From Clostridia bacterium (GTDB lineage Bacteria > Bacillota > Clostridia > HGM11514): 64,000 nucleotides of DNA. The stretch lies in assembly GCA_045586685.1 (NCBI GenBank), contig JAZNAU010000025.1, positions 1 through 64,000 of the forward strand. The letters run 5' to 3'. Each line of letters begins with the position of its first letter. Positions within the stretch are counted from its first letter, which is position 1. Both the position numbers and the translations under genes were made by a program. The notes beneath the pieces were generated by a model. That model did no database searches. It was not told the origin of the DNA and saw only the letters and a program-made list of their open reading frames with translations. Of the stretch, positions 1-64,000 are shown piece by piece.

Positions 1-85
1 AGTTATCGCAGCTCAACAAGTTGATTCGTCAGTATTTCCAACGATAAAGAAATATGCATTTGATAAAAACTACAAAGTAAATTAA
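1..85 (+). CDS. 3' end of an unidentified CDS (partial)
   Basis: Open frame from base 2 reads VIAAQQVDSSVFPTIKKYAFDKNYKVN* (TAA 83-85), followed by a terminator-like hairpin; too short to identify. Confidence 0.4.
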   Translation, partial: VIAAQQVDSSVFPTIKKYAFDKNYKVN

Positions 86-99
86 TTACAATCAAAAGA

Positions 100-135
100 A
101 AAAGCACTTGCAGAAAGAATCATGCAAGTGCTTTT
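100..135 (+). terminator. Intrinsic terminator-like hairpin
   Basis: AAAAGCACTTGCA-N10-TGCAAGTGCTTTT perfect inverted repeat. Confidence 0.7.
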
Positions 136-180
136 ATACTATTTAAGTTTGCTATTAAAATTAGGATAGTCAAGATATAA

Positions 181-226
181 TAGAAATCCGAACCCTTCAC
201 CAATTGGTACAAGGTTCGGATTTCTA
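181..226 (-). terminator. Hairpin just 3' of tRNA-Leu
   Basis: TAGAAATCCGAACC (181-194) / GGTTCGGATTTCTA (213-226), 14-bp perfect inverted repeat. Confidence 0.6.
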
Positions 227-231
227 CTGTT

Positions 232-318
232 TGGTGCGGATAAGAGGACTTGAACCTCCATGAGATTGCTCTCACATGGACCTGAACCATGCGCGTCTGC
301 CAATTCCGCCATATCCGC
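232..318 (-). tRNA. tRNA-Leu(CAG)
   Basis: Minus strand GCGGATATGGCGGAATTGGCAGACGCG-CATGG TT CAG GT CCATG-long variable arm-GGTTCAAGTCC...CGCACCA; cloverleaf with encoded CCA. Confidence 0.97.
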
Positions 319-341
319 ATATTTCCTTAACACATTTATAT

Positions 342-370
342 ATTATAGCAGATAGACGGGCTTTTGTCAA
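342..370 (-). promoter_or_regulatory. sigmaA promoter of tRNA-Leu
   Basis: Minus strand TTGACA-N17-TATAAT with extended -10 TG. Confidence 0.85.
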
Positions 371-386
371 CACTTTTTTTAAAATT

Positions 387-1157
387 TTACATCAACTTTT
401 TCATGTGCTGAATGGCGGCTTTTTCCAATCTGCTCACCTGTGCCTGACTGATACCAATGGAATCTGCCACCTCCATTTGGGTTTTTCCTTCAAAAAAACG
501 CAAAGTGAGAATGTGCTTTTCCCGTGGGTTAAGATGACGCATTGCCTCACGAAGCGCAATTTCTTCAATCCAATTTTCATCTCTGTTTTTTTCGTCACTC
601 ACCTGATCCATGACAAACATGGTGTCTCCTCCGTCGTGATAGACAGGTTCAAACAGAGAAACAGGATCTTGAATAGCATCAAGGGCAAACACCACATCTT
701 CCTTTTCTATGCCCATCTCCTTTACAATTTCTTCAATAGTAGGGTCTCTTGAAAGTAAGAGAGTCAGTTTTTCTTTTGTCTGCAGGGCTTTGTATGCCGT
801 ATCTCTGAGAGAACGGCTGACCCGAATGGCATTGTTGTCCCTGAGATACCGGCGGATTTCTCCGATAATCATGGGAACGGCATAAGTGGAAAATTTTACA
901 TTTTGAGTTACATCGAAATTGTCAATGGATTTTATCAAACCGATGCATCCAATCTGAAACAAATCGTCTGCGCTTTCTCCACGGTTATGAAACCGTTTAA
1001 TCACGCTTAACACCAATCTTAAATTTCCCCGAATAAATTCTTCACGGGCAAGCTTGTCTCCCTTTTGAATCCGGGCAAACAACTTGTCCTTTTCCTCATT
1101 TGTCAATACAGGCAGTTTCGCCGTGTTTACACCGCAAATTTCAACCTTATTGATCAT
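387..1157 (-). CDS. sigG: RNA polymerase sporulation sigma factor SigG
   Basis: N-terminus NKVEICGVNTAKLPVL, GNLRLVLSV, FSTYAVPMIIGEIRRYLRDNN, GISQAQVSRLEK. Confidence 0.97.
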   Translation of the reverse strand: MINKVEICGVNTAKLPVLTNEEKDKLFARIQKGDKLAREEFIRGNLRLVLSVIKRFHNRGESADDLFQIGCIGLIKSIDNFDVTQNVKFSTYAVPMIIGEIRRYLRDNNAIRVSRSLRDTAYKALQTKEKLTLLLSRDPTIEEIVKEMGIEKEDVVFALDAIQDPVSLFEPVYHDGGDTMFVMDQVSDEKNRDENWIEEIALREAMRHLNPREKHILTLRFFEGKTQMEVADSIGISQAQVSRLEKAAIQHMKKLM

Positions 1158-1199
1158 TGATTACCGTCCCTTCTGTGCCGTCATTTTGTTTTCAATTAA

Positions 1200-1228
1200 A
1201 GTATTGACGGAATTTGGAAGGGGTATAC
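1200..1228 (-). promoter_or_regulatory. Putative sigmaF/sigmaG-type promoter of sigG
   Basis: Minus strand GTATA-N17-CAATACT resembles the forespore sigma consensus. Confidence 0.5.
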
Positions 1229-1245
1229 CAAAAATATACAAAAAG

Positions 1246-1274
1246 GGCTGCAGCAAAATTATTTTGCTGCAGCC
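1246..1274. repeat. Palindrome/terminator, copy 1 of a GCTGYAGYAAAA family
   Basis: GGCTGCAGCAAAAT-T-ATTTTGCTGCAGCC downstream of lysC. Confidence 0.7.
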
Positions 1275-1290
1275 ACTTATCCATACATGA

Positions 1291-2496
1291 TTAGATATTA
1301 AATTTATCGTGAATTGCAATAACAGCCTTTTCAGCCAAGCGTTCTTCCACTAGGACAGAGACTTTGATTTCAGAGGTGGAAATCATTTGAATATTGATAT
1401 TGGCATCATACAGTGCCTCGAACATTTTCGCAGCAACACCCGGATTGTTTACCATACCGGAGCCTACGATGGAAACCTTGGAAACATTATCGTCATGGGT
1501 AATATCACTTGCTCCCATACTTTCTTTCGATTCATTCAACACCTTTAAAGCAGCTTCCAGATTGTCACGGGATACGGTGAAGGAAATATCCTTTGTATTG
1601 TTACGACCGATACTCTGTAAGATAATATCTACATTCACACCTTTTTTTGCAAGCATAGAGAAAATTTTAAATGCGGTTCCCGGTTCGTCCGCCAAGCCGA
1701 TAATTGCGATACGGGATACATTATTATCTCTTGCAACACCTCTAACAACCATTTTTTCCACTTTTTTCTCCTCCTTCACAATGGTGCCCGGCACTTTTTC
1801 AAAGCTGGACAATACTTCTAAATTCACATTATATTTTTTTGCCATTTCCACAGAACGGTTATGCAACACATTTGCACCAAGACTTGCAAGCTCCAAAATT
1901 TCGTCATAAGAAATTTCGTCCAGCTTACGAGCGTTCTTCACAATTCTGGGGTCAGCGGTATAAACTCCCGTTACATCTGTATAAATTTCGCACAAGTCAG
2001 CATGAAATGCAGCTGACAAAGCTACGGCAGATGTATCGGATCCGCCTCTGCCCAAGGTTGTAATGTCATCATATTTATTCAATCCCTGAAAGCCGGCTAC
2101 GATTACAATGTTGTTCTTATCCAGTTCTGCGTTAATTCTTTCGGTATTTATGGTTTTAATTCTGGAATTGCTGTAATCAGAGTTGGTCAGGAAGCCTGCC
2201 TGCCAGCCGGTGAGAGAAATTACCGGATAGCCCATATTTTCCAAGGTCATTGCCAACAAGGAAATGGTGATTTGTTCTCCTGTAGAAAGGAGCATATCCA
2301 TTTCCCTTTTTGAGGGTTTGGGATTCACCTCTTTTGCTTTTTCAATTAAATCGTCTGTGGTATCCCCTTGGGCGGACACTACAACGATGACTTGGTCCCC
2401 ATTATCATAGGATTCCACAATTCGGTTAGCAACATTTTTTAGTTTGTCTGCATCTGCCACCGAACTGCCGCCGAATTTTTTTACGATAAGACTCAC
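1291..2496 (-). CDS. lysC: Aspartate kinase
   Basis: VKKFGGSSV, VVVSAQGDTTD, TTLGRGGSDTSA, two C-terminal ACT domains (ISTSEIKVS). Confidence 0.96.
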   Translation of the reverse strand: MSLIVKKFGGSSVADADKLKNVANRIVESYDNGDQVIVVVSAQGDTTDDLIEKAKEVNPKPSKREMDMLLSTGEQITISLLAMTLENMGYPVISLTGWQAGFLTNSDYSNSRIKTINTERINAELDKNNIVIVAGFQGLNKYDDITTLGRGGSDTSAVALSAAFHADLCEIYTDVTGVYTADPRIVKNARKLDEISYDEILELASLGANVLHNRSVEMAKKYNVNLEVLSSFEKVPGTIVKEEKKVEKMVVRGVARDNNVSRIAIIGLADEPGTAFKIFSMLAKKGVNVDIILQSIGRNNTKDISFTVSRDNLEAALKVLNESKESMGASDITHDDNVSKVSIVGSGMVNNPGVAAKMFEALYDANINIQMISTSEIKVSVLVEERLAEKAVIAIHDKFNI

Positions 2497-2511
2497 AATC
2501 GTATCCTCCTT

Positions 2512-3732
2512 TTAATTTTCCTTCAATACACGGATTGTGGAAAGAACTTTCATTCCTTTTCCTTCCAGCTCCAAAATAGAGTTGGAAAGCACACCGTCTT
2601 TTCCAACAGGAGTCATAAAAGCCATGTTGTCTCCTGCAGAAATGACTTCCGTATTTCCAAACAGGGAAGAAATGCTTTCTTTTGCAGTTTCATTTCCCGT
2701 TACACGAACATAATATGCTAAAGTATCTTCTTTGTAATCCAGAATAAAGTTTTCTTCTGTCTTATTCCAGATTAAGGGTTTGTTCCGATCGATATTACGG
2801 GCACTGTCAATCATATCGGCAACAACTGCACTGGCGGTAGGAAGCTTTCCTGCGCCTCTGCCGTAGAACATCAGTTCACCAACAGCACCGCCCTTGACAA
2901 AGATACCGTTGAACACACTTTCCACACCTGACAGGGGATGATCCTTTGGAATCATCATAGGAGAAACTCTGACAATAATGCCCTCATCTGTCTTTTTAAA
3001 ACAACCCAGCAACTTGATGACATAGCCCATACGGGACGCAAATTCTACATCTTCTAATGTAATACGGGTGATGCCCTCGGTGTGAATCAAATTACAATCC
3101 ACATTTTTATGGCATGCCAGAGATGCTAAAATAGCAATCTTACGGCAAGCATCGTATCCTAAAATATCGGCATCGGGATTCTGTTCCGCATAGCCGTTTT
3201 CCTGTGCCTTTTTCAAAGCTTCCTCAAAACTGTCGCCCTCGGAAATCATCTGTGTTAAGATATAGTTAGTGGTACCGTTTAAGATTCCTAAGATTTCATA
3301 AATGTCATTTGCCGCCAAACAAGAGGTCAAGGGACGAATAATGGGAATGCCACCCCCAACGCTGGCTTCAAACATATAGTTAATATTTTTTTCTCGTGCC
3401 AGCTGCAACAGCTCTGCACCGTGGGTTGCCACCAGCTCTTTATTGGAAGTAACGACGTGCTTTCCAGCTTCCAATGCTTGCTTTGTATATTCATAAGCCG
3501 GATGCAGACCGCCCATTACCTCTGCCACAACGCTGACTTCAGGGTCGTCTATAATATCCTGATAATCCTTTGTGAACAGGTGGCTGTGAGGCAACTCGGG
3601 GAAATCACGCAAATCCAGAATGTGCTTTACATCCATCCGTTTTGCTTCGTCACTGCTGTTGCGGTTATTCATAATTACTTCGTAAACACCGGAGCCAACA
3701 GTACCGTACCCCAGTATTGCAACCTTAATCAT
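2512..3732 (-). CDS. hom: Homoserine dehydrogenase
   Basis: GYGTVGSG, VVTSNK, FEASVGGGIP, GILNGTTNYIL, GRGAGKLPTASAV. Confidence 0.96.
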   Translation of the reverse strand: MIKVAILGYGTVGSGVYEVIMNNRNSSDEAKRMDVKHILDLRDFPELPHSHLFTKDYQDIIDDPEVSVVAEVMGGLHPAYEYTKQALEAGKHVVTSNKELVATHGAELLQLAREKNINYMFEASVGGGIPIIRPLTSCLAANDIYEILGILNGTTNYILTQMISEGDSFEEALKKAQENGYAEQNPDADILGYDACRKIAILASLACHKNVDCNLIHTEGITRITLEDVEFASRMGYVIKLLGCFKKTDEGIIVRVSPMMIPKDHPLSGVESVFNGIFVKGGAVGELMFYGRGAGKLPTASAVVADMIDSARNIDRNKPLIWNKTEENFILDYKEDTLAYYVRVTGNETAKESISSLFGNTEVISAGDNMAFMTPVGKDGVLSNSILELEGKGMKVLSTIRVLKEN

Positions 3733-3930
3733 GTGAAATAGCCTCCTACATCGAAGTTTTTACTATTTTGTAATTTTCTTTCTATTATATCATAGAATGA
3801 ATCGTCTTAGCAAGTCTTATTTGAAAAAAATTGAAATAAAAAATATCAATTTTTTCTTGGCTTTTTTCAATTTTTTTGATATAATAGTAGAAAAGAATGT
3901 TGTTTTACGATAAAAGGATGTGATTGAAGG

Positions 3931-5130
3931 ATGAAATATGTTGTCTTTTTAGGAGATGGAATGGCGGATTTTCCTTGTGATACTCTGGGAGGGAAAACTC
4001 CTTTGCAGGTGGCAAACAAACCCATGATGGATGCGATTGCGGCACAAGGCTCTGTTGGAATGGTGAAAACGGTTCCGGAGGGATTCAAACCGGGGAGCGA
4101 TGTGGCAAACCTTTCGGTTATGGGTTTTGATCCTGAACAGTGTTATACCGGTCGTTCTCCTTTGGAGGCGGCAAGCATCGGAGTGGAGATGAAGGAAGGA
4201 GATGTGTCCTTCCGCTGTAATCTGGTAACACTGTCTGACGAAGAACCATACAGTAAAAAAACCATGGTAGATTACAGTGCGGATGAAATTTCCACTCAAG
4301 AAGCCCATGAATTGATTTCCTGTGTAAATGAAGCTTTTAAAACGGAGGAATTATCTTATTTTGGAGGAATCAGTTATCGGCATCTTCTCCTTTGGCACGG
4401 AGTACAATTTGAGTTTGAATTAACTCCCCCTCACGATATTTCCGGTCGGACGATCGGGGAATACTTACCCAACAATCCTGTGATTGTGGATATGATGGAA
4501 AAAAGCTATGAGATTTTAAAGAATCATCCGGTCAATCAGGCAAGAATTGCAAGAGGAAAACGACCTGCTAACTCTATCTGGATTTGGGGGCAGGGGACGA
4601 AACCGGGTCTTTCTCCTTTTATGGAGCTGTACGGTAAAAAAGGAACGGTTATATCTGCCGTCGACCTGATTAAAGGAATTGCCAAATGTGCTCAGATGGA
4701 ATCTATTGATGTGCCGGGGGCAACGGGAAATGTGGATACTGATTTTGAAGGAAAGGCACAAGCTGCGATTGATGCCCTTTCCCGCGGTCAGGAATTTGTT
4801 TACATTCATGTGGAAGCGGCAGACGAAAGCGGTCATCGGTTTGAGCAGGAAAATAAAATTAAGTCCATTGAGCTGATTGATAAAAAAATTATTCGTCCTG
4901 TATGGGAGTATCTGAAAGAAAGCGGCGAGGACTACAAATTGCTTGTTTTGCCTGATCATCCAACGCCTCTTGCTCTGGGAACTCATACTTCCGATCCTGT
5001 TCCCTTTGCTATGTTTGACAGCAGACGAAAAGAAGAAAATAATGTGACTTATGATGAAGCAAGCGGAGAAAGGAGCGGCGTAACGGTTACACCGGGATTC
5101 CGGTTAATGGCAGAATTTTTGAAAGATTAA
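3931..5130 (+). CDS. apgM: Cofactor-independent phosphoglycerate mutase, ApgM family (proposed homoserine kinase subfamily)
   Basis: GDGMAD, GKTPLQ, PGSDVAN, YTGRSPLEAAS, HVEAADESGH, PDHPTP, HTSDPVP. Confidence 0.88.
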   Translation: MKYVVFLGDGMADFPCDTLGGKTPLQVANKPMMDAIAAQGSVGMVKTVPEGFKPGSDVANLSVMGFDPEQCYTGRSPLEAASIGVEMKEGDVSFRCNLVTLSDEEPYSKKTMVDYSADEISTQEAHELISCVNEAFKTEELSYFGGISYRHLLLWHGVQFEFELTPPHDISGRTIGEYLPNNPVIVDMMEKSYEILKNHPVNQARIARGKRPANSIWIWGQGTKPGLSPFMELYGKKGTVISAVDLIKGIAKCAQMESIDVPGATGNVDTDFEGKAQAAIDALSRGQEFVYIHVEAADESGHRFEQENKIKSIELIDKKIIRPVWEYLKESGEDYKLLVLPDHPTPLALGTHTSDPVPFAMFDSRRKEENNVTYDEASGERSGVTVTPGFRLMAEFLKD

Positions 5131-5142
5131 AGGAGGGGTTTG

Positions 5143-6225
5143 ATGCCTAAATTACCCTTAGAAAAACATTTTCGATTTGCCTTTTTGTTGTTTTATATTA
5201 TATTGGGGTGTTTGGTTGCCTATTTCTTTTTTACTAAGATGATAGGGTGGTTTTTGCCCTTCTTATTGGCGGTATTGTTCGCCTGGATGGCAGAGCCACT
5301 GGTGAAATTTTTAGAGAAAAAGGTGAAAGTTCCGAGAAAACTTTCCTCTATTGTGTCTATTTTAGTGGTCATCAGTCTGATTATACTAGTGTTTTTTTTG
5401 GTAGGGAAACGGTTGATAATGGAAATCAGCTCCTTGGCAGAATATATGCCTTATCTGATGGATCGGCTGCCCTATGCTTTTAATACCATTGAAGAAAAGA
5501 TTCATATGCTCAATCACTATGTAAGTGATTTCGGTTTTGATGTGGAATTGGAAAACCTGATTGCAACCGCTTTGGAAAATCTGTCAGGGGTTCTAACTTC
5601 CCTGACCACGGTGGCAGGGTCTTTTGCTTACAGAATCGTAAAAAGACTCCCCTCTCTTTTGGTGGGAATTTTGGTATTTTTGATTGCCACTTATTTTATT
5701 AGCAGTGATAAAGAGAAAATTTTAGGATTTTTGAATCGGCAAATTACAGAAAAATGGAGATTAAGATTCAAGGAAATCAAAGGATATTTGTCGGGTGCCT
5801 TTTTCAAATATGTTAAGGCTCAGCTGATTCTGATGTCCATTACCTTTGGAGAGCTTTTGATTGCATTTGCCATTATTGGTGTGAAATCTCCTTTCATATT
5901 TGCTCTCGTTTTGGCGGTGGTGGATATGCTTCCCATTCTGGGAACGGGAACAGTGTTGATACCATGGGCATTGGGTGCTTTGTTATTGAGTGATTATAAG
6001 TTAGCAATAGGGCTGATTATTACCTACGGAGTTTGCCTGATTATGCGACAGATTTTAGAACCTAAAGTGGTCAGCGGGCAGATTGGGATTCATCCCCTCC
6101 TGACCTTGATGGCGCTGTATATAGGATTGAAAATATTGGGTATTTTTGGAATGTTGCTGGGTGTGATTGTTCTGATTCTGATTATCAATCTCCATCATTC
6201 CGGAGCAATAAAATTGTGGAAATAA
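5143..6225 (+). CDS. ytvI: Sporulation integral membrane protein YtvI (AI-2E family)
   Basis: Multi-TM; LPFLLA, DMLPILGTGTVLIPW, RQILEPKVVSGQIGIHPLLTL; RBS AGGAGG. Confidence 0.88.
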   Translation: MPKLPLEKHFRFAFLLFYIILGCLVAYFFFTKMIGWFLPFLLAVLFAWMAEPLVKFLEKKVKVPRKLSSIVSILVVISLIILVFFLVGKRLIMEISSLAEYMPYLMDRLPYAFNTIEEKIHMLNHYVSDFGFDVELENLIATALENLSGVLTSLTTVAGSFAYRIVKRLPSLLVGILVFLIATYFISSDKEKILGFLNRQITEKWRLRFKEIKGYLSGAFFKYVKAQLILMSITFGELLIAFAIIGVKSPFIFALVLAVVDMLPILGTGTVLIPWALGALLLSDYKLAIGLIITYGVCLIMRQILEPKVVSGQIGIHPLLTLMALYIGLKILGIFGMLLGVIVLILIINLHHSGAIKLWK

Positions 6226-6253
6226 AAAAGGAAGGGGCAATCTCCCTCCTTTT

Positions 6254-6835
6254 TTATTTCCCTTCGATAAAATATGTAGCCTCCATATCTGCCGTTGCAA
6301 GGGCAAAGGCAAGGGGGAACTGTTCAAAAGCATTGCTTACGTTACGGATGTCCTCTGTTCCGGAAAATCCCATGTGATAACGAATGGCAAAGGCTTCTTC
6401 TCGGGTCAGCCTCATAAAGCCGTTAATAATATAAACCGATTTTTCGCCGTGTCCATAGGGAAGTTTGTCGTCAAACTCGTAAGTGGGCACCTTTTGCCAC
6501 ACTCCTTTGTCATCCTTTACATTGCGAAATCCGGGCTTATAACAGTTGACTTTGCAAACATCATGGAGCAGGGCGCTGATGGCAATAGTTTCCTCTGATA
6601 CAGTCAGACCGTAAGTTTCTTTTACTCTGGGACGGCTTAGATAATCCTTCAGACATTCATATACATTGATGCTGTGTTCTACCAAGCCTCCTTCGTAAGC
6701 ACCATGAAACCGTGTGCTGGCAGGGGCAGTAAAGAAATCACTGGAAGGTGAGAGGAGATAGTCTAAAAGCTGGTCGGCACCCTCTCTTGTAATATAGGTT
6801 TTATAATAGTCAAGAAATTTTTCTTTATGGCTCAT
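6254..6835 (-). CDS. HD-domain hydrolase
   Basis: APASTRFHGAYEGGLVEHS, ALLHDVCK, GHGEKS, AIRYHMG, AD motifs. Confidence 0.85.
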   Translation of the reverse strand: MSHKEKFLDYYKTYITREGADQLLDYLLSPSSDFFTAPASTRFHGAYEGGLVEHSINVYECLKDYLSRPRVKETYGLTVSEETIAISALLHDVCKVNCYKPGFRNVKDDKGVWQKVPTYEFDDKLPYGHGEKSVYIINGFMRLTREEAFAIRYHMGFSGTEDIRNVSNAFEQFPLAFALATADMEATYFIEGK

Positions 6836-6896
6836 GTTCGGTTCCTCCTTTTCACATTTGTAATTGTATCACATTCCTTTTTGTTTTACAAGTCAT

Positions 6897-7253
6897 TTAT
6901 GCAAAAAACATCCGGATTGCTGCTGCAATCATCATAATACCGAACAACCTTGTGACCCAGAGTGCAGACAATTTTTTTAATAGTTTTGCTCCTGTCAAGC
7001 CTCCGACAATACCTCCGACGCTTGTCCAAAGAGCAGTATCCATGGGGATATGGGCTTTGAATAAATAGATGATAAGACTGATGACTGACAAGGGGAAAAT
7101 AACCATCAGTGCAGATGCATGAGCCTTTTTGGTTTCCAGACCAAATACTTTTTTTAATACCAACACCGCTGCAACACCGCCACCTGAGCCAAACAAGCCG
7201 TTAAGCACTCCGGTAATACTGCCGAATAACAGATATTTTCCGAATTTCTTCAT
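6897..7253 (-). CDS. Half-size TauE/SafE family membrane protein
   Basis: GVLNGLFGSGGG signature; start moved to MKKFGK at 7253 (RBS AAGGAG, overlaps upstream stop). Confidence 0.8.
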   Translation of the reverse strand: MKKFGKYLLFGSITGVLNGLFGSGGGVAAVLVLKKVFGLETKKAHASALMVIFPLSVISLIIYLFKAHIPMDTALWTSVGGIVGGLTGAKLLKKLSALWVTRLFGIMMIAAAIRMFFA

Positions 7254-7609
7254 TTCTTTTTCTCCTTTTTGGTTAACAACTCGTGTACTCCCATCAAAAG
7301 TAAAAATACAGCAAACAGCTTTCGTAACAATCCCGGGGAAAGGGTTACTGCAATCCATCCGCCCAATAGGCTTCCTGGAATGGCACAGGCAACCAAAGTC
7401 AGTGCAGGACGAAATTCAATTTGTTTGTTTTTTATGTGCACCAGCAAAGCGGCAATGGCGGTAGGAAGAAAGTAAAATAAATTGATCCCCTGTGCAGATT
7501 GCTGTTCAATATGCAGAAAAATGGCAAGCAAAGGAATCAGTATTACACCGCCGCCGATTCCCATACCGCTGATAATTCCGCTGAAAAATCCAAATAACGC
7601 TCCCAGCAA
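7250..7609 (-). CDS. Half-size TauE/SafE family membrane protein
   Basis: SGMGIGGGVILIP, QQSAQGINL, hydrophobic. Confidence 0.82.
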   Translation of the reverse strand: MLGALFGFFSGIISGMGIGGGVILIPLLAIFLHIEQQSAQGINLFYFLPTAIAALLVHIKNKQIEFRPALTLVACAIPGSLLGGWIAVTLSPGLLRKLFAVFLLLMGVHELLTKKEKKK

Positions 7610-7733
7610 GTGTAATCACCTCCCTGTTAATATAAACAAATTAACGTAAAGTATGAAAAAATTCATAAAAAATATTGTCAAAATCAAAAAAATATGTTAT
7701 AATTAGATTAGAAAAAAAGACAGGGGGGGTTTT

Positions 7734-8063
7734 ATGAAATTAATTCTTGCGATTGTGCACGATATTGATGGGAACAATTTGATGTCCGCTTTGAATAAAG
7801 AGGGATATTCTGTGACCAAGCTTGCAACCACAGGCGGTTTTTTGAAAGCCGGCAATACCACTTTGATGGTTGGTGTTAGCGATGAAAATGCGGAAGCGGT
7901 TATTGATGTGATTCGTACGAAGTGCGAAAGAAGAAAACGTATGGTGGTAAACCCCAATGTGATGGGAAATATTGAAAGCAGTTTGGATTCCTTTCCCATC
8001 GAAATTGATGTAGGGGGTGCAACCGTCTTTGTTCTTGATGTTGACCGGTTTGAAAAAATTTAG
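7734..8063 (+). CDS. darA: PII-like cyclic-di-AMP receptor (DarA/PstA/YaaQ)
   Basis: MKLILAIV, TKLATTGGFLKAGNTTLMVGV, VGGATVFV; upstream of holB as in Bacillus. Confidence 0.92.
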   Translation: MKLILAIVHDIDGNNLMSALNKEGYSVTKLATTGGFLKAGNTTLMVGVSDENAEAVIDVIRTKCERRKRMVVNPNVMGNIESSLDSFPIEIDVGGATVFVLDVDRFEKI

Positions 8064-8071
8064 GAGTTTTC

Positions 8072-9067
8072 ATGAGTAAGTTATTCGGACATGGTCATAT
8101 TTTGCAGAGCTTAGCCGATGGAGTAAGAAGCCGTCGGCTAAGCCATGCTTATTTATTCGAGGGGGCAGAGGGAATCGGGAAAATGACAACGGTTCACCAG
8201 CTTTCTCGTCTTTTGCTATGCAAAAAAGGTGGTGACTGCGGGGTATGTGATCATTGCCTAAAATTAAAGGCGGGTTCGCATCCTGATTTCATTGTTGCCG
8301 ATGAGAATTATTTTTTAGCAGAGAAGGTAAAACCGGGCTCGGTGGATGCCATGCGGATTTTGCGTCAGGATGCTTACAGTAAGCCCTTTATGGGTGAATG
8401 GAAGCTATTTGTCATTCCCCATGCGGACGAAATGCTGGAGCCTGCTCAGAACAGTCTCTTGAAAATATTAGAGGAACCACCCTATTACTGTGTGTTTGTA
8501 CTGTTGTGCAAGAATGCGGGAAAGGTACTGGAAACAGTTCGTTCCAGAAGTGTTTTACTGCGGTTTTTACCCTTGGATGATGAGGATATGGCAGCATTTT
8601 TACGAAGCCGCTATGATGAAAACAAGGCGGCTAAGCTTTTGCGTCCATCGGGAGGAATTCCGGGCCGTGCATTGCAGATTGCGGAGGATGAGTCCTTTTT
8701 GCCCAGAAGGGAAACAGCATCAGAACTGTTTTGTTTGTTCTTTGAAAAAGGCGATTTACTTCCTTTAAGCACCTTTTTTGAAAAAGAAAAGGATTTGTGG
8801 GAAGAGATTATAGACGGGTTGATTGATTTAACGGCAGAGGCAATAGAATGCTCCGCTTGCGGGAAGGGCGGGTCGTCGTTTGCAAGAAGACTTTCCAATT
8901 TATTGGATTTAAAATCCCTGCTGAGAGTTTTTGATGTGTTGCAAAGATCGGCAATGAGGTTGCGGGGAGATGAACTTTTCGGAAATCTAAAGGTAAACTT
9001 TTCGCTGGCGGTAACGGATTTGTTATGTGAGTGTCTGGCGGCGGGAAAGGAGAATAAAAATGCTTGA
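8072..9067 (+). CDS. holB: DNA polymerase III subunit delta'
   Basis: SHAYLFEGAEGIGK, CGVCDHC zinc module, HPD, AQNSLLKILEEPP, TVRSR. Confidence 0.9.
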   Translation: MSKLFGHGHILQSLADGVRSRRLSHAYLFEGAEGIGKMTTVHQLSRLLLCKKGGDCGVCDHCLKLKAGSHPDFIVADENYFLAEKVKPGSVDAMRILRQDAYSKPFMGEWKLFVIPHADEMLEPAQNSLLKILEEPPYYCVFVLLCKNAGKVLETVRSRSVLLRFLPLDDEDMAAFLRSRYDENKAAKLLRPSGGIPGRALQIAEDESFLPRRETASELFCLFFEKGDLLPLSTFFEKEKDLWEEIIDGLIDLTAEAIECSACGKGGSSFARRLSNLLDLKSLLRVFDVLQRSAMRLRGDELFGNLKVNFSLAVTDLLCECLAAGKENKNA

Positions 9068-9947
9068 GGTAATTGGTGTACGCTTTAAAAACGTTGGAAA
9101 AATATATTATTTTGACCCTGCGGGCAAAAAGGTGGAAAGAGATCACCATGTCATTGTGGAAACTGCTCGAGGAGTGGAATTCGGGACGGTGGTGATGCCT
9201 AATTTTCAGATAGAGGAATCTGAAATTACGGCTCCTTTAAAAAAGATGCTTCGTCTGGCGGAAAAAGAAGACGAGGAGAGAATCCTGAACAACGCAAAAA
9301 AAGAGCGGGAGGCATTTGCCGTTTGTCAAGAGAAAATTCGGGAACACAATTTGGATATGAAGCTGATTGACGTGGAATATACCTTTGATGGCAGTAAAAT
9401 TTTGTTTTATTTTACCGCAGAAGGACGTGTGGATTTCAGAGAATTGGTAAAGGGTCTGGCATCTGTATTCCGTACCAGAATCGAACTTCGACAGATTGGC
9501 GTTCGAGATGAAGCAAAGCTTCTGGGAGGTTTGGGAATTTGCGGAAGAAGCTTATGTTGTGCCAGCTTTTTGGGAGAATTTGCACCCGTTTCCATTAAAA
9601 TGGCAAAGGAACAGAGCTTGTCTTTGAATCCTACCAAGATTTCGGGTGTGTGCGGCAGACTCATGTGTTGCTTAAAATACGAGCAGGAGGCTTATGAGGA
9701 TTTGCATAAAATCACTCCTAAGGTGGGGGCGATTGTAAAAACGCCTGACGGAAAAGGGGAAGTAACCTCGGTGAACCTTCTTCGCGGTCAGATTAAGGTG
9801 AAACTGGAGCGAGATGAGAGTATGCAGGTTTATCCTGTTTCAGAGCTGAAAATAGTAAAGGCGAACCCTCAGGGAAAAGAAAATAAAAAGATGACAGAAG
9901 AAGAAAAAAATGCTGAAAAAATTCTAAAAGAATTAGAAAAAGAATAA
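9060..9947 (+). CDS. yaaT: Stage 0 sporulation / RicT (PSP1 domain) protein
   Basis: VIGVRFK, GKIYYFDP, RIELRQIGVRDEAK, GICGRSLCC, GVCGRLMCCLKYE; ATG at 9060 after AAGGAG. Confidence 0.93.
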   Translation: MLEVIGVRFKNVGKIYYFDPAGKKVERDHHVIVETARGVEFGTVVMPNFQIEESEITAPLKKMLRLAEKEDEERILNNAKKEREAFAVCQEKIREHNLDMKLIDVEYTFDGSKILFYFTAEGRVDFRELVKGLASVFRTRIELRQIGVRDEAKLLGGLGICGRSLCCASFLGEFAPVSIKMAKEQSLSLNPTKISGVCGRLMCCLKYEQEAYEDLHKITPKVGAIVKTPDGKGEVTSVNLLRGQIKVKLERDESMQVYPVSELKIVKANPQGKENKKMTEEEKNAEKILKELEKE

Positions 9948-10034
9948 AATAGACTTGAAATTTGTTAAAATCTATGTTATAATAACAAAAAGTGACCTGT
10001 TTTTGCAGGAATTCCATGGAGGAGGTGTTTTCCA

Positions 10035-10205
10035 ATGGCATACAAAATTAGTGATGATTGCATCAGCTGCGGTGCTTGTGCTTCTGAATGTCCTACTTCT
10101 GCTATTTCTGAAGGAGATGGCAAATACGTAATCGATGCAGACGCATGCGTAAGCTGCGGTGCTTGTGCAGGAGTTTGTCCTGTTGATGCTCCTTCCGAGG
10201 ACTAA
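10035..10205 (+). CDS. 2x[4Fe-4S] clostridial ferredoxin, 56 aa (not in ORF track)
   Basis: Read directly: MAYKISDDCISCGACASECPTSAISEGDGKYVIDADACVSCGACAGVCPVDAPSED*; two CxxCxxCxxxCP motifs; RBS GGAGGTG. Confidence 0.95.
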   Translation: MAYKISDDCISCGACASECPTSAISEGDGKYVIDADACVSCGACAGVCPVDAPSED

Positions 10206-10214
10206 TCAAAAAAG

Positions 10215-10247
10215 AAAAAAGCTCGTGGGAAACCATGAGCTTTTTTT
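10215..10247 (+). terminator. Intrinsic terminator after ferredoxin
   Basis: GCTCGTGG-GAAA-CCATGAGC followed by T7. Confidence 0.8.
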
Positions 10248-10266
10248 ATACAATCAGGAGATAAAA

Positions 10267-11004
10267 ATGATGAATCAATGGGAACGCTGGGATGATTTGC
10301 AACTGGGCGGTTTTGGAATTTATCAAGATAAACGCCTTTTTTGTTTTGGTGTGGATGCAGTGCTTTTGGCAGATTTTTGTCGGGTGAGACCAGGGGAACG
10401 AGTTTTGGATTTATGCACCGGAAACGGGATTATCCCTATTTTACTTGCAGGAAAAACAAAGGCGGCGCATATTACGGGTATAGAAATTTCCGGTCGAAAC
10501 TGCGAATTGTTTCAAAAAAGTATTGAAAAAAATAAGCTTAAAGAAAAGCTGACGGTGTGTCAGGGTGATATCAGGGGCATCAGGTCTTTGGTTTCCTGTG
10601 GCAGTTATGATACACTGACCTGCAATCCCCCTTATATGGAAGTAGGGCGTGGATTATTAAATACCAGCGATGAGGTAACATGGGCAAGGCATGAGGTCAT
10701 GTGCACCCTTGCAGATGTGTTGGATGGGGCGGCGTGGTCGGTAAAATCAGGGGGCAGAGTCTGTATGATTCACCGTCCTGACAGAATGGAGGATTTGCTT
10801 GTAGGAATGCGACAAAGGAAGCTGGAACCCAAGCGATTTCGAGGGGTCTATCCAAAACCGAACGAAAAGGCAACGATGATTTTGGTGGAAGGTGTTCGGG
10901 ACGGAAAACCGGGCATGGATGTGTTGCCACCTTTGTATATTTATGATGAACAGGGAAATGAAACCGAGGAAATCAAGAGAATTTACGGAAGAACAGAAGC
11001 TTAA
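10267..11004 (+). CDS. yabB: tRNA1(Val) A37 N6-methyltransferase, YabB/TrmN6 family
   Basis: FCFGVDAVLLA, LDLCTGNG, CNPPY, ARHE; start at ATG 10267 after AGGAG. Confidence 0.88.
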   Translation: MMNQWERWDDLQLGGFGIYQDKRLFCFGVDAVLLADFCRVRPGERVLDLCTGNGIIPILLAGKTKAAHITGIEISGRNCELFQKSIEKNKLKEKLTVCQGDIRGIRSLVSCGSYDTLTCNPPYMEVGRGLLNTSDEVTWARHEVMCTLADVLDGAAWSVKSGGRVCMIHRPDRMEDLLVGMRQRKLEPKRFRGVYPKPNEKATMILVEGVRDGKPGMDVLPPLYIYDEQGNETEEIKRIYGRTEA

Positions 11005-11061
11005 ATTATTTAAAAAAATATCGTTGTTATGAACGATATTTTTTTATTCTAAAATTTCCCT

Positions 11062-11691
11062 TTATAACAAAGTAATTTGTCTGCCTTTGGAGAGAAATAA
11101 TCCTTCCTCCTTCATTTTTTTCATTTCACGCATCATGGCACTGCGGTTCACGCAAAGAAAGTCTGCCAAATCGTTCATGGAAAAGGGAAGGGTGAAGGTG
11201 CGCGTGTCTAAGGTTTTGGCGGTAGTTTCAAAGTATGCCAGCAATTTTCCCCGTAAAGTGCGGTGACTCAGAATATCAATCCGACTGCTCAAATTCATGC
11301 TACGGTGTATCATCATACGAAGAACGTTTTCTACCAAAGTGCTGTGATGTGGGCAGACGTTGGGACAGCGGTCCACCAGGTGATAATAAGAAAAGGTAAT
11401 GACTTCACAGTCTTTGGAGCAGATAATGGATGCTGTATCGGCAGGTACAATATTCAGCTTGCCGAAAATATGGTCAGGGTCGTATCGTTCTAAAATGGTG
11501 CGGGTTCCGTCCTCCTCGTATCGAACCAATTCTGCTTCTCCGTACAGCAGAATCCCAATCTGATCAAATTCATTAGCATACATTACAATGGTGTCCCCGC
11601 AAGAATATTTTTTTCGTTTTGCCTTGAAACAGTGCATCATTGCATCAATTTCTTCCTGAGTGATAGAATAGAAAATAGCAGGCTTTTTCAT
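11062..11691 (-). CDS. Crp/Fnr family transcriptional regulator
   Basis: cNMP-binding-like N-domain, CPNVCPHH, ILSHRTLRGKLLAY, HTH LADFLCVNRSAMMRE. Confidence 0.9.
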   Translation of the reverse strand: MKKPAIFYSITQEEIDAMMHCFKAKRKKYSCGDTIVMYANEFDQIGILLYGEAELVRYEEDGTRTILERYDPDHIFGKLNIVPADTASIICSKDCEVITFSYYHLVDRCPNVCPHHSTLVENVLRMMIHRSMNLSSRIDILSHRTLRGKLLAYFETTAKTLDTRTFTLPFSMNDLADFLCVNRSAMMREMKKMKEEGLFLSKGRQITLL

Positions 11692-11699
11692 AAGTACCT

Positions 11700-11746
11700 C
11701 CACAAGATATTGTGTTTAAATAAAAAAATTTTACCATATATTTTAT
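11700..11746. promoter_or_regulatory. Tandem NrdR boxes
   Basis: CCACAAGATATTGTGT (11700-11715) fits acaCwAtATaTwGtgt; weaker TTACCATATATTTTAT 31 bp further on; adjacent to nrdD. Confidence 0.7.
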
Positions 11747-11760
11747 AATAACATATTTTT

Positions 11761-11774
11761 GTTGCAAATGCAAC
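11761..11774. promoter_or_regulatory. Putative Crp/Fnr-family operator
   Basis: Palindrome GTTGCA-AA-TGCAAC centred about -41.5 from a start inferred from TATGAT (11797-11802). Confidence 0.55.
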
Positions 11775-11839
11775 TGATTTTTCCGAAAAAAAGGAGTATG
11801 ATTATAAATACATCGAAAAAAAGAAAGGAGAAAAGGGAA

Positions 11840-13966
11840 ATGCAAGTCATAAAAAGAGACGGACGGATTGTGGAATATGATAGGACGAAGATTGCGGTTG
11901 CCATTCAGAAGGCAAATGATGCGGTAGAAGAATCGGAACGTGCGTCACAGCAAGAAATTGACGAGATTCTCTCCTACATTGAAAAAAGAAATAAGCAAAG
12001 AATGCTGGTAGAGGATATTCAGGATATTATCGAACGTAAGCTGATGGAATTCAATCATTATATATTGGCAAAAATCTATATTATTTACCGTTATTCCAGA
12101 GCGTTGGTAAGAAAGGCAAACACCACGGATGAATCCATTCTGACCCTGATTCAGAACGCCAATCGGGATGTGATGGAGGAAAATTCTAATAAAAATGCGG
12201 TTGCCGCTGCAACTCAACGTGATTTGATTGCGGGAGAGGTATCCAAGGATTTAACCAAGCGCATTTTACTGCCCGAAAAAATTTCCAATGCCCACGAGGA
12301 GGGTGCGATTCATTTTCACGATGCAGATTATTTTTTACAGCCCATTTTTAACTGCTGTTTGATTGATATCGGAAATATGCTGGACAACGGTACTGTGATG
12401 AACGGAAAAATGATTGAAAGCCCCAAAAGCTTTCAGGTTGCATGTACTGTTATGACGCAGATTATCGCTGCCGTTGCAAGCAGTCAGTATGGCGGTCAGT
12501 CGGTGGATATCCGTCATTTGGGGAAATATCTTAAGAAAAGCTATTTAAAATATAAAAAGAGCATTAGTGAGGTGGCAAATGGTGAACTGAGCGAGGAAGT
12601 GCTGGAAAAACTGACACGGGACAGAGTGACGGACGAGCTTCGTTCCGGAGTACAAACCATTCAGTATCAGATCAATACTTTGATGACCACAAACGGTCAG
12701 TCTCCCTTTGTAACTTTGTTTTTACACCTTGATCCGCAGGATGAATATCTGAAAGAAAATGCGATGATTATAGAAGAAATTCTCCGCCAGAGGTTAGAGG
12801 GCATAAAAAATGAACAGGGTGTTTATGTGACCCCCGCTTTTCCAAAATTGGTGTATGTTCTTGACGAGCACAACTGCCTTAAGGGAGGTCGGTATGATTA
12901 CATCACCAAATTGGCGGTAAAATGTTCTGCAAAGCGGTTGTATCCTGACTATATTTCCGCAAAGAAAATGCGGGAGCATTATGAAAATAATGTATTCAGT
13001 CCCATGGGTTGCAGAAGCTTTTTATCACCCTGGAAGGACGATGAAGGAAATGATAAGTTTGAAGGACGGTTCAACCAAGGAGTGGTGAGCCTGAATCTTC
13101 CTCAGCTTGGTATTCTGGCAAAAGGGGACGAGGAAGAATTCTGGAAACTGATGGAGGACAGACTTGCACTTTGCTTTGAGGCGCTTATGTGCCGTCATCG
13201 GGCATTGCAGGGGGTTAAGTCGGATGTGAGCCCTGTGCATTGGCAATACGGAGCCATTGCAAGGCTGGATAAGGGTGAAACCATAGATCAATTCCTGTAC
13301 GGGGGCTATTCCAGTATTTCCTTGGGCTATATCGGACTTTATGAATTAACGAAGCTCATGAAAGGTGTTTCCCATACCCAAGAAGGGGGCAAGGAATTTG
13401 CCCTGAAGGTGATGCAACATCTAAGGGATACCACCGACCGTTGGAAAAAAGAAACGGGTATCGGCTTTGCTCTGTATGGTACTCCTGCAGAATCTTTGTG
13501 CTATCGTTTTGCACGGATTGACAAACAACGATTTGGTACCATCAAGGACGTGACTGACAAAGGCTATTATACCAATTCCTATCATGTGGATGTACGGGAG
13601 GAGATTGACGCCTTTTCCAAATTTGCCTTTGAAAGCCAGTTCCAGACCATTTCCTCGGGAGGTGCTATTTCCTATGTGGAAATTCCCAATATGCGGAATA
13701 ATCTGGAAGCATTGGAGGATGTGGTACGGTTTATTTACGACAATATCCAGTATGCGGAGTTTAATACTAAGAGTGATTACTGCCATGAGTGCGGTTACGA
13801 CGGAGAAATTATGATAAATGATGACAACGAGTGGGAATGCCCTGTTTGTCATAACATGGATCACAGAAAGATGAATGTGACCAGACGAACCTGCGGATAC
13901 CTTGGAGAAAACTTCTGGAATGTAGGAAAAACCAAGGAAATTAAGGCGAGAGTATTACATTTGTAA
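11840..13966 (+). CDS. nrdD: Anaerobic (class III) ribonucleoside-triphosphate reductase
   Basis: ATP-cone VIKRDGR, MGCRS finger loop, YYTNSYH, CHECG..CPVC, glycyl-radical motif RTCGYLG. Confidence 0.97.
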   Translation: MQVIKRDGRIVEYDRTKIAVAIQKANDAVEESERASQQEIDEILSYIEKRNKQRMLVEDIQDIIERKLMEFNHYILAKIYIIYRYSRALVRKANTTDESILTLIQNANRDVMEENSNKNAVAAATQRDLIAGEVSKDLTKRILLPEKISNAHEEGAIHFHDADYFLQPIFNCCLIDIGNMLDNGTVMNGKMIESPKSFQVACTVMTQIIAAVASSQYGGQSVDIRHLGKYLKKSYLKYKKSISEVANGELSEEVLEKLTRDRVTDELRSGVQTIQYQINTLMTTNGQSPFVTLFLHLDPQDEYLKENAMIIEEILRQRLEGIKNEQGVYVTPAFPKLVYVLDEHNCLKGGRYDYITKLAVKCSAKRLYPDYISAKKMREHYENNVFSPMGCRSFLSPWKDDEGNDKFEGRFNQGVVSLNLPQLGILAKGDEEEFWKLMEDRLALCFEALMCRHRALQGVKSDVSPVHWQYGAIARLDKGETIDQFLYGGYSSISLGYIGLYELTKLMKGVSHTQEGGKEFALKVMQHLRDTTDRWKKETGIGFALYGTPAESLCYRFARIDKQRFGTIKDVTDKGYYTNSYHVDVREEIDAFSKFAFESQFQTISSGGAISYVEIPNMRNNLEALEDVVRFIYDNIQYAEFNTKSDYCHECGYDGEIMINDDNEWECPVCHNMDHRKMNVTRRTCGYLGENFWNVGKTKEIKARVLHL

Positions 13967-13981
13967 AAAAGGAAAAAATAT

Positions 13982-14497
13982 ATGAATTATGCAGTGATAA
14001 AACCTCATGATGTTGCCAACGGCCCTGGGGTGAGAGTATCCCTGTTTGTCAGCGGATGTCCTCATCGGTGCCCAGGATGCTTTAATAAAGAAACCTGGGA
14101 TTACCAATACGGCGCTCCTTATACGAGCCGAACAGAAGAAGAAATTTTATCCGCGTTAGCTCCCTCCTATATCAAGGGATTTTCCCTGCTGGGCGGAGAG
14201 CCCTTTGTTCCGGAGCATCAGAAAGTCTTGTTTCCTTTGCTGAAAAAAATACAAGAGACTTTGCCGGAAAAAACAGTATGGGCATACAGCGGTTACACTT
14301 GGGATACTCTGCCTGACAGGTGTTTGCTCCCTTACATTGACGTATTGGTGGACGGCCCCTTTATTGAGGCGGAAAAGGATTTAAATTTACGGTTTCGTGG
14401 GTCGGGAAACCAACGGTTGATTGATGTACAAAAAAGTTTGAAGCAAGGGAAAGTTATCTTGTGGACAGACACGAGAATAGAGGAGGAAGAAAAATGA
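13982..14497 (+). CDS. nrdG: Anaerobic RNR activating radical SAM protein
   Basis: DVANGPGVRVSLFVSGCPHRCPGCFN, LLGGEP, RGSGNQR. Confidence 0.96.
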   Translation: MNYAVIKPHDVANGPGVRVSLFVSGCPHRCPGCFNKETWDYQYGAPYTSRTEEEILSALAPSYIKGFSLLGGEPFVPEHQKVLFPLLKKIQETLPEKTVWAYSGYTWDTLPDRCLLPYIDVLVDGPFIEAEKDLNLRFRGSGNQRLIDVQKSLKQGKVILWTDTRIEEEEK

Positions 14498-14925
14498 AAG
14501 TAGCAATACAAAAATTAGATGATCGTGCAGTGGTGCCTACTTACGGGTCAGAATTTTCTGCCGGTGCGGATTTATATGCTATAGAAGATGCGGTGGTTGA
14601 AGCAGGAGAAACGGTGCTGGTGCATACGGGACTTGCTATGGAAATCCCCCAAGGCTACGGTGGTTTTATTTACGCCAGAAGCGGTCTTGCCAGCAAAAAG
14701 GGGCTTGCCCCTGCCAACAAGGTGGGTGTGATTGATGCGGACTATCGGGGAGAGATTATGGTGGCACTATATAATCATTCAAAGGAAAGCAGAACCGTTT
14801 TGGCAGGAGAACGGATTGCTCAGCTGGTGATTGCACCCTTCCTGAAAGCCGAATTTGAAGTAACGGAAAGTTTGTCCGATACCCTTCGCGGAAGCGGTGG
14901 TTTTGGTTCAACAGGAACAAAATAG
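14494..14925 (+). CDS. dut: dUTP diphosphatase
   Basis: AGADL, RSGLA, GVIDADYRGE, RIAQLV, RGSGGFGSTG. Confidence 0.96.
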   Translation: MKVAIQKLDDRAVVPTYGSEFSAGADLYAIEDAVVEAGETVLVHTGLAMEIPQGYGGFIYARSGLASKKGLAPANKVGVIDADYRGEIMVALYNHSKESRTVLAGERIAQLVIAPFLKAEFEVTESLSDTLRGSGGFGSTGTK

Positions 14926-14976
14926 TATAAATTATTCCTAAAAAAGATAGAATAAAAAGAAAGGGAGGAAGAATAA

Positions 14977-15576
14977 ATGGATAAGTCGGCAATGTTTCGT
15001 CTGGGCTATGGTCTTTATATCCTCACCGCCAAGGATGGGGAAAAAGACAATGGTTGTGTCATCAACACCGTCATGCAGGTGACAGACAATCCTTTACAGG
15101 TGATGATAGGGGTCAACAAGAGCAATTATACCCATGCTATGATGGTGAAAACAGGGAAGTTTAATGTATCTGTTTTATCGGAATCTGCGCCTTTTTTTGT
15201 TTTTCAACATTTTGGCTTTCAGTCGGGAAAAACAGTAAATAAGTTTGAAAATCAAACAGTAGAACGCGGAATAAATGATGTGGCAGTTGTAAAAGAGCAT
15301 TGCAATGCCTACTTAGAGTGCAGCATCAAAGAGATTATGGATGCAGGTACTCACAGCCTCTTTTTAGCCGAGGTGACGGAAGCGGAGGTGTTGGGAGATG
15401 CTCCTTCTATGACCTATTCTTATTATCACAGACATGTAAAACCAAAGCCTGACAAAAAGGCAAAGGGCTGGCGCTGTAAAATCTGCGGTTATGTGTACGA
15501 GGGCGAGGAATTGCCCGATGATTTTATTTGTCCTCTTTGTAAGCATGGAGCATCGGATTTTGAAAAAATAGAATAA
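14977..15576 (+). CDS. Flavin reductase-like protein with C-terminal rubredoxin domain
   Basis: YGLYILT, NGCVINT, FGFQSG, GTHSLF; C-terminal WRCKICGYVY..CPLC. Confidence 0.9.
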   Translation: MDKSAMFRLGYGLYILTAKDGEKDNGCVINTVMQVTDNPLQVMIGVNKSNYTHAMMVKTGKFNVSVLSESAPFFVFQHFGFQSGKTVNKFENQTVERGINDVAVVKEHCNAYLECSIKEIMDAGTHSLFLAEVTEAEVLGDAPSMTYSYYHRHVKPKPDKKAKGWRCKICGYVYEGEELPDDFICPLCKHGASDFEKIE

Positions 15577-15586
15577 AATTGAAGAA

Positions 15587-15639
15587 AGATGCACTGACCG
15601 CACAAAGCAAGAAGATTGCTTTATGCATCGGTGCATTTT
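15587..15639 (+). terminator. Long hairpin ending the nrdD operon
   Basis: ATGCACTGA..GCA.AAAGCAA / TTGCTTT.TGC..TCGGTGCAT followed by T run. Confidence 0.6.
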
Positions 15640-15696
15640 TACTATAATTTCAAAATTTCTCTTTTCTTTTTCTGAAAACTATGGTATAATAGATTT

Positions 15697-15865
15697 GCGA
15701 CATAATTTTATATTCCTTAATTTACTTTACATAAGTGTGTATTTTTTATCCTATGATAAAAATGCACGCTCCATTTCGTTTGCTTATGTAAAGTAAAAGG
15801 AAAAATTGTGTCGCTACAAGGAGTTGTGCATTTTTGGGTGCGTGGCTCCGGCTGCGCACTTTTTT
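15697..15865 (+). ncRNA. Candidate structured leader or small RNA (unassigned family)
   Basis: Begins about 7 nt after TGnTATAAT (15682-15690); 118-nt nested inverted repeat 15697-15814 incl. a perfect 15-bp helix; ends in GC hairpin plus T run 15837-15865. Confidence 0.55.
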
Positions 15866-15885
15866 ATTATAAGGAGGAAGGTAGA

Positions 15886-16176
15886 ATGGGGATAAAAAAA
15901 GAATTGGTGATGGAAGCAATTATGGCTATGATGAAAGAAAATTTTGACCGTTATCTGGAGTTTGATGAAACAAATGTGGCGGACACCGTTGCCATTCAGG
16001 TAGTTTCGGAAATTCAGAAGGTACTGCAAGCAGATTATTATTACTATGACCCCGATGATTATAATGAAATATTGGAAAATCAAGGGGAAAATACAGATTT
16101 TGATATTGTGGAAGCCATTGTTCGTATTTTTGAGAAATATCATCTTGATGCAGGTGCGTGTCATGATTTTGGGTAA
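15886..16176 (+). CDS. Small acidic hypothetical protein, 96 aa, ending ACHDFG
   Basis: Strong RBS AAGGAGG 15871-15877, ATG 15886; no recognisable family. Confidence 0.75.
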   Translation: MGIKKELVMEAIMAMMKENFDRYLEFDETNVADTVAIQVVSEIQKVLQADYYYYDPDDYNEILENQGENTDFDIVEAIVRIFEKYHLDAGACHDFG

Positions 16177-16240
16177 GTTCAAAAAAATTTTGGAATATAA
16201 AAGGGAACCTAAATAGGTTCCCTCGTCTAGCCACCAAATT

Positions 16241-18763
16241 TTAAGCTGTTACAATTTTACTTGCATCTTGGAGATTCAGCATTTCTACAGCTTGCTCTCT
16301 CATTTTATATTTCAAAATTTTTCCTGCTGCGTTCATGGGAAAACTGTCAACAAAAGCCACATATCTGGGAATCTTATGCTTTGCCATATGATCCCGTACA
16401 TAGGTTTTGATTTCTTCTTCCGTACATTCTTCGCCTTCCTTTAAGATAACGCAAGCCATAATTTCTTCTCCGTACTGCTTGTCAGGAACACCGATGACCT
16501 GAACATCTTTTACCTTATCGTAGGTATAAATGAAATCTTCAATTTCTTTGGGATAAATGTTTTCACCGCCACGGATAATCATATCTTTGATTCTGCCTGT
16601 AATTTTATAGTTTCCGTCAGGCAGACGGCGAGCTAAATCCCCTGTATGCAACCAACCGTCCTTATCAATGGCAGCGGCGGTTGCTTCTGGCATTTTGTAA
16701 TATCCCTTCATAATATTGTAGCCACGTGCGACAAATTCACCGTCTACATTATCAGGCAAATCTTCCCCTGTTTCAGGGTCAACAATTTTGTTTTCTACAC
16801 CAAAAATAGCACTTCCCACCGTATTGACACGAACATCAATGGAATCGGTGGTTTTACTCATGGTACATCCCGGTGAGGCTTCAGTCTGCCCGTAGGTAAT
16901 ACAGATTTCGCTCATGTTCATCTTGTTAATGACATCTTCCATAATTTTAACGGGACAGGGGCTTCCTGCCATAATGCCCGTTCTCATGTAGGAAAAATCC
17001 GTCTTGTCAAAATCTTCATGCTCCAGCATGGCAATAAACATGGTGGGAACACCGTGAAAGGCGGTTATTTTTTCTTTGTTAATACAAGCCAGCCCTTTTC
17101 TGGGTGAAAAGGCCGGAATGGGTGACATGGTGACACCGTGAGTCATAGAGGCGGTCATTGCCAGTACCATGCCGAAGCAGTGGAACATGGGCACCTGAAT
17201 CATCATCCTGTCTGCAGTGGATAAATCCATACAGTCACCAATGGCTTTTCCGTTGTTTACTACATTATAGTGAGTCAACATAACACCTTTTGGGAAACCT
17301 GTGGTTCCGGAGGTGTATTGCATATTACAAACGTCATGTTTATCAATCTGACGGCGACGTGCCTCCACGGCATACAGAGGAACTTGTTCGGCAAGGGCAG
17401 TTGCATCCTCCCAGGTGTAGCAACCGGGTTGACGGCTGTCAATGGTGATAATGTTCCGCAGTTCCGGCAGTCTTAATGAATATAACTGGCCGGGTTTACA
17501 GGTCTGAAGCTCGGGGCAAAGCTCTTTGATAATGCCCACATAGTCAGAATCCTTATAGCCGTCGACCATAACCAAAGTGTGGGTATCAGACTGTTTTAAC
17601 AGGTATTCTGCTTCGTGAATTTTATATGCAGTATTGACCGTAACCAAAACTGCACCGATTTTGGTGGTTGCCCAGAAGGTAATGTACCACGCAGGAACGT
17701 TGGTTGCCCAAATAGCAACGTGATCTCCTTTTCCTACGCCCATGGCAATCAGAGATCTTGCAAAACGATCTACATCATCTCTGAACTGGGGATAGGTTCT
17801 GGTGTAATCAAGCTCTGTATAGCGAAATGCATACTGGTTGGGAAATTCTTCACACATTCTGTCCAACACATCCGGAAACGTGTAGTCAATCAGATGCTCC
17901 TTCGGCCATACATATTTTCCTGTTTTTCTCTTGTTTTCCTGCAACGGATATTTGTGATGGGTGCGGTAGGGTGCCATAAAGTTTGCATAGTGAGGGACTA
18001 CAACCCCTGCATTAGACAAGCCCTTTGACCAACGCTTTACCCATTCCAGAGAAACATAACCATCATATCGCTGAGCATTTAATGCGTCAAACATATCCTT
18101 TAAGGGAAGGTCACCTTCGCCCATCATCTTGTAAGAAACGGTGTTGCCTTCCATCACACTGTCCTTGGTATGTACATACTTAATATAGCTTGACAAGTTT
18201 TTAATGGTATCATAAGGGGATTCATTTGCATACCGATAAGGGTGATGCATATCCCAAAGAGCGGCAATAAACTGGCTGTTTACTGCATCTAGTACGGTTT
18301 TCAATCGCTTTGTATCGGCATACACACCGTTGGTTTCTACCAATAGTGTTACATTCCCGTCTTCAGCAAGCTTAGAAAGCTCCTTTAATATCTGAATAAT
18401 ATATGTATCGTCTACATCACCGCCCGGTGCGGGATCAGAGTCAGCAAGAATACGGATAAACGGTGTGTTCAGCTTTCCTGCCAGTGCAATATAGGTTGCA
18501 ATTTCTTCTACAACACTGTTGTGCTCCTTTTTGTTCTTTAACACGCATCCGGATGATAGGCAGGGAATGGTTAAGCCAAGTTCGTCCAGCTTTTCCACCG
18601 TTCTGGTTAGTTGCGATTCGGTAAAGGGTTTTGCCTTTACTGCGCAAATATCTTCTCCCAGACCGCGAATTTCAATTCCGTCAAAATTTAAATCCTTTGC
18701 CATAGAATAAATATCTGACCAGTCGGAATCGGGACACGCAAGTGTCGAGAAACAAATTTTCAT
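16241..18763 (-). CDS. Fusion: xylose-isomerase-like TIM barrel + AMP-binding acyl-CoA synthetase
   Basis: N-part FSTLACP, GIEIRG, VETNG, WDMHHP, HTKD, SLEW; C-part QYTSGTTGFPKG, YGQTE, WLHTGD, GRIKDMIIRGGENIYPKEIE, GKILK. Confidence 0.9.
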   Translation of the reverse strand: MKICFSTLACPDSDWSDIYSMAKDLNFDGIEIRGLGEDICAVKAKPFTESQLTRTVEKLDELGLTIPCLSSGCVLKNKKEHNSVVEEIATYIALAGKLNTPFIRILADSDPAPGGDVDDTYIIQILKELSKLAEDGNVTLLVETNGVYADTKRLKTVLDAVNSQFIAALWDMHHPYRYANESPYDTIKNLSSYIKYVHTKDSVMEGNTVSYKMMGEGDLPLKDMFDALNAQRYDGYVSLEWVKRWSKGLSNAGVVVPHYANFMAPYRTHHKYPLQENKRKTGKYVWPKEHLIDYTFPDVLDRMCEEFPNQYAFRYTELDYTRTYPQFRDDVDRFARSLIAMGVGKGDHVAIWATNVPAWYITFWATTKIGAVLVTVNTAYKIHEAEYLLKQSDTHTLVMVDGYKDSDYVGIIKELCPELQTCKPGQLYSLRLPELRNIITIDSRQPGCYTWEDATALAEQVPLYAVEARRRQIDKHDVCNMQYTSGTTGFPKGVMLTHYNVVNNGKAIGDCMDLSTADRMMIQVPMFHCFGMVLAMTASMTHGVTMSPIPAFSPRKGLACINKEKITAFHGVPTMFIAMLEHEDFDKTDFSYMRTGIMAGSPCPVKIMEDVINKMNMSEICITYGQTEASPGCTMSKTTDSIDVRVNTVGSAIFGVENKIVDPETGEDLPDNVDGEFVARGYNIMKGYYKMPEATAAAIDKDGWLHTGDLARRLPDGNYKITGRIKDMIIRGGENIYPKEIEDFIYTYDKVKDVQVIGVPDKQYGEEIMACVILKEGEECTEEEIKTYVRDHMAKHKIPRYVAFVDSFPMNAAGKILKYKMREQAVEMLNLQDASKIVTA

Positions 18764-19136
18764 AGAAACAACAGTCCTTTCCTACTATATTGTCATACTG
18801 TTTTCCCAAATAAAAAAGGGATATTATATCAATTTTACACCTTTTTTTCCGTTCTGTCAATCGTTTTGTTTGAATTTTGGGTAGGTGAACAAAGGATGAA
18901 ATTGAATTGATGACATTTATAACAAATATAACAAATCAAGTATGATGAAAAAGAAGTGTCTTGCTTTGGTATTAGAAAAAGAGAATCAGGAGCAGCATCA
19001 ATCCCAGTGCATATCAATACTAATGTCAAAATTTTTGTGGTTTCTTTGGGTTTGTGCTGCCCATAATTTATATTTGGGAACTCTCACTTCTTCCATACAA
19101 TCATGCTCTATAGGATATTCCCGTGCTGATTCCTCT

Positions 19137-20078
19137 TCAAATGTTGGTATTTTTAATAATTTCCTTCAGCTTTTCTGCACTGTTTTGCAGTGCTTTGATT
19201 TCATGATCCTTCAAGGGTAACATGACTTTATTTCGGATGCCCATATTGCCCACGGTGTTTAAAGTACTTAAGCACACATCATCAATACCATATTCCCCGT
19301 GCATCATGGTGGAAACGGTCATGGTGCTGTCTACTCTGTTGAGCAGGCATTTGCAGATATGACAGACAGAAATAGAAACTGCATAGAAGGTGGCACCCTT
19401 GCTTTCAATGACTCTTGCACCCGATTTCCTTACATAGTCTTCTACTTCAGTATAACTAAATTTGGGCATCATCTTGTTGCTGATAAAGGAATTATGACAT
19501 TCCTCAATGGGTACATTGGAAATATTTGTTAAAGACCATGGAATAAATGCAGAATCTCCGTGCTCGCCCAACACATAAGCATGAACATTATTCTGACTAA
19601 TAGAAAAATATTCAGACAGTCTGGAACGAAGTCTTGCAGTATCCAGTGCTGTGCCGGAACCGATGATTCGCTCCTCTGGAATTCCGGAACGCTTACAGAA
19701 CACGTAAGTGAGAATATCAACCGGATTACTCACCAAAAGATAGACAGCGTCCGGTGCATAACGGGTAATATTGGGAATAATACTCTTCAAAATATCAATA
19801 TTGGTTTGTGCAAGCTCCAGACGGGACTGACCGGACTTTCTTGCAACACCTGAAGTAATGATGACAATATCTGATCCTGTAGCGTCCAAATAGTTTCCTG
19901 CATAAACGGAGCAAGGATTACAAAAAGCAACGCCTTGTCTGATATCCAGCGCTTCTCCCAATGCTTTTTCATTGTTAATGTCAATCATTATAATTTCGGA
20001 AGCAATTCCCCAAATGGTCAGTGTATATGCAATGGTAGAGCCAACGCTTCCGGTTCCGATAATCGTAATTTTATTCAT
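19137..20078 (-). CDS. ldh: LDH/MDH family 2-hydroxyacid dehydrogenase (LDH-like, Arg in specificity loop)
   Basis: IIGTGSVG, VSNPVD, GTALDTARLR, GEHGDS, KGATFY; loop GVARKSGQSRLEL suggests malate specificity, so the symbol is tentative. Confidence 0.75.
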   Translation of the reverse strand: MNKITIIGTGSVGSTIAYTLTIWGIASEIIMIDINNEKALGEALDIRQGVAFCNPCSVYAGNYLDATGSDIVIITSGVARKSGQSRLELAQTNIDILKSIIPNITRYAPDAVYLLVSNPVDILTYVFCKRSGIPEERIIGSGTALDTARLRSRLSEYFSISQNNVHAYVLGEHGDSAFIPWSLTNISNVPIEECHNSFISNKMMPKFSYTEVEDYVRKSGARVIESKGATFYAVSISVCHICKCLLNRVDSTMTVSTMMHGEYGIDDVCLSTLNTVGNMGIRNKVMLPLKDHEIKALQNSAEKLKEIIKNTNI

Positions 20079-20453
20079 CTAATGTCACATCCTTTTTGAA
20101 ATTGTCTGTATTTTAACAATATTGAGAAATTTTTTTGATTGATGCGTAATCATTATAGCATATTTTGATTTCTATTTCAACTGATATTCCCCTATTTCCT
20201 TATTTTTCTTCTCGTTCTACAAAACAGAATCTTATATAAAAATATGTAAATTTTTGTTATAGATTTAACAGAATTGTAGATAGAAATCAAGATTGATAAC
20301 TGCATCTTTTCCCTCAGTTTTTTACAACTATTCTCAACTTTGACATATGTAACAGAATTGAAAAAGGAAAAAGGGAAAATGTGTCGAAATTATTAAATAT
20401 TACGGGTTTATGGCCTTTTTAAATCAAACAGAAGAAAAAGGATTGATAATATT

Positions 20454-21974
20454 ATGAAAAAATGGATTGTAACGGCACTTATTTTCTGTTTCCTTTTTTC
20501 AGGAGTGTCTGTTTCTGCGTTTACCGTGCCGGAATGCATTCGGGTAGGTTTGCGTTACGGTTCCGGAGCGGTGAGTGAGGTTTCGGTACATAGTGACTGG
20601 GGCTTGGCGATTGGTTACTATAGTGGAGATTCTTTTGTGTCACTGTATGAGAGTGCTTCAGCTGACGGTGTGATGATGCCTGTTTCCGGAGCGGTGTATG
20701 TTTCCGGTCTTTATGGTACGGCAGAGGAGGCAAGAGCCGTATCCGGTGCAGGATTTATTCTATACCGAAACGGAGAATTTTGTGTAGCTTCCCGTGACTA
20801 TGTGGATGGCTTTCAACAGATTACTATTCCCGATTCCACCATTGCTCTTGTGGTAAACGGTCAGGCGGAATTTGCGGTGAGCGGTGTGAAAACGGCAGTT
20901 CATCACCGGGGAAGCGGATTTATCAATGCGTTGGGAAAACAATACCGTGACGGGTTGGAGCTGATTCGTTCCGGTTCTGCGATTTCGGTGATCAATGTAG
21001 TAGGTCTTGAACATTATTTATATGGGGTTGTACCCGGTGAAATGCCTTCCTCTTTTGAACCCGAGGCATTAAAGGTTCAGGCAGTTTGTGCAAGAAATTA
21101 TGCCATGCGGAGCTTAGGAAACTATTCTCAGTACGGCTTTGATGTCACACCCGACACCTCCAGCCAGATGTATCTGGGGGTTTCAGGCGAAACCGCAGCC
21201 ACCACCGCAGCAGTGGATGCTACTGCGAAAAATATATTACTGTATAACGGAGAACCAGCTCTTACAGTATATTCCAGCATGAGCGGGGGTGCTACTGAAA
21301 ATGTAGCAAATGTGTGGGTGAGCCCCCTGCCTTATCTGTGCGGTGTGCCTGACCCTTATGAAAATTGCGAAAACATTCGTGGCGGTACATGGAGAGAGGA
21401 AAGAACCCCCGCTCAGATTGCCTCTGCTTTGGCAGCAGTAGGGAAACATGTGGGCACAGTAACCAATGTTTCGGTGGAGGAATATACTCCGGCGGGAGGT
21501 GTGCTTCGTCTGAAAATTACGGGAACAGAAGGAAGTTGCGAGTTGACAAAGGAAAGCACCAGAACGACCTTTGGATTTCGCAGTCAGAAGTATACTGTAA
21601 ACGGTGGAGGACAAACGATTGTTACTACCGGCAGTACGGTAATGCTGCAGGACAGTCGGTCTGCCCGATATAAAAATGCAAAAATCGGCGAAAATGCAAA
21701 GGAATTTTTAACAGTTGCCCAAGCGTTTGAATCAGAGGAGCTTTTTTGGGCGTCCATGGGAGTTACCCAAATAGAAAAAGAGTCTCAGACAGACACGGTA
21801 GCAATTCCTTCCGGTACAGGTGTCAATGAAAACGAAGTGTTTGTATTTGAAGGAAAAGGCTACGGTCACGGACTGGGCATGAGCCAGTGGGGTGCTCAAG
21901 GCATGGCATTGGCAGGCTTTTCCTATGAGGAAATTCTTGCTCATTATTTTCCGGGTACTACATTACAGAAATAG
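20454..21974 (+). CDS. SpoIID/LytB domain protein with signal peptide
   Basis: Signal peptide; [54 protein letters not shown]. Confidence 0.9.
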
Positions 21975-21988
21975 AAAGGAACTTCATT

Positions 21989-23014
21989 GTGAATGTATCA
22001 GATTTTCGGTTTGACCTTCCTGAAGAACTGATTGCCCAGCATCCGGCAGAGAAACGGGATCATTCCCGCCTGATGGTGCTGGACAAGGAAACGGGACAAG
22101 TCAGCCACGAAACTTTTTATCAAATTAAGGAGCACTTGCGTTCTGGAGATTGTCTGGTGCTCAATAACACCCGTGTGATTCCTGCTCGTCTTTACGGAGT
22201 AAAGGAAGGTACGGGAGGCGCCATAGAATTTGTGTTACTGCGGAGAATCGAAGGGGATGTCTGGGAGGTTATTTTAAAGCCGGGCAGACGTGCGAAGCCC
22301 GGTACTCGGTTTGTATTCGGTGACGGAGAATTAAAAGCAGAAATCTTAGAAATCGGAGAACAGGGGAATCGGATTGTCAAATTTTTCTATGAAGGAATTT
22401 TTGAAGAGGTGTTAGACCGTGTGGGGAATATGCCCTTGCCTCCTTATATTAAAGAAAAATTAAAGGACAGGGAACGGTATCAGACGGTGTATTCAAAACA
22501 TGAGGGTTCTGCCGCCGCCCCCACTGCCGGACTTCATTTTACCAATGAACTTTTGGATGAAATCCGCCAAATGGGCGTGGAGGTGCATTTTGTAACTCTG
22601 CATGTGGGACTTGGTACGTTTCGTCCTGTTAAGACAGAACGGGTAGAGGATCACCCCATGCATGCAGAATTTTATACTGTCCCTGAAGAAACCGCAACTG
22701 CGGTCAACCGCGCCAAGCAAGAGGGCAGACGGGTGATTGCGGTAGGAACTACCTCGGTCAGAACATTAGAGTCTGCTTGGGATAAGACCCAAGGACTGAC
22801 TGCAAAATCAGACAGCACTTGTATTTTCATTTATCCGGGGTATGAATTTCAGGTAGTAGATGCCTTGATTACCAATTTTCATTTAAGCGAATCAACCCTT
22901 CTCATGCTGGTCAGTACATTGGCAGGAAGGGAAAATGTATTAAACGCATATAAAATCGCAGTAGAGGAACGGTATCGGTTTTTCAGTTTTGGCGATGCTA
23001 TGTTCATCCAATAG
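21989..23014 (+). CDS. queA: S-adenosylmethionine:tRNA ribosyltransferase-isomerase
   Basis: [53 protein letters not shown]. Confidence 0.97.
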
Positions 23015-23098
23015 CGAATGAACAGGGAATAGCGAAGAGGTAAGGATGGTTTTCGCTAAAGCGAAAACTGAGTTCTTTTTGGAAATGAGGATGAAGAA

Positions 23099-24232
23099 AT
23101 GTCTTTTCAAGTATTAAAAACCATAGGAGAAGCCAGACGCGGCGTCATGGAAACGGTACACGGTACCATTCAGACACCGGTGTTTATGAATGTAGGAACC
23201 CTGGCGGCAATCAAGGGGGCGGTGTCGGCTCCTGATTTAAAAGAGCTTGGATGTCAGGTGGAGCTTTCCAATACCTATCATCTTCACTTGCGTCCGGGGG
23301 ATCACATTGTAAAAAAAATGGGCGGTCTTCATAAATTTATGAATTGGGACAAACCTATTTTAACAGACAGTGGCGGATTTCAAGTGTTTTCCCTGTCCGG
23401 AATCCGTAAAATTAAGGAGGAAGGGGTTACCTTTGCCTCTCATATTGACGGACGGCGGATTTTTATGGGGCCGGAGGAAAGCATGCAGATTCAGTCCAAT
23501 CTGGCAAGCACCATTGCTATGGCATTTGATGAATGTGTGGAAAATCCCTCTCCTTATGAGTACACCAAACAATCCATGGAGCGTACCATTCGCTGGCTCC
23601 ATCGGTGCAGAGCGGAAATGGATCGGCTAAATGCTTTGGAGGATACCTTAAATCCTGCACAAATGCTGTTCGGGATCAATCAGGGGGGAACGTATGCCGA
23701 CCTTCGGGTAGAATCAATGAAACGGACGGTAGAAGTGCCTTTGGACGGAATTGCTATTGGGGGACTTGCAGTAGGAGAACCGGCACCTGTTATGTACGAA
23801 ATGATTGAAACTGTGATGCCCTATGCACCGAAAGATAAGCCTCGATATCTGATGGGTGTGGGAACACCTGTGAATATTTTGGAAGCAGTGCACAGAGGGG
23901 TGGACTTCTTTGACTGCGTGATGCCCAGCCGAAATGCAAGACATGGGCATCTGTTTACCGAGGACGGCATCATGCATATGTTAAATGCCAAGTACGAAAC
24001 CGATGACAAACCCATTGATGAGCATTGTAACTGTCCTGTCTGCCGTCAGTATTCCAGAGGGTATCTTCGTCATTTGTTTAAGGCAAAGGAAATGCTTGCA
24101 ATGCGGCTTTGTGTCATGCATAATCTTTATTTTTACAACCACCTGATGGAAGAAATCCGACTGGCAATGGAAGAAGACCGCTGGGAAGAATTTTATCAGG
24201 AAAAACGAGTGAAATACGAACAGAGGGTGTAA
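23099..24232 (+). CDS. tgt: tRNA-guanine(34) transglycosylase
   Basis: TPVFMNVGT, NTYHL, TDSGGFQVFSL, GGLAVGE, RYLMGVG, CNCPVC zinc site, HNL. Confidence 0.97.
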   Translation: MSFQVLKTIGEARRGVMETVHGTIQTPVFMNVGTLAAIKGAVSAPDLKELGCQVELSNTYHLHLRPGDHIVKKMGGLHKFMNWDKPILTDSGGFQVFSLSGIRKIKEEGVTFASHIDGRRIFMGPEESMQIQSNLASTIAMAFDECVENPSPYEYTKQSMERTIRWLHRCRAEMDRLNALEDTLNPAQMLFGINQGGTYADLRVESMKRTVEVPLDGIAIGGLAVGEPAPVMYEMIETVMPYAPKDKPRYLMGVGTPVNILEAVHRGVDFFDCVMPSRNARHGHLFTEDGIMHMLNAKYETDDKPIDEHCNCPVCRQYSRGYLRHLFKAKEMLAMRLCVMHNLYFYNHLMEEIRLAMEEDRWEEFYQEKRVKYEQRV

Positions 24233-24236
24233 GAAA

Positions 24237-24731
24237 ATGTACTATGCCATGTATGAAAAAGTAAAAAATGATCAATCTCCTTTTCATCAAAAGGTGTTGC
24301 GGTTGAATTATCATATTCCCATTGGGGAGGTCTATAAAGCGATCAATCATTGTTTTCGGGCTGTGAAAGCAGAGGAAGAACTGATTTTCGCTCCTGATTT
24401 TTTGGAATGTGCCATTCCTGTGACGGAAGAGGCGTATACCGTTGCACGGGAAAGCTTTTATCAGGCGATGTTTTCTCATATAGTGCCTATGGGTCAAAAA
24501 TACCCGGGTGCAAGAACGGGTGTGTTTGATAGGACACAGAGCTGGTATCTCCGTGTTTTTGCTGAAGATTTGGAGGATGTGAGCGAAGGGGAATTTCTGT
24601 GTGGTAATTTTGAATTGTACGCCCCTGATGAATTGCTGGAAGCGGCGGAACAAGCAGTTGCTAAAACAGTAGAAGGTCATTTGCTGAAAGAAGGAGCAAA
24701 AAAATATATTGAGGAAATTACAGAAGCGTAA
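24237..24731 (+). CDS. Hypothetical protein, 164 aa
   Basis: Starts 4 nt after tgt stop and fills the gap to the next gene; no family recognised. Confidence 0.7.
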   Translation: MYYAMYEKVKNDQSPFHQKVLRLNYHIPIGEVYKAINHCFRAVKAEEELIFAPDFLECAIPVTEEAYTVARESFYQAMFSHIVPMGQKYPGARTGVFDRTQSWYLRVFAEDLEDVSEGEFLCGNFELYAPDELLEAAEQAVAKTVEGHLLKEGAKKYIEEITEA

Positions 24732-24746
24732 AGGATTGAAAAAAAG

Positions 24747-25634
24747 GTGATAAAAAAAGAAGTCATTGCTCCTTGGTTGATTGTAGGGGCAGGAATGTTA
24801 TGGGGGACAATGGGAGTTTTTGTCCGTCATTTGAAAACAATAGGACTAACAACTCTTCAGATTTCCGCCATTCGTCTTACTGTGGCGGCAATTATGTTTT
24901 TGATTGGCTTGGCAGTTTCGGGAAGGGGAAAACGAAGAGTTGAAAAAAAGGATTTCGGATGGTTTGTTTTGACCGGAATTGTTAGTATTTTTTTCATGTG
25001 TGTATTTTATTTTTCCTCAATTTCTCTCAGTTCTATGGCAACGGCAGCCATTTTGTTATACACAGCTCCCTTTTTTGTGCTGATTACCTCGGTTGCTTTG
25101 TTTGGTGAAACAATGACGGTAAAAAAGGGGATTGCCCTTTTTGTTGCCTTTGGAGGTTGCGCTTTGGTAACGGGTACAGGTAAGGCAAGCATTTGGGGAA
25201 TTGTGACGGGCTTACTTTCCGGAATCAGTTATGCTTCCTACAGTATTTTCGGCACTGTGCTTTTGAAAAAATATGCCCCTCTCACGGTAACGGCTTATGC
25301 ATTTTTGTTTGCCTCTACGGGAGCATTGCTTTTTTGCAACGTGCCGGATATGGTATTAAAGCTGATTGTCTCAGGTTCGGTCAATACCTTCTTTTGGTGT
25401 GTCGGTATGGGGGTTATAACAGCAGCGGCTCCCTTTACTTTGTACACTGCGGGATTACAGCATACTCCTGCCGGAAAAGCGGCAATTCTTGCATTTGTAG
25501 AACCTATGGTGGCGGCGATCTTAGGAATGGCAGTGTTTCAAGAATCTTTAGAATTAACAGCAATGTTTGGAATTATTTTAATACTTTTTGCAGTTTTTCT
25601 TCTTAATGGGAAAAATACGGATTGTGCCGATTAA
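24747..25634 (+). CDS. EamA/DMT family transporter
   Basis: About 10 TM; LWGTMG, AAILLYTAP, AAILAFVEPMVA. Confidence 0.9.
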   Translation: MIKKEVIAPWLIVGAGMLWGTMGVFVRHLKTIGLTTLQISAIRLTVAAIMFLIGLAVSGRGKRRVEKKDFGWFVLTGIVSIFFMCVFYFSSISLSSMATAAILLYTAPFFVLITSVALFGETMTVKKGIALFVAFGGCALVTGTGKASIWGIVTGLLSGISYASYSIFGTVLLKKYAPLTVTAYAFLFASTGALLFCNVPDMVLKLIVSGSVNTFFWCVGMGVITAAAPFTLYTAGLQHTPAGKAAILAFVEPMVAAILGMAVFQESLELTAMFGIILILFAVFLLNGKNTDCAD

Positions 25635-25770
25635 AATTGTTTTTGTTTTTAATAAAAATGTATTGCTATTTTTGAAATTTAGTAGTATAATTAAAAATGA
25701 AAAAAAGCAAGGTGTTATTAAACACAACAAAAGATAAATTATGATTTTATGGGAATAGGAGCGATTTTTT

Positions 25771-27249
25771 ATGTTTACTTATGCCAAACCGGAGGAAGTG
25801 GGGATTTCCTCAAAAAGTATTAAGAGATATATAGAAGTTCTGGAAAAAGCGGGACTCTCCAATCATTCAGTTATCATTGCTCGACATGATAAGATTGTTT
25901 ATGAAAACTACTGGGCACCCTTTCACAAGGATTTCTTGCACAGAATGTATTCTGTGACAAAAAGTTTTGTTTCTCTTGCCATAGGTGCTCTTTACGAAGA
26001 AGGAAAGCTTTCTCTGGATGATAAAATTGTAGATTTATTTCCGCCTGAAATTACGGAAGGTGCCTGTGAAAACGTAAAAAAACAAACGGTTCGTAATATG
26101 TTGATGATGAGCACAGGTTATCCGTACAGCGGGCCGGGAAGTTGGTTTGTCCAAAAACCGGCTGACAGACTTCGGCATTATTTCAAATCAAGCGGGGATG
26201 GCACTATTCCGAAGGTTCCCGGAGCTTTATTTAATTATGATTCCCCTGGCTCCTTTGTACTGGGTGCATTGGTAGAGGAATTGTCCGGTATGAGTTTACT
26301 GGACTACCTTCGCAGTAAATTTCTTGATAAAATCGGTTTTTCGAAGGAAGCTTATATGTTGCAGTGTCCGGGGGGGCACTCCTGGGGCGATTCGGCATTG
26401 ATGTGTACCTCCATGGATTTGCTGAAAACGGCGAAATTTACCATGAATTTAGGCTCCTGGGAAGGAGAACAGCTCCTTGACAGAGAGTATGTTCGCACGG
26501 CAACCTCCAATTTGATTTCCACTCATCATCGGGAACATCCTTCTGTGTATGGTTACGGCTATCAGATTTGGAGACTTCGTGATAACAGCTTTTTCTTTAA
26601 CGGATTGGCTTGTCAGTTTGGGGTTTGTATTCCAGATAAGGACATTGTTTTTGTTTATAACGGGGACAATCACGGAAATCCATCTGCCAAAACCATTGTA
26701 TTGGATAATTTCTTTAATCTGGTTGTGGACGAGGTCGGAGAACCTATGCCGGATAACGATGCTGATTATAACGCATTGACGGAGTACAGCCGTTCACTTG
26801 TGCTGAATCACTGCGGTGAAGGTGTAGCTGACAATATTTCTGATCAAATCAACGGCAAGACTTTTAGCCTCAATGAAAATCCTATGGGCATAAAGACAAT
26901 TCGATTTACTTTTTCCGGTGATGAGGGTGTTATGGAGTACACCAATGAACAGGGAGATAAGAAGCTTGCTTTTGGAATGGGAAAAAATGTATTTACTAAA
27001 TTTCCTCAGGAAGGTTATTCCGATATGGTAGGCACCGTGTATGAAAAAGGAAATTATTACGATTGTGCTGTTTCTGCTCAATGGCAAGAAAAAAGCATGC
27101 TGTATGTATCTGTTCAAATTATTGATAAGTATTTCGGGCGGTTGCATATGTATTTTGCCTTTACCGAGGATGGTCAAATCGTAGTGCAAATGAAAAAAAC
27201 TGCAGAAGCCTTTTTGAATGAATATAACGGTTTCGCAACAGGACAATAA
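25771..27249 (+). CDS. Serine hydrolase, beta-lactamase/class C-like family
   Basis: SxxK in YSVTKS, LMMSTG, FNYDS, YGYGYQIW; no signal peptide. Confidence 0.85.
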   Translation: MFTYAKPEEVGISSKSIKRYIEVLEKAGLSNHSVIIARHDKIVYENYWAPFHKDFLHRMYSVTKSFVSLAIGALYEEGKLSLDDKIVDLFPPEITEGACENVKKQTVRNMLMMSTGYPYSGPGSWFVQKPADRLRHYFKSSGDGTIPKVPGALFNYDSPGSFVLGALVEELSGMSLLDYLRSKFLDKIGFSKEAYMLQCPGGHSWGDSALMCTSMDLLKTAKFTMNLGSWEGEQLLDREYVRTATSNLISTHHREHPSVYGYGYQIWRLRDNSFFFNGLACQFGVCIPDKDIVFVYNGDNHGNPSAKTIVLDNFFNLVVDEVGEPMPDNDADYNALTEYSRSLVLNHCGEGVADNISDQINGKTFSLNENPMGIKTIRFTFSGDEGVMEYTNEQGDKKLAFGMGKNVFTKFPQEGYSDMVGTVYEKGNYYDCAVSAQWQEKSMLYVSVQIIDKYFGRLHMYFAFTEDGQIVVQMKKTAEAFLNEYNGFATGQ

Positions 27250-27252
27250 AGA

Positions 27253-27291
27253 AAAACGGTTGTAGCAAAATGATTTTGCTACAGCCGTTTT
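27253..27291. repeat. Bidirectional terminator, palindrome family copy 2
   Basis: AAAACGGTTGTAGCAAAAT-G-ATTTTGCTACAGCCGTTTT between convergent genes. Confidence 0.75.
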
Positions 27292-28201
27292 ATAATGAAA
27301 CGAAATCAGATTGATTTAGTCTGCCGAAGGAAAAGAGACCGTAGCCGTAATAGGGGTCCCAGCCCTTTCCTCCCAAATCTTCGGTATAAAGATGAAGAAG
27401 AAATCGAACTTCTTTCGGGGACAGGAAACGGCGGTATCGATGCATTCCTTTGGCTTGTATCAAGGCGGCAGCACCGCTGATAATGGGGGTTGCCATAGAA
27501 GTTCCGCTTAATTTTGCATAAGAATTGCCGGGATAGGTGGAATAAATATCCACCCCGGCGGCACAAAGCTCGGATTCATATCCGGCAGAGCTGAATTCTG
27601 TTGATTTTCGGTTGGGGTCGACGGCGGTAACCGCAATAGTCTGAGGAAATTTGCCCGGGAATCCAATGGTGTTTTTCTTTTTACTCCCTTCATTTCCCGC
27701 GGCACAGATGAGGGTAATGCCATGATTGGTCGCTGCTTGCAAAATTTCTTCATAACCCTTGGAGGGTTCATCGGAGGAAAAAGACATATTTACGATTTGT
27801 ACCCGTTTTCGAATCATCCATTCCAGACTTTTATAAATGGCGGGAAATTCACCGTTCCCCTGTTTGTCAAAGGCTTTTGCAATGTACAAATTACATTCGG
27901 GTGCCATTCCTACTACACCCATTCCGTTTTTTCGAGCACCGATGATTCCTGCCACATGGGTGCCATGGCCGTTGTCATCCTGAGGACTGTTGGAAATAAA
28001 GCTAACCGCATCGGCAATGTTTTCGGATAAATCCCTGTGATTTAAGTCAATACCCGTATCAATAATTCCTACCCGGACTCCTTTGCCCGTGACCTCCCCC
28101 CATTCTAAGGGTGCACCTGCCATGCGGATGCCGTAGTCAATGACCTCTTGGGGTTGCCTTGCCTTGACTTGTATAATGGTATAATCAGAAATGTTATGCA
28201 T
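27290..28201 (-). CDS. S8 subtilisin-like serine peptidase
   Basis: Triad IIDTGID, HGTHVAG, GTSMATP; AAGN; no signal peptide. Confidence 0.92.
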   Translation of the reverse strand: MHNISDYTIIQVKARQPQEVIDYGIRMAGAPLEWGEVTGKGVRVGIIDTGIDLNHRDLSENIADAVSFISNSPQDDNGHGTHVAGIIGARKNGMGVVGMAPECNLYIAKAFDKQGNGEFPAIYKSLEWMIRKRVQIVNMSFSSDEPSKGYEEILQAATNHGITLICAAGNEGSKKKNTIGFPGKFPQTIAVTAVDPNRKSTEFSSAGYESELCAAGVDIYSTYPGNSYAKLSGTSMATPIISGAAALIQAKGMHRYRRFLSPKEVRFLLHLYTEDLGGKGWDPYYGYGLFSFGRLNQSDFVSL

Positions 28202-28244
28202 ACAATCTCCTTGGAAAGGGTCTGCTGTGTGGGCAGACCCTTTT

Positions 28245-28817
28245 TTATACTAACAAGGGTTGAATTTGTTTTCCTTTTAATGCCTGCTCCAATGTGGGCA
28301 AAATCAGTTCCATGTGTGCTACCAGAGAATCGGGTTTTTTTATGGGGTCATCCTGTCCGAAGGGAACAAGGTATATTCCGCTTGCATTAGAGAGAAGACC
28401 AATGTTTTTTCCGCTGGCACCAAGGCCGTCGTTGGTGGAAACGGCAATAATCAGAGGGTTATTATTCCGCAGATTTGCCTTTGCCGCCATGGCAACACAT
28501 GAATCGGTAATTCCGTTGGCAATTTTTGCAATGGTATTACCTGTACAAGGTGCCACAATCATTGCATCAACCAGATTTTTCGGTCCAATCGGTTCGCTGT
28601 CGCGAATGGTATGGATAATGGTATGTTGAGTGATGGTTTCTATGGTATCAATAAAATCCTTTGCCTTCCCAAATCGGGTGTCTGTTTCATAAGACATTTC
28701 AGACATAATGGGCAGGACTTGGTATCCTGCATCTACAACCGCTTTAATTTGGGGCACTACCTTAGCAAAGGTACAAAAGGAGCCGGTAAGTGCAAAGCCC
28801 ACCGTAAGGTTCTCCAT
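28245..28817 (-). CDS. spoVFB: Dipicolinate synthase subunit B
   Basis: GFALTGSFCT, EPIGPK, APCTGNT, STNDGL, VPFGQDDP. Confidence 0.96.
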   Translation of the reverse strand: MENLTVGFALTGSFCTFAKVVPQIKAVVDAGYQVLPIMSEMSYETDTRFGKAKDFIDTIETITQHTIIHTIRDSEPIGPKNLVDAMIVAPCTGNTIAKIANGITDSCVAMAAKANLRNNNPLIIAVSTNDGLGASGKNIGLLSNASGIYLVPFGQDDPIKKPDSLVAHMELILPTLEQALKGKQIQPLLV

Positions 28818-28854
28818 TCTTTTCTCCGTTCTGCCGTACCAAGACGGCGGTTTA

Positions 28855-29715
28855 TTAGATTATGTTTTGTTCCTGTAATATATGAAGAACGGTATTCTTA
28901 ATAATCATTCCGGCAGTCAAAGGTGCAACTTTTCCCGGAAGGGAAAGTGCCCAGATTGCTTTTCTTCCCATTTCTTTTGCGACATTAAAATCCATGCCAC
29001 CCGGCTTTGATGCCAAGTCAATCAGCAATACATCCTGTTTTGTTTCTTTCAGTGCTTCTTTTGGTAAAAGCATGGAGGGAACGGTATTGAAAATGACATC
29101 AAATTCACATAGTTTTCCTTGAATATTCTCTGTGTGCAGTTTGTGATACCCGAAAGCATCTATCCATGCAAGGTCAGCCGGTTTTCTTGCCGTGCAGGTT
29201 ACTTTTGCTCCCAAGCCTTTTAACTGATGTGCCAGCACTTTTCCGATTCTGCCGAAACCTAAAATCAGACAGTTTGAACCATAAAGTGTAACGGGGAGCT
29301 CCTCCATGGCAAGGGCAATGGCGCCTTCTGATGTGGGAATGGCATTATATACATTCAGTTCTTCTCTTAAAAAATAATCCTGAAACTGACACTTTTTGTC
29401 AGACACTTCCTGTAAAAAATTTGGACCTGCTTTTCCTCCTAAAAATAAGGGCTTGTTATACCGAAGCAGTTCATAAAAGGGAAGTGTTTCCCTAACAGTC
29501 TGAATGGTTTTGTCATCTATAGAAAGGGGCAAAGGCAACAAAACCACATCTGCTTGCTCCATTGCTTCTTCCAAGGAATGTGCCTTTTTCCCTTTTTGCA
29601 AACCAATTTCCTCCGTCAGGTAAGAACAGACTGCATATCCGTCCGACGCTAACGCATTTGCTGCGGCAGTGAGCCGCAAGTCGCCGCCGATTACGGTAAT
29701 CGCAGGTTTCATCAT
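28855..29715 (-). CDS. spoVFA: Dipicolinate synthase subunit A
   Basis: VIGGDLR, NAIPTSEGAI, GFGRIG, IDLASKPGG, LSLPGKVAP; start at 29715 after GAGGAGG. Confidence 0.94.
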   Translation of the reverse strand: MMKPAITVIGGDLRLTAAANALASDGYAVCSYLTEEIGLQKGKKAHSLEEAMEQADVVLLPLPLSIDDKTIQTVRETLPFYELLRYNKPLFLGGKAGPNFLQEVSDKKCQFQDYFLREELNVYNAIPTSEGAIALAMEELPVTLYGSNCLILGFGRIGKVLAHQLKGLGAKVTCTARKPADLAWIDAFGYHKLHTENIQGKLCEFDVIFNTVPSMLLPKEALKETKQDVLLIDLASKPGGMDFNVAKEMGRKAIWALSLPGKVAPLTAGMIIKNTVLHILQEQNII

Positions 29716-29758
29716 TAAGACTACCTCCTCCCGGAATCTTTTTGATTCCCTTCGTTTT

Positions 29759-29787
29759 ATAATATGCAGTGGATTTTCAATGGGTGA
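29759..29787 (-). promoter_or_regulatory. Putative sigmaK promoter of spoVFAB
   Basis: Minus strand TCACC-N16-CATATTAT; spoVFAB is sigmaK-dependent in Bacillus subtilis. Confidence 0.6.
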
Positions 29788-29872
29788 AATGAGAAACTGA
29801 AAAATTTCATTGTAATTTTTATTCAAATGGTGTATAATGGATAATAAGAGAATGGAACTATGGGGTGAACAA

Positions 29873-30388
29873 ATGAAGCCGATTATTTTAACCGGATTTA
29901 TGGGTTGCGGCAAAAGCACAATAGGTCGTCTGATTGCCCAAAAGATGAATCGCCATTTTGAAGATGCTGATGCAGTGATTGAACAAAAGGCGGGAATGTC
30001 CGTCTCCCGTATTTTTGAACTGGAGGGAGAAGAAGGATTCCGGCAAAGAGAGACTGCTGTTTTTGCTGAATTATTGGAGGATTCTTCCCTTGTTTTGGCA
30101 ACAGGGGGAGGGGCTGTTTTAAGCAAAGAAAACAGAGAATTGTTTTTGGAAAAAGGAATTGTAGTGTTTTTAAAGGCAGACCCGAAAATCATTTATGATC
30201 GGGTATCGTCTAACGACTTGCGTCCTCTTGCAAAGGGGAAAACCTATGCAGAACTGACCGCACTTTATGAAAGCAGAATGCCCTGTTATGAGGAATGTCA
30301 TATTTGTTATGAAACATTGGAAAAATCGCCGTTGCAATGTGCGAATGAATTGCGGGAGAAACTTAGGGAGGTACAAAATGGGAATTAA
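29873..30388 (+). CDS. aroK: Shikimate kinase
   Basis: LTGFMGCGKSTIG, GEEGFRQRE, ATGGG, RPL. Confidence 0.94.
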   Translation: MKPIILTGFMGCGKSTIGRLIAQKMNRHFEDADAVIEQKAGMSVSRIFELEGEEGFRQRETAVFAELLEDSSLVLATGGGAVLSKENRELFLEKGIVVFLKADPKIIYDRVSSNDLRPLAKGKTYAELTALYESRMPCYEECHICYETLEKSPLQCANELREKLREVQNGN

Positions 30389-31241
30389 ATTTGGTCCTGC
30401 AGGAAATTCAGAGAGCTTTTACGATCAAGGATTTAAATCCTCATTGGAGATGCCGAAGTGGCTCATGGAAATGGGATTGGACGCTTATGAATATTCTTGT
30501 GGAAGAGGAGTGAAGATTTCGGACGATTCTGCTCAAATTTTAGGGGAGGAAGCCCGAAAATGGGGGATTGAGCTCAGCGTTCATTCTCCCTATTTCAGCA
30601 ATCTTGCTACCCCCGACCCTGAAAAACAGGAAAAGAGTATTGGTTATATTATGCAGGCAGTTCATGCTGCCTCTGTGATGGGGGCAGGCAGAGTGGTGGT
30701 GCATATGGGCGGAGCAGGAAAAATTACCCGTGCAGAAGGGATTTCCCTTTCTAAGGCATTGGTACACCGTACCCTTGCAAAAATGGATGAGGAAGGATAC
30801 GGGAACATTACTCTTTGCATTGAAACTATGGGAAAGGTCAACCAATTAGGGACGGTGGCAGAAACGTTGGATGTTTGCTCCATTGATGAACGGCTTCTTC
30901 CGGTGTTTGATTTCGGACATATCAATTCCCGTGAACAGGGAAGTCTGAAAACAAGTTCTGATTACGCAAAGGTTTTGGATGAGGCAGAGAAAAAACTGGG
31001 AATAGACCGAGCAAAAATTATGCACGTTCATTTCAGCAAGATTGAATATACGCACATGGGTGAAAAACGGCATCTGACCTTTGCAGATTGTGAATACGGC
31101 CCTGAATTTGAGCCCTTGGGAGAAGTGTTTTATCAAAGAAATTATGCACCTGTTGTCATCTGCGAATCAGCAGGAACCATGGCAGAGGATGCCTTGTATA
31201 TGAAACAGGCGTATCAAATGATAAAGGAGAAATTAAAATGA
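30378..31241 (+). CDS. Endonuclease IV-like TIM barrel protein
   Basis: FGPAG, SVHSPYF, VVVHMG, ETMGK, DFGH, HVHFS, ICES. Confidence 0.85.
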
Positions 31242-31666
31242 AACAAGTGTTATTGCTTCACGGTCCCAATTTGAATATGACGGGAATCCGTGAAAAGAAC
31301 GTTTATGGCAAGGAAACCTTGGAAGACATTAACCGTGAGCTGACAGAGTATGCAAAAAAACAGAACATTGTTCTGGAGGTGTTTCAGTCAAATCACGAAG
31401 GAGAACTGATTGATAAAATTCATCAGGCATATCAAAAAAAAGACGCCATTATCATAAACCCCGGTGCGTTGACTCATTATAGCTATGCGATTCGGGATGC
31501 GTTGGCAGCGGTACAGCTGCCTGCTGTTGAGGTGCATTTATCAAACATTCACCAAAGAGAAGAATTTCGTCATACTTCTGTGACGGCTCCTGTTTGCAAG
31601 GGGCAGATTTGCGGGTTTGGAAAATGGGGTTATTTTGCAGCATTGGATTTGGTGAATCGGTTATGA
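31238..31666 (+). CDS. aroQ: Type II 3-dehydroquinate dehydratase
   Basis: [29 protein letters not shown]. Confidence 0.96.
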
Positions 31667-32694
31667 AATGGAAACTGCAAGAAAAGGAACTGGATTCGCT
31701 GATTATTTCCAAACCTGAGAATATTCGTTATCTGACGGGATATACCGGAGATACGGGAGTGTATGTCCTGAGCGGGGGCAAGGAGTATCTGCTGACCGAT
31801 TTTCGATATCAAGAACAGGCAAAGCAACAGGCAAAGAACTGTGAGATTATCATGGTAAAGGGGTCTTATGCGGAGCCTGTGGCAGAACTTGTTCGGGGAA
31901 CTGTGGGATTTGAAGGAAGCGTAATGACGTGGGCAGAAGGAGAACACTTTCGGGAAAAATGCGGAGAAATGAAAGATGTTTCCGGCTGGATCGAGGACCT
32001 TAGGAAGGTAAAAACAAAACAGGAGCAGAAATGGATCCAAAAAGCAAGCCATATTTCACAGGAAGCTTTTTGGCAAACCTTAGAGATGATTCGTCCCGGT
32101 ATGGCAGAACGGGAAATTGCGGCAGAGCTTGATTATCGGATGCGACGGCTTGGGGCAGAGAGAACCTCTTTTACCACTATTACGGTAGCAGGTGCCAACA
32201 GTTCACTGGTTCATGGAGAACCGGGAGAGTATCGTTTGCAATCGGGTGATTTTCTTTTAATGGATTTTGGGTGTGTCTATCAGGGCTACTGTTCGGACAT
32301 GACCCGCACCGTTGGAATCGGTGCAATATCTCCAAAACAAAAAGAGATTTACAGGATTGTAAAGGAAGCTCAGGCAGCGGCACTGGACAAAATCAAACCG
32401 GGTGTGCCGTTCAAGGAGGCGGACAGTGCGGCACGTCAGATCATTGAACAGGCAGGATACGGAAAACAATTCGGTCACTCTCTGGGTCATGGTGTGGGGT
32501 TGGAAATTCATGAAAAACCCACTCTTTCACCAAAATCAGAAGGAGTGTTAATGCCAGGAATGGCGGTGACGGTGGAACCGGGTATTTATCTGGAGGGAGA
32601 ATTTGGCGTGCGGATTGAGGATTTGGTGGTAGTAAATGACGTGAATTGCGACAATTTGTGTCAAAATACCCCTAAAGAATTGCTCTGTCTGTAA
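31663..32694 (+). CDS. Xaa-Pro aminopeptidase (M24)
   Basis: [37 protein letters not shown]; ATG 31663 overlaps aroQ stop. Confidence 0.92.
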
Positions 32695-32781
32695 AAAAAT
32701 TAAAAAATATGAAAATTTTACTTGATATTTTTATGATTTTATATTACAATAGATATATAAAGTACTTTGGAGGTTTATAAA

Positions 32782-33339
32782 ATGATTTCAGCAGGTGAAT
32801 TTAAAAACGGAATTACCTTTGAGCAGGATGGTAACGTATATCAGATTGTAGAATTTCAGCATGTAAAGCCGGGGAAAGGTGCGGCTTTTGTAAGAACAAA
32901 GCTGAAGAATGTGATTACAGGCGGTGTGGTTGAAAAGACCTTCCGTCCTACTGAAAAAATGCCTAAGGCGCATATTGACAGAAAAACAATGCAGTATTTA
33001 TATAGTGATGAAGATTTGTTCTACTTCATGGATTTGGAAAGCTATGAGCAGATTCCTCTGAACAAAGAACAAGTTGGAGATGCGTTGAAGTTTGTAAAGG
33101 AAAATATGGAAGTTTTGCTGTTGTTCTATAAGGGCAACGTGTTCGGTATTGAACCCCCGAACTTTGTAGAATTGGAAATCACCGATACAGAACCCGGCTT
33201 TAAGGGCGATACCGCTACCGGTGCTACCAAGCCTGCAACTTTGGAAACCGGAGCTACTGTCTATGTTCCTTTGTTTGTAGGTCCCGGCGAAACCATTCGT
33301 ATTGACACTAGAACCGGTGAATATATGGAACGTGTATAA
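32782..33339 (+). CDS. efp: Elongation factor P
   Basis: [35 protein letters not shown]. Confidence 0.97.
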
Positions 33340-33349
33340 GGAGGATATT

Positions 33350-33781
33350 ATGGAACAATTAAAAGAAAAAATTGCTTATCTGGCAGGTCTGGCTGATGGT
33401 CTGGATCTGGATACCACAACCAAGGAAGGAAAGCTGTTAAAGGCTATCGTTGGCGCTTTGGAAGATATCGCTGAAGAAGTTGCATCTCTGGATGAGGAAA
33501 TCGGTGAAATCGAAGAGTTGATTGACGAAATCGACTATGACCTGGGTGCAGTGGAAGAAGATCTGTACGAAGATGAGGACGACGATTGGGATGACGAGGA
33601 TGAGTACGAAGATGATTACTTTGAAATTACCTGTCCCAACTGTGATGAAAAAATCTACATTGATGAAGAAATGTTGGATACACAGGATGGTATCGTATGT
33701 CCCAACTGTGAAGAAGAAATAGAATTTGATTTCTGCTGTGATTGTGAAGATTGCGATTGCGAAGATTGTGATTGTGAATAA
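33350..33781 (+). CDS. CD1247-like acidic zinc-ribbon protein
   Basis: EKIAYLAGLADGL N-terminus, acidic linker, two CPNC motifs, Cys/Asp/Glu tail; follows efp. Confidence 0.8.
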   Translation: MEQLKEKIAYLAGLADGLDLDTTTKEGKLLKAIVGALEDIAEEVASLDEEIGEIEELIDEIDYDLGAVEEDLYEDEDDDWDDEDEYEDDYFEITCPNCDEKIYIDEEMLDTQDGIVCPNCEEEIEFDFCCDCEDCDCEDCDCE

Positions 33782-34171
33782 TTAAAGAGTAGACACAATA
33801 ATTGTTGAATGAACTTTGTATGAATCGACCTTTTAATTGTTAGATGAAAAATCTGATGATAGGAGGTCGATTTTTTTATGTCAAAGCTATCAATACAATA
33901 TAAAAACCTCTTTTTTTAGAAATATTTGACTTTAATAAAATTATATGATATAATAAGTAGAGAAAATATAAAAAGCATGGCATTTCACTTTTTGTTTGAC
34001 ATTCTTATAAGTTTCGTAACAGGAGTGCCGATGAAAACGACAGCATAGGCGACTTAGAGAGATAAAATCCACCCTTTTGTTGAAACATACATAGGGGAAG
34101 GGATTGACATTGCGTTTGATGATTTTGAAGAATGAAAATTTGTTTGTGGAAACAGGAAGGGATGAAGCAAA

Positions 34172-37100
34172 ATGAGAAAAACAAGCAAGAAAGTGTTATC
34201 AATGCTGGTGGCATTGGTCATGTTAATCGGGATGATGACTGCAGTTACAGTTGGTGCAGTAGAAACAGTTGAATGGGTGCTTGTAAAAGAGTTTGACTTT
34301 GAAGGAGAGAATCCCTATGAAGGTCTGACACGGACTGAAAATTCCGATAGTAGAAAAGTTGAAATTGTGTACGACAACGAGCTCCAATCAAATGTATACT
34401 ACATTAAGCTTGTGAGCAGTAGTGCAAACAGAATATTCGATATTACCGGTCTATCTTGGGAAAAAGATGCTGAATATAAGATTACATACAAGGCAAAAAT
34501 GAAAGGAAGTTTGAAAGACTCCAAAGGTAATGATAAAGAAATTTCATTTGTAATTGACGCAACCGGCGAATACGTGAATATGCCAAGAACACCATTTGCA
34601 GCTCAAGAAAAATGGACGGATTGTGCAGGCGAAAAAGTCTTTGACAAAACAAGTAAGACTGCAACTATCCAAGTTGGTCTCAGAAAGCATGACGAAGCGA
34701 ATACCGAAGTGTGGATTGACGATGTTAAGATCTATAAAAAGGTTACTACAATTTCCTACTATGTATCCACAGAGGGTAGTGATGACAACGATGGTTCTCT
34801 TGAAAAACCCTTCAAGACCATTGAAAAGGCAAGAGATGCTATCCGTGAGCTTGGCGGTAATCTGCCTAATGGCGGAGCTGTTGTGAATATCATGGGGGGA
34901 ACCTATCCTGTTTCTAATACCATTAAATTTACTAAAGAGGATTCCGGCACAGAAGGGCGTCCGATTGTATATCAGGCATATAACAACGAAAAAGTAACCT
35001 TTATCGGCGGTAAGACTTTGGATTCTTCCAAAATACAGAAGGTGACTGATGAGGAAGTGTTAGACGGTCTGGTTGAAGAAGATGCGAAGGATCATCTGTA
35101 CATGCTGGATTTGGGTGAACAGGTTGTACAAATGGATTCTTTACAACCTTATGGTAATTACCATAAAAGAGAAAAACCCGAACAAAAAGTAAAGCGTATT
35201 TATATGAACAACCAGTTGTTAACAGAAGCTCGCTGGCCAAATGATGACCAGAGCCAAAATCTGCTGGTTGCTACTCCTGTGATAGAACATGATGATGTAA
35301 AAGCAGGGAATTACAATGCTTCAAAAAGCCCTATTATGTACGAATATCCGGACCCTGAAAACCGTTCTGCAAAATGGAATATTAAAGAGGGTGATGCTAT
35401 CGTAGGAGGTGCGGTTGCATTTTATTGGGCACAGACTTTCCTGAGAATTAAAAGCATAGATGCTGAACATAAAATTGTCACATCTTTAGATGACTCTTAC
35501 TATGAATCAGTATCAGGTGGCAAGAAGGCTGATACCGAATGTAAGATTTTCTTCTCCAACATTTTTGCGGAAATTGACAAACCGGGCGAATCCTATGTGG
35601 ACCGTGAAAAAAACATTTTGTATTTTTATCCCATGGGACCGGTAGAAGATGCTGAAATGGTAGTTTCCACCTTAAAGAAAAATATCATTTCCTTAAATGG
35701 AGTTTCTCATGTTACCTTCAAGGGAATTGACTTTAAGAATACCGTTGAAACTGCTATTAAATTGTATGGTTGCGACCATGTCACAATTAAGGATACAGAA
35801 ATTGCTAACACTACCCAGAGCGGGGTGGAAATGACCAACTGTACCAATACAATTATAGAAGAAAGCAATTTTTACAATATAGGATTAAATGCCATTTATA
35901 TTGTGGGCAATGATGCGGTGGAGAAGGCTTCCACTGAGGAGGAAGCACAGAAAACGGTTCCTGAAAACAGAGCAAATCTGACTCCTAGCGGAAACGAAAT
36001 TAGATACAATAATTTTCATAACATCAATATATTTCCTGATTATAAGAATCATGCCATCTATATGGAATATGTTGTTGGCGAATGGATTCATCACAACGAA
36101 TTTAACGACATCGATATCAATACCATAAAGATAGAAAACGGTAATGATGTCCTTATAGAGTACAATAAAATGCTGAATCTGGGAGAGCTAAACTCTGATT
36201 ATGGCGCGATTTACTGGGGACGTGAGATAGATACCTTGGGAATCACCATCCGTTACAACTATTTTGAAAATATTGGAAGTAAATTGGTTGCAAATTATTT
36301 AAAGGGCCAGCAGTCAGTCAGTATTTTTACAGACGATGGTTCTACGGGCGGTAATATCTACGGTAACGTATTCTTAAACGGTGGTTCCAATAAAGACGGC
36401 AATGGTTATGCTACTACTGGTAATGGTCCGGAATTTTCTAAGATCTGGGGTAATATTTCTATTTGTACGGATTTTGACAGGATGAAATTTTCCTTCTTGA
36501 TGAATAACTGGAGCGATACTCAAGGGTTAAATAATCTGTACGGTGTAAATGTTCCTGCAGGTACTGCCGCTTCATCATGGCTCTTTCATATGAAGATGAG
36601 AACCCCTTACGGAAAGGACAACTCCTCAAAAATGACAACGGCTGATAAGACTCTGATGTGGAGCGAAAGTTGGGCAGAGCATTATAAAGACAGCCAATGG
36701 GCAGCAGCTTTGAATCACTACAGTCAAAAAATTTACGAAGGTGCAAAAGCTTTGTATGATGAGGGGAATTATGCAGGTGTACTGACATTTTTGGGTGAAA
36801 ATTTAACTCATGAAAGAACCAATAAAATTCACGATAACGTATCTTTAGGTGCAACCTTAATGGGTACTCAGGCAGACTATACTAAAAACTATGCAGGAAC
36901 ACAACATCAAATTACCGAAGAAGATAAGGCATTGTTTGTAGACTTTGATAATAAGGACTTTACTCTGACCGATGCTGGATTGGCAAAAATTCAAAAAACT
37001 TCTCCTGAATTTAAAGCAATTCCCTTTAACGAAATTGGTTTGGGGAACAAAGCGGTAGGCGGTCATAAGCCTGTTGTTACCATCAATCCAGAATTGTATA

Positions 37101-37951
37101 CCATAACGGCAGATGGATTTGGAATTTCTCCTTCCTATACCTTTACTGATGAAGATGGTGATTTGGAAGGAAGCACCAAGATCTATTGGTATGTAAGCGA
37201 TACCGAAGGCGGTAAATATGAACAGATTTACGGCGGAGTAGAAGGAAACTACTTTGAAATGACAGAGGAGTATCTGGACAAATACTTAAAATTTGAAGTT
37301 GTTCCTTTTGATACAACTTCCTTAAGAGGCGAAGCGGTTTTATCTGATTCGATTTCTGTAAATACTGTTACCATTACTGCAGATGTGGGAGAAAATGGTA
37401 AGTTGACCAAAGCCGGAAAAGATGTATCCGATACAGAAACATTATTAGCATCGGGTACCTATCTCTACGAGGTGGTTCCTGATAGCGGTTATGAGGTAGA
37501 GTCTGTAGTGATAGAAAACAGCAAAAACCAGATTATTCCTACTTTAAATGCTAATAATGAATTTAACGTAACAGTGTCAGAGGACACGACGATTACGGTT
37601 GCCTTCCGTGAAAAGCCTGTTCCTACGATTGTAACAAACAGCACTGTTTTGCCGGATACTATAACCAGTGGAGAAAAAGAATACCAGGCATATCTTGCAT
37701 TTGCAACCATTACGAATTTGGATAAAATCAACGGTTATGGAATGTATTTAAACTTCCCCGGCGGTCAGATGAAGCTGGAGGGCTTGATGGATGAAGTCAC
37801 TATGAATATGATGGTGGACTGCAACGGAAAATTTGCCTTCCGTGTGTTTGGAGAGGCGATGAAAGGAAAGACAGTGACTCTGGTTCCCTATATTATAGCG
37901 GAAGAAGGAGAATCACTCGGAGAATCAACGGAAGAACTGACCTATCAATAA
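34172..37951 (+). CDS. Large secreted right-handed beta-helix protein (putative polysaccharide-active enzyme)
   Basis: Signal peptide; CBM-like N-domain (VWIDDVKI); YYVSTEGSDDNDGS..PFKTIEKAR, ARWPN, DYGAIY, beta-helix repeats; C-terminal Ig-like modules. Confidence 0.82.
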   Translation: MRKTSKKVLSMLVALVMLIGMMTAVTVGAVETVEWVLVKEFDFEGENPYEGLTRTENSDSRKVEIVYDNELQSNVYYIKLVSSSANRIFDITGLSWEKDAEYKITYKAKMKGSLKDSKGNDKEISFVIDATGEYVNMPRTPFAAQEKWTDCAGEKVFDKTSKTATIQVGLRKHDEANTEVWIDDVKIYKKVTTISYYVSTEGSDDNDGSLEKPFKTIEKARDAIRELGGNLPNGGAVVNIMGGTYPVSNTIKFTKEDSGTEGRPIVYQAYNNEKVTFIGGKTLDSSKIQKVTDEEVLDGLVEEDAKDHLYMLDLGEQVVQMDSLQPYGNYHKREKPEQKVKRIYMNNQLLTEARWPNDDQSQNLLVATPVIEHDDVKAGNYNASKSPIMYEYPDPENRSAKWNIKEGDAIVGGAVAFYWAQTFLRIKSIDAEHKIVTSLDDSYYESVSGGKKADTECKIFFSNIFAEIDKPGESYVDREKNILYFYPMGPVEDAEMVVSTLKKNIISLNGVSHVTFKGIDFKNTVETAIKLYGCDHVTIKDTEIANTTQSGVEMTNCTNTIIEESNFYNIGLNAIYIVGNDAVEKASTEEEAQKTVPENRANLTPSGNEIRYNNFHNINIFPDYKNHAIYMEYVVGEWIHHNEFNDIDINTIKIENGNDVLIEYNKMLNLGELNSDYGAIYWGREIDTLGITIRYNYFENIGSKLVANYLKGQQSVSIFTDDGSTGGNIYGNVFLNGGSNKDGNGYATTGNGPEFSKIWGNISICTDFDRMKFSFLMNNWSDTQGLNNLYGVNVPAGTAASSWLFHMKMRTPYGKDNSSKMTTADKTLMWSESWAEHYKDSQWAAALNHYSQKIYEGAKALYDEGNYAGVLTFLGENLTHERTNKIHDNVSLGATLMGTQADYTKNYAGTQHQITEEDKALFVDFDNKDFTLTDAGLAKIQKTSPEFKAIPFNEIGLGNKAVGGHKPVVTINPELYTITADGFGISPSYTFTDEDGDLEGSTKIYWYVSDTEGGKYEQIYGGVEGNYFEMTEEYLDKYLKFEVVPFDTTSLRGEAVLSDSISVNTVTITADVGENGKLTKAGKDVSDTETLLASGTYLYEVVPDSGYEVESVVIENSKNQIIPTLNANNEFNVTVSEDTTITVAFREKPVPTIVTNSTVLPDTITSGEKEYQAYLAFATITNLDKINGYGMYLNFPGGQMKLEGLMDEVTMNMMVDCNGKFAFRVFGEAMKGKTVTLVPYIIAEEGESLGESTEELTYQ

Positions 37952-37956
37952 AATTG

Positions 37957-37984
37957 AAAAGAGGGGAACAATCCCCTCTTTTTT
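37957..37984 (+). terminator. Intrinsic terminator
   Basis: AAAAGAGGGGA-ACAA-TCCCCTCTTTTTT. Confidence 0.8.
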
Positions 37985-38049
37985 CTTTGAGGAAATTTGA
38001 CTTTTGAGTATTTTTATGTTATACTAAAACAGAAAGGAGGCGGAATGGC

Positions 38050-38466
38050 TTGATTTCTAATTCGGAACAGCAGACCATGCAGATAGGAGAGGCTTTTTCC
38101 GCACAGTTAAAAGAAAATGATATTGTGTGTCTTCACGGGGAACCGGGGGTCGGGAAAAGTGTGTTTGTCCGCGGTGTTGCAAAAGGACTTGGAATAAATG
38201 AGTATATTACCAGCCCTACTTTTACGCTGGTGAATGAATATCACGGTGAAAAACTTTCGTTATATCATTTTGATATGTACCGCTTAGGTGGCGGTATTGA
38301 TGCGGAGGATGCGGGGTTGGACGAATATTTTGATGCGGGGGGCGTGTGCATGATTGAGTGGCCTGAGAATATTTTGGATATTTTACCAAATCAGGTGTAT
38401 CATGTAACCATTTCCAGGGATTTATCCCAAGGGGAGGACTTTCGCAAGATTGCCATGGAGGAATGA
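38050..38466 (+). CDS. tsaE: t6A biosynthesis ATPase TsaE
   Basis: GEPGVGKS, ITSPTFTLVNEY, HFDMYRL, IEWPE. Confidence 0.95.
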   Translation: MISNSEQQTMQIGEAFSAQLKENDIVCLHGEPGVGKSVFVRGVAKGLGINEYITSPTFTLVNEYHGEKLSLYHFDMYRLGGGIDAEDAGLDEYFDAGGVCMIEWPENILDILPNQVYHVTISRDLSQGEDFRKIAMEE

Positions 38467-38470
38467 GGTT

Positions 38471-39154
38471 ATGAAAATACTGGCGGTGGATACCACAACA
38501 TCCATGCTAACGGCAGCGGTTTGGGAAGACGGTGTGGTGTTGGGGGAATATTCCCTGAATAACAAAAAAGCCCATTCCCAAAAATTGATGCCTCTTGTGG
38601 AGCAGTTGTTACGGGAAACGGGAGTTTCTTTGGAGGAAATTGACCTGTTTGCCGCAGCCAACGGTCCCGGTTCTTTTACGGGAATCAGAATAGGTCTTGC
38701 CTGTATTAAAGCATTGGCACAAGTAACGGGGAAACCGGTTGTTCCAGTGAACACCTTAGAAGGCTTGGCGTATAATGCTTTTGGTGAGGAACGGCCAATT
38801 TTTGTGTTGTTGGATGGAGGCAGACGGCGTGTGTACGCAGCGGAATACCGTTTTGAGAAAGGAAAAATGAATTGTGTTACCAAGCCTTTCGCTGCAACGA
38901 TAGATGAAATTGCCCAAAGTTTACAGGGAAGGCAAGTATTATTGGCAGGGGACGGAGGAAGTCTTTATGCAGAAGAACTGGGATTTCCCTGTTTGACGGG
39001 CAGACGGAGTGTGCCTATGGCATCCTCGGTTGCTATGGTGGCAATGAACATGCCTACTGTTACAGCAGAGGAGCTGACCGCCATTTATATCAGCAAACCA
39101 CAAGCGCAAAGAGAACTTGAGGAACGACTACAGAAAAGGAGCAATGAAGCATGA
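38471..39154 (+). CDS. tsaB: t6A biosynthesis protein TsaB
   Basis: MKILAVDTT, HSQKLMP, GPGSFTGIRIG. Confidence 0.94.
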   Translation: MKILAVDTTTSMLTAAVWEDGVVLGEYSLNNKKAHSQKLMPLVEQLLRETGVSLEEIDLFAAANGPGSFTGIRIGLACIKALAQVTGKPVVPVNTLEGLAYNAFGEERPIFVLLDGGRRRVYAAEYRFEKGKMNCVTKPFAATIDEIAQSLQGRQVLLAGDGGSLYAEELGFPCLTGRRSVPMASSVAMVAMNMPTVTAEELTAIYISKPQAQRELEERLQKRSNEA

Positions 39155-39591
39155 AAATTGGAATTGGTTGTGACCATGCAGGGGTCAAATTTAAGGAACA
39201 AATTAAGGATTTTATAAAAAGCATGGGACACGAAGTGGAGGATTTTGGTACCTATACTACCGACCGTGTGGATTATCCGGATATTGCAAAGGTGGTATGC
39301 AACAGTATTATATCAGGTTCTTGCGAAAAGGGGATTCTGATTTGCGGTACAGGAATTGGAATGAGTATGGCGGCAAATAAAATAAAGGGAATCCGTGCGG
39401 CACTTTGCTCAGATACATATTCAGCCCGTGTGACCCGGGAACATAACAATGCAAATGTACTGGCACTGGGGGCAAGAGTGATTGGAATTGATTTGGCATG
39501 TGATGTTGTAAAAGCATTTTTGACAGCGGAATATACAGGGGGTAGGCACGAAACAAGAGTGGCAAAAATGATGGCATTTGAAGAACTGTAA
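39151..39591 (+). CDS. rpiB: Ribose-5-phosphate isomerase B
   Basis: GCDHAG, DYPD, CGTGIGMS, HNNANVL, GGRH. Confidence 0.95.
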   Translation: MKIGIGCDHAGVKFKEQIKDFIKSMGHEVEDFGTYTTDRVDYPDIAKVVCNSIISGSCEKGILICGTGIGMSMAANKIKGIRAALCSDTYSARVTREHNNANVLALGARVIGIDLACDVVKAFLTAEYTGGRHETRVAKMMAFEEL

Positions 39592-39616
39592 GGGGAATTT
39601 TGAAAGGAAGAGTAAT

Positions 39617-40072
39617 ATGATTATTGATCATTTAAAATACAGTAAACAATATGAAGTGCTTTCCGAAGATTTTAAAAAGGTGTTTGACTTGATTCGGAAA
39701 CTTAACTCGGATTCTCCGTTGGGAAAAAGAGTGATAGAAGAAGGACGGGTTTGGGTTGAGGTTTATGAAGCACCGGCAAGAGATGAGGTGCCCGAATACG
39801 AGGTGCATCAAGAATATATTGATATTCATTATATTCTGTCAGGTAAAGAGGAGTTCGGCTATGCGTGCGCAGATCGATTAAGCATGACAAAGCCTTATGA
39901 TCAGCCAACTGATTTGTCCTTTTATGACGGGGATGGGGATACTTTTGTAATGAATGAAGGAGATTTTTGTATTGTGTATCCTCATGATGCCCATATTTCT
40001 TTTAGGAAAAAGCTGTGTGATAAACCTTTGATTCGGGTGATTGCAAAAATTAAAAGCCCAAGATTCGAATAG
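39617..40072 (+). CDS. YhcH/YjgK/YiaL family protein
   Basis: MIIDHL, EVHQEYIDIHY, GKE, PHDAH. Confidence 0.85.
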   Translation: MIIDHLKYSKQYEVLSEDFKKVFDLIRKLNSDSPLGKRVIEEGRVWVEVYEAPARDEVPEYEVHQEYIDIHYILSGKEEFGYACADRLSMTKPYDQPTDLSFYDGDGDTFVMNEGDFCIVYPHDAHISFRKKLCDKPLIRVIAKIKSPRFE

Positions 40073-40079
40073 AAAATGC

Positions 40080-40112
40080 GAGCTGTAGTAAAATTTTGTT
40101 TTACTACAGCTC
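40080..40112. repeat. Bidirectional terminator, palindrome family copy 3
   Basis: GAGCTGTAGTAAAA-TTTTG-TTTTACTACAGCTC. Confidence 0.7.
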
Positions 40113-40496
40113 CTTTTTTTCTTTATAGATAAATAGTTTGCGTGACAAAAAGTTCCAGAAAAATGCAATTCCTGTTGCAATAATTTTGGAAAGCATTTCA
40201 TTCCAGAAAAGAAAAGAAACAAACAAGTACATCAATCCCAGATTCATCAGTAATCCAATGAAACTGACCAAATACACGAAAAAGGCTTCTTTTGCAGTTT
40301 CCTCCGACTTTTTGGAAAAGGCAAATTTCCGACCCAGCCGAAAGTTGACCAAGGTTGCAAGCAAAAAGGCAATCATGGTAGAAAATGTGTAGAACAGTCC
40401 TGCCTTGTGGCACAGGAAAAAGGTGACCCACTCTGTCACCGCAGCTGTTCCGCCTACGAAGAAATATCGGATAAACTGCCAAAGTAACGCAATCAT
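40104..40496 (-). CDS. GtrA family flippase-like protein
   Basis: QFIRYFFVGG, four TM, SKIIAT..WNF. Confidence 0.9.
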   Translation of the reverse strand: MIALLWQFIRYFFVGGTAAVTEWVTFFLCHKAGLFYTFSTMIAFLLATLVNFRLGRKFAFSKKSEETAKEAFFVYLVSFIGLLMNLGLMYLFVSFLFWNEMLSKIIATGIAFFWNFLSRKLFIYKEKKEL

Positions 40497-41173
40497 TTTT
40501 TATATTTTGAAATGCAGTAAAGTGCCCGAAGTCCGTCACGGACACCAATCTTTTTTCCTTCTTGAGTGGTACGGGGATAATAGGAAATAGGCACTTCATG
40601 GATTTTGATGCCACGACCTGAAAGCTTTGCGGTAATTTCAGGCTCAAAGCCAAAACGATTTTCTACAATGGTGACCGATTGAATGATATCCCGTCGAAAT
40701 GCTTTATAGCAGGTTTCCATGTCGGTCAACTTTTGTCCTGTAAATAAGTTGGACAAAAACGTTAAAAAGGCATTGGCGACACGGTTGGCAAAATATCCTT
40801 CCCGTTTTCCTTCTAAAAATCGGGAACCATAGACCACAGGGAATGTGCCGTCAAATATGGGTTGAACCACAACAGGATATTCCATGGGGTCATATTCATC
40901 ATCTGCATCCTGTACAATTACAACCTCACCGGTTGCCTGGGCAAAGCCTGTCCGCAGTGCGGCACCTTTTCCTTGGTTGACATCCTGATACAGAACCTTT
41001 GCCACCAAAGGCTCTACCTGCTCCTTTAAAAGTTCACGGGTTCCGTCTGTGGAACAATCGTCTACCACAATGATTTCCTTTTCGTATTGAGGAACTGCCA
41101 ACACTTTTTTTACAATACGAACAATATTTTCTTTTTCATTGTAGCAAGGGATGATAATGCTTAATTTACTCAT
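40493..41173 (-). CDS. GT2 polyprenol-phosphate glycosyltransferase (DPM1/GtrB-like)
   Basis: IIPCYNE, VDDCSTDGT, NQGKGAA, QDAD, GSRF, TDMETCYK, FGFEPEIT. Confidence 0.92.
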   Translation of the reverse strand: MSKLSIIIPCYNEKENIVRIVKKVLAVPQYEKEIIVVDDCSTDGTRELLKEQVEPLVAKVLYQDVNQGKGAALRTGFAQATGEVVIVQDADDEYDPMEYPVVVQPIFDGTFPVVYGSRFLEGKREGYFANRVANAFLTFLSNLFTGQKLTDMETCYKAFRRDIIQSVTIVENRFGFEPEITAKLSGRGIKIHEVPISYYPRTTQEGKKIGVRDGLRALYCISKYKK

Positions 41174-41480
41174 AACCAACTCTTCTCCAACTGTATTGTA
41201 TCATAGATTAAAATTGTATAATTTTCAAACTCTTTTATTTCCTTGGGAGTGCCTAGGAAATGTTCCATGTTTTCACGGGTAATTTTATGGCGGTAATGGG
41301 TATCAATTCCTAAATTAAAAAAATCATTATACCGATACACATCTTCTTCCAAAAATTCTTCCATTCTGGAGAAAACAGTTTCGGGCATGGGTTGTTTGTC
41401 TTTTGACAAAGCATTTGCTCCTGCAAGGAAAATATAAAAAAATCAGAACGATAACTATAGGTAGAAATATGTTATCATTA
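41170..41480 (-). pseudogene. Probable remnant of a membrane glycosyltransferase (GtrC-like) gene
   Basis: 79-aa ORF coupled to the GT2 start; a hydrophobic stretch lies out of frame across a T7 run; the family assignment is inference from context. Confidence 0.4.
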
Positions 41481-41634
41481 TATCATACAGAGTAGGAAAA
41501 GTCAAGCAAAACGTCTATCTCGAAAAAGCCTCATTTAATTGAATCCTTGTTTGGAAAAGCAGGAGTTAATTTTCTAAAGCCTTGGTATAAAAACCCACCT
41601 TCTGCAAAGGATAATTTCAGGAGGTGTTTTTATT

Positions 41635-41871
41635 ATGCAGATTATGTTGTCAGGTTGTTCGGGAAGACTGGCAGACCAAATGAGACAGATGGGTTATGAG
41701 GTGGTGGATGAAAGTACTGCAGCGGAAGCGATGCTGTATCGAGGACGGGCAATTCCTGATTTTGAAGCAGGAGGTGAAGGTCTTTTTTTGGTGAATGTGA
41801 GCCACAAAACACCGGAGGAAATAGATCGTATTTTACAAAGCCGAGTTTATCATCCTTTTTTTCAATCGTAA
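41635..41871 (+). CDS. YkuS/UPF0180-like small protein
   Basis: GYEVVD, LVNVSHKTPEEI..IL.SRVY.PFF; RBS GGAGGTG. Confidence 0.65.
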   Translation: MQIMLSGCSGRLADQMRQMGYEVVDESTAAEAMLYRGRAIPDFEAGGEGLFLVNVSHKTPEEIDRILQSRVYHPFFQS

Positions 41872-41978
41872 AAAAAATTTAAGTTATTTTCGTCTGACTC
41901 TTGCAAAATGTGAAAAAATGGTGTATGATAGTAAATGGAGAATTTTAATATAACAAGGGATTTGTTACAATAGAAGGT

Positions 41979-43196
41979 TTGGTGAAAGAATTGAGTAAGG
42001 AAATTTATGTAGATCATAGTGCTACAACGGCAGTTCGACCCGAGGTTTTGGAATGTATGTTGCCCTATTTTAAGGGGCAGTACGGAAATCCCTCCTCTAT
42101 TTATCGCAAGGGTCGGGAAGCCAAAAGCGCTATTGAAGATGCCAGAGGACGGATTGCAGACTGTCTTCACTGTAAGCCGGATGAAATTATGTTTACCGGA
42201 TGCGGTTCCGAAGCAGATAATTGGGCGATTATCGGTACTGCTATGGCACATAAAAACAAAGGAAATCATATCATTACAAGTGCCATTGAGCACCATGCGG
42301 TACTGCACCCTTGTCAGTACTTGGAAAAGCAAGGATTCCGTGTGACTTATGTGGGTGTGGATGAAAAAGGAATCCTGAAACTGGACGAATTAAAAGAAGC
42401 CATTTGCGAGGAAACCATTTTAATCACCGTCATGATGGCAAACAATGAAATCGGCACTATTCAACCTATTGAGGAAATTGTGGAAATTGCCAAGGAAAAG
42501 AATATTACGGTGCATACAGATGCGGTGCAGGCGTTGGGACAGATGGAAATTAATTTGAGTCAGCTTCGGGTGGATATGATGTCTGTTTCTGCTCATAAAT
42601 TTGGCGGACCAAAAGGTGCAGGATTTTTGTTCAAACGTCGCGGTGTGCGGCTGGATAACTTCCTTCATGGTGGCGGTCAGGAAAATGGCAGACGTGCGGG
42701 AACGGAAAACACCGCTTTCATTATTGGCATGGCAAAAGCGCTTGAACTTGCAGTGGCGGAGCGTGAAGAACATTGCAAGAAAATGAAAGAAATGCGGGAC
42801 AAACTGATTGATTGTGTTTTGGAAAAAATCCCATATGCGATTTTAAACGGTGACCGAGAACAAAGATTACCCGGAAATGCAAACTTCTCTTTTCGTTTTG
42901 TAGAAGGGGAAGCCCTTCTGCTGATGCTGGATATGAAGGGGATATGTGCCTCTTCCGGTTCTGCCTGTACCTCAGGGTCGTTAGATCCTTCTCATGTATT
43001 GCTGGCAATCGGTCTGCCTCATGAAATTGCTCACGGATCCTTGCGAGTTTCCTTTGGAGATGATAACACCATGGAGGACGTGGATTATATTGTAAATGCA
43101 CTTTGCGAGATTTTAGCCCGTTTGCGGGAATTGTCTCCTTTGTACGATACATTTTTAAAAGAACAGGAAAGTCAGGTGAATCAAGATGTTATATAG
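41979..43196 (+). CDS. nifS: Cysteine desulfurase
   Basis: DHSATT, GNPSS, HTDAVQA, SAHKFGGPKG, SSGSACTS. Confidence 0.95.
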   Translation: MVKELSKEIYVDHSATTAVRPEVLECMLPYFKGQYGNPSSIYRKGREAKSAIEDARGRIADCLHCKPDEIMFTGCGSEADNWAIIGTAMAHKNKGNHIITSAIEHHAVLHPCQYLEKQGFRVTYVGVDEKGILKLDELKEAICEETILITVMMANNEIGTIQPIEEIVEIAKEKNITVHTDAVQALGQMEINLSQLRVDMMSVSAHKFGGPKGAGFLFKRRGVRLDNFLHGGGQENGRRAGTENTAFIIGMAKALELAVAEREEHCKKMKEMRDKLIDCVLEKIPYAILNGDREQRLPGNANFSFRFVEGEALLLMLDMKGICASSGSACTSGSLDPSHVLLAIGLPHEIAHGSLRVSFGDDNTMEDVDYIVNALCEILARLRELSPLYDTFLKEQESQVNQDVI

Positions 43197-43626
43197 CGAA
43201 AAAGTAATGGACCATTTTGCAAATCCCAGAAATGTAGGAGAATTACAGGACGCCAATGCAGTAGGCGAGGTGGGAAACGCAAAATGCGGGGATATTATGA
43301 GAATTTACCTAAAAATTGAAGATAACGTGATTCAGGATGTGTCCTTTAAAACCTTTGGTTGCGGTGCCGCGATTGCAACAAGCAGTATGGCAACGGAGCT
43401 GGTAAAAGGAAAAACCATTGAGGAAGCGTTGCAGTTGACCAACAAGGCAGTGGCAGAGGCACTGGATGGACTGCCTCCGGTGAAAATGCACTGTTCTATG
43501 CTGGCAGAAGAAGCAGTTCATGCCGCCATTGCAGATTATTATGAACGGCAAGGATTGCCCGTTCCTTTTGACTCTTCCAAGGGAAAGTGCAGCGGTTGTT
43601 GCGAGGGCTGTGAGGCATCAAATTAA
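43186..43626 (+). CDS. nifU: Fe-S cluster scaffold NifU/IscU
   Basis: YSEKVMDHFANPRNVG, CGDIM, FGCGAAIA, LPPVKMHCS. Confidence 0.95.
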   Translation: MLYSEKVMDHFANPRNVGELQDANAVGEVGNAKCGDIMRIYLKIEDNVIQDVSFKTFGCGAAIATSSMATELVKGKTIEEALQLTNKAVAEALDGLPPVKMHCSMLAEEAVHAAIADYYERQGLPVPFDSSKGKCSGCCEGCEASN

Positions 43627-43817
43627 AAAAATAATGAAGAATCCATATAAGGATTCTTCAGGTTGATGGCTTTATTATTAACCTAAGCAGACATAAAAAA
43701 GTAAATATTTTGTTAAAACGAATGGCAGAAAGTGCATAAGTACGGCAAGTGCTTGTTTAGAAAAAAAGAAAAATCGTTAGAAAAACTTTATGGTTTTCTA
43801 ACGATTTTTTGTTGGTT

Positions 43818-44600
43818 TTATTTTTTGCAGTTCTTCTTTTTCAGCTGATCATAAATCAGTTTCAGTCCGGTCAGAGTTAATTTGCGGTCAATGGTCTGAA
43901 TGGTTTTAGATTTAGTAGAAATCAGAGAAGAAAGACCGCCTGTTGCAATGACTTTTACGTCACCTCCCAGCTCATTTGCCATTTCTTCTACAATATAATC
44001 TACCGCACCTACGTATCCGTAAAAAATACCCGATTGCATACTGGTAACTGTGTTTGTTCCTATAATTTTTTCGGGGTCTTCTATTTCAATTTTGGGAAGC
44101 TTTGCTGTTTTGGAAAAGAGGGCATCCAGAGAAATTTTAATACCCGGCAAAATGGAACCGCCCAAATAATCCCCATTTTTATCAATGGCACAAAAGGTGG
44201 TGGCAGTGCCGAAATCTACGATAATACAGGGATAGCCGTATAATTCCTTTGCGGCAACGGCATTCACCAGTCTATCTGCCCCCACCTCTTTAGGATTATC
44301 ATATTTGTTTTGCATCCCCAAATCCATGGAGCCATCCACTACAATGGGTTCTCTGCCCACATAGGATTTTAACGCCTTACACAGAGGATACATAATCTGG
44401 GGTACAACAGAGGCGACCATAATATCTTCAATTTCCGTCGGCTTCACTTGCTTGAGTGCTAAAAACTGTAGAATCAAAACACCCATTTCGTCCAGAGAAC
44501 GGTCTCCTTGAGTGGAGATTCGAAAACTGCTGAACAAAGTATCTTTATCATAAATACCAAATACAATATTGGTATTTCCAACATCTACTAAAAGTAACAT
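43818..44600 (-). CDS. coaX: Type III pantothenate kinase
   Basis: DVGNTN, SVVP, VGADR, DFGTATT, ATGG. Confidence 0.96.
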   Translation of the reverse strand: MLLLVDVGNTNIVFGIYDKDTLFSSFRISTQGDRSLDEMGVLILQFLALKQVKPTEIEDIMVASVVPQIMYPLCKALKSYVGREPIVVDGSMDLGMQNKYDNPKEVGADRLVNAVAAKELYGYPCIIVDFGTATTFCAIDKNGDYLGGSILPGIKISLDALFSKTAKLPKIEIEDPEKIIGTNTVTSMQSGIFYGYVGAVDYIVEEMANELGGDVKVIATGGLSSLISTKSKTIQTIDRKLTLTGLKLIYDQLKKKNCKK

Positions 44601-44634
44601 ATTCTCACTCCTTTTTTATTATTATAACTCATAG

Positions 44635-44662
44635 TCACATTTAAAGTCAAGATGCATATAAT
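44635..44662 (+). promoter_or_regulatory. Putative mother-cell (sigmaE/sigmaK) promoter
   Basis: TCACA-N15-CATATAAT upstream of the three-gene cluster. Confidence 0.45.
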
Positions 44663-44697
44663 AGATTCTGACAAGAATTTTATTTTGAGGTGGAACA

Positions 44698-44976
44698 ATG
44701 GCTGATAATTTATCCGAACTTTTGAAAAATTTATTGGAACATACCGATCAAAGAAAATTAAAACAATCATTACCCCAGCTGATGCAACTGTTATCCAATC
44801 CGCAGGGGCAGAAGCTGGTGGAGAAAATCAAGGAGGCAGACCCCAATCGTCTTGCAAAACTTCTGGGGCAGATAGATACACAAGCGGCGGCAAAAAAAGT
44901 AGACCGTGCAGAAGTAATTTTGGAACAAGCGGGAAAGGATCCCGATTATATCAAAAACTTAATGAATTTACTGTAA
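44698..44976 (+). CDS. Hypothetical helical protein, 92 aa
   Basis: RBS GAGGTG; LLSNPQGQKL motif. Confidence 0.7.
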   Translation: MADNLSELLKNLLEHTDQRKLKQSLPQLMQLLSNPQGQKLVEKIKEADPNRLAKLLGQIDTQAAAKKVDRAEVILEQAGKDPDYIKNLMNLL

Positions 44977-44992
44977 GGAGGGAGGAAGAATT

Positions 44993-45298
44993 ATGAGTCA
45001 GGATTTTATGGGGCAACTTCAGAATTTGTTGAGCGACCCGGAAATGACAGAAAAATTAAAGCAGGCGTTGGGTTCTCTGGGAGGCAGTCCTGTCCCTGAA
45101 ACAAGAACGGAGCAGGAGGATGCAACTCAGAAAATCAAGCAGGTCTATGAGCAGATTAACAGCGGACCGGATCCAAGAGTATCTTTATTAAAGGCTTTAA
45201 AGCCCTACATGAATCATACCCGCAGTGCCCAGTTAGATACTGCGGTCAGATTATTGGGGTTGACAAAAATGTCAGGGTTGTTAAAGGAATTGCAATAA
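44993..45298 (+). CDS. Hypothetical protein, 101 aa
   Basis: RBS GGAGG; LLSDPE, DPRVSLLKALKPYM motif typical of small clostridial proteins. Confidence 0.75.
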   Translation: MSQDFMGQLQNLLSDPEMTEKLKQALGSLGGSPVPETRTEQEDATQKIKQVYEQINSGPDPRVSLLKALKPYMNHTRSAQLDTAVRLLGLTKMSGLLKELQ

Positions 45299-45315
45299 TT
45301 TGGGAGGGATGAGGA

Positions 45316-45603
45316 ATGCAAAGGAATTTTTACCAAGCACCTGAACGTCAGGGTGAAAGCGTAATTGTACCCCAGACCATAGAGCCGGAGCCCGTTCCGG
45401 TTACGGAGCAGGAAATCAGGGAGGGGGCTTATGAAAACACAAAGGTTTCTTTTTACAATCCTCAAACGAAAAAACTGTTTGACCGATTTTGTTTGGACGA
45501 TGTCATTTTAATTGCAGTCATCATCCTACTTGCCACCGATACCCAAATTGACTTTGTGCTTTTAATTATTTTAGGGTTTTTGTTGTTAAACGGAATGGAG
45601 TAG
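45316..45603 (+). CDS. Hypothetical protein with hydrophobic C-terminus, 95 aa
   Basis: DDVILIAVIILL..D..LLIILGFLL tail. Confidence 0.7.
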   Translation: MQRNFYQAPERQGESVIVPQTIEPEPVPVTEQEIREGAYENTKVSFYNPQTKKLFDRFCLDDVILIAVIILLATDTQIDFVLLIILGFLLLNGME

Positions 45604-45610
45604 GCAAAAG

Positions 45611-45646
45611 AAAAACACACCCAAAAATTTTTGGGTGTGTTTTTTT
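45611..45646 (+). terminator. Intrinsic terminator
   Basis: AAAAACACACCCAAAAA/TTTTTGGGTGTGTTTTTTT. Confidence 0.75.
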
Positions 45647-45668
45647 AATACAAAAAATTTAAAAAATA

Positions 45669-45682
45669 CGAACAAAGGTTTG
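45669..45682 (+). promoter_or_regulatory. SOS (LexA/Cheo) box overlapping the lexA -35
   Basis: CGAAC-AAAG-GTTTG versus consensus CGAAC-N4-GTTYG; overlaps TTGACT. Confidence 0.8.
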
Positions 45683-45734
45683 ACTTATGGTGAAAAATGT
45701 GATATACTATTATAGTAAGAAGGAGGGAAGAAAG

Positions 45735-46364
45735 ATGTCATTAACAGAAAAACAAAAGAATGTACTTAACTTTATTGAACAGTTTACCCGAGAAAACGGG
45801 TATCCTCCCTCTGTCCGGGAAATTGGTGCGGCGGTTGGATTGACTTCTACTGCTACCGTTCACGGATATTTAGAGCGATTGGAAAAGAAGGGGTATCTTG
45901 ACCGTGCGGCACTCAAAACCAGAGCTATGCGTGTGGTAAATCCTGAAATTGAGACAGAAGCACAGACCAACATTACCCCGGATGAAAAATATATGGAAAT
46001 CCCCATTATAGGCCGTGTAGCGGCGGGTTCTCCTATCTTGGCACAGGAGCAGGTGGAAGGCTATCTTCCTCTCAGTTTTGATTTTGCACGGAACAGAGAC
46101 CTGTTTGTCCTGCGTGTGAAGGGTGAAAGTATGATAAATGTGGGGATTTACGATGGAGATTTGATTATTGTCAGCCGTCAGCCCGATGCAAAAAACGGAG
46201 ATACGGTGGTGGCATTGATTGAAGATGAAGCTACCGTAAAAACCTTCTATCAGGAAAATGAGTATATCCGTCTGCAACCTGAGAATGATACTATGGAGCC
46301 GATTATAGTCAAAGAAGTGGCGATTTTAGGAAAAGTAGTAGGTTTGTTCAGGAATTTAATGTAG
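45735..46364 (+). CDS. lexA: SOS repressor LexA
   Basis: GYPPSVREI, GRVAAGSP cleavage site, GESM, ATVK. Confidence 0.97.
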   Translation: MSLTEKQKNVLNFIEQFTRENGYPPSVREIGAAVGLTSTATVHGYLERLEKKGYLDRAALKTRAMRVVNPEIETEAQTNITPDEKYMEIPIIGRVAAGSPILAQEQVEGYLPLSFDFARNRDLFVLRVKGESMINVGIYDGDLIIVSRQPDAKNGDTVVALIEDEATVKTFYQENEYIRLQPENDTMEPIIVKEVAILGKVVGLFRNLM

Positions 46365-46374
46365 TGTGATAGAA

Positions 46375-46674
46375 TCACACTACATTTTGGAACATTTCTG
46401 CATCTAATACGGAAAGAGGAACTTCTTTCTGTATGATACGGAGCATTTCGTCCAGTTCTTCAGGATGATTCTGACTTAACAACAATACCGGAACAGCGTT
46501 CATTTCCGAAGCATAGGAAATGCCGGAGCGAACCTGATGTTCAAATAGTGCCGGATCTTCACAGGTGTCAAATACGGCGTACAGATTATCAGGCGGTGTG
46601 GGACGCAGTAAAAAAAGTATGACGATTCCTGCCATTACTGCCAGTAATAATAGGGAGATTACAAAGGGGGACAT
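46375..46674 (-). CDS. Small protein with N-terminal TM helix, 99 aa
   Basis: RBS GAGGTG; MSPFVISLLLLAVMAGIVILFLL; upstream GTCACC-N16-CATAAAAT. Confidence 0.6.
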   Translation of the reverse strand: MSPFVISLLLLAVMAGIVILFLLRPTPPDNLYAVFDTCEDPALFEHQVRSGISYASEMNAVPVLLLSQNHPEELDEMLRIIQKEVPLSVLDAEMFQNVV

Positions 46675-46739
46675 AAGCTTCACCTCGCTTTCTAAGCCTA
46701 TTTTATGCAGGGAGCAGGAAAATGGTGACGGAGGATAAT

Positions 46740-46946
46740 ATGAGTGGGTATGAACCAAAATGTATCTTGTGCAATAACGGTCGGGAAATCCGCCTGACAG
46801 GACATGTTCTTTGTTCTGTTGAGGGGATTGTGACCCCGTCCTTTTGCTGTAAAAAATTTGAAATGAATTATTTGAAATTACAACCAAAGAGAGTTCCCAT
46901 AAAGAAAAGAAAACAATTTTCACCTGAGGATTTTTCTTTGGATTGA
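46740..46946 (+). CDS. Small Cys-rich hypothetical protein, 68 aa
   Basis: RBS GGAGG; CxxC..C..CCKKF..FSPEDFSL. Confidence 0.7.
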   Translation: MSGYEPKCILCNNGREIRLTGHVLCSVEGIVTPSFCCKKFEMNYLKLQPKRVPIKKRKQFSPEDFSLD

Positions 46947-46964
46947 TAAAGGAGAGATGACAAT

Positions 46965-47945
46965 ATGAAAGTAGCAATTTACGGGTATGGAAACTTAGGC
47001 AGAGGTGTGGAATGTGCCATTGCCCAGAATAAAGACATGGAGTTGGTTGGGGTATTTACTCGCCGTCCTCCTGAAACGGTTCAGATTTTGACGAAAGGGG
47101 TGTCGGTTTTTCCAGCAGAAAAAGCAGTTGAAATGAAGGATAGAATTGATGTAATGATTTTGTGCGGTGGCAGTGCCACTGATTTGCCTGTGCAGACCCC
47201 TGCCATGGCGGAACTTTTTAATGTGGTAGACAGCTTTGATACCCATGCGAAAATACCACAACATTTTGAAATGGTGGATGCAAGTGCAAAGAAGAACGGA
47301 AAGATTGCCATGATTTCTGTCGGCTGGGATCCTGGAATATTTTCTTTAAACCGTTTGTATGGCGGTGCGGTTTTGTCTGATGGTAAAGATTATACCTTTT
47401 GGGGCAAGGGCGTGAGCCAAGGTCATTCTGATGCCATTCGTCGGGTGAAGGGTGTCAAGGACGGCAAACAATACACTGTGCCTGTTGAAAGTGCCTTACA
47501 AGCAGTTCGCAGCGGAAAAAATCCGGAGTTTACCACCCGTGAAAAGCATTTGAGAGAATGTTATGTTGTGGCAGAGGAAGGGGCAGATTTGAAACAGATT
47601 GAGACAGACATCAAAACCATGCCTAATTATTTTGCGGATTATGATACTACCGTGCATTTTATTTCTCAACAGGAATTGGATGAAAAGCACAGTGGAATTC
47701 CTCACGGCGGTTTTGTGATTCGAAGCGGCAGAACAGGAATCAACTTGGAGCATCAGCACATTATTGAGTATAGCTTAAAGTTAGATTCAAACCCTGAATT
47801 TACTGCCTCTGTTTTAGTGGCTTATGCCCGTGCGACATACAGAATGAACTGTGAGGGCATGAGCGGCTGCAAAACCGTGTTAGATGTGCCTCCGGCATAT
47901 TTAAGTCCTAAAACAGGAGAAGAATTAAGAAAAGAATTATTATAA
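46965..47945 (+). CDS. ddh: meso-diaminopimelate dehydrogenase
   Basis: GYGNLG, CGGSATDLP, DSFDTH, GWDPG, FWGKGVSQGHSDA, PHGG, SNPEFT. Confidence 0.96.
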   Translation: MKVAIYGYGNLGRGVECAIAQNKDMELVGVFTRRPPETVQILTKGVSVFPAEKAVEMKDRIDVMILCGGSATDLPVQTPAMAELFNVVDSFDTHAKIPQHFEMVDASAKKNGKIAMISVGWDPGIFSLNRLYGGAVLSDGKDYTFWGKGVSQGHSDAIRRVKGVKDGKQYTVPVESALQAVRSGKNPEFTTREKHLRECYVVAEEGADLKQIETDIKTMPNYFADYDTTVHFISQQELDEKHSGIPHGGFVIRSGRTGINLEHQHIIEYSLKLDSNPEFTASVLVAYARATYRMNCEGMSGCKTVLDVPPAYLSPKTGEELRKELL

Positions 47946-47947
47946 AA

Positions 47948-47982
47948 ATACAAGGTCAGAGCCTATTGCTCTGACCTTGTAT
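47948..47982. terminator. Bidirectional terminator ddh/thiT
   Basis: ATACAAGGTCAGAGC-CTATT-GCTCTGACCTTGTAT. Confidence 0.75.
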
Positions 47983-47985
47983 GTT

Positions 47986-48543
47986 CTATTCCATAATCAA
48001 TTTTCGAAAGGCAGCGAAGCGAAACAGTAAAAGTGCCCCAATGAGAGTGAAGCATAATTCCGGAAACATATAAGCACCATTGTAACAAACAGAGTACCAA
48101 TACACATTCCACCCGTCGGGACACCAGATGTCAAAGACAATGGAACCGGAGATGAAATGAGAAATAAACCGAAGTGCCATTGCAAGGACAACCCCGAAAA
48201 CAACACCTTTTATTCCTTGTTTTCTGAATATTCCTGCAATTCCCAAAATTCCGTAAGCAACAAGATAGTCAAAGAGCAGACAGCCTACCCAACTAAGAGG
48301 AGTCATCCCCCAGGACATCAAACCTCCAAGGTCAATGAAAATTTGCACAAGGGCGTATAAAAGGGAGGTAACAAATCCCCATTTGACACCATATCGCAAA
48401 GAAATCATCACGATAGGAAGCATGCTGAGGAGAGTGACTGACCCCCCCAGAGGCATTGCCCACACCTTAATCAGGCTTAGGACGGCAGCAAGGGCAATCA
48501 TAACCCCGCTTGTAACCAGTTGTTTTGTTCTGTTTTTTTGCAT
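47986..48543 (-). CDS. thiT: ECF-type thiamine transporter S component ThiT
   Basis: MPLGGSVT, LFDYLVAY, RFISHFISG, YSVCYN; preceded by TPP riboswitch. Confidence 0.92.
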   Translation of the reverse strand: MQKNRTKQLVTSGVMIALAAVLSLIKVWAMPLGGSVTLLSMLPIVMISLRYGVKWGFVTSLLYALVQIFIDLGGLMSWGMTPLSWVGCLLFDYLVAYGILGIAGIFRKQGIKGVVFGVVLAMALRFISHFISGSIVFDIWCPDGWNVYWYSVCYNGAYMFPELCFTLIGALLLFRFAAFRKLIME

Positions 48544-48662
48544 AAAAACATCCTTTCCGCTCATATTATTTTTCTTTTGGTCGGTTGAGCAGTCTGCCAA
48601 AAGAGAAATGAACGGAGAAAAGGGCTGCGGAAAAATAATTCCACAGCCCGTAACAGCAACAA

Positions 48663-48768
48663 TTATTTTCCCTACGTCGGCATTATCCGAATCAGGTACG
48701 CTAATCTATAGCATGGGTCGAACTCTCCAGAGTTCCTCTCAGCCTGTCATACAAGCTCCCCTATTCAT
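48663..48768 (-). promoter_or_regulatory. TPP riboswitch
   Basis: Minus strand TAGGGGAGC..GGCTGAGAGG..GACCC..ACCTGATTCGGATAATGCCGACGTAGGGAA; terminator hairpin 48621-48648 downstream. Confidence 0.95.
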
Positions 48769-48834
48769 TTCTGTGTTATTATATCATTTCTTTAAGAAAA
48801 AGTCAACCGCAAATGAAAATTTTTTAAAAAAAGG

Positions 48835-48863
48835 TTGACAAATGATGGGAAACTGTATATAAT
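48835..48863 (+). promoter_or_regulatory. sigmaA promoter of glutamine synthetase
   Basis: TTGACA-N17-TATAAT. Confidence 0.85.
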
Positions 48864-48940
48864 TATTTCATAAGAATAAGTTGGCGCTATGAATCCCGAC
48901 GATTTATAGCGCCTTTCGATTATAAACAGGGGGTTTGAAT

Positions 48941-51022
48941 ATGGCGAAAATCAGTGAAGTATTTGGTACCATGGTGTTTAACGATAATGTTATGCAGGAA
49001 AGACTGCCTCACGATACCTACAAAAAACTAAAAAAATCCATGGCAGAAAACAAAACGCTGGATCGTTCTATTGCTGATGTGGTGGCAAATGCCATGAAGG
49101 ATTGGGCGATTGAGAAAGGGGCAACCCATTATACCCATTGGTTCCAACCCCTCACCGGCATAACGGCTGAAAAACACGACAGCTTTATTACTCCTACAGG
49201 GGACGGAAAGGTGATTATGGAATTTTCGGGAAAAGAGCTGATTAAGGGCGAGCCTGATGCTTCCAGCTTTCCCTCTGGCGGACTTCGTGCAACCTTTGAA
49301 GCACGGGGCTATACTGCTTGGGATCCTACCTCCTATGCGTTTATTAAAGACGGAACTCTTTGTATTCCTACTGCGTTTTGTTCTTATGGCGGTGAAGCAC
49401 TGGATAAAAAAACACCCTTGCTTCGTTCCATGGAGGCCATTGATAAACAGGCAAGAAGAATTTTAAAGCTGTTCGGCAAGGAGACGGCACAGGTGTTGAC
49501 AACCGTTGGAGCGGAACAGGAATATTTTTTGGTTGATAAAGAGTTATATAATCAGAGAAAAGATCTGATTTTTACAGGACGAACCTTGTTCGGTGCAAAA
49601 CCTCCCAAAGGACAGGAAATGGAAGATCATTACTTTGGCGTTATCAAACCCAGAGTGTCTGCTTTTATGAAGGATCTGGATGAAGAACTGTGGAAGCTTG
49701 GAATTATGGCAAAAACAAAGCACAATGAAGCAGCACCCGCCCAGCATGAGCTTGCTCCCATTTTCACCAGTACCAATCTGGCAACCGACCAGAATCAGCT
49801 GACTATGGAATTTATGAAAACCCTGGCTGCGCATCACGATTTGGTTTGTCTGCTTCATGAAAAACCCTTTGCAGGTGTAAACGGAAGCGGAAAGCATAAC
49901 AACTGGGCATTATCCACTGCAGAAGGGGAAAACCTGATGGATCCGGGGAAGACCCCTTATGAAAATGCACAGTTTTTGCTCTTTTTAAGTGCAGTAATTA
50001 AAGCGGTGAATGAGCATCAGGATTTGCTTCGGATTTCCATTGCCAGTGCAGGGAATGACCACCGTCTGGGTGCCAACGAAGCACCTCCTGCTATTGTTTC
50101 TATGTTCTTAGGGGAAGAGTTGACCGAGATTTTGGAGGCGATTGCCAATGATACGGATTATGACGGTCACGAAAAGGTGAAAATGGAGCTGGGTGTTCAC
50201 ATTATGCCTAAATTCTCCAAGGATTCTACAGACCGAAACAGAACGTCTCCCTTTGCATTTACGGGAAATAAATTTGAATTTCGTATGCTGGGTTCCTCCC
50301 AGTCTATTGCCGACCCGAATGTGGTGATGAACACCATTGTTGCAGATGTATTAAATGAATTTGCGGATGAATTGGAACAGGCGGTTGATTTTACTTCTGC
50401 CTTAAACACTTTAATTCGCAGAGTTTATAAAGAAAATAAACAAATTATCTTTAACGGCAATAACTACTCGGATGAATGGGTAGAGGAAGCGGAAAAGAGA
50501 GGACTTTTGAATCTGCTGACAACAGCGGATGCCATTCCTCATTTTGAATCCGAAAAAAATATTGACCTGTTTACTAAGCATGGTGTATTTTCGGAAAGTG
50601 AAATTACCTCCAGAACAGAGATTTTACTGGATCATTACTGTAAAGTGCTTAATATTGAAGCTTTGACCATGCTTGAAATGGCAAGACAGGATATTTTGCC
50701 TGGGGCAATGTCTTTCAGTAAGGAAGTAACAGAAACCGCGCTATCCAAAAAACAGTTAGGAATTCATCCTCAGGTGGAGGAAGATTTGGCAAGAAAGCTT
50801 TCCGATTTACTGAATTCCTTGCAGGAAAACATTAACCGACTGGAGGATGTGGTTGTTCATACAAAGGATATTGGAGATGTGAAGGCAGGGGCCCAGTATT
50901 ATAAAAATGAAGTTTGTACTGCCATGGAAACCTTGCGCAAAACAGCGGATGAGCTGGAAATTATCTGTGGCAAAAGCTACTGGCCGTATCCTACTTACAG
51001 CGAATTATTGTTTAGTGTATAA
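48941..51022 (+). CDS. glnA: Glutamine synthetase type III
   Basis: [58 protein letters not shown]; about 693 aa. Confidence 0.96.
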
Positions 51023-51061
51023 AAAAACGTGATTTCCGTTAATTCGGAAATCACGTTTTTT
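51021..51061. terminator. Bidirectional terminator
   Basis: AAAAAACGTGATTTCCG-TTAATT-CGGAAATCACGTTTTTT. Confidence 0.8.
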
Positions 51062-51069
51062 ACAATTCT

Positions 51070-51978
51070 TTATTTTTCCCCAAAATAGTCTTCCGGATTG
51101 TCAAAATAGCTCCAGTCCGGTGTCATAGGCTCTGCTAAAGAAAAATCCCCTAAAGTGACGTCTCGGTTGCCGTTCACTGTTAGTTGTATCTGACTGACGG
51201 TTGCAAATTCATTAAAGCAGGCGAGTATGGATTGTACCAGAAGATTTTCTTGACCGGGGGTACATTCTGATATAAATTGTTCAGAAAAATTTAATGTAAT
51301 AATTCCCGTTTCTTCTTCAAATTCAATATTCATTACAGTTGCATTGTAGGGAAGAATATTGTTTTTATTATCAGGATCTTCTGTTCCATGATGAAGTTCT
51401 TGAATAATCAAATCCTGTGCATTGTTACTTCCAGCAGGAATCAGGCGGTATTCTCGGGTTAATTGGGTGTTGTCCTTGTTTGGGAAATACAAAAACAGCA
51501 TCCAAATAGGGAAGTTGGCTTTTTCTGCCATGTCCACCAGACGAGTTGCATAAGGATATTGGAAATATCCCGGAAGATACTCTCCTTGGCAAAGAAGATT
51601 CACCTTTGCAATCTTATCCCCCTGAGTTCGTTCTCCTTGGGAAACCGCTAAAGCGCAAAGTTCATTGATGTAAAGAAAATCTGTTTCTGAAATGCTTCTG
51701 ATTTCTTCGGTAAAATCAACGCTTAATGTATTTCCTTCCACTGTTACGGATGTGACGGAAGTGTTTTCAGGAAATAGGTAAGTGTTTGCCTTTACCATTT
51801 CGGTTATATAAAGAAAAGGTAAATCCTCTTGAGGCAGAACCTCTTTAGAGGAGCGGTTAATGTTTTCCCCCGCTGCATCCACCGTATAAATGTCAATGCT
51901 GATCCGTTCTTGGGGTTTCCCGGAACAACCGGATAAAACCAAGAGTGCCACTAATAATATAATCAAATATTTTTTCAT
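51070..51978 (-). CDS. GerMN-domain lipoprotein
   Basis: Lipobox LVLSGC; LYFPN..LTREYR, LNFS..F, VQSI..EF..V.QIQLTVNG; two GerMN-like repeats. Confidence 0.75.
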   Translation of the reverse strand: MKKYLIILLVALLVLSGCSGKPQERISIDIYTVDAAGENINRSSKEVLPQEDLPFLYITEMVKANTYLFPENTSVTSVTVEGNTLSVDFTEEIRSISETDFLYINELCALAVSQGERTQGDKIAKVNLLCQGEYLPGYFQYPYATRLVDMAEKANFPIWMLFLYFPNKDNTQLTREYRLIPAGSNNAQDLIIQELHHGTEDPDNKNNILPYNATVMNIEFEEETGIITLNFSEQFISECTPGQENLLVQSILACFNEFATVSQIQLTVNGNRDVTLGDFSLAEPMTPDWSYFDNPEDYFGEK

Positions 51979-52089
51979 TATGTCACAACCTTTCCCATTT
52001 ATCATAACAAAAATGAATTGGTTTGTCAACGGTTTTTCTTGATTTTTTCAGCGGAATATGGTATCATTAAAAGGAAAGCAGGGGATGTA

Positions 52090-52842
52090 ATGCGGAATTT
52101 TAAATTGTTGCTGGAATATGACGGTACCCGTTATAAGGGGTGGCAAAAACAAGGGAATACAGAGCATACCATTTCTGCAAAGTTAGAATCGATTTTGCAG
52201 AAAAAGTTTCATCAAAAAGTGGAGGTTCATGGCTCGGGAAGAACGGATGCCGGAGTGCATGCACTGGGTCAGGTGGCTCATTTTAAAGTAAACACGGATG
52301 TAGCGTGCGAAGAAATATGTGATTACCTGAATGAATATCTTCCCCTTGATATCCGAATCCTTACGGTGGAGGAAATGCCCATTCGATTTCACAGCCGTTT
52401 GCATGCCAAGAAAAAAACCTACCGTTATCAAATTTTTTTGGAGAAAAAACCACCTGTTTTTTTGAAAAATCAGGTTTATTGTACAAACATAGTCTTGGAT
52501 TTGGAAAAGATGAAAAGAGCCGCAAAGGATTTGCTCGGAACTCATGATTTCCAGTCCTTTTGTGCCACAAAAAAAGGAAAGAAATCTACAGTTCGGACTT
52601 TGTATGAATGTGAGTTAGAGCAAGAAGGTCCAATGCTTACCTTGCAGGTAACGGGAAACGGATTTTTATATCATATGGTAAGAATTTTAGCAGGGACCTT
52701 GGTGGAAATCGGAGAAGGGGACCGAGAGTGTGACTCCATTGCTGCATTGTTGGAAGAAAAAGACCGCTCAAAAGCGGGACGCACCTTGCCTTCTTGTGGA
52801 TTAGCATTAGTCAGTGTGGAGTATGAGGAAAAATCACAATGA
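52090..52842 (+). CDS. truA: tRNA pseudouridine(38-40) synthase
   Basis: YDGTRYKGWQ, GSGRTDAGVHA, GTHDF, GFLYHMVR. Confidence 0.96.
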   Translation: MRNFKLLLEYDGTRYKGWQKQGNTEHTISAKLESILQKKFHQKVEVHGSGRTDAGVHALGQVAHFKVNTDVACEEICDYLNEYLPLDIRILTVEEMPIRFHSRLHAKKKTYRYQIFLEKKPPVFLKNQVYCTNIVLDLEKMKRAAKDLLGTHDFQSFCATKKGKKSTVRTLYECELEQEGPMLTLQVTGNGFLYHMVRILAGTLVEIGEGDRECDSIAALLEEKDRSKAGRTLPSCGLALVSVEYEEKSQ

Positions 52843-52936
52843 ATTTTTTGGTCATGAAAGGATGCAATAGAAATGTATCAGAATAGAGTAAAACCGCCGA
52901 ATTCGGCGGTTTTTTTATCATTTCATATAATTATTA

Positions 52937-54304
52937 TTATTGTTCTGCAATTTTGACCATGATGGCACATTCAATTCGTTTGCGGAACAGTTCGCATCCA
53001 TATTCATAAATGCCGTTTATGGAGCCGGTTGCATGATAGGCGTTGGCGGCACATCCACCGGCACAGTAAAGCTTTGCCCAGCAATTTTTACAGTCCGGTC
53101 TGGTGTACACATTACATCCAGCAAATTCGTTACGGAGGGCATTATTGGTCACTCCCTCACGGAGATTACCCATACAGTAGTCTTTATTCCCCACAAACTG
53201 GTGGCAGGGATATAAATCTCCTTCGGGGGTAACTGCCAGATATTCTGTTCCTGAACCGCAACCCGAAACCCGCTTATAAATACAGGGACCTCCTGTCAGA
53301 CTTAGCATATAGTGATAGAAGGTAAAGCCCTTTCCTTTTCTGTTTCTTTGAATCATTTCCCGTGCCAAATCCTCGTATTGCTGTTTTAAAACGGGTAAAT
53401 CCTTATCGGTCAATGCGCAAGGATCGGAGGGGTCGCACACCACAGGCTCCATGCTCAGTTCGGTAAATCCTAAATCTGCCATGTGGAGAATGTCTTGCAA
53501 AAAGTCGGTATTATGATGAGTGTAAGTTCCGCGAATATAATAGCTTTTATCCCCGCGCTGTTTTACAAACCGTCGGAATTTTGGAACAATAGTATCATAA
53601 CTGCCTGTGTTTTTATAATCAACACGAAAACGGTCGTGCACCTTTTTCCGTCCGTCAAGGCTTAGTACTACATTGTGCATTTCCTTGTTGCAAAATTCGG
53701 TCACTTCATCGTCTAACAACATTCCGTTTGTGGTGAGAGTAAAGCGGATGTTTTTATGGTAAATTTTCTCCTGTTCTCTGCCGTAAGCCACAAGAGCCTT
53801 TACAACCTCCCAGTTCATGAGAGGTTCTCCGCCGAAAAAGTCAATGTCAAGATTGGTGTGATGTTCCGAATTGGCAATCAGAAAATCAATGGCTTGTTTT
53901 CCTGTTTCCAAACTCATCAGCCCGCATTGACCTTTGTATGCCCCTTGTCCTGCAAAGCAGTAGGAGCAGTTCAGGTTGCATACATGGGCAACATGAAGGC
54001 AAAGTGCTTTTACCGCAGTCTGATTCCGACGGTAATTTCGAGCGACTGTTTCGTAAACATCTTCGGTAAATAACTTTCCGGCTTTCTTGAGCTCTTCAAT
54101 ATCTTCCAGACATTCTGCAATTTCCTGCTCGTTGACATCCTCGCGGTGGTGGTATTTTTGTAGTATAAAGGCGGTAATTTCTTCTTTGGAGGCAGTTTCA
54201 AACATACCGATAATGTCATACGCTACTTCGTCTACTACGTGAATCGAGCCGCTGAACACATCCAGTACCACAAAGGTGCCGTCCATAGTATATTGATGTA
54301 TCAT
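52937..54304 (-). CDS. scfB: SCIFF (ranthipeptide) radical SAM maturase
   Basis: MIHQY, KALCLHVAHVCNLNCSYCFA, FFGGEP, GCGSG..YPCHQF, SPASM CKNCWAKLYCAGGC. Confidence 0.96.
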   Translation of the reverse strand: MIHQYTMDGTFVVLDVFSGSIHVVDEVAYDIIGMFETASKEEITAFILQKYHHREDVNEQEIAECLEDIEELKKAGKLFTEDVYETVARNYRRNQTAVKALCLHVAHVCNLNCSYCFAGQGAYKGQCGLMSLETGKQAIDFLIANSEHHTNLDIDFFGGEPLMNWEVVKALVAYGREQEKIYHKNIRFTLTTNGMLLDDEVTEFCNKEMHNVVLSLDGRKKVHDRFRVDYKNTGSYDTIVPKFRRFVKQRGDKSYYIRGTYTHHNTDFLQDILHMADLGFTELSMEPVVCDPSDPCALTDKDLPVLKQQYEDLAREMIQRNRKGKGFTFYHYMLSLTGGPCIYKRVSGCGSGTEYLAVTPEGDLYPCHQFVGNKDYCMGNLREGVTNNALRNEFAGCNVYTRPDCKNCWAKLYCAGGCAANAYHATGSINGIYEYGCELFRKRIECAIMVKIAEQ

Positions 54305-54359
54305 AAGTATTCTCTCCGATAAAAACGGCCTCATAACACTATGAGACCGCTAAAAAATT

Positions 54360-54506
54360 TTATTTGCCGTTGTTTTCACAGGGCTGGTTTGCAACACCGC
54401 AAGAGGTTTTGCAAGCGGACTGACAAGAAGTCTGACATTCGCCGCATCCGCCGGTTTTCAGAGATTTGTTCAAATCCCTTGTCTGAAGGGTAGAAATTCT
54501 TTTCAT
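54360..54506 (-). CDS. scfA: Six-cysteine SCIFF precursor peptide, 48 aa (not in ORF track)
   Basis: Read directly: MKRISTLQTRDLNKSLKTGGCGECQTSCQSACKTSCGVANQPCENNGK*; RBS AAGGAG. Confidence 0.96.
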   Translation of the reverse strand: MKRISTLQTRDLNKSLKTGGCGECQTSCQSACKTSCGVANQPCENNGK

Positions 54507-54544
54507 GGTAAAAACTCCTTATTTTTTATGATAGTATCAGTATA

Positions 54545-55927
54545 TCATAATTTTTCCTTGGTGTCAAGGGGTTTTGTGTCTTTCAGAACGGCAATTGTTT
54601 GGGGTAATGTCCCTCGGGTAGAGCAAAGAGGAAGATCAGGAACGGTTTCGATCCGTTCTCCCGGAATCAGGAGAGGGATTCCGGGGGGATACGACCAGAT
54701 ATATTCTGCTGAAATCCGTCCTGATGCTTTGGTTGGAGAAATCAATTCAAACTCCTGCTCCAATGCATGTTCAGGTAATATGACAAGCTTGGGAAGGCGG
54801 GGAACAAAGGGGTCTGCTTTGAATTCTTCAAACAAAAGCCCATCAATTTCCAACAATGCATCTGCCAGTGTTTGCAGAGTTTTTTTGGTATCTCCCATGC
54901 CTGTCATTACTAACACGTAGGTTGGAGTAATCAACTCGGGTTCAATCTTTCTTTTTTGCAATTCCTCTCCCAAGCGGGTTCCGTTTTTGGAAAGAATCAC
55001 AATTTTGCTGGGGTCATGCAAAAACTGCTCCTTTGTTTTTTGTAAAATACAAAGATTTTTTAGAGAGGCTGTTGCCTGATAAAATAGTTTTAATGCCTGT
55101 TCCCATGCAGAAAAATGTTCTTCCCGAAGCTGACCGATACAACCGTCTATGGATGCTAAAAGCAAATAAGACGGACTGCTTGTTTCAAAAACGGATAGTT
55201 CATGGTCTAATAATTTTTTATTGACCCGTGAACCGATTGTATGTAAAATTGCAGTTTGAGTAAGGGAAGGTAAGGTTTTGTGCAAGCTTTGCACCACCAC
55301 ATCAGCACCCCCGTTGACTGCTCCTCCTGAAAAATAAGGATGAAAGTCCAGATGAGCGCCATGTGCCTCATCTACCAGGACGGGAATGTTTCTTTTGTGG
55401 GCAAGGGTACAAATGGAAGTAATATCTGAAATCACTCCTTCATAGGTAGGACTGGTTAAAACCACAAGCTTAATATCAGAATATTCTTTCAGTTTTTCTT
55501 CTACTTGTTGGGGCTGTAACGAACCCAGTATTCCCGTTTCCATCAAAGGAGGAAGAAGAAACACAGGATGTAATCCGCAAAGTTCTATGGCGTGAAAGAC
55601 CGATTTGTGACAGTTTCTTGCCACTAAAATCCGATCTCCCCGTTTTGTCATGGTGCGGATACCTGCCAAAATACCGCAAGTACTACCGTTTACTAAAAAT
55701 CGGGAACCGTCACTTCCCCAAAGTTTTGCCGCTCCTTCCATTGCCTCCTTCAGGATTCCCTGTGCATTGTGAAGATTGTCAAATCCTTCTATTTCCGTAA
55801 TGTCCCATTGCTCGGACAAATGGTTCAGATAGGGAGCAATCTTTGGATTTCTCTTATGCCCCGGCATATGCATGGGGAGTATATTTTGTTGCTGATATTG
55901 TTCTAACCATTGTTTGAGGAATTGCAT
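54545..55927 (-). CDS. PLP-dependent Arg/Lys/Orn decarboxylase (YaaO-like)
   Basis: HMPGHK, LVNGST, RNCHKS, SPTYEG, DEAHGAH, QSLHKTL, YPPGIP. Confidence 0.9.
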   Translation of the reverse strand: MQFLKQWLEQYQQQNILPMHMPGHKRNPKIAPYLNHLSEQWDITEIEGFDNLHNAQGILKEAMEGAAKLWGSDGSRFLVNGSTCGILAGIRTMTKRGDRILVARNCHKSVFHAIELCGLHPVFLLPPLMETGILGSLQPQQVEEKLKEYSDIKLVVLTSPTYEGVISDITSICTLAHKRNIPVLVDEAHGAHLDFHPYFSGGAVNGGADVVVQSLHKTLPSLTQTAILHTIGSRVNKKLLDHELSVFETSSPSYLLLASIDGCIGQLREEHFSAWEQALKLFYQATASLKNLCILQKTKEQFLHDPSKIVILSKNGTRLGEELQKRKIEPELITPTYVLVMTGMGDTKKTLQTLADALLEIDGLLFEEFKADPFVPRLPKLVILPEHALEQEFELISPTKASGRISAEYIWSYPPGIPLLIPGERIETVPDLPLCSTRGTLPQTIAVLKDTKPLDTKEKL

Positions 55928-56475
55928 AAAAGAAACTCCTTTATTTGTATTGTCATGGATTGAATGGAATGTAGGGTTTTTGTTTCTGCAAGAGGATTTG
56001 CTTTTTGGGGATTATCGGTACCTGAATGATATACCGTGAAATCACATTTTGCACCCATGGTACGAAGCAATCGTTTTCCCATGCGAAGAGCATCCTCATA
56101 AATTCCCATGCCGCCGTCCACCAAAACTACCCCGCCCAAACGTTTTTTTGGGGTAAGTCTGTTCCTGTCCGTCCAAAAATATTGAAGACGGCTTGCCAGA
56201 GAGAGCAAAGAGCCGGTCAACTGACCAAAATGAATGGGGGAGGCGAGAATGATAACATCTGCTTCGTTAATATGAGGATAAATTTCCTGCATTTCATCTT
56301 GCAAGGCACAATGGTTATGGGTGTTGCAATGCCGACAGTCAATGCAAGGGGAAACCGAGGCGGTATAACTGTCAATTCGAATGACTTCCCCGGGCAGATT
56401 TTCCTGTAAATAAGAAACAATCGTTGCAGTTGCACCCGATTTTCTGGGAGAACCGTTAAAAATTACTGTTTTCAT
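55903..56475 (-). CDS. Flavodoxin-like / iron-sulfur flavoprotein family protein
   Basis: NGSPRK.GAT, PCIDCRHC..C..QDEM, ASPIHF. Confidence 0.85.
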   Translation of the reverse strand: MKTVIFNGSPRKSGATATIVSYLQENLPGEVIRIDSYTASVSPCIDCRHCNTHNHCALQDEMQEIYPHINEADVIILASPIHFGQLTGSLLSLASRLQYFWTDRNRLTPKKRLGGVVLVDGGMGIYEDALRMGKRLLRTMGAKCDFTVYHSGTDNPQKANPLAETKTLHSIQSMTIQIKEFLLCNSSNNG

Positions 56476-56655
56476 AGGAATCACCGCTTTTTTCTTTTTA
56501 TTATATCAAATTGAGAAAGAGGTGTCAACAGAGCATAAAAAATCTCCCAAAAGATTGTGATAACCCGTACTAATCCAATGTCTTATTTTCACAACCTCGC
56601 CCGAATCGTTCACTGTTTATTTAGGGAATAGTGAAGAGTGAATAGGGAAAAAGTA

Positions 56656-56687
56656 AAAATCCGCACACTATCGTGTACGGATTTTTT
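56656..56687 (-). terminator. Terminator after tRNA cluster
   Basis: AAAATCCGCACAC-TATC-GTGTACGGATTTT. Confidence 0.7.
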
Positions 56688-56761
56688 GGAGGCGCCACCC
56701 GGATTTGAACCGGGGCATAAAAGCTTTGCAGGCTTCTGCCTTACCGCTTGGCTATGGCGCC
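56687..56761 (-). tRNA. tRNA-Cys(GCA)
   Basis: GGCGCCATAGCCAAGCGGTAAGGCA-GAAGC CT GCA AA GCTTT..GGTTCAAATCC..GGCGCCTCCA. Confidence 0.96.
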
Positions 56762-56799
56762 ATGGGATGAAAAAGACGCATAAGGGTTATGCGTCTTTT

Positions 56800-56874
56800 T
56801 GGAGCGGAAGACGGGATTCGAACCCGCGACGTTCACCTTGGCAAGGTGACGCTCTACCACTGAGCCACTCCCGC
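56800..56874 (-). tRNA. tRNA-Gly(GCC)
   Basis: GCGGGAGTGGCTCAGTGGTAGAGCG-TCACC TT GCC AA GGTGA..GGTTCGAATCC..CGCTCCA. Confidence 0.97.
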
Positions 56875-56934
56875 ATAGAGGAAGAAGTCTTCCTTGTGTA
56901 TATAAAGTGCACAAAGCACACTTTAATCGAAATG

Positions 56935-57010
56935 TGGTGCCTCCGGGTGGAATCGAACCGCCGACACAGGGATTTTCAGTCCCTTGCTCTACCGACTGAG
57001 CTACAGAGGC
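56935..57010 (-). tRNA. tRNA-Phe(GAA)
   Basis: GCCTCTGTAGCTCAGTCGGTAGAGCA-AGGGA CT GAA AA TCCCT..GGTTCGATTCC..GGCACCA. Confidence 0.97.
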
Positions 57011-57053
57011 ATAATATTTTGTGTCGGTTGTTAAGACACACAGAAAGGAAAAA

Positions 57054-57130
57054 TGGCGACCCGGAAGGGGCTCGAACCCTCGACCTCTAGCGTGACAGGC
57101 TAGCGTTCTAACCAACTGAACTACCGGGCC
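57054..57130 (-). tRNA. tRNA-Asp(GTC)
   Basis: GGCCCGGTAGTTCAGTTGGTTAGAACG-CTAGC CT GTC AC GCTAG..GGTTCGAGCCC..GTCGCCA. Confidence 0.97.
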
Positions 57131-57215
57131 ATATCCCATTTGATAATATGACTTTTTGCCATATTCTTCACCGTTCCGGCCCGATGATTCGTTTATCGCC
57201 GCAACAACAATAAAG

Positions 57216-57244
57216 ATTATAGCATGAGTTTTAGAAAATGTCAA
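57216..57244 (-). promoter_or_regulatory. sigmaA promoter of tRNA Asp-Phe-Gly-Cys operon
   Basis: Minus strand TTGACA-N17-TATAAT with extended -10 TG. Confidence 0.85.
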
Positions 57245-57358
57245 TACTTTTTTTGAAAAAACTAAAAAATTTTTTTTGAACTGAAAAAAAGGTTTTACAT
57301 TTTGGATATTTTGTAGTATAATAAAAGCAAAGAGTTGAATGGAGTAATAGGTGATTCT

Positions 57359-58294
57359 ATGAAAAATAGATGGGTAAGGATTTCCAGCTCTGTTTTGGTA
57401 ACAGTGTTATTTTTTTATTATTTTTATAATACGGTTGATTTCGGTGAGATAGGAAAATATTTAAAAACTGTTCGATGGGGATGGTTGGCAGTGGCGGCAG
57501 GAGCTTATTGTCTTACTTATCCTGTCCGTGCTTTTCGCATTTATTATCTGACACGTAATTCAGGGAATTGCAGTTTTTTACAGATTCAGAAAATTTGCTT
57601 TCGTCATCAGTTTTATGGCAGAATTATCCCCTTTAAAGTGGGAGATTTATCTTTGGTGTATTTGCTAAGAAAAACAGGAGTATCCGTGGGTGAAGGTGGA
57701 GCTGTGCTGTTGTTGATTCGCCTTTTTGACGGTGTCCTCATTATTTTTTCTTTTTTATTGTGCAATTTATTTGTCAATATGACAGTGATTCCGAACTGGA
57801 TTTTGCTTTTGATATTAGCACTGGCGGTGTCCTCAGTCTTTTTAATTCCCGTTTTATTATTTCGTTGTTCTCCTTTTCTGCAAAGACTTTCCGAAAAATT
57901 GTATTGCGGAATTGAGCAGATTCGCGTTATGATGAAACAATCGGTAGCGACAACAAAAAATTTTCTGGTCATTGGATTGGTGAGTTTTGTCATGTGGTTT
58001 TTTGTTTATTTATCCATGCACGGAGTGGTATTGGCGTTTTCGCAACCCATTTCTTTTTTTGAAACAGTGGTAGCGTCCTTCCTTGCCAGTGCAGCTGCCT
58101 TTTTGCCTATCAACGGAATAGGGGGGTTTGGCATGGTAGAAACAGGCTGGACCTTAGGGTTTACACTTTTGGGAATGGAACATACAGCGGCACTTTCTTC
58201 AGGAGTGGTATCCAACACCATGAGTTTTTTGATCATTTGTTTATTTGGCATCATTTCTTACATCACGGGAAACAGGAGGTCTAAAAATGTATAA
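57359..58294 (+). CDS. Flippase-like membrane protein (lysylphosphatidylglycerol synthase TM / UPF0104 family)
   Basis: Multi-TM; RAFR, IIPFKVGD, RLFD, LPINGIGGFG.VE.G. Confidence 0.8.
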   Translation: MKNRWVRISSSVLVTVLFFYYFYNTVDFGEIGKYLKTVRWGWLAVAAGAYCLTYPVRAFRIYYLTRNSGNCSFLQIQKICFRHQFYGRIIPFKVGDLSLVYLLRKTGVSVGEGGAVLLLIRLFDGVLIIFSFLLCNLFVNMTVIPNWILLLILALAVSSVFLIPVLLFRCSPFLQRLSEKLYCGIEQIRVMMKQSVATTKNFLVIGLVSFVMWFFVYLSMHGVVLAFSQPISFFETVVASFLASAAAFLPINGIGGFGMVETGWTLGFTLLGMEHTAALSSGVVSNTMSFLIICLFGIISYITGNRRSKNV

Positions 58295-59840
58295 AATTAT
58301 GTTTTTTATGGAGGATAGGGAAGCGGTTCAAACTCTTACCGCCATGCTTCCGGAGGATTTTTTCCCGGTAGGCACATTTTCAGATGTGAATGAAGCACTG
58401 GATTATCTGGATAAGGACTGGACAGATGTGGTGATTATTGATACAGAGGTGCGTCAGGAATTGGGAATGGAGTTGATTCGAAAGTTGACTCGCAGAAAAA
58501 AAAGTCCCGATATACTGATGCTTTGCGATTATCGGGAAATGGAGTTTGCAAAGCGGGCATCTGAGTACGGTGTGGAATATTATTTGTTAAAACCGGTACG
58601 ACTGGACGAGTTTTCTTATGCAGTGTCATCCATCAAGTTAGAGCTTGACCGTCGGAATATTGCTCGATTGCAACACATCAATTCCTTAAATTTTGAGCAG
58701 TTTCTTCCTATTTTAAGGGAGCAGTTTTTCAGAGGTCTTGTTTCAGGGGAACATTTAAATAAAGATGACCTGTTGGAAAAACTGAATCAGCTCAAATTAG
58801 ATATTGATATTTATAATTTTCCCTGCGCAGTGATTGAGATACATATTTTGGAATTTGAGCAGTATATTAAAAATAACTGGAAATATGGGAAGGATGCTTT
58901 ATATACTGCTATTAAAAATCTATTGAATGACAGCGGAAGATTTTCTTATCAGGTTGTGGAGGCGAATAAAGGGCGATGCCGTTTTGTACTGATTGCAAAC
59001 GATGCATTAAGCCAGAGAGAGTTTCAGTTTGAACTGGAACAGCAGGCAGGAAGAGATACTGCTTCAGCCTTTTCTCTATTTGGTATCATGCTGTTAATCC
59101 GCCCTGTTGCCACCTTTGGAAACCTGATTGAGTTTGCAGATCAGATGCGGGGAAATCGGCAACTGGACGAAGTGTTGCGGATTCGGCATAACACTTCCAC
59201 TGAAACGGATAATATTAGCAAGATGGTTTCCTACCTGCGTCAGTCACGAGTGATGGATGCAAGAAAAATTGCAGGAGGTTACATGGAGGAGTTGACCACC
59301 TTTTCCGACAGGGATGTGGCACGGTTTTTGTTCCACATGACCATGATTATTTGTCAGCAGATGTTTCCCGGAGATGACCGTATACGGCTCAGAACCATTC
59401 AAATGCTTAAGGGTGTGGAACAGCGGGATCAGCTAAAGGAAAATCTGATTATTCTGTTGGAAGAATATTCCGAAGTTTTTCGCAGAAACCTGTATCGGTC
59501 AGATGAAGTGGTAATTCAAAAGGCAAAGCAATATATTTCGCAACATTGTCAGGAGGATATTTCTCTGGATGAAGTGGCGGAAAGTGTCTTTTTAACCCCT
59601 GTTTATTTCAGCCGTTTCTTTAAAGAAAAGACGGGAGAGAATTTTTCTAAGTTTGTCACCCGAATGAGGATGGAAAAAGCAATCGAACTGTTCCGTCACG
59701 GAAAGTATAAGATTTATGAAGTGGCGAAGGCTGTGGGGTATAAAAATGCCAAGTATTTTTCCAAGCTGTTTAAGGAATATACGGGTTTTTTGCCCAGAGA
59801 ATATGTCCGTACTGTTTTAGGGCAGGAGCGGGTAGAATAG
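58287..59840 (+). CDS. YesN-like response regulator with AraC output domain (degenerate receiver)
   Basis: Receiver-like N-terminus (VVIID, YLLKP); C-terminal AraC ISLDEVAE..YFSRFFK, VGYKNAKYFSKLFK. Confidence 0.88.
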   Translation: MYKIMFFMEDREAVQTLTAMLPEDFFPVGTFSDVNEALDYLDKDWTDVVIIDTEVRQELGMELIRKLTRRKKSPDILMLCDYREMEFAKRASEYGVEYYLLKPVRLDEFSYAVSSIKLELDRRNIARLQHINSLNFEQFLPILREQFFRGLVSGEHLNKDDLLEKLNQLKLDIDIYNFPCAVIEIHILEFEQYIKNNWKYGKDALYTAIKNLLNDSGRFSYQVVEANKGRCRFVLIANDALSQREFQFELEQQAGRDTASAFSLFGIMLLIRPVATFGNLIEFADQMRGNRQLDEVLRIRHNTSTETDNISKMVSYLRQSRVMDARKIAGGYMEELTTFSDRDVARFLFHMTMIICQQMFPGDDRIRLRTIQMLKGVEQRDQLKENLIILLEEYSEVFRRNLYRSDEVVIQKAKQYISQHCQEDISLDEVAESVFLTPVYFSRFFKEKTGENFSKFVTRMRMEKAIELFRHGKYKIYEVAKAVGYKNAKYFSKLFKEYTGFLPREYVRTVLGQERVE

Positions 59841-60103
59841 CTTTTGTGAAATATGACACAAGACATTTCGACGTCTTTTTATCACTTGTGACAAAAAAAT
59901 GATGGATTTGAGAAAAGTTGACCCGAAAAAGTTAAAATTTATTTACAAAAGTTGAAATTATGCCCTTTTTATTCATAGGGGTATTATGTTATAATAACAA
60001 TGATGTCTGAAATGGTTTTTGTTTACCGTGATAAAGACACAAAAAAACAAAAGCTACGGCTTGAAAAAAGTTAAGACTTTTTTAAAATTATTGGGAGGTG
60101 TAC

Positions 60104-61078
60104 TTGTTGTCTACTCAACAAACAGAAAATTTAAACATGCCGGAAAATTATGTACCCAAGCGGTATTCGGCGTGGCACATTTTTAAGAAGAACTGGACCT
60201 TGCTGTGTCTTTCTCTTCCGGCGCTGTTGTATCTTTTTATTTTCAAATACATACCTATGGTCGGTATTGTGATTGGGTTTAAAGAATTTAAGTACAATCA
60301 GGGTATGTTCGGCAGTGACTGGGTAGGGTTGAACAACTTTAAGTTCTTCTTTAAATCCTCAGACGCAGTGCGTGTTGTCCGTAATGCATTAGGATATAAT
60401 GCTTTCTTTATTGTATCCGGTATTGTTGCAGCGGTTATTATGGCGTTGCTTCTGTACGAATTATCCAATAAAATTTTGATTCGTTTTTATCAGATTACAA
60501 TGTTTATTCCTCACCTGCTTTCTTGGGTTATTGTTGCATACATTGTATTTGCATTCCTGAAAAAGGATTCCGGTATACTTAATCGGTGGGGTATGCAGTA
60601 CTTAGGTTGGGAGACTTCTATTGACTGGTACAATGATCCGGCTCCGTGGATATTTGTTATACCTGTTGCTCATATCTGGAAAGGTATTGGTATGAATGCA
60701 TTGGTTTATTATGCAAGCTTGATGGGCATTGATTCAGAGTACTTTGAGGCAGCTTCCATTGAGGGTGCAACCCGTCCTCAGATTACACGGTATATTACGT
60801 TGCCGTTCTTGTATCCTACCATTACCATTTTGTCTATCATGGCAGTAGGTAGAATATTTAACTCCGACTTCGGTATGTTCTATCAGTTGCCTATGGGCTC
60901 GACTATGGTACTGCCCACGACAGACGTTATTGAAACCTTTACTCTTCGTGCATTGCAGGAGGGTAGAATGGGGCTGTCTACAGCGGTTGGTTTGGTACAG
61001 TCTATCGTAGGATTGTTTTTGGTATTGTTTACAAACTGGATTGTAAAGAAAATCAATCCGGAAAATGCATTGTATTAA
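60104..61078 (+). CDS. Carbohydrate ABC transporter permease (LplB-like)
   Basis: FKYIPMVG, WVGLNNF, PHLLSWV, EAA loop YFEAASIEGA; start codon uncertain (60098-60107). Confidence 0.9.
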   Translation: MLSTQQTENLNMPENYVPKRYSAWHIFKKNWTLLCLSLPALLYLFIFKYIPMVGIVIGFKEFKYNQGMFGSDWVGLNNFKFFFKSSDAVRVVRNALGYNAFFIVSGIVAAVIMALLLYELSNKILIRFYQITMFIPHLLSWVIVAYIVFAFLKKDSGILNRWGMQYLGWETSIDWYNDPAPWIFVIPVAHIWKGIGMNALVYYASLMGIDSEYFEAASIEGATRPQITRYITLPFLYPTITILSIMAVGRIFNSDFGMFYQLPMGSTMVLPTTDVIETFTLRALQEGRMGLSTAVGLVQSIVGLFLVLFTNWIVKKINPENALY

Positions 61079-61097
61079 GAAAGGATGGTGAAATAGT

Positions 61098-61991
61098 TTG
61101 GCACAGGTAATCAGAAAATCAGAAAAAATAAGTAAGATAGTAATTCATGCTTTTTTCCTTATTTTGTCTTTGGTATTTATTGTTCCTATTTGGACACTGT
61201 TTTCAATTTCCGTTACTTCGGATTATGACATTGTATCTTATGGTTATCAGTTGTTCCCCAAAACGATTGACTGGGGTGCTTATGAGTACATATTTACCAG
61301 TGCTGCTGATATTTTAACCTCTTATAAGGTTACAATTATTGTTACTGCAGCTGGTACCATTTTGTCTACCATTGTCGGTGCAATGTGTGCGTACACCATT
61401 TCCAGATATGATTTCGCTTACAGAAGTAAGGTAACATTGTATATGTTCATTACAATGCTGTTTGGCGGAGGTATGGTTCCCAGTTATATTTTGAATACAC
61501 AGTATTTGCATTTGCAAAATACTTATTGGGCGATGATTTTGCCTGGAATGGTTGGCGTTTGGAATATCTTTATTATGAGAACCTTTTTCCAGCAGATTCC
61601 TTCTTCTATTATTGAATCTGCTACCATTGACGGTGCAAGCGAAATGAAGATCTTTATTAGCATTATTGTTCCTTTATCTACGCCTGCTTTGGCAACCATC
61701 GGCTTGTTGGAGATGCTGGGCTACTGGAACTCATGGATGCCTGCTATGCTGTATATTAGCGACCAGAGTTTGTTCCCTCTTCAGTATTTGTTACAGTCCA
61801 TGTTGCGTAATATGCAGGAATTTATAAAGAATGCTGAAATGACCGGTATGATGATGGATCTGTCATCAATTCCTATGGAAAGTATTCGTATGGCTATGGC
61901 TGTTTTGGCAGTAGGACCTATCCTGTTGATCTTCCCATTCTTCCAGAAATACTTTGTACAAGGTTTGACTGTAGGTTCTGTAAAGGGTTAA
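61098..61991 (+). CDS. Carbohydrate ABC transporter permease (LplC/YtcP-like)
   Basis: MLFGGGMVPSY, IIESATIDGA, YWNSW, FPFFQKYFVQGLTVGSVKG. Confidence 0.92.
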   Translation: MAQVIRKSEKISKIVIHAFFLILSLVFIVPIWTLFSISVTSDYDIVSYGYQLFPKTIDWGAYEYIFTSAADILTSYKVTIIVTAAGTILSTIVGAMCAYTISRYDFAYRSKVTLYMFITMLFGGGMVPSYILNTQYLHLQNTYWAMILPGMVGVWNIFIMRTFFQQIPSSIIESATIDGASEMKIFISIIVPLSTPALATIGLLEMLGYWNSWMPAMLYISDQSLFPLQYLLQSMLRNMQEFIKNAEMTGMMMDLSSIPMESIRMAMAVLAVGPILLIFPFFQKYFVQGLTVGSVKG

Positions 61992-62222
61992 TATTGAATT
62001 GAGCGAAAGGGGTAACGATAGCTGAAAATTTTTGAGGCATTGGTTACTCCTTTTTTGTTCCGTCAAAAAAGAAAAATTGAAGGCTTGTTATGAAAAAGGA
62101 ACATGGTAGACGGACATGAAAAAATAGTGAAAGATTGAAAAATACGAGGAGGGAATAGGGATACCCTGCCCAAACAAAACGGAACTTGTATTATTTCATG
62201 ATAAACAGTAAAGTGTGGTGGA

Positions 62223-63398
62223 ATGAGCATGACAAGAGTAGCCGTTATTGGCGGTGGAGCATCGGGACTTGCGGCGGCGATTTCTGCCGCGAGAAATGGA
62301 GCACAGGTGACTGTGCTGGAACGGATGGATCGGGTTGGGAAAAAGATTATGGCAACCGGAAACGGTCGGTGCAATCTTGCCAACATGGAACTGGATTTAT
62401 CCCATTACAGAGGGGACGAACAGTTTATTTCTAAAATATTTAACCGAGTTGGCTTAGAGGAAATTTTGGAGTTTTTCCGCCATATTGGTTTACTTGTAAG
62501 AACAGAACAAGGGAGAATTTATCCTCTTTCCAATCACGCATCTGCTGTGTTGGATGTACTGCGTTATGAGGCGGACAGACAGGGTGTAAAGCTGATGACG
62601 GATTTTGAGGTAAAAAGTGTTCGACCACGGTCTGAAGGGCTTGTGATTCAAGGGAAAGACAATACTCTTGTATTTGATAAACTAATTATTACAACTGGGG
62701 GAAAAGCTTCCCCTATACACGGCTCCAACGGAAGCGGTTATGATATTTTATCTTCTCTTGGGCATCGTATGACAAAGCTATATCCGGGTTTGGTGGGACT
62801 ACAATGTCCTTCTGAACAGATGAAAGGCTTGCGAGGGGTTCGTTTGTTTGCAAAGGCAACCTTGCTTTTAGACGGTCAGGTATACAGAAGCGAGGCGGGA
62901 GAAATACAGTTTAATGATACCGGCTTGTCCGGAATCCCCATTTTAAATTGCTCCTCTATTGCTACGTCCTATAAAGGAAATATTGAAATAGAGTTGGACT
63001 TGCTTCCTAACGAAACGAATGTGCTGGGATTATTACAGGAACGGGATAGAAAAAACCTCTTTACCGGAATGTTCCATAAGCAGATTGCCCAAAGACTGTG
63101 TGATAGAACTTGGGTGCCTGTTGATTCAATTCAGGAGGTGGACTTACCTTCTTTGGCAAAAGAAATTAAGACAATGAAATTCACCATAACCGGAACCTTG
63201 CCTTGGGAAAATGCTCAGGTAACAGTAGGCGGTGCTAAGACATCAGAATTCCGGGCAGGAACGCTGGAATCTTTGCTATTACCCGGACTTTATGCAGCGG
63301 GAGAAATTCTGAATGTGGACGGTGACTGCGGAGGATATAATCTGATGTGGGCATGGGCAAGCGGGATAGTAGCAGGTCAAGAGGCGGCATATGCTTAG
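62223..63398 (+). CDS. HI0933/BaiN-like flavoprotein
   Basis: IGGGASG, GKKIMATGNGRCN, TGGKA, AQVTVGG, GEILNVDGDCGGYNL.WAW.SG. Confidence 0.92.
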   Translation: MSMTRVAVIGGGASGLAAAISAARNGAQVTVLERMDRVGKKIMATGNGRCNLANMELDLSHYRGDEQFISKIFNRVGLEEILEFFRHIGLLVRTEQGRIYPLSNHASAVLDVLRYEADRQGVKLMTDFEVKSVRPRSEGLVIQGKDNTLVFDKLIITTGGKASPIHGSNGSGYDILSSLGHRMTKLYPGLVGLQCPSEQMKGLRGVRLFAKATLLLDGQVYRSEAGEIQFNDTGLSGIPILNCSSIATSYKGNIEIELDLLPNETNVLGLLQERDRKNLFTGMFHKQIAQRLCDRTWVPVDSIQEVDLPSLAKEIKTMKFTITGTLPWENAQVTVGGAKTSEFRAGTLESLLLPGLYAAGEILNVDGDCGGYNLMWAWASGIVAGQEAAYA

Positions 63399-64000
63399 GG
63401 TTACAAATATTAAATTAGGTGTGGAACAACCTGCGGAACAGCTTTGGACACTGGCAGAGAAAAAGTTGAAAACAAAGATTTTATCCTTGCGAATTGCCAA
63501 ACGGTCAGTGGATGCCAGAAAGAAAGAGGATTTGAAATTTGTCTATTCGGTAGATGTTGAAGTGGACAGAGAAGAACGGTTTTTGTCCGTACCGGATGTT
63601 AGTCGGGTGGTGCAAAAAACATACTTCCCTCCTATTTCAACATTGGAGAAGCGTCCTGTTGTGGCAGGATTTGGTCCTGCAGGAATGTTTGCGGCACTGA
63701 CTCTGGCACAGGCAGGAGCAAGACCTGTGGTGCTGGAAAGGGGAAAACCCGTAGAACAGCGAAAACAGGATATTCACAGCTTTTGGAGTGGTGGAGAGTT
63801 GTATCCTGAATCTAACGTTCAGTTTGGAGAAGGAGGTGCCGGAACTTTTTCGGACGGAAAGCTGACCACCGGCATAAAAAGTCCGTTTTCACAGCATATT
63901 TTACAAAGTATGGTGCGATTTGGTGCACCGGAAGAAATATTGTGGCAGAATAAACCTCATATCGGTACCGACCGACTGGAAACAATGGTAAAGGCACTCC
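63391..64000 (+). CDS. FAD-dependent oxidoreductase, 5' part (runs off window)
   Basis: Read directly from ATG 63391: MLRVTNIKL..RSVDARKK..VAGFGPAGMFAAL..ERG..SNVQFGEGGAGTFSDGKL..KPHIGTD. Confidence 0.9.
   Translation, partial: MLRVTNIKLGVEQPAEQLWTLAEKKLKTKILSLRIAKRSVDARKKEDLKFVYSVDVEVDREERFLSVPDVSRVVQKTYFPPISTLEKRPVVAGFGPAGMFAALTLAQAGARPVVLERGKPVEQRKQDIHSFWSGGELYPESNVQFGEGGAGTFSDGKLTTGIKSPFSQHILQSMVRFGAPEEILWQNKPHIGTDRLETMVKAL

Follow-up and report, generated by a model that had tools for sequence, protein, structure and literature searches.

A many-copy promoter, leader RNA and terminator cassette ahead of mixed genes in Clostridia: a probable transcription attenuator

A stretch of 64,000 nucleotides from a member of the Clostridia (positions 1 to 64,000 of contig JAZNAU010000025.1, assembly GCA_045586685.1), here called the window, contains a short locus in which a promoter, a long RNA rod, an intrinsic terminator and an ORF of 96 amino acids follow each other. 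The first-pass annotation regarded this arrangement as a self-contained RNA-protein module, possibly a toxin-antitoxin system, an autoregulatory unit or a mini mobile element. This raises the question whether the RNA serves the protein encoded behind it or has a wider role. We consider it likely that 15682-15865 represents one copy of a conserved cassette of ~170 nt, consisting of promoter, leader RNA and terminator, through which transcription attenuation would determine read-through into the following gene. The parts of the locus are listed in Table 1; the promoter, the rod helices, the terminator and the ORF lie where they had originally been placed, as judged from the sequence, the MFE structure and a terminator scan. 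The gap between terminator and ATG is, as read from the sequence, too short for another promoter.

Table 1. Positions of the parts of the leader cassette and of the adjoining features in the window.
Feature	Position	Strand	Basis and remarks
Extended -10 promoter element TGGTATAAT	15682-15690	+	Read from sequence; -35 poor in this copy
P1, 5' strand (GCGACAUAAUUUU)	15697-15709	+	MFE; begins at or adjoining the predicted transcript start
Outer helix P1	15697-15709 with 15801-15814	+	MFE and alignments
5'-side internal loop, AUAU here	15710-15713	+	Fold; 3' side opposite is empty
P2, 5' strand	15714-15735	+	Contains strand 15721-15735 of the perfect 15-bp helix
15-bp helix of P2	15721-15735 with 15783-15797	+	Seen in sequence; MFE
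Inner hairpin	15736-15768	+	Seen in sequence
Segment A (GUGUGUAUUUUUUAUC) and apical loop CUAUGAU	15736-15757	+	MFE; A pairs with B in this copy
Segment B (AAAAAUGCACGCUCC; DNA AAAAATGCACGCTCC), proposed anti-antiterminator	15758-15772	+	Half sequestered in rod; complementary to D
3' strands of P2 (15783-15797 onward) and P1 (15801-15814)	15783-15814	+	Fold, alignments
Segment D (GGAGUUGUGCAUUUUU; DNA GGAGTTGTGCATTTTT)	15820-15835	+	Partner is B or E
Segment E (GGGUGCGUGGCUCC), terminator 5' arm and loop; with D, antiterminator hairpin	15836-15849	+	Fold with 3' arm masked
Segment F, intrinsic terminator 3' arm and U-run	15850-15865	+	Terminator scan
Intrinsic terminator	stem 15836-15861, T-run to 15865	+	Terminator scan; between promoter and RBS
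RBS AAGGAGG	15871-15877	+	Read from sequence; 8 nt ahead of ATG
ORF, 96 aa, ending GACHDFG	15886-16176	+	ORF translation
Hairpin between convergent genes	16201-16224		Terminator scan; T-run on minus strand
Convergent gene, 840 aa	16241-18763	minus	

The suspicion that the leader is a genuine, switch-like RNA proved well founded. The MFE of 15690-15875 is -65.5 kcal/mol, compared to -36.4 +/- 3.75 kcal/mol for 200 dinucleotide shuffles (z = -7.8), none of which is as stable. Leaders ahead of ORF homologues in different species share a common layout, and RNAalifold detected compensatory change in 12 of 17 pairs, so that the upstream structure expected of the homologues is indeed present. The P2 helix is formed by all 12 folded leaders despite its unconserved sequence, the apical loop has the conserved consensus uUuGGUA, and the internal loop reads AAUAU or UAAUAU in most copies, a conservation judged by eye. 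It had also been stated that no known aptamer or tandem repeat is visible, and this agrees with our searches: none of the 4227 families of Rfam 15 matched 15500-16300 at the gathering threshold, permissive filters yielded at best miRNA and atoC models (21-22 bits against thresholds of 50-249; E 0.1-0.4), and Tandem Repeats Finder returned 0 rows at the locus. Full-text searches of the literature found no description of the motif. However, PMC8040213 catalogues thousands of unnamed candidates, and its supplements could include the motif.

Two alignments, A5 with 91 distinct copies and A6 with 74 further copies from other families, reveal selection on base pairing. In A5 94.9% of the cells are paired, compared to 80.0% in shuffles and 34-60% in slid registers, and in A6 98.2% compared to 84.4% in shuffles, with none of 500 shuffles reaching the observed value in either case, although in all such counts copies from one genome or from kin genomes are non-independent. 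All 10 modelled pairs of P1 carry changes on both sides, with 94.7% (A5) and 99.6% (A6) of the cells paired, and the terminator, with 99.4% of its cells paired in A5, has two-sided changes in all of its 9 pairs; both helices guided the fitting of A5 and A6, so that their counts are biased towards structure. At P1 column 11/304 a U-G pair, i.e., an RNA-type wobble, occurs in 29 of the 91 copies of A5.

A covariance model (R1) built from 11 leaders was used to search for further copies in silico. The 1.55-Mb genome to which the window belongs yielded 7 copies and other genomes as many as 16-17; within the order, 82 matches were spread over 10 of the 12 genomes. In a sample of the class, for which 19 candidates were scored per genome and the counts are a floor, the leader is present in at least 42 of 151 genomes and at least 27 of 107 genera. 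The leader is thus, by sequence and structure searches, a many-copy family that is absent from Rfam 15. Most copies have an RBS and an ORF within ~13-30 nt behind the U-run, and the cargo is mixed: it comprises the small protein ending in CHDFG, AbrB/MazE-like zinc-ribbon proteins, BspA-type LRR and other surface proteins, RelB and HicA. Pfam names of downstream ORFs include MazE/AbrB-like (11/34), LRR_5 (5/34 and 7/42), Cu_amine_oxidN1 (1/34 and 4/42), RelB, HicA, KAP NTPase and SLH. There are also units with no ORF behind them (G000 C21:27151-27307, L053, L069, L128, L135, L143, L161 and L176) and tandem arrays in which each unit has its own promoter (G000 C39:30165-30538 and G004 C6:111014-111682).

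This distribution bears directly on the idea that the RNA belongs to the 96-aa ORF, either as the antitoxin of a type III-like system or as the leader through which the protein regulates its own synthesis. The order of promoter, structured RNA, terminator and protein gene is indeed that of type III toxin-antitoxin loci such as ToxIN, both paralogues of the ORF in its own genome carry the leader, and at least 9 of the 24 family members in the class sample have a leader match directly upstream among the matches listed. The leader, however, precedes many other, unrelated genes, which does not fit the self-contained module that had been proposed. A private autoregulatory loop is unlikely because the protein family is missing (E ≤ 1e-5) from 30 of the 42 leader-positive genomes of the class sample; conversely, at 16 of the 35 family loci examined a divergently oriented short XRE regulator occurs and the leader does not. 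The toxin-antitoxin variant fails: the leader has no tandem RNA repeats, the ORF matches neither a ToxN/AbiQ-like nor any other family, and no toxin-like fold was found for it. ToxI-like candidates are mentioned in PMC8040213. Taken together, a private module of either kind seems exceedingly improbable, and under the attenuation reading, which we regard as likely as a whole, the 96-aa ORF would be one cargo among many and not the partner of the RNA.

The statement that proteins ending in HDFG recur in related Clostridia was borne out by homologue searches. The 96-aa ORF belongs to an unnamed family of helical acidic proteins of ~77 aa, with 624 cluster representatives at E ≤ 1e-3, that occurs in 14 of 150 genomes of the class sample. 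Its best Pfam match (E = 0.03) is below the cut-off, the best NCBIfam match reaches 16 bits where the cut-off is 290, and PADLOC and PHROGs gave no match. An AF2 model is all-helical (pLDDT 81.7); Foldseek found no match in the PDB at E ≤ 0.001, the VIA-align wide search reached a best Z of 4.4 and the ESM Atlas provided no usable match. The combination of leader-bearing and XRE-paired loci suggests that evolution has placed this family under two interchangeable controls, the leader RNA or an XRE repressor.

The promoter belongs to the conserved unit. The motif TGnTATAAT ends 6-8 nt ahead of P1 in nearly all of the 90 printed copies, most of which also have a good -35 element, and in the few with a displaced -10 motif the displacement coincides with an off-register start of the model match. 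The -35 element is weak in the window copy, and because of this its promoter was not called by a simple promoter scan. A unit that carries its own promoter and occurs many times per genome in unrelated contexts could also be a MITE-like selfish repeat or a mobile promoter cassette, with hairpins that serve transposition or recombination and not the function of an RNA. Many copies are no more than a few hundred bases away from the end of a contig, as is typical of repeats that break assemblies, and at L009 and L023 the ORF separating tandem units is lost or truncated, which suggests that units have recombined with one another. Selfish repeats would not, however, be expected to show the compensatory changes and frequent G-U pairs of P1, which are meaningless for a DNA repeat, and the copies within one genome diverge widely (50-137 bits), while the conserved parts are exactly the segments B, D, E and F. 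Among the Pfam matches adjoining copies no transposase was noted, the only hint being one weak IS200-like match beside the leaderless locus L033; a plasmid search gave no match, and with a strict pattern 1 locus was found in IMG/VR. We therefore hold this explanation to be very improbable. Of the mobile element that had been suggested earlier, what may survive is the manner in which the cassette spread, whereas selection on the RNA is evident from its compensatory and G-U substitutions.

A second explanation at the level of DNA is a phase-variable switch. For cwpV of Clostridioides difficile, PMC2784873 describes an invertible segment that forms an intrinsic terminator in one orientation. The leader resembles such a switch in its inverted repeats between promoter and ORF (the strands of P1, 10-16 bp long and flanking a segment of ~100 bp), in intrinsic termination within the leader and in the many cargo genes that encode surface proteins; inversion would exchange B for its complementary sequence and thereby abolish the anti-antiterminator. 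None of the ~165 assembled copies, however, shows signs of having been inverted: B is forward in every copy inspected, its columns being filled by the A-run in 82-86 of 91 copies (A5) and 73-74 of 74 (A6), and the gapped rows are forward as judged by eye. With their G-U wobble the repeats look like the two strands of an RNA helix, and no recombinase gene was seen adjoining the copies. An inverting segment is, consequently, a very remote prospect.

What the RNA might do follows from the segments B, D, E and F. The first-pass annotation had pointed out that the inner 3' arm of the rod can also pair with 15820-15835, and this alternative pairing is real and conserved. The B:D helices are 95.8% and 85.5% paired in A5, where 8 of 14 pairs show two-sided changes, and 96.8% and 96.3% paired in A6, where 9 of 13 do; they are absent from the structure of the model. 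In the window copy the B:D duplex amounts to -19.3 kcal/mol, and 10.3 kcal/mol is needed to release B. The native duplex averages -15.8 kcal/mol over 85 copies, compared to -11.1 kcal/mol when D is swapped among copies, and is the better one in 82 of 85.

With the terminator's 3' arm masked, 12 of 13 leaders fold into the competing D:E hairpin, the 13th having been mis-masked; in the window copy the D+E fold so obtained has -14.0 kcal/mol and the terminator hairpin -15.1 kcal/mol. Over the 85 copies D:E averages -11.0 kcal/mol, compared to -8.3 kcal/mol for swapped D (native better in 71 of 85) and -4.7 kcal/mol for shuffled sequences. The D:E core is 92.4% paired, with changes on both sides in 1 of 5 core pairs and 3 of 8 of all tested pairs, and neither these changes nor the pair types exceed those of shuffles (484 and 496 of 500, respectively, reach them). 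Covariation of D:E is thus weak, and the swap energies are its main support. With a median cost of 5.8 kcal/mol for freeing B, the net gain from B:D is about -10 kcal/mol, compared to -11 kcal/mol for D:E, so that on average the two appear nearly isoenergetic, as would befit a poised switch, in energy models that leave out the pseudoknot penalty and folding kinetics.

In silico, the leader hence combines a terminator before the RBS, an antiterminator helix and a competing B:D element, i.e., the parts of an attenuator platform. We infer from this arrangement that termination is conditional. The transcript would start a few bases from P1 and fold into a rod consisting of P1, the 5' internal loop, the variable P2 and an A/U-rich apical hairpin. 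Segment D, just 3' of the rod, would select its partner while RNA polymerase sits between E and F. As long as B is locked in the rod, D would pair with E to form the antiterminator and the ORF would be transcribed; when B captures D in a pseudoknot that acts as an anti-antiterminator, E would be free to form the terminator with F and only the ~170-nt RNA would be made.

The same units might instead produce a family of independent small RNAs with targets in trans, which would use B or D for base pairing or would titrate a protein, with a leaky terminator and the downstream genes as mere passengers. Every unit comes with a strong promoter and a terminator of its own, the 5' end is enclosed in a helix, some units lack an ORF, and the upstream units of tandem arrays can make only the short RNA; B and D of different copies could moreover cross-pair, given the average of the swapped duplexes. 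Yet in most copies the RBS and start codon are so near the U-run that transcription of the ORF needs read-through, and the co-adaptation of D and E within copies would be superfluous for a plain terminator. We consider this explanation unlikely; it is, however, compatible with attenuation, as terminated leaders could also act in trans.

If the leader acts by attenuation, it has counterparts among known systems. Firmicute riboswitches and attenuators use terminator-antiterminator platforms that include three-tier designs with an anti-antiterminator and pseudoknot-using aptamers, e.g., ZTP and c-di-GMP-II. Like these, the leader has an intrinsic terminator immediately ahead of the RBS and is occasionally arranged in tandem; its helices B:D, D:E and E:F exclude each other and have similar, poised energies, and its cargo of surface proteins and regulators recalls that of c-di-GMP regulons. 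It differs from them in having no match in Rfam and a sensor built as an extended rod in which few unpaired bases are conserved, in a promoter at fixed distance that belongs to the conserved unit, also in each tandem unit, and in occurring in up to 17 copies per genome ahead of functionally unrelated genes. Protein-dependent attenuators, such as those governed by PyrR, TRAP, LicT/SacY via the RAT, and the ANTAR targets, form a second group for comparison. In these, as would be the case for the leader, one RNA element decides between terminator and antiterminator throughout a regulon, and the genes under control include that of a small regulator, which here is AbrB/MazE-like and carries a zinc ribbon, whereas UAG/GAG repeats, dual hexaloops and a RAT are not seen in the leader by eye, nor was there such a match in Rfam.

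Outside the relay segments strong conservation is confined to a small number of unpaired nucleotides, a scarcity that makes a weak case for a small-molecule aptamer. The hints of a ligand are limited to the mixed regulon and to one GGDEF gene in the genome of the window; a search for c-di-GMP-I gave no match in this genome, nor in any of the control genomes, and is therefore uninformative. Co-occurrence in the class sample singles out neither the CHDFG family nor the AbrB-like profile as an RNA-binding partner, the AbrB-like zinc-ribbon profile matching 121 of 151 genomes irrespective of the leader and being uninformative in this respect. A small ligand or ion bound by the rod and pseudoknot, as in a true riboswitch, is a possible trigger, though less likely than not; an RNA-binding protein is almost as probable, and it seems unlikely that there is no dedicated ligand and that the speed of the polymerase or its pausing at the conserved U-tracts decides. 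The small probability that is left falls to RNA-RNA interplay between copies.

Two further mechanisms were considered and set aside. For attenuation by a leader peptide and the ribosome, the small frames are unconserved and the AUG in B is missing in several copies, and for T-box-like sensing of tRNA via the UGGU of the apical loop, the loop varies (UGAU, UGUG, UGUA); both were assessed by eye.

More speculatively, the leader could constitute a class of orphan riboswitches, perhaps one of those with the most copies in gut Clostridia, in which the rod and the B:D pseudoknot would bind a global signal (e.g., a nucleotide second messenger or an ion) and shut off a strong constitutive promoter ahead of genes for adhesin-like surface proteins, small regulators (AbrB/MazE-like and others) and components of toxin-antitoxin systems; we regard this as doubtful at present. 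If the attenuation reading holds, a large share of the Clostridia would gate dozens of accessory genes, i.e., surface proteins, small regulators and parts of toxin-antitoxin systems, with one shared RNA device. The findings would then point to a hidden regulon in uncultured gut bacteria, and the alignment of ~165 copies, together with a relay of three helices that can be tested, forms a resource for work on riboswitches and attenuators.

Finally, the locus had been described as closed by a further hairpin behind the ORF. This hairpin is present, between the convergent genes, but because its T-run sits on the minus strand it probably represents the terminator of the 840-aa gene, and it is perhaps bidirectional.

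All the elements that the first-pass annotation had listed around the 96-aa ORF are present in the sequence where it had placed them (see table). The RNA spanning 15690-15875 has a minimum free energy of -65.5 kcal/mol, against -36.4 ± 3.75 in dinucleotide shuffles (n = 200; z = -7.8), none of which (0/200) folded as well as the native sequence. The Rfam scan suggested earlier, carried out with covariance models, placed no family near threshold at the leader. The promoter call holds for the extended -10, which can be read from the sequence, but a simple promoter scan gave no call because the -35 of this copy is poor. In the hairpin at 16201-16224, formerly seen as the closing element of the unit, the T-run lies on the minus strand, so it is more plausibly assigned to the convergent 840-aa ORF downstream (16241-18763); a Pfam scan of the C-terminal 468 aa of that ORF identified an AMP-binding enzyme. 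Upstream (11759-15576) lies a row of ORFs that by eye resemble nrdD, nrdG and dut, followed by a flavin-reductase/rubredoxin fusion (Pfam), and five tRNA genes, four of them clustered, occur on the minus strand at 235-318 and 56690-57130. An AUG or GUG within segment D starts a frame through the terminator (15826-15885), as it does at five other loci (L004, L006, L014, L017, L022); in several loci it shares the reading frame of the main ORF, and we take it for a by-product of RNA conservation.

Elements of the leader unit and its ORF in the window
Feature	Position	Strand	Basis
Extended -10 TGGTATAAT	15682-15690	+	read from sequence
Outer helix P1	15697-15709 with 15801-15814	+	sequence
Perfect 15-bp helix	15721-15735 with 15783-15797	+	sequence
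Inner hairpin of the rod	inside the 15-bp helix	+	sequence
Segment B AAAAATGCACGCTCC, 15 nt	15758-15772	+	complementary to segment D GGAGTTGTGCATTTTT, 15820-15835
Terminator stem	15836-15861, T-run to 15865	+	terminator scan
RBS	15871-15877	+	sequence
96-aa ORF	15886-16176	+	ORF reading

For the 96-aa ORF no family was found in Pfam, NCBIfam, PADLOC or PHROGs, and a word-indexed search with it retrieved only 11 relatives. A profile of 38 family members, scored against 1.84 billion cluster representatives, matched 624 of them at E ≤ 1e-3, of which 241 also reached E ≤ 1e-10; almost without exception these proteins stand alone and are 77-78 aa long. The family core, ...SEIQxV...SDF[DE]IVExIVCIFEKYxIDxGxCHDF(G), gives what we call the CHDFG family. 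A paralogue is encoded on contig 47 of the same genome. In the AlphaFold model of the 96-aa protein (pLDDT 81.7) all secondary structure is helical, and the C-terminal tail is poorly defined; Foldseek found no solved fold at E ≤ 0.001, the best VIA match (Z 4.4) is unconvincing, and the ESM Atlas yielded no usable match. The family alignment (window 16120-16173) shows a Cys/Arg swap: proteins whose last helix contains IVC terminate in CHDF or RHDF, IVR or IVK there (the window copy and close kin) always goes with a CHDFG end, and no member carries Arg or Lys at the two positions together. This swap hints that the tail packs on the last helix, possibly enclosing a metal or an active site formed with the invariant His-Asp.

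Upstream regions were read at 35 loci of this family. A leader laid out like that of the window precedes 14 of them (two cut by contig ends), one more keeps a terminator remnant alone, and at 16 a divergent short XRE-type HTH gene (64-102 aa; Pfam) lies directly upstream; the remaining neighbours are unrelated housekeeping genes. The CHDFG gene is, therefore, a monocistronic unit under one of two alternative controls, the leader RNA or an XRE regulator. The leaderless head-to-head pairs are L011, L013, L015, L016, L019, L026, L027, L030, L031, L033, L034 and L037-L041, and in L030, L038 and L040 the pair adjoins sigA-dnaG genes. The existence of two controls, together with a leader that occurs in many contexts before varied cargo, contradicts the earlier proposal of an RNA-protein module private to this ORF. 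The type III toxin-antitoxin variant of that proposal fares no better, since a repeat search found no tandem repeat in the leader region and the leader is not confined to the 96-aa ORF; we regard either version as very improbable indeed.

A covariance model (R1), built from 11 aligned leaders with its structure restricted to P1 and the terminator, found seven copies in the 1.55-Mb genome to which the window belongs: the window copy, the leader of the paralogue, three before AbrB/MazE-like genes, one tandem unit upstream of one of those three, and one without an ORF behind it. In the order, 10 of 12 genomes had matches at E ≤ 1e-3 (82 in total, at most 16 per genome). In an even sample of 151 genomes across the class, at least 42, from at least 27 of 107 genera, carried matches at E ≤ 1e-5 (up to 17 per genome), lower bounds because 19 candidates per genome were scored. 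The CHDFG family was present in 14 of 150 class-sample genomes, 12 of which were leader-positive, and was missing from 30 of the 42 leader-positive genomes. Plasmid sequences gave no leader match, and a strict leader pattern found one locus in IMG/VR. Two unannotated human-faecal "Bacteriophage sp." contigs match partially: MT835845.1 (2114-2231) covers the 3' two-thirds of the leader (78.6% over 71% of the query) and MT837627.1 (2227-2290) its terminator part (83.1% over 37%).

Nearly all of 90 copies have a -35 (TTGACA, TTTACA or TTGCAA) together with the extended -10 motif TGnTATAAT, which ends 6-8 nt before P1, the exceptions being a few weak matches with the model start off-register; the promoter thus belongs to the conserved unit, and the transcript is predicted to start at the base of the rod. 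The cargo is heterogeneous. Script output and reading of 90 matches (order genomes and earlier loci) gave the CHDFG protein 13 times, an AbrB/MazE-like domain of ~75 aa with a CxxC...CxxC tail 14-16 times, signal-peptide proteins (~9), zinc-ribbon membrane proteins (4), RelB-like (4) and YpsA/SLOG-like (3) proteins and a KAP NTPase (1); six units had only a tiny ORF ending in FP behind them and ~10 the next unit directly. Pfam assigned, among 34 of these cargo ORFs, MazE_antitoxin 11 times (6 above the curated cut-off), LRR_5 (5), Zn_Ribbon_1 (3), RelB (2), KAP_NTPase, Cu_amine_oxidN1 and VWA_2 (1 each) and a weak YpsA (2). Among 42 ORFs from other families of the class it gave LRR_5 (7), Cu_amine_oxidN1 (4), MazE (2), SLH, RCC1, HTH_3, TerB and HicA (1 each), and, weak and below cut-off, HIRAN and Zn_ribbon_RanBP (1 each), with 22 unmatched. 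The AbrB-like cargo genes of the window's genome are monocistronic as well; AbrB-like profile matches occur in 121 of 151 genomes irrespective of the leader, and the window's genome has one GGDEF gene. Two unnamed cargo families recur, one Cys-rich (~83 aa, MIIDGPTGIELIPGNGGKDCPGNG...; L146, L150, L158, L172) and one acidic and helical (37-65 aa, starting M[DA][DN]YK..Y..LFN.IT.; L129, L134, L149, L163, L170), the scanned members having no Pfam match. Leaders with P1 GCCAAGUC (L062, L070, L081, L087, L088, L091) share a conserved downstream stretch in which a strong RBS serves a tiny ORF (5-7 codons) closing with Phe-Pro or Val-Pro and a stop (MSISWFP, MRIFDFP, MERFP, VSIFTVP, VKLLSFP), which could encode a micro-peptide or stalling peptide. 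Surface proteins among the cargo recall the cwpV invertible switch (PMC2784873), but an inverted core was found in 0 of about 165 copies, and such a switch is scarcely credible here.

The first-pass annotation had proposed a covariation test upstream of ORF homologues. On a MAFFT alignment of leaders, RNAalifold recovered both P1 and the terminator, and compensatory changes were present in 12 of 17 pairs. In a larger alignment (94 matches, 91 distinct), in which P1, the terminator and B:D, written as a pseudoknot, were counted, 94.9% of cells were paired, against 80.0% in shuffles (0/500 reached the native value) and 34-60% in slid registers. Changes on both sides affected 10/10 pairs of P1 and 9/9 of the terminator, counts favoured by the construction of the alignment, and 8/14 of B:D, the cleaner test because it is absent from the structure of R1; the two B:D helices were paired in 95.8% and 85.5% of cells. 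For 74 copies from other families of the class the values were 98.2% against 84.4% in shuffles, with B:D at 96.8% and 96.3% and 9/13 of its pairs changed on both sides. The core of D with E (terminator 5' arm and loop) was 92.4% paired, its variation mostly one-sided. At one position of P1, 29 of the 91 copies have U-G, which argues for selection on RNA and not for a DNA repeat. A selfish repeat would suit the copy number and the contig-end positions, but not this structure-preserving divergence, and we give it very little credence.

Relay energies were computed over 85 distinct copies. The mean for the B:D duplex is -15.8 kcal/mol against -11.1 with D from other copies (native better in 82/85), and that for the D:E hairpin -11.0 against -8.3 when swapped (native better in 71/85) and -4.7 with D shuffled; the terminator averages -14.8. 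Forcing B from the rod has a median cost of 5.8 kcal/mol (87 copies), so that the net gain of B:D (about -10, pseudoknot penalty excluded) is close to D:E (-11), as in a poised switch. Helices, conservation, co-adapted strands and gene layout are matters of observation; from comparative and thermodynamic evidence we infer that the leader probably acts by conditional transcription termination through a relay of B, D, E and F (terminator 3' arm and U-run). With B locked in the rod, D would pair with E and the downstream gene would be transcribed; with D captured by B, E would pair with F and a leader of ~170 nt alone would be made. Because of its relay energies (B:D -19.3, freeing B 10.3, D:E -14.0, terminator -15.1), the window copy is predicted to be biased to read-through unless B is freed or stabilised by something. 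As trigger, a small ligand or ion is a tentative candidate and an RNA-binding protein a somewhat more doubtful one; kinetic control at the conserved U-tracts, independent of any ligand, seems unlikely, and interplay between copies takes the remaining probability. The distributions of the CHDFG family and of the AbrB-like profile in the class sample, and the one GGDEF gene, point to none of these triggers. The leader would operate in the manner of Firmicute riboswitch and attenuator platforms of the terminator/antiterminator type. It belongs to no curated Rfam family. Its unusual traits are a promoter inside the conserved unit, high copy number, functionally unrelated cargo and a promoter for each tandem unit. 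Literature searches found no description of it, although a large catalogue of unnamed RNA candidates from human microbiomes (PMC8040213) could contain it.

ORF-less and tandem units would fit a free small RNA whose terminator leaks, a reading that may hold alongside conditional termination; as it explains neither the co-adaptation of D and E nor the fact that most downstream ORFs are without their own promoter, we think it improbable as the account of the leader. ORF-less units were seen on contig 21 of the window's genome (27151-27307) and in L053, L069, L128, L135, L143, L161 and L176. On their 3' side (on contig 21 directly past the unit, L049 about 1660-1800) come a B-like segment and a copy of the P1 5' strand, together the reverse complement of the P1 3' strand plus D, and a further terminator behind them; in a read-through transcript this segment could fold back over the first terminator. 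Between tandem units there is a truncated small-ORF remnant (MNIKKDFSVLYRKEQAPSLQFH) or an RBS alone (L009 2633-2816, L023 2763-2815). These remnants and the duplicated promoter region in L009 and L023 suggest that recombination between units deletes cargo.
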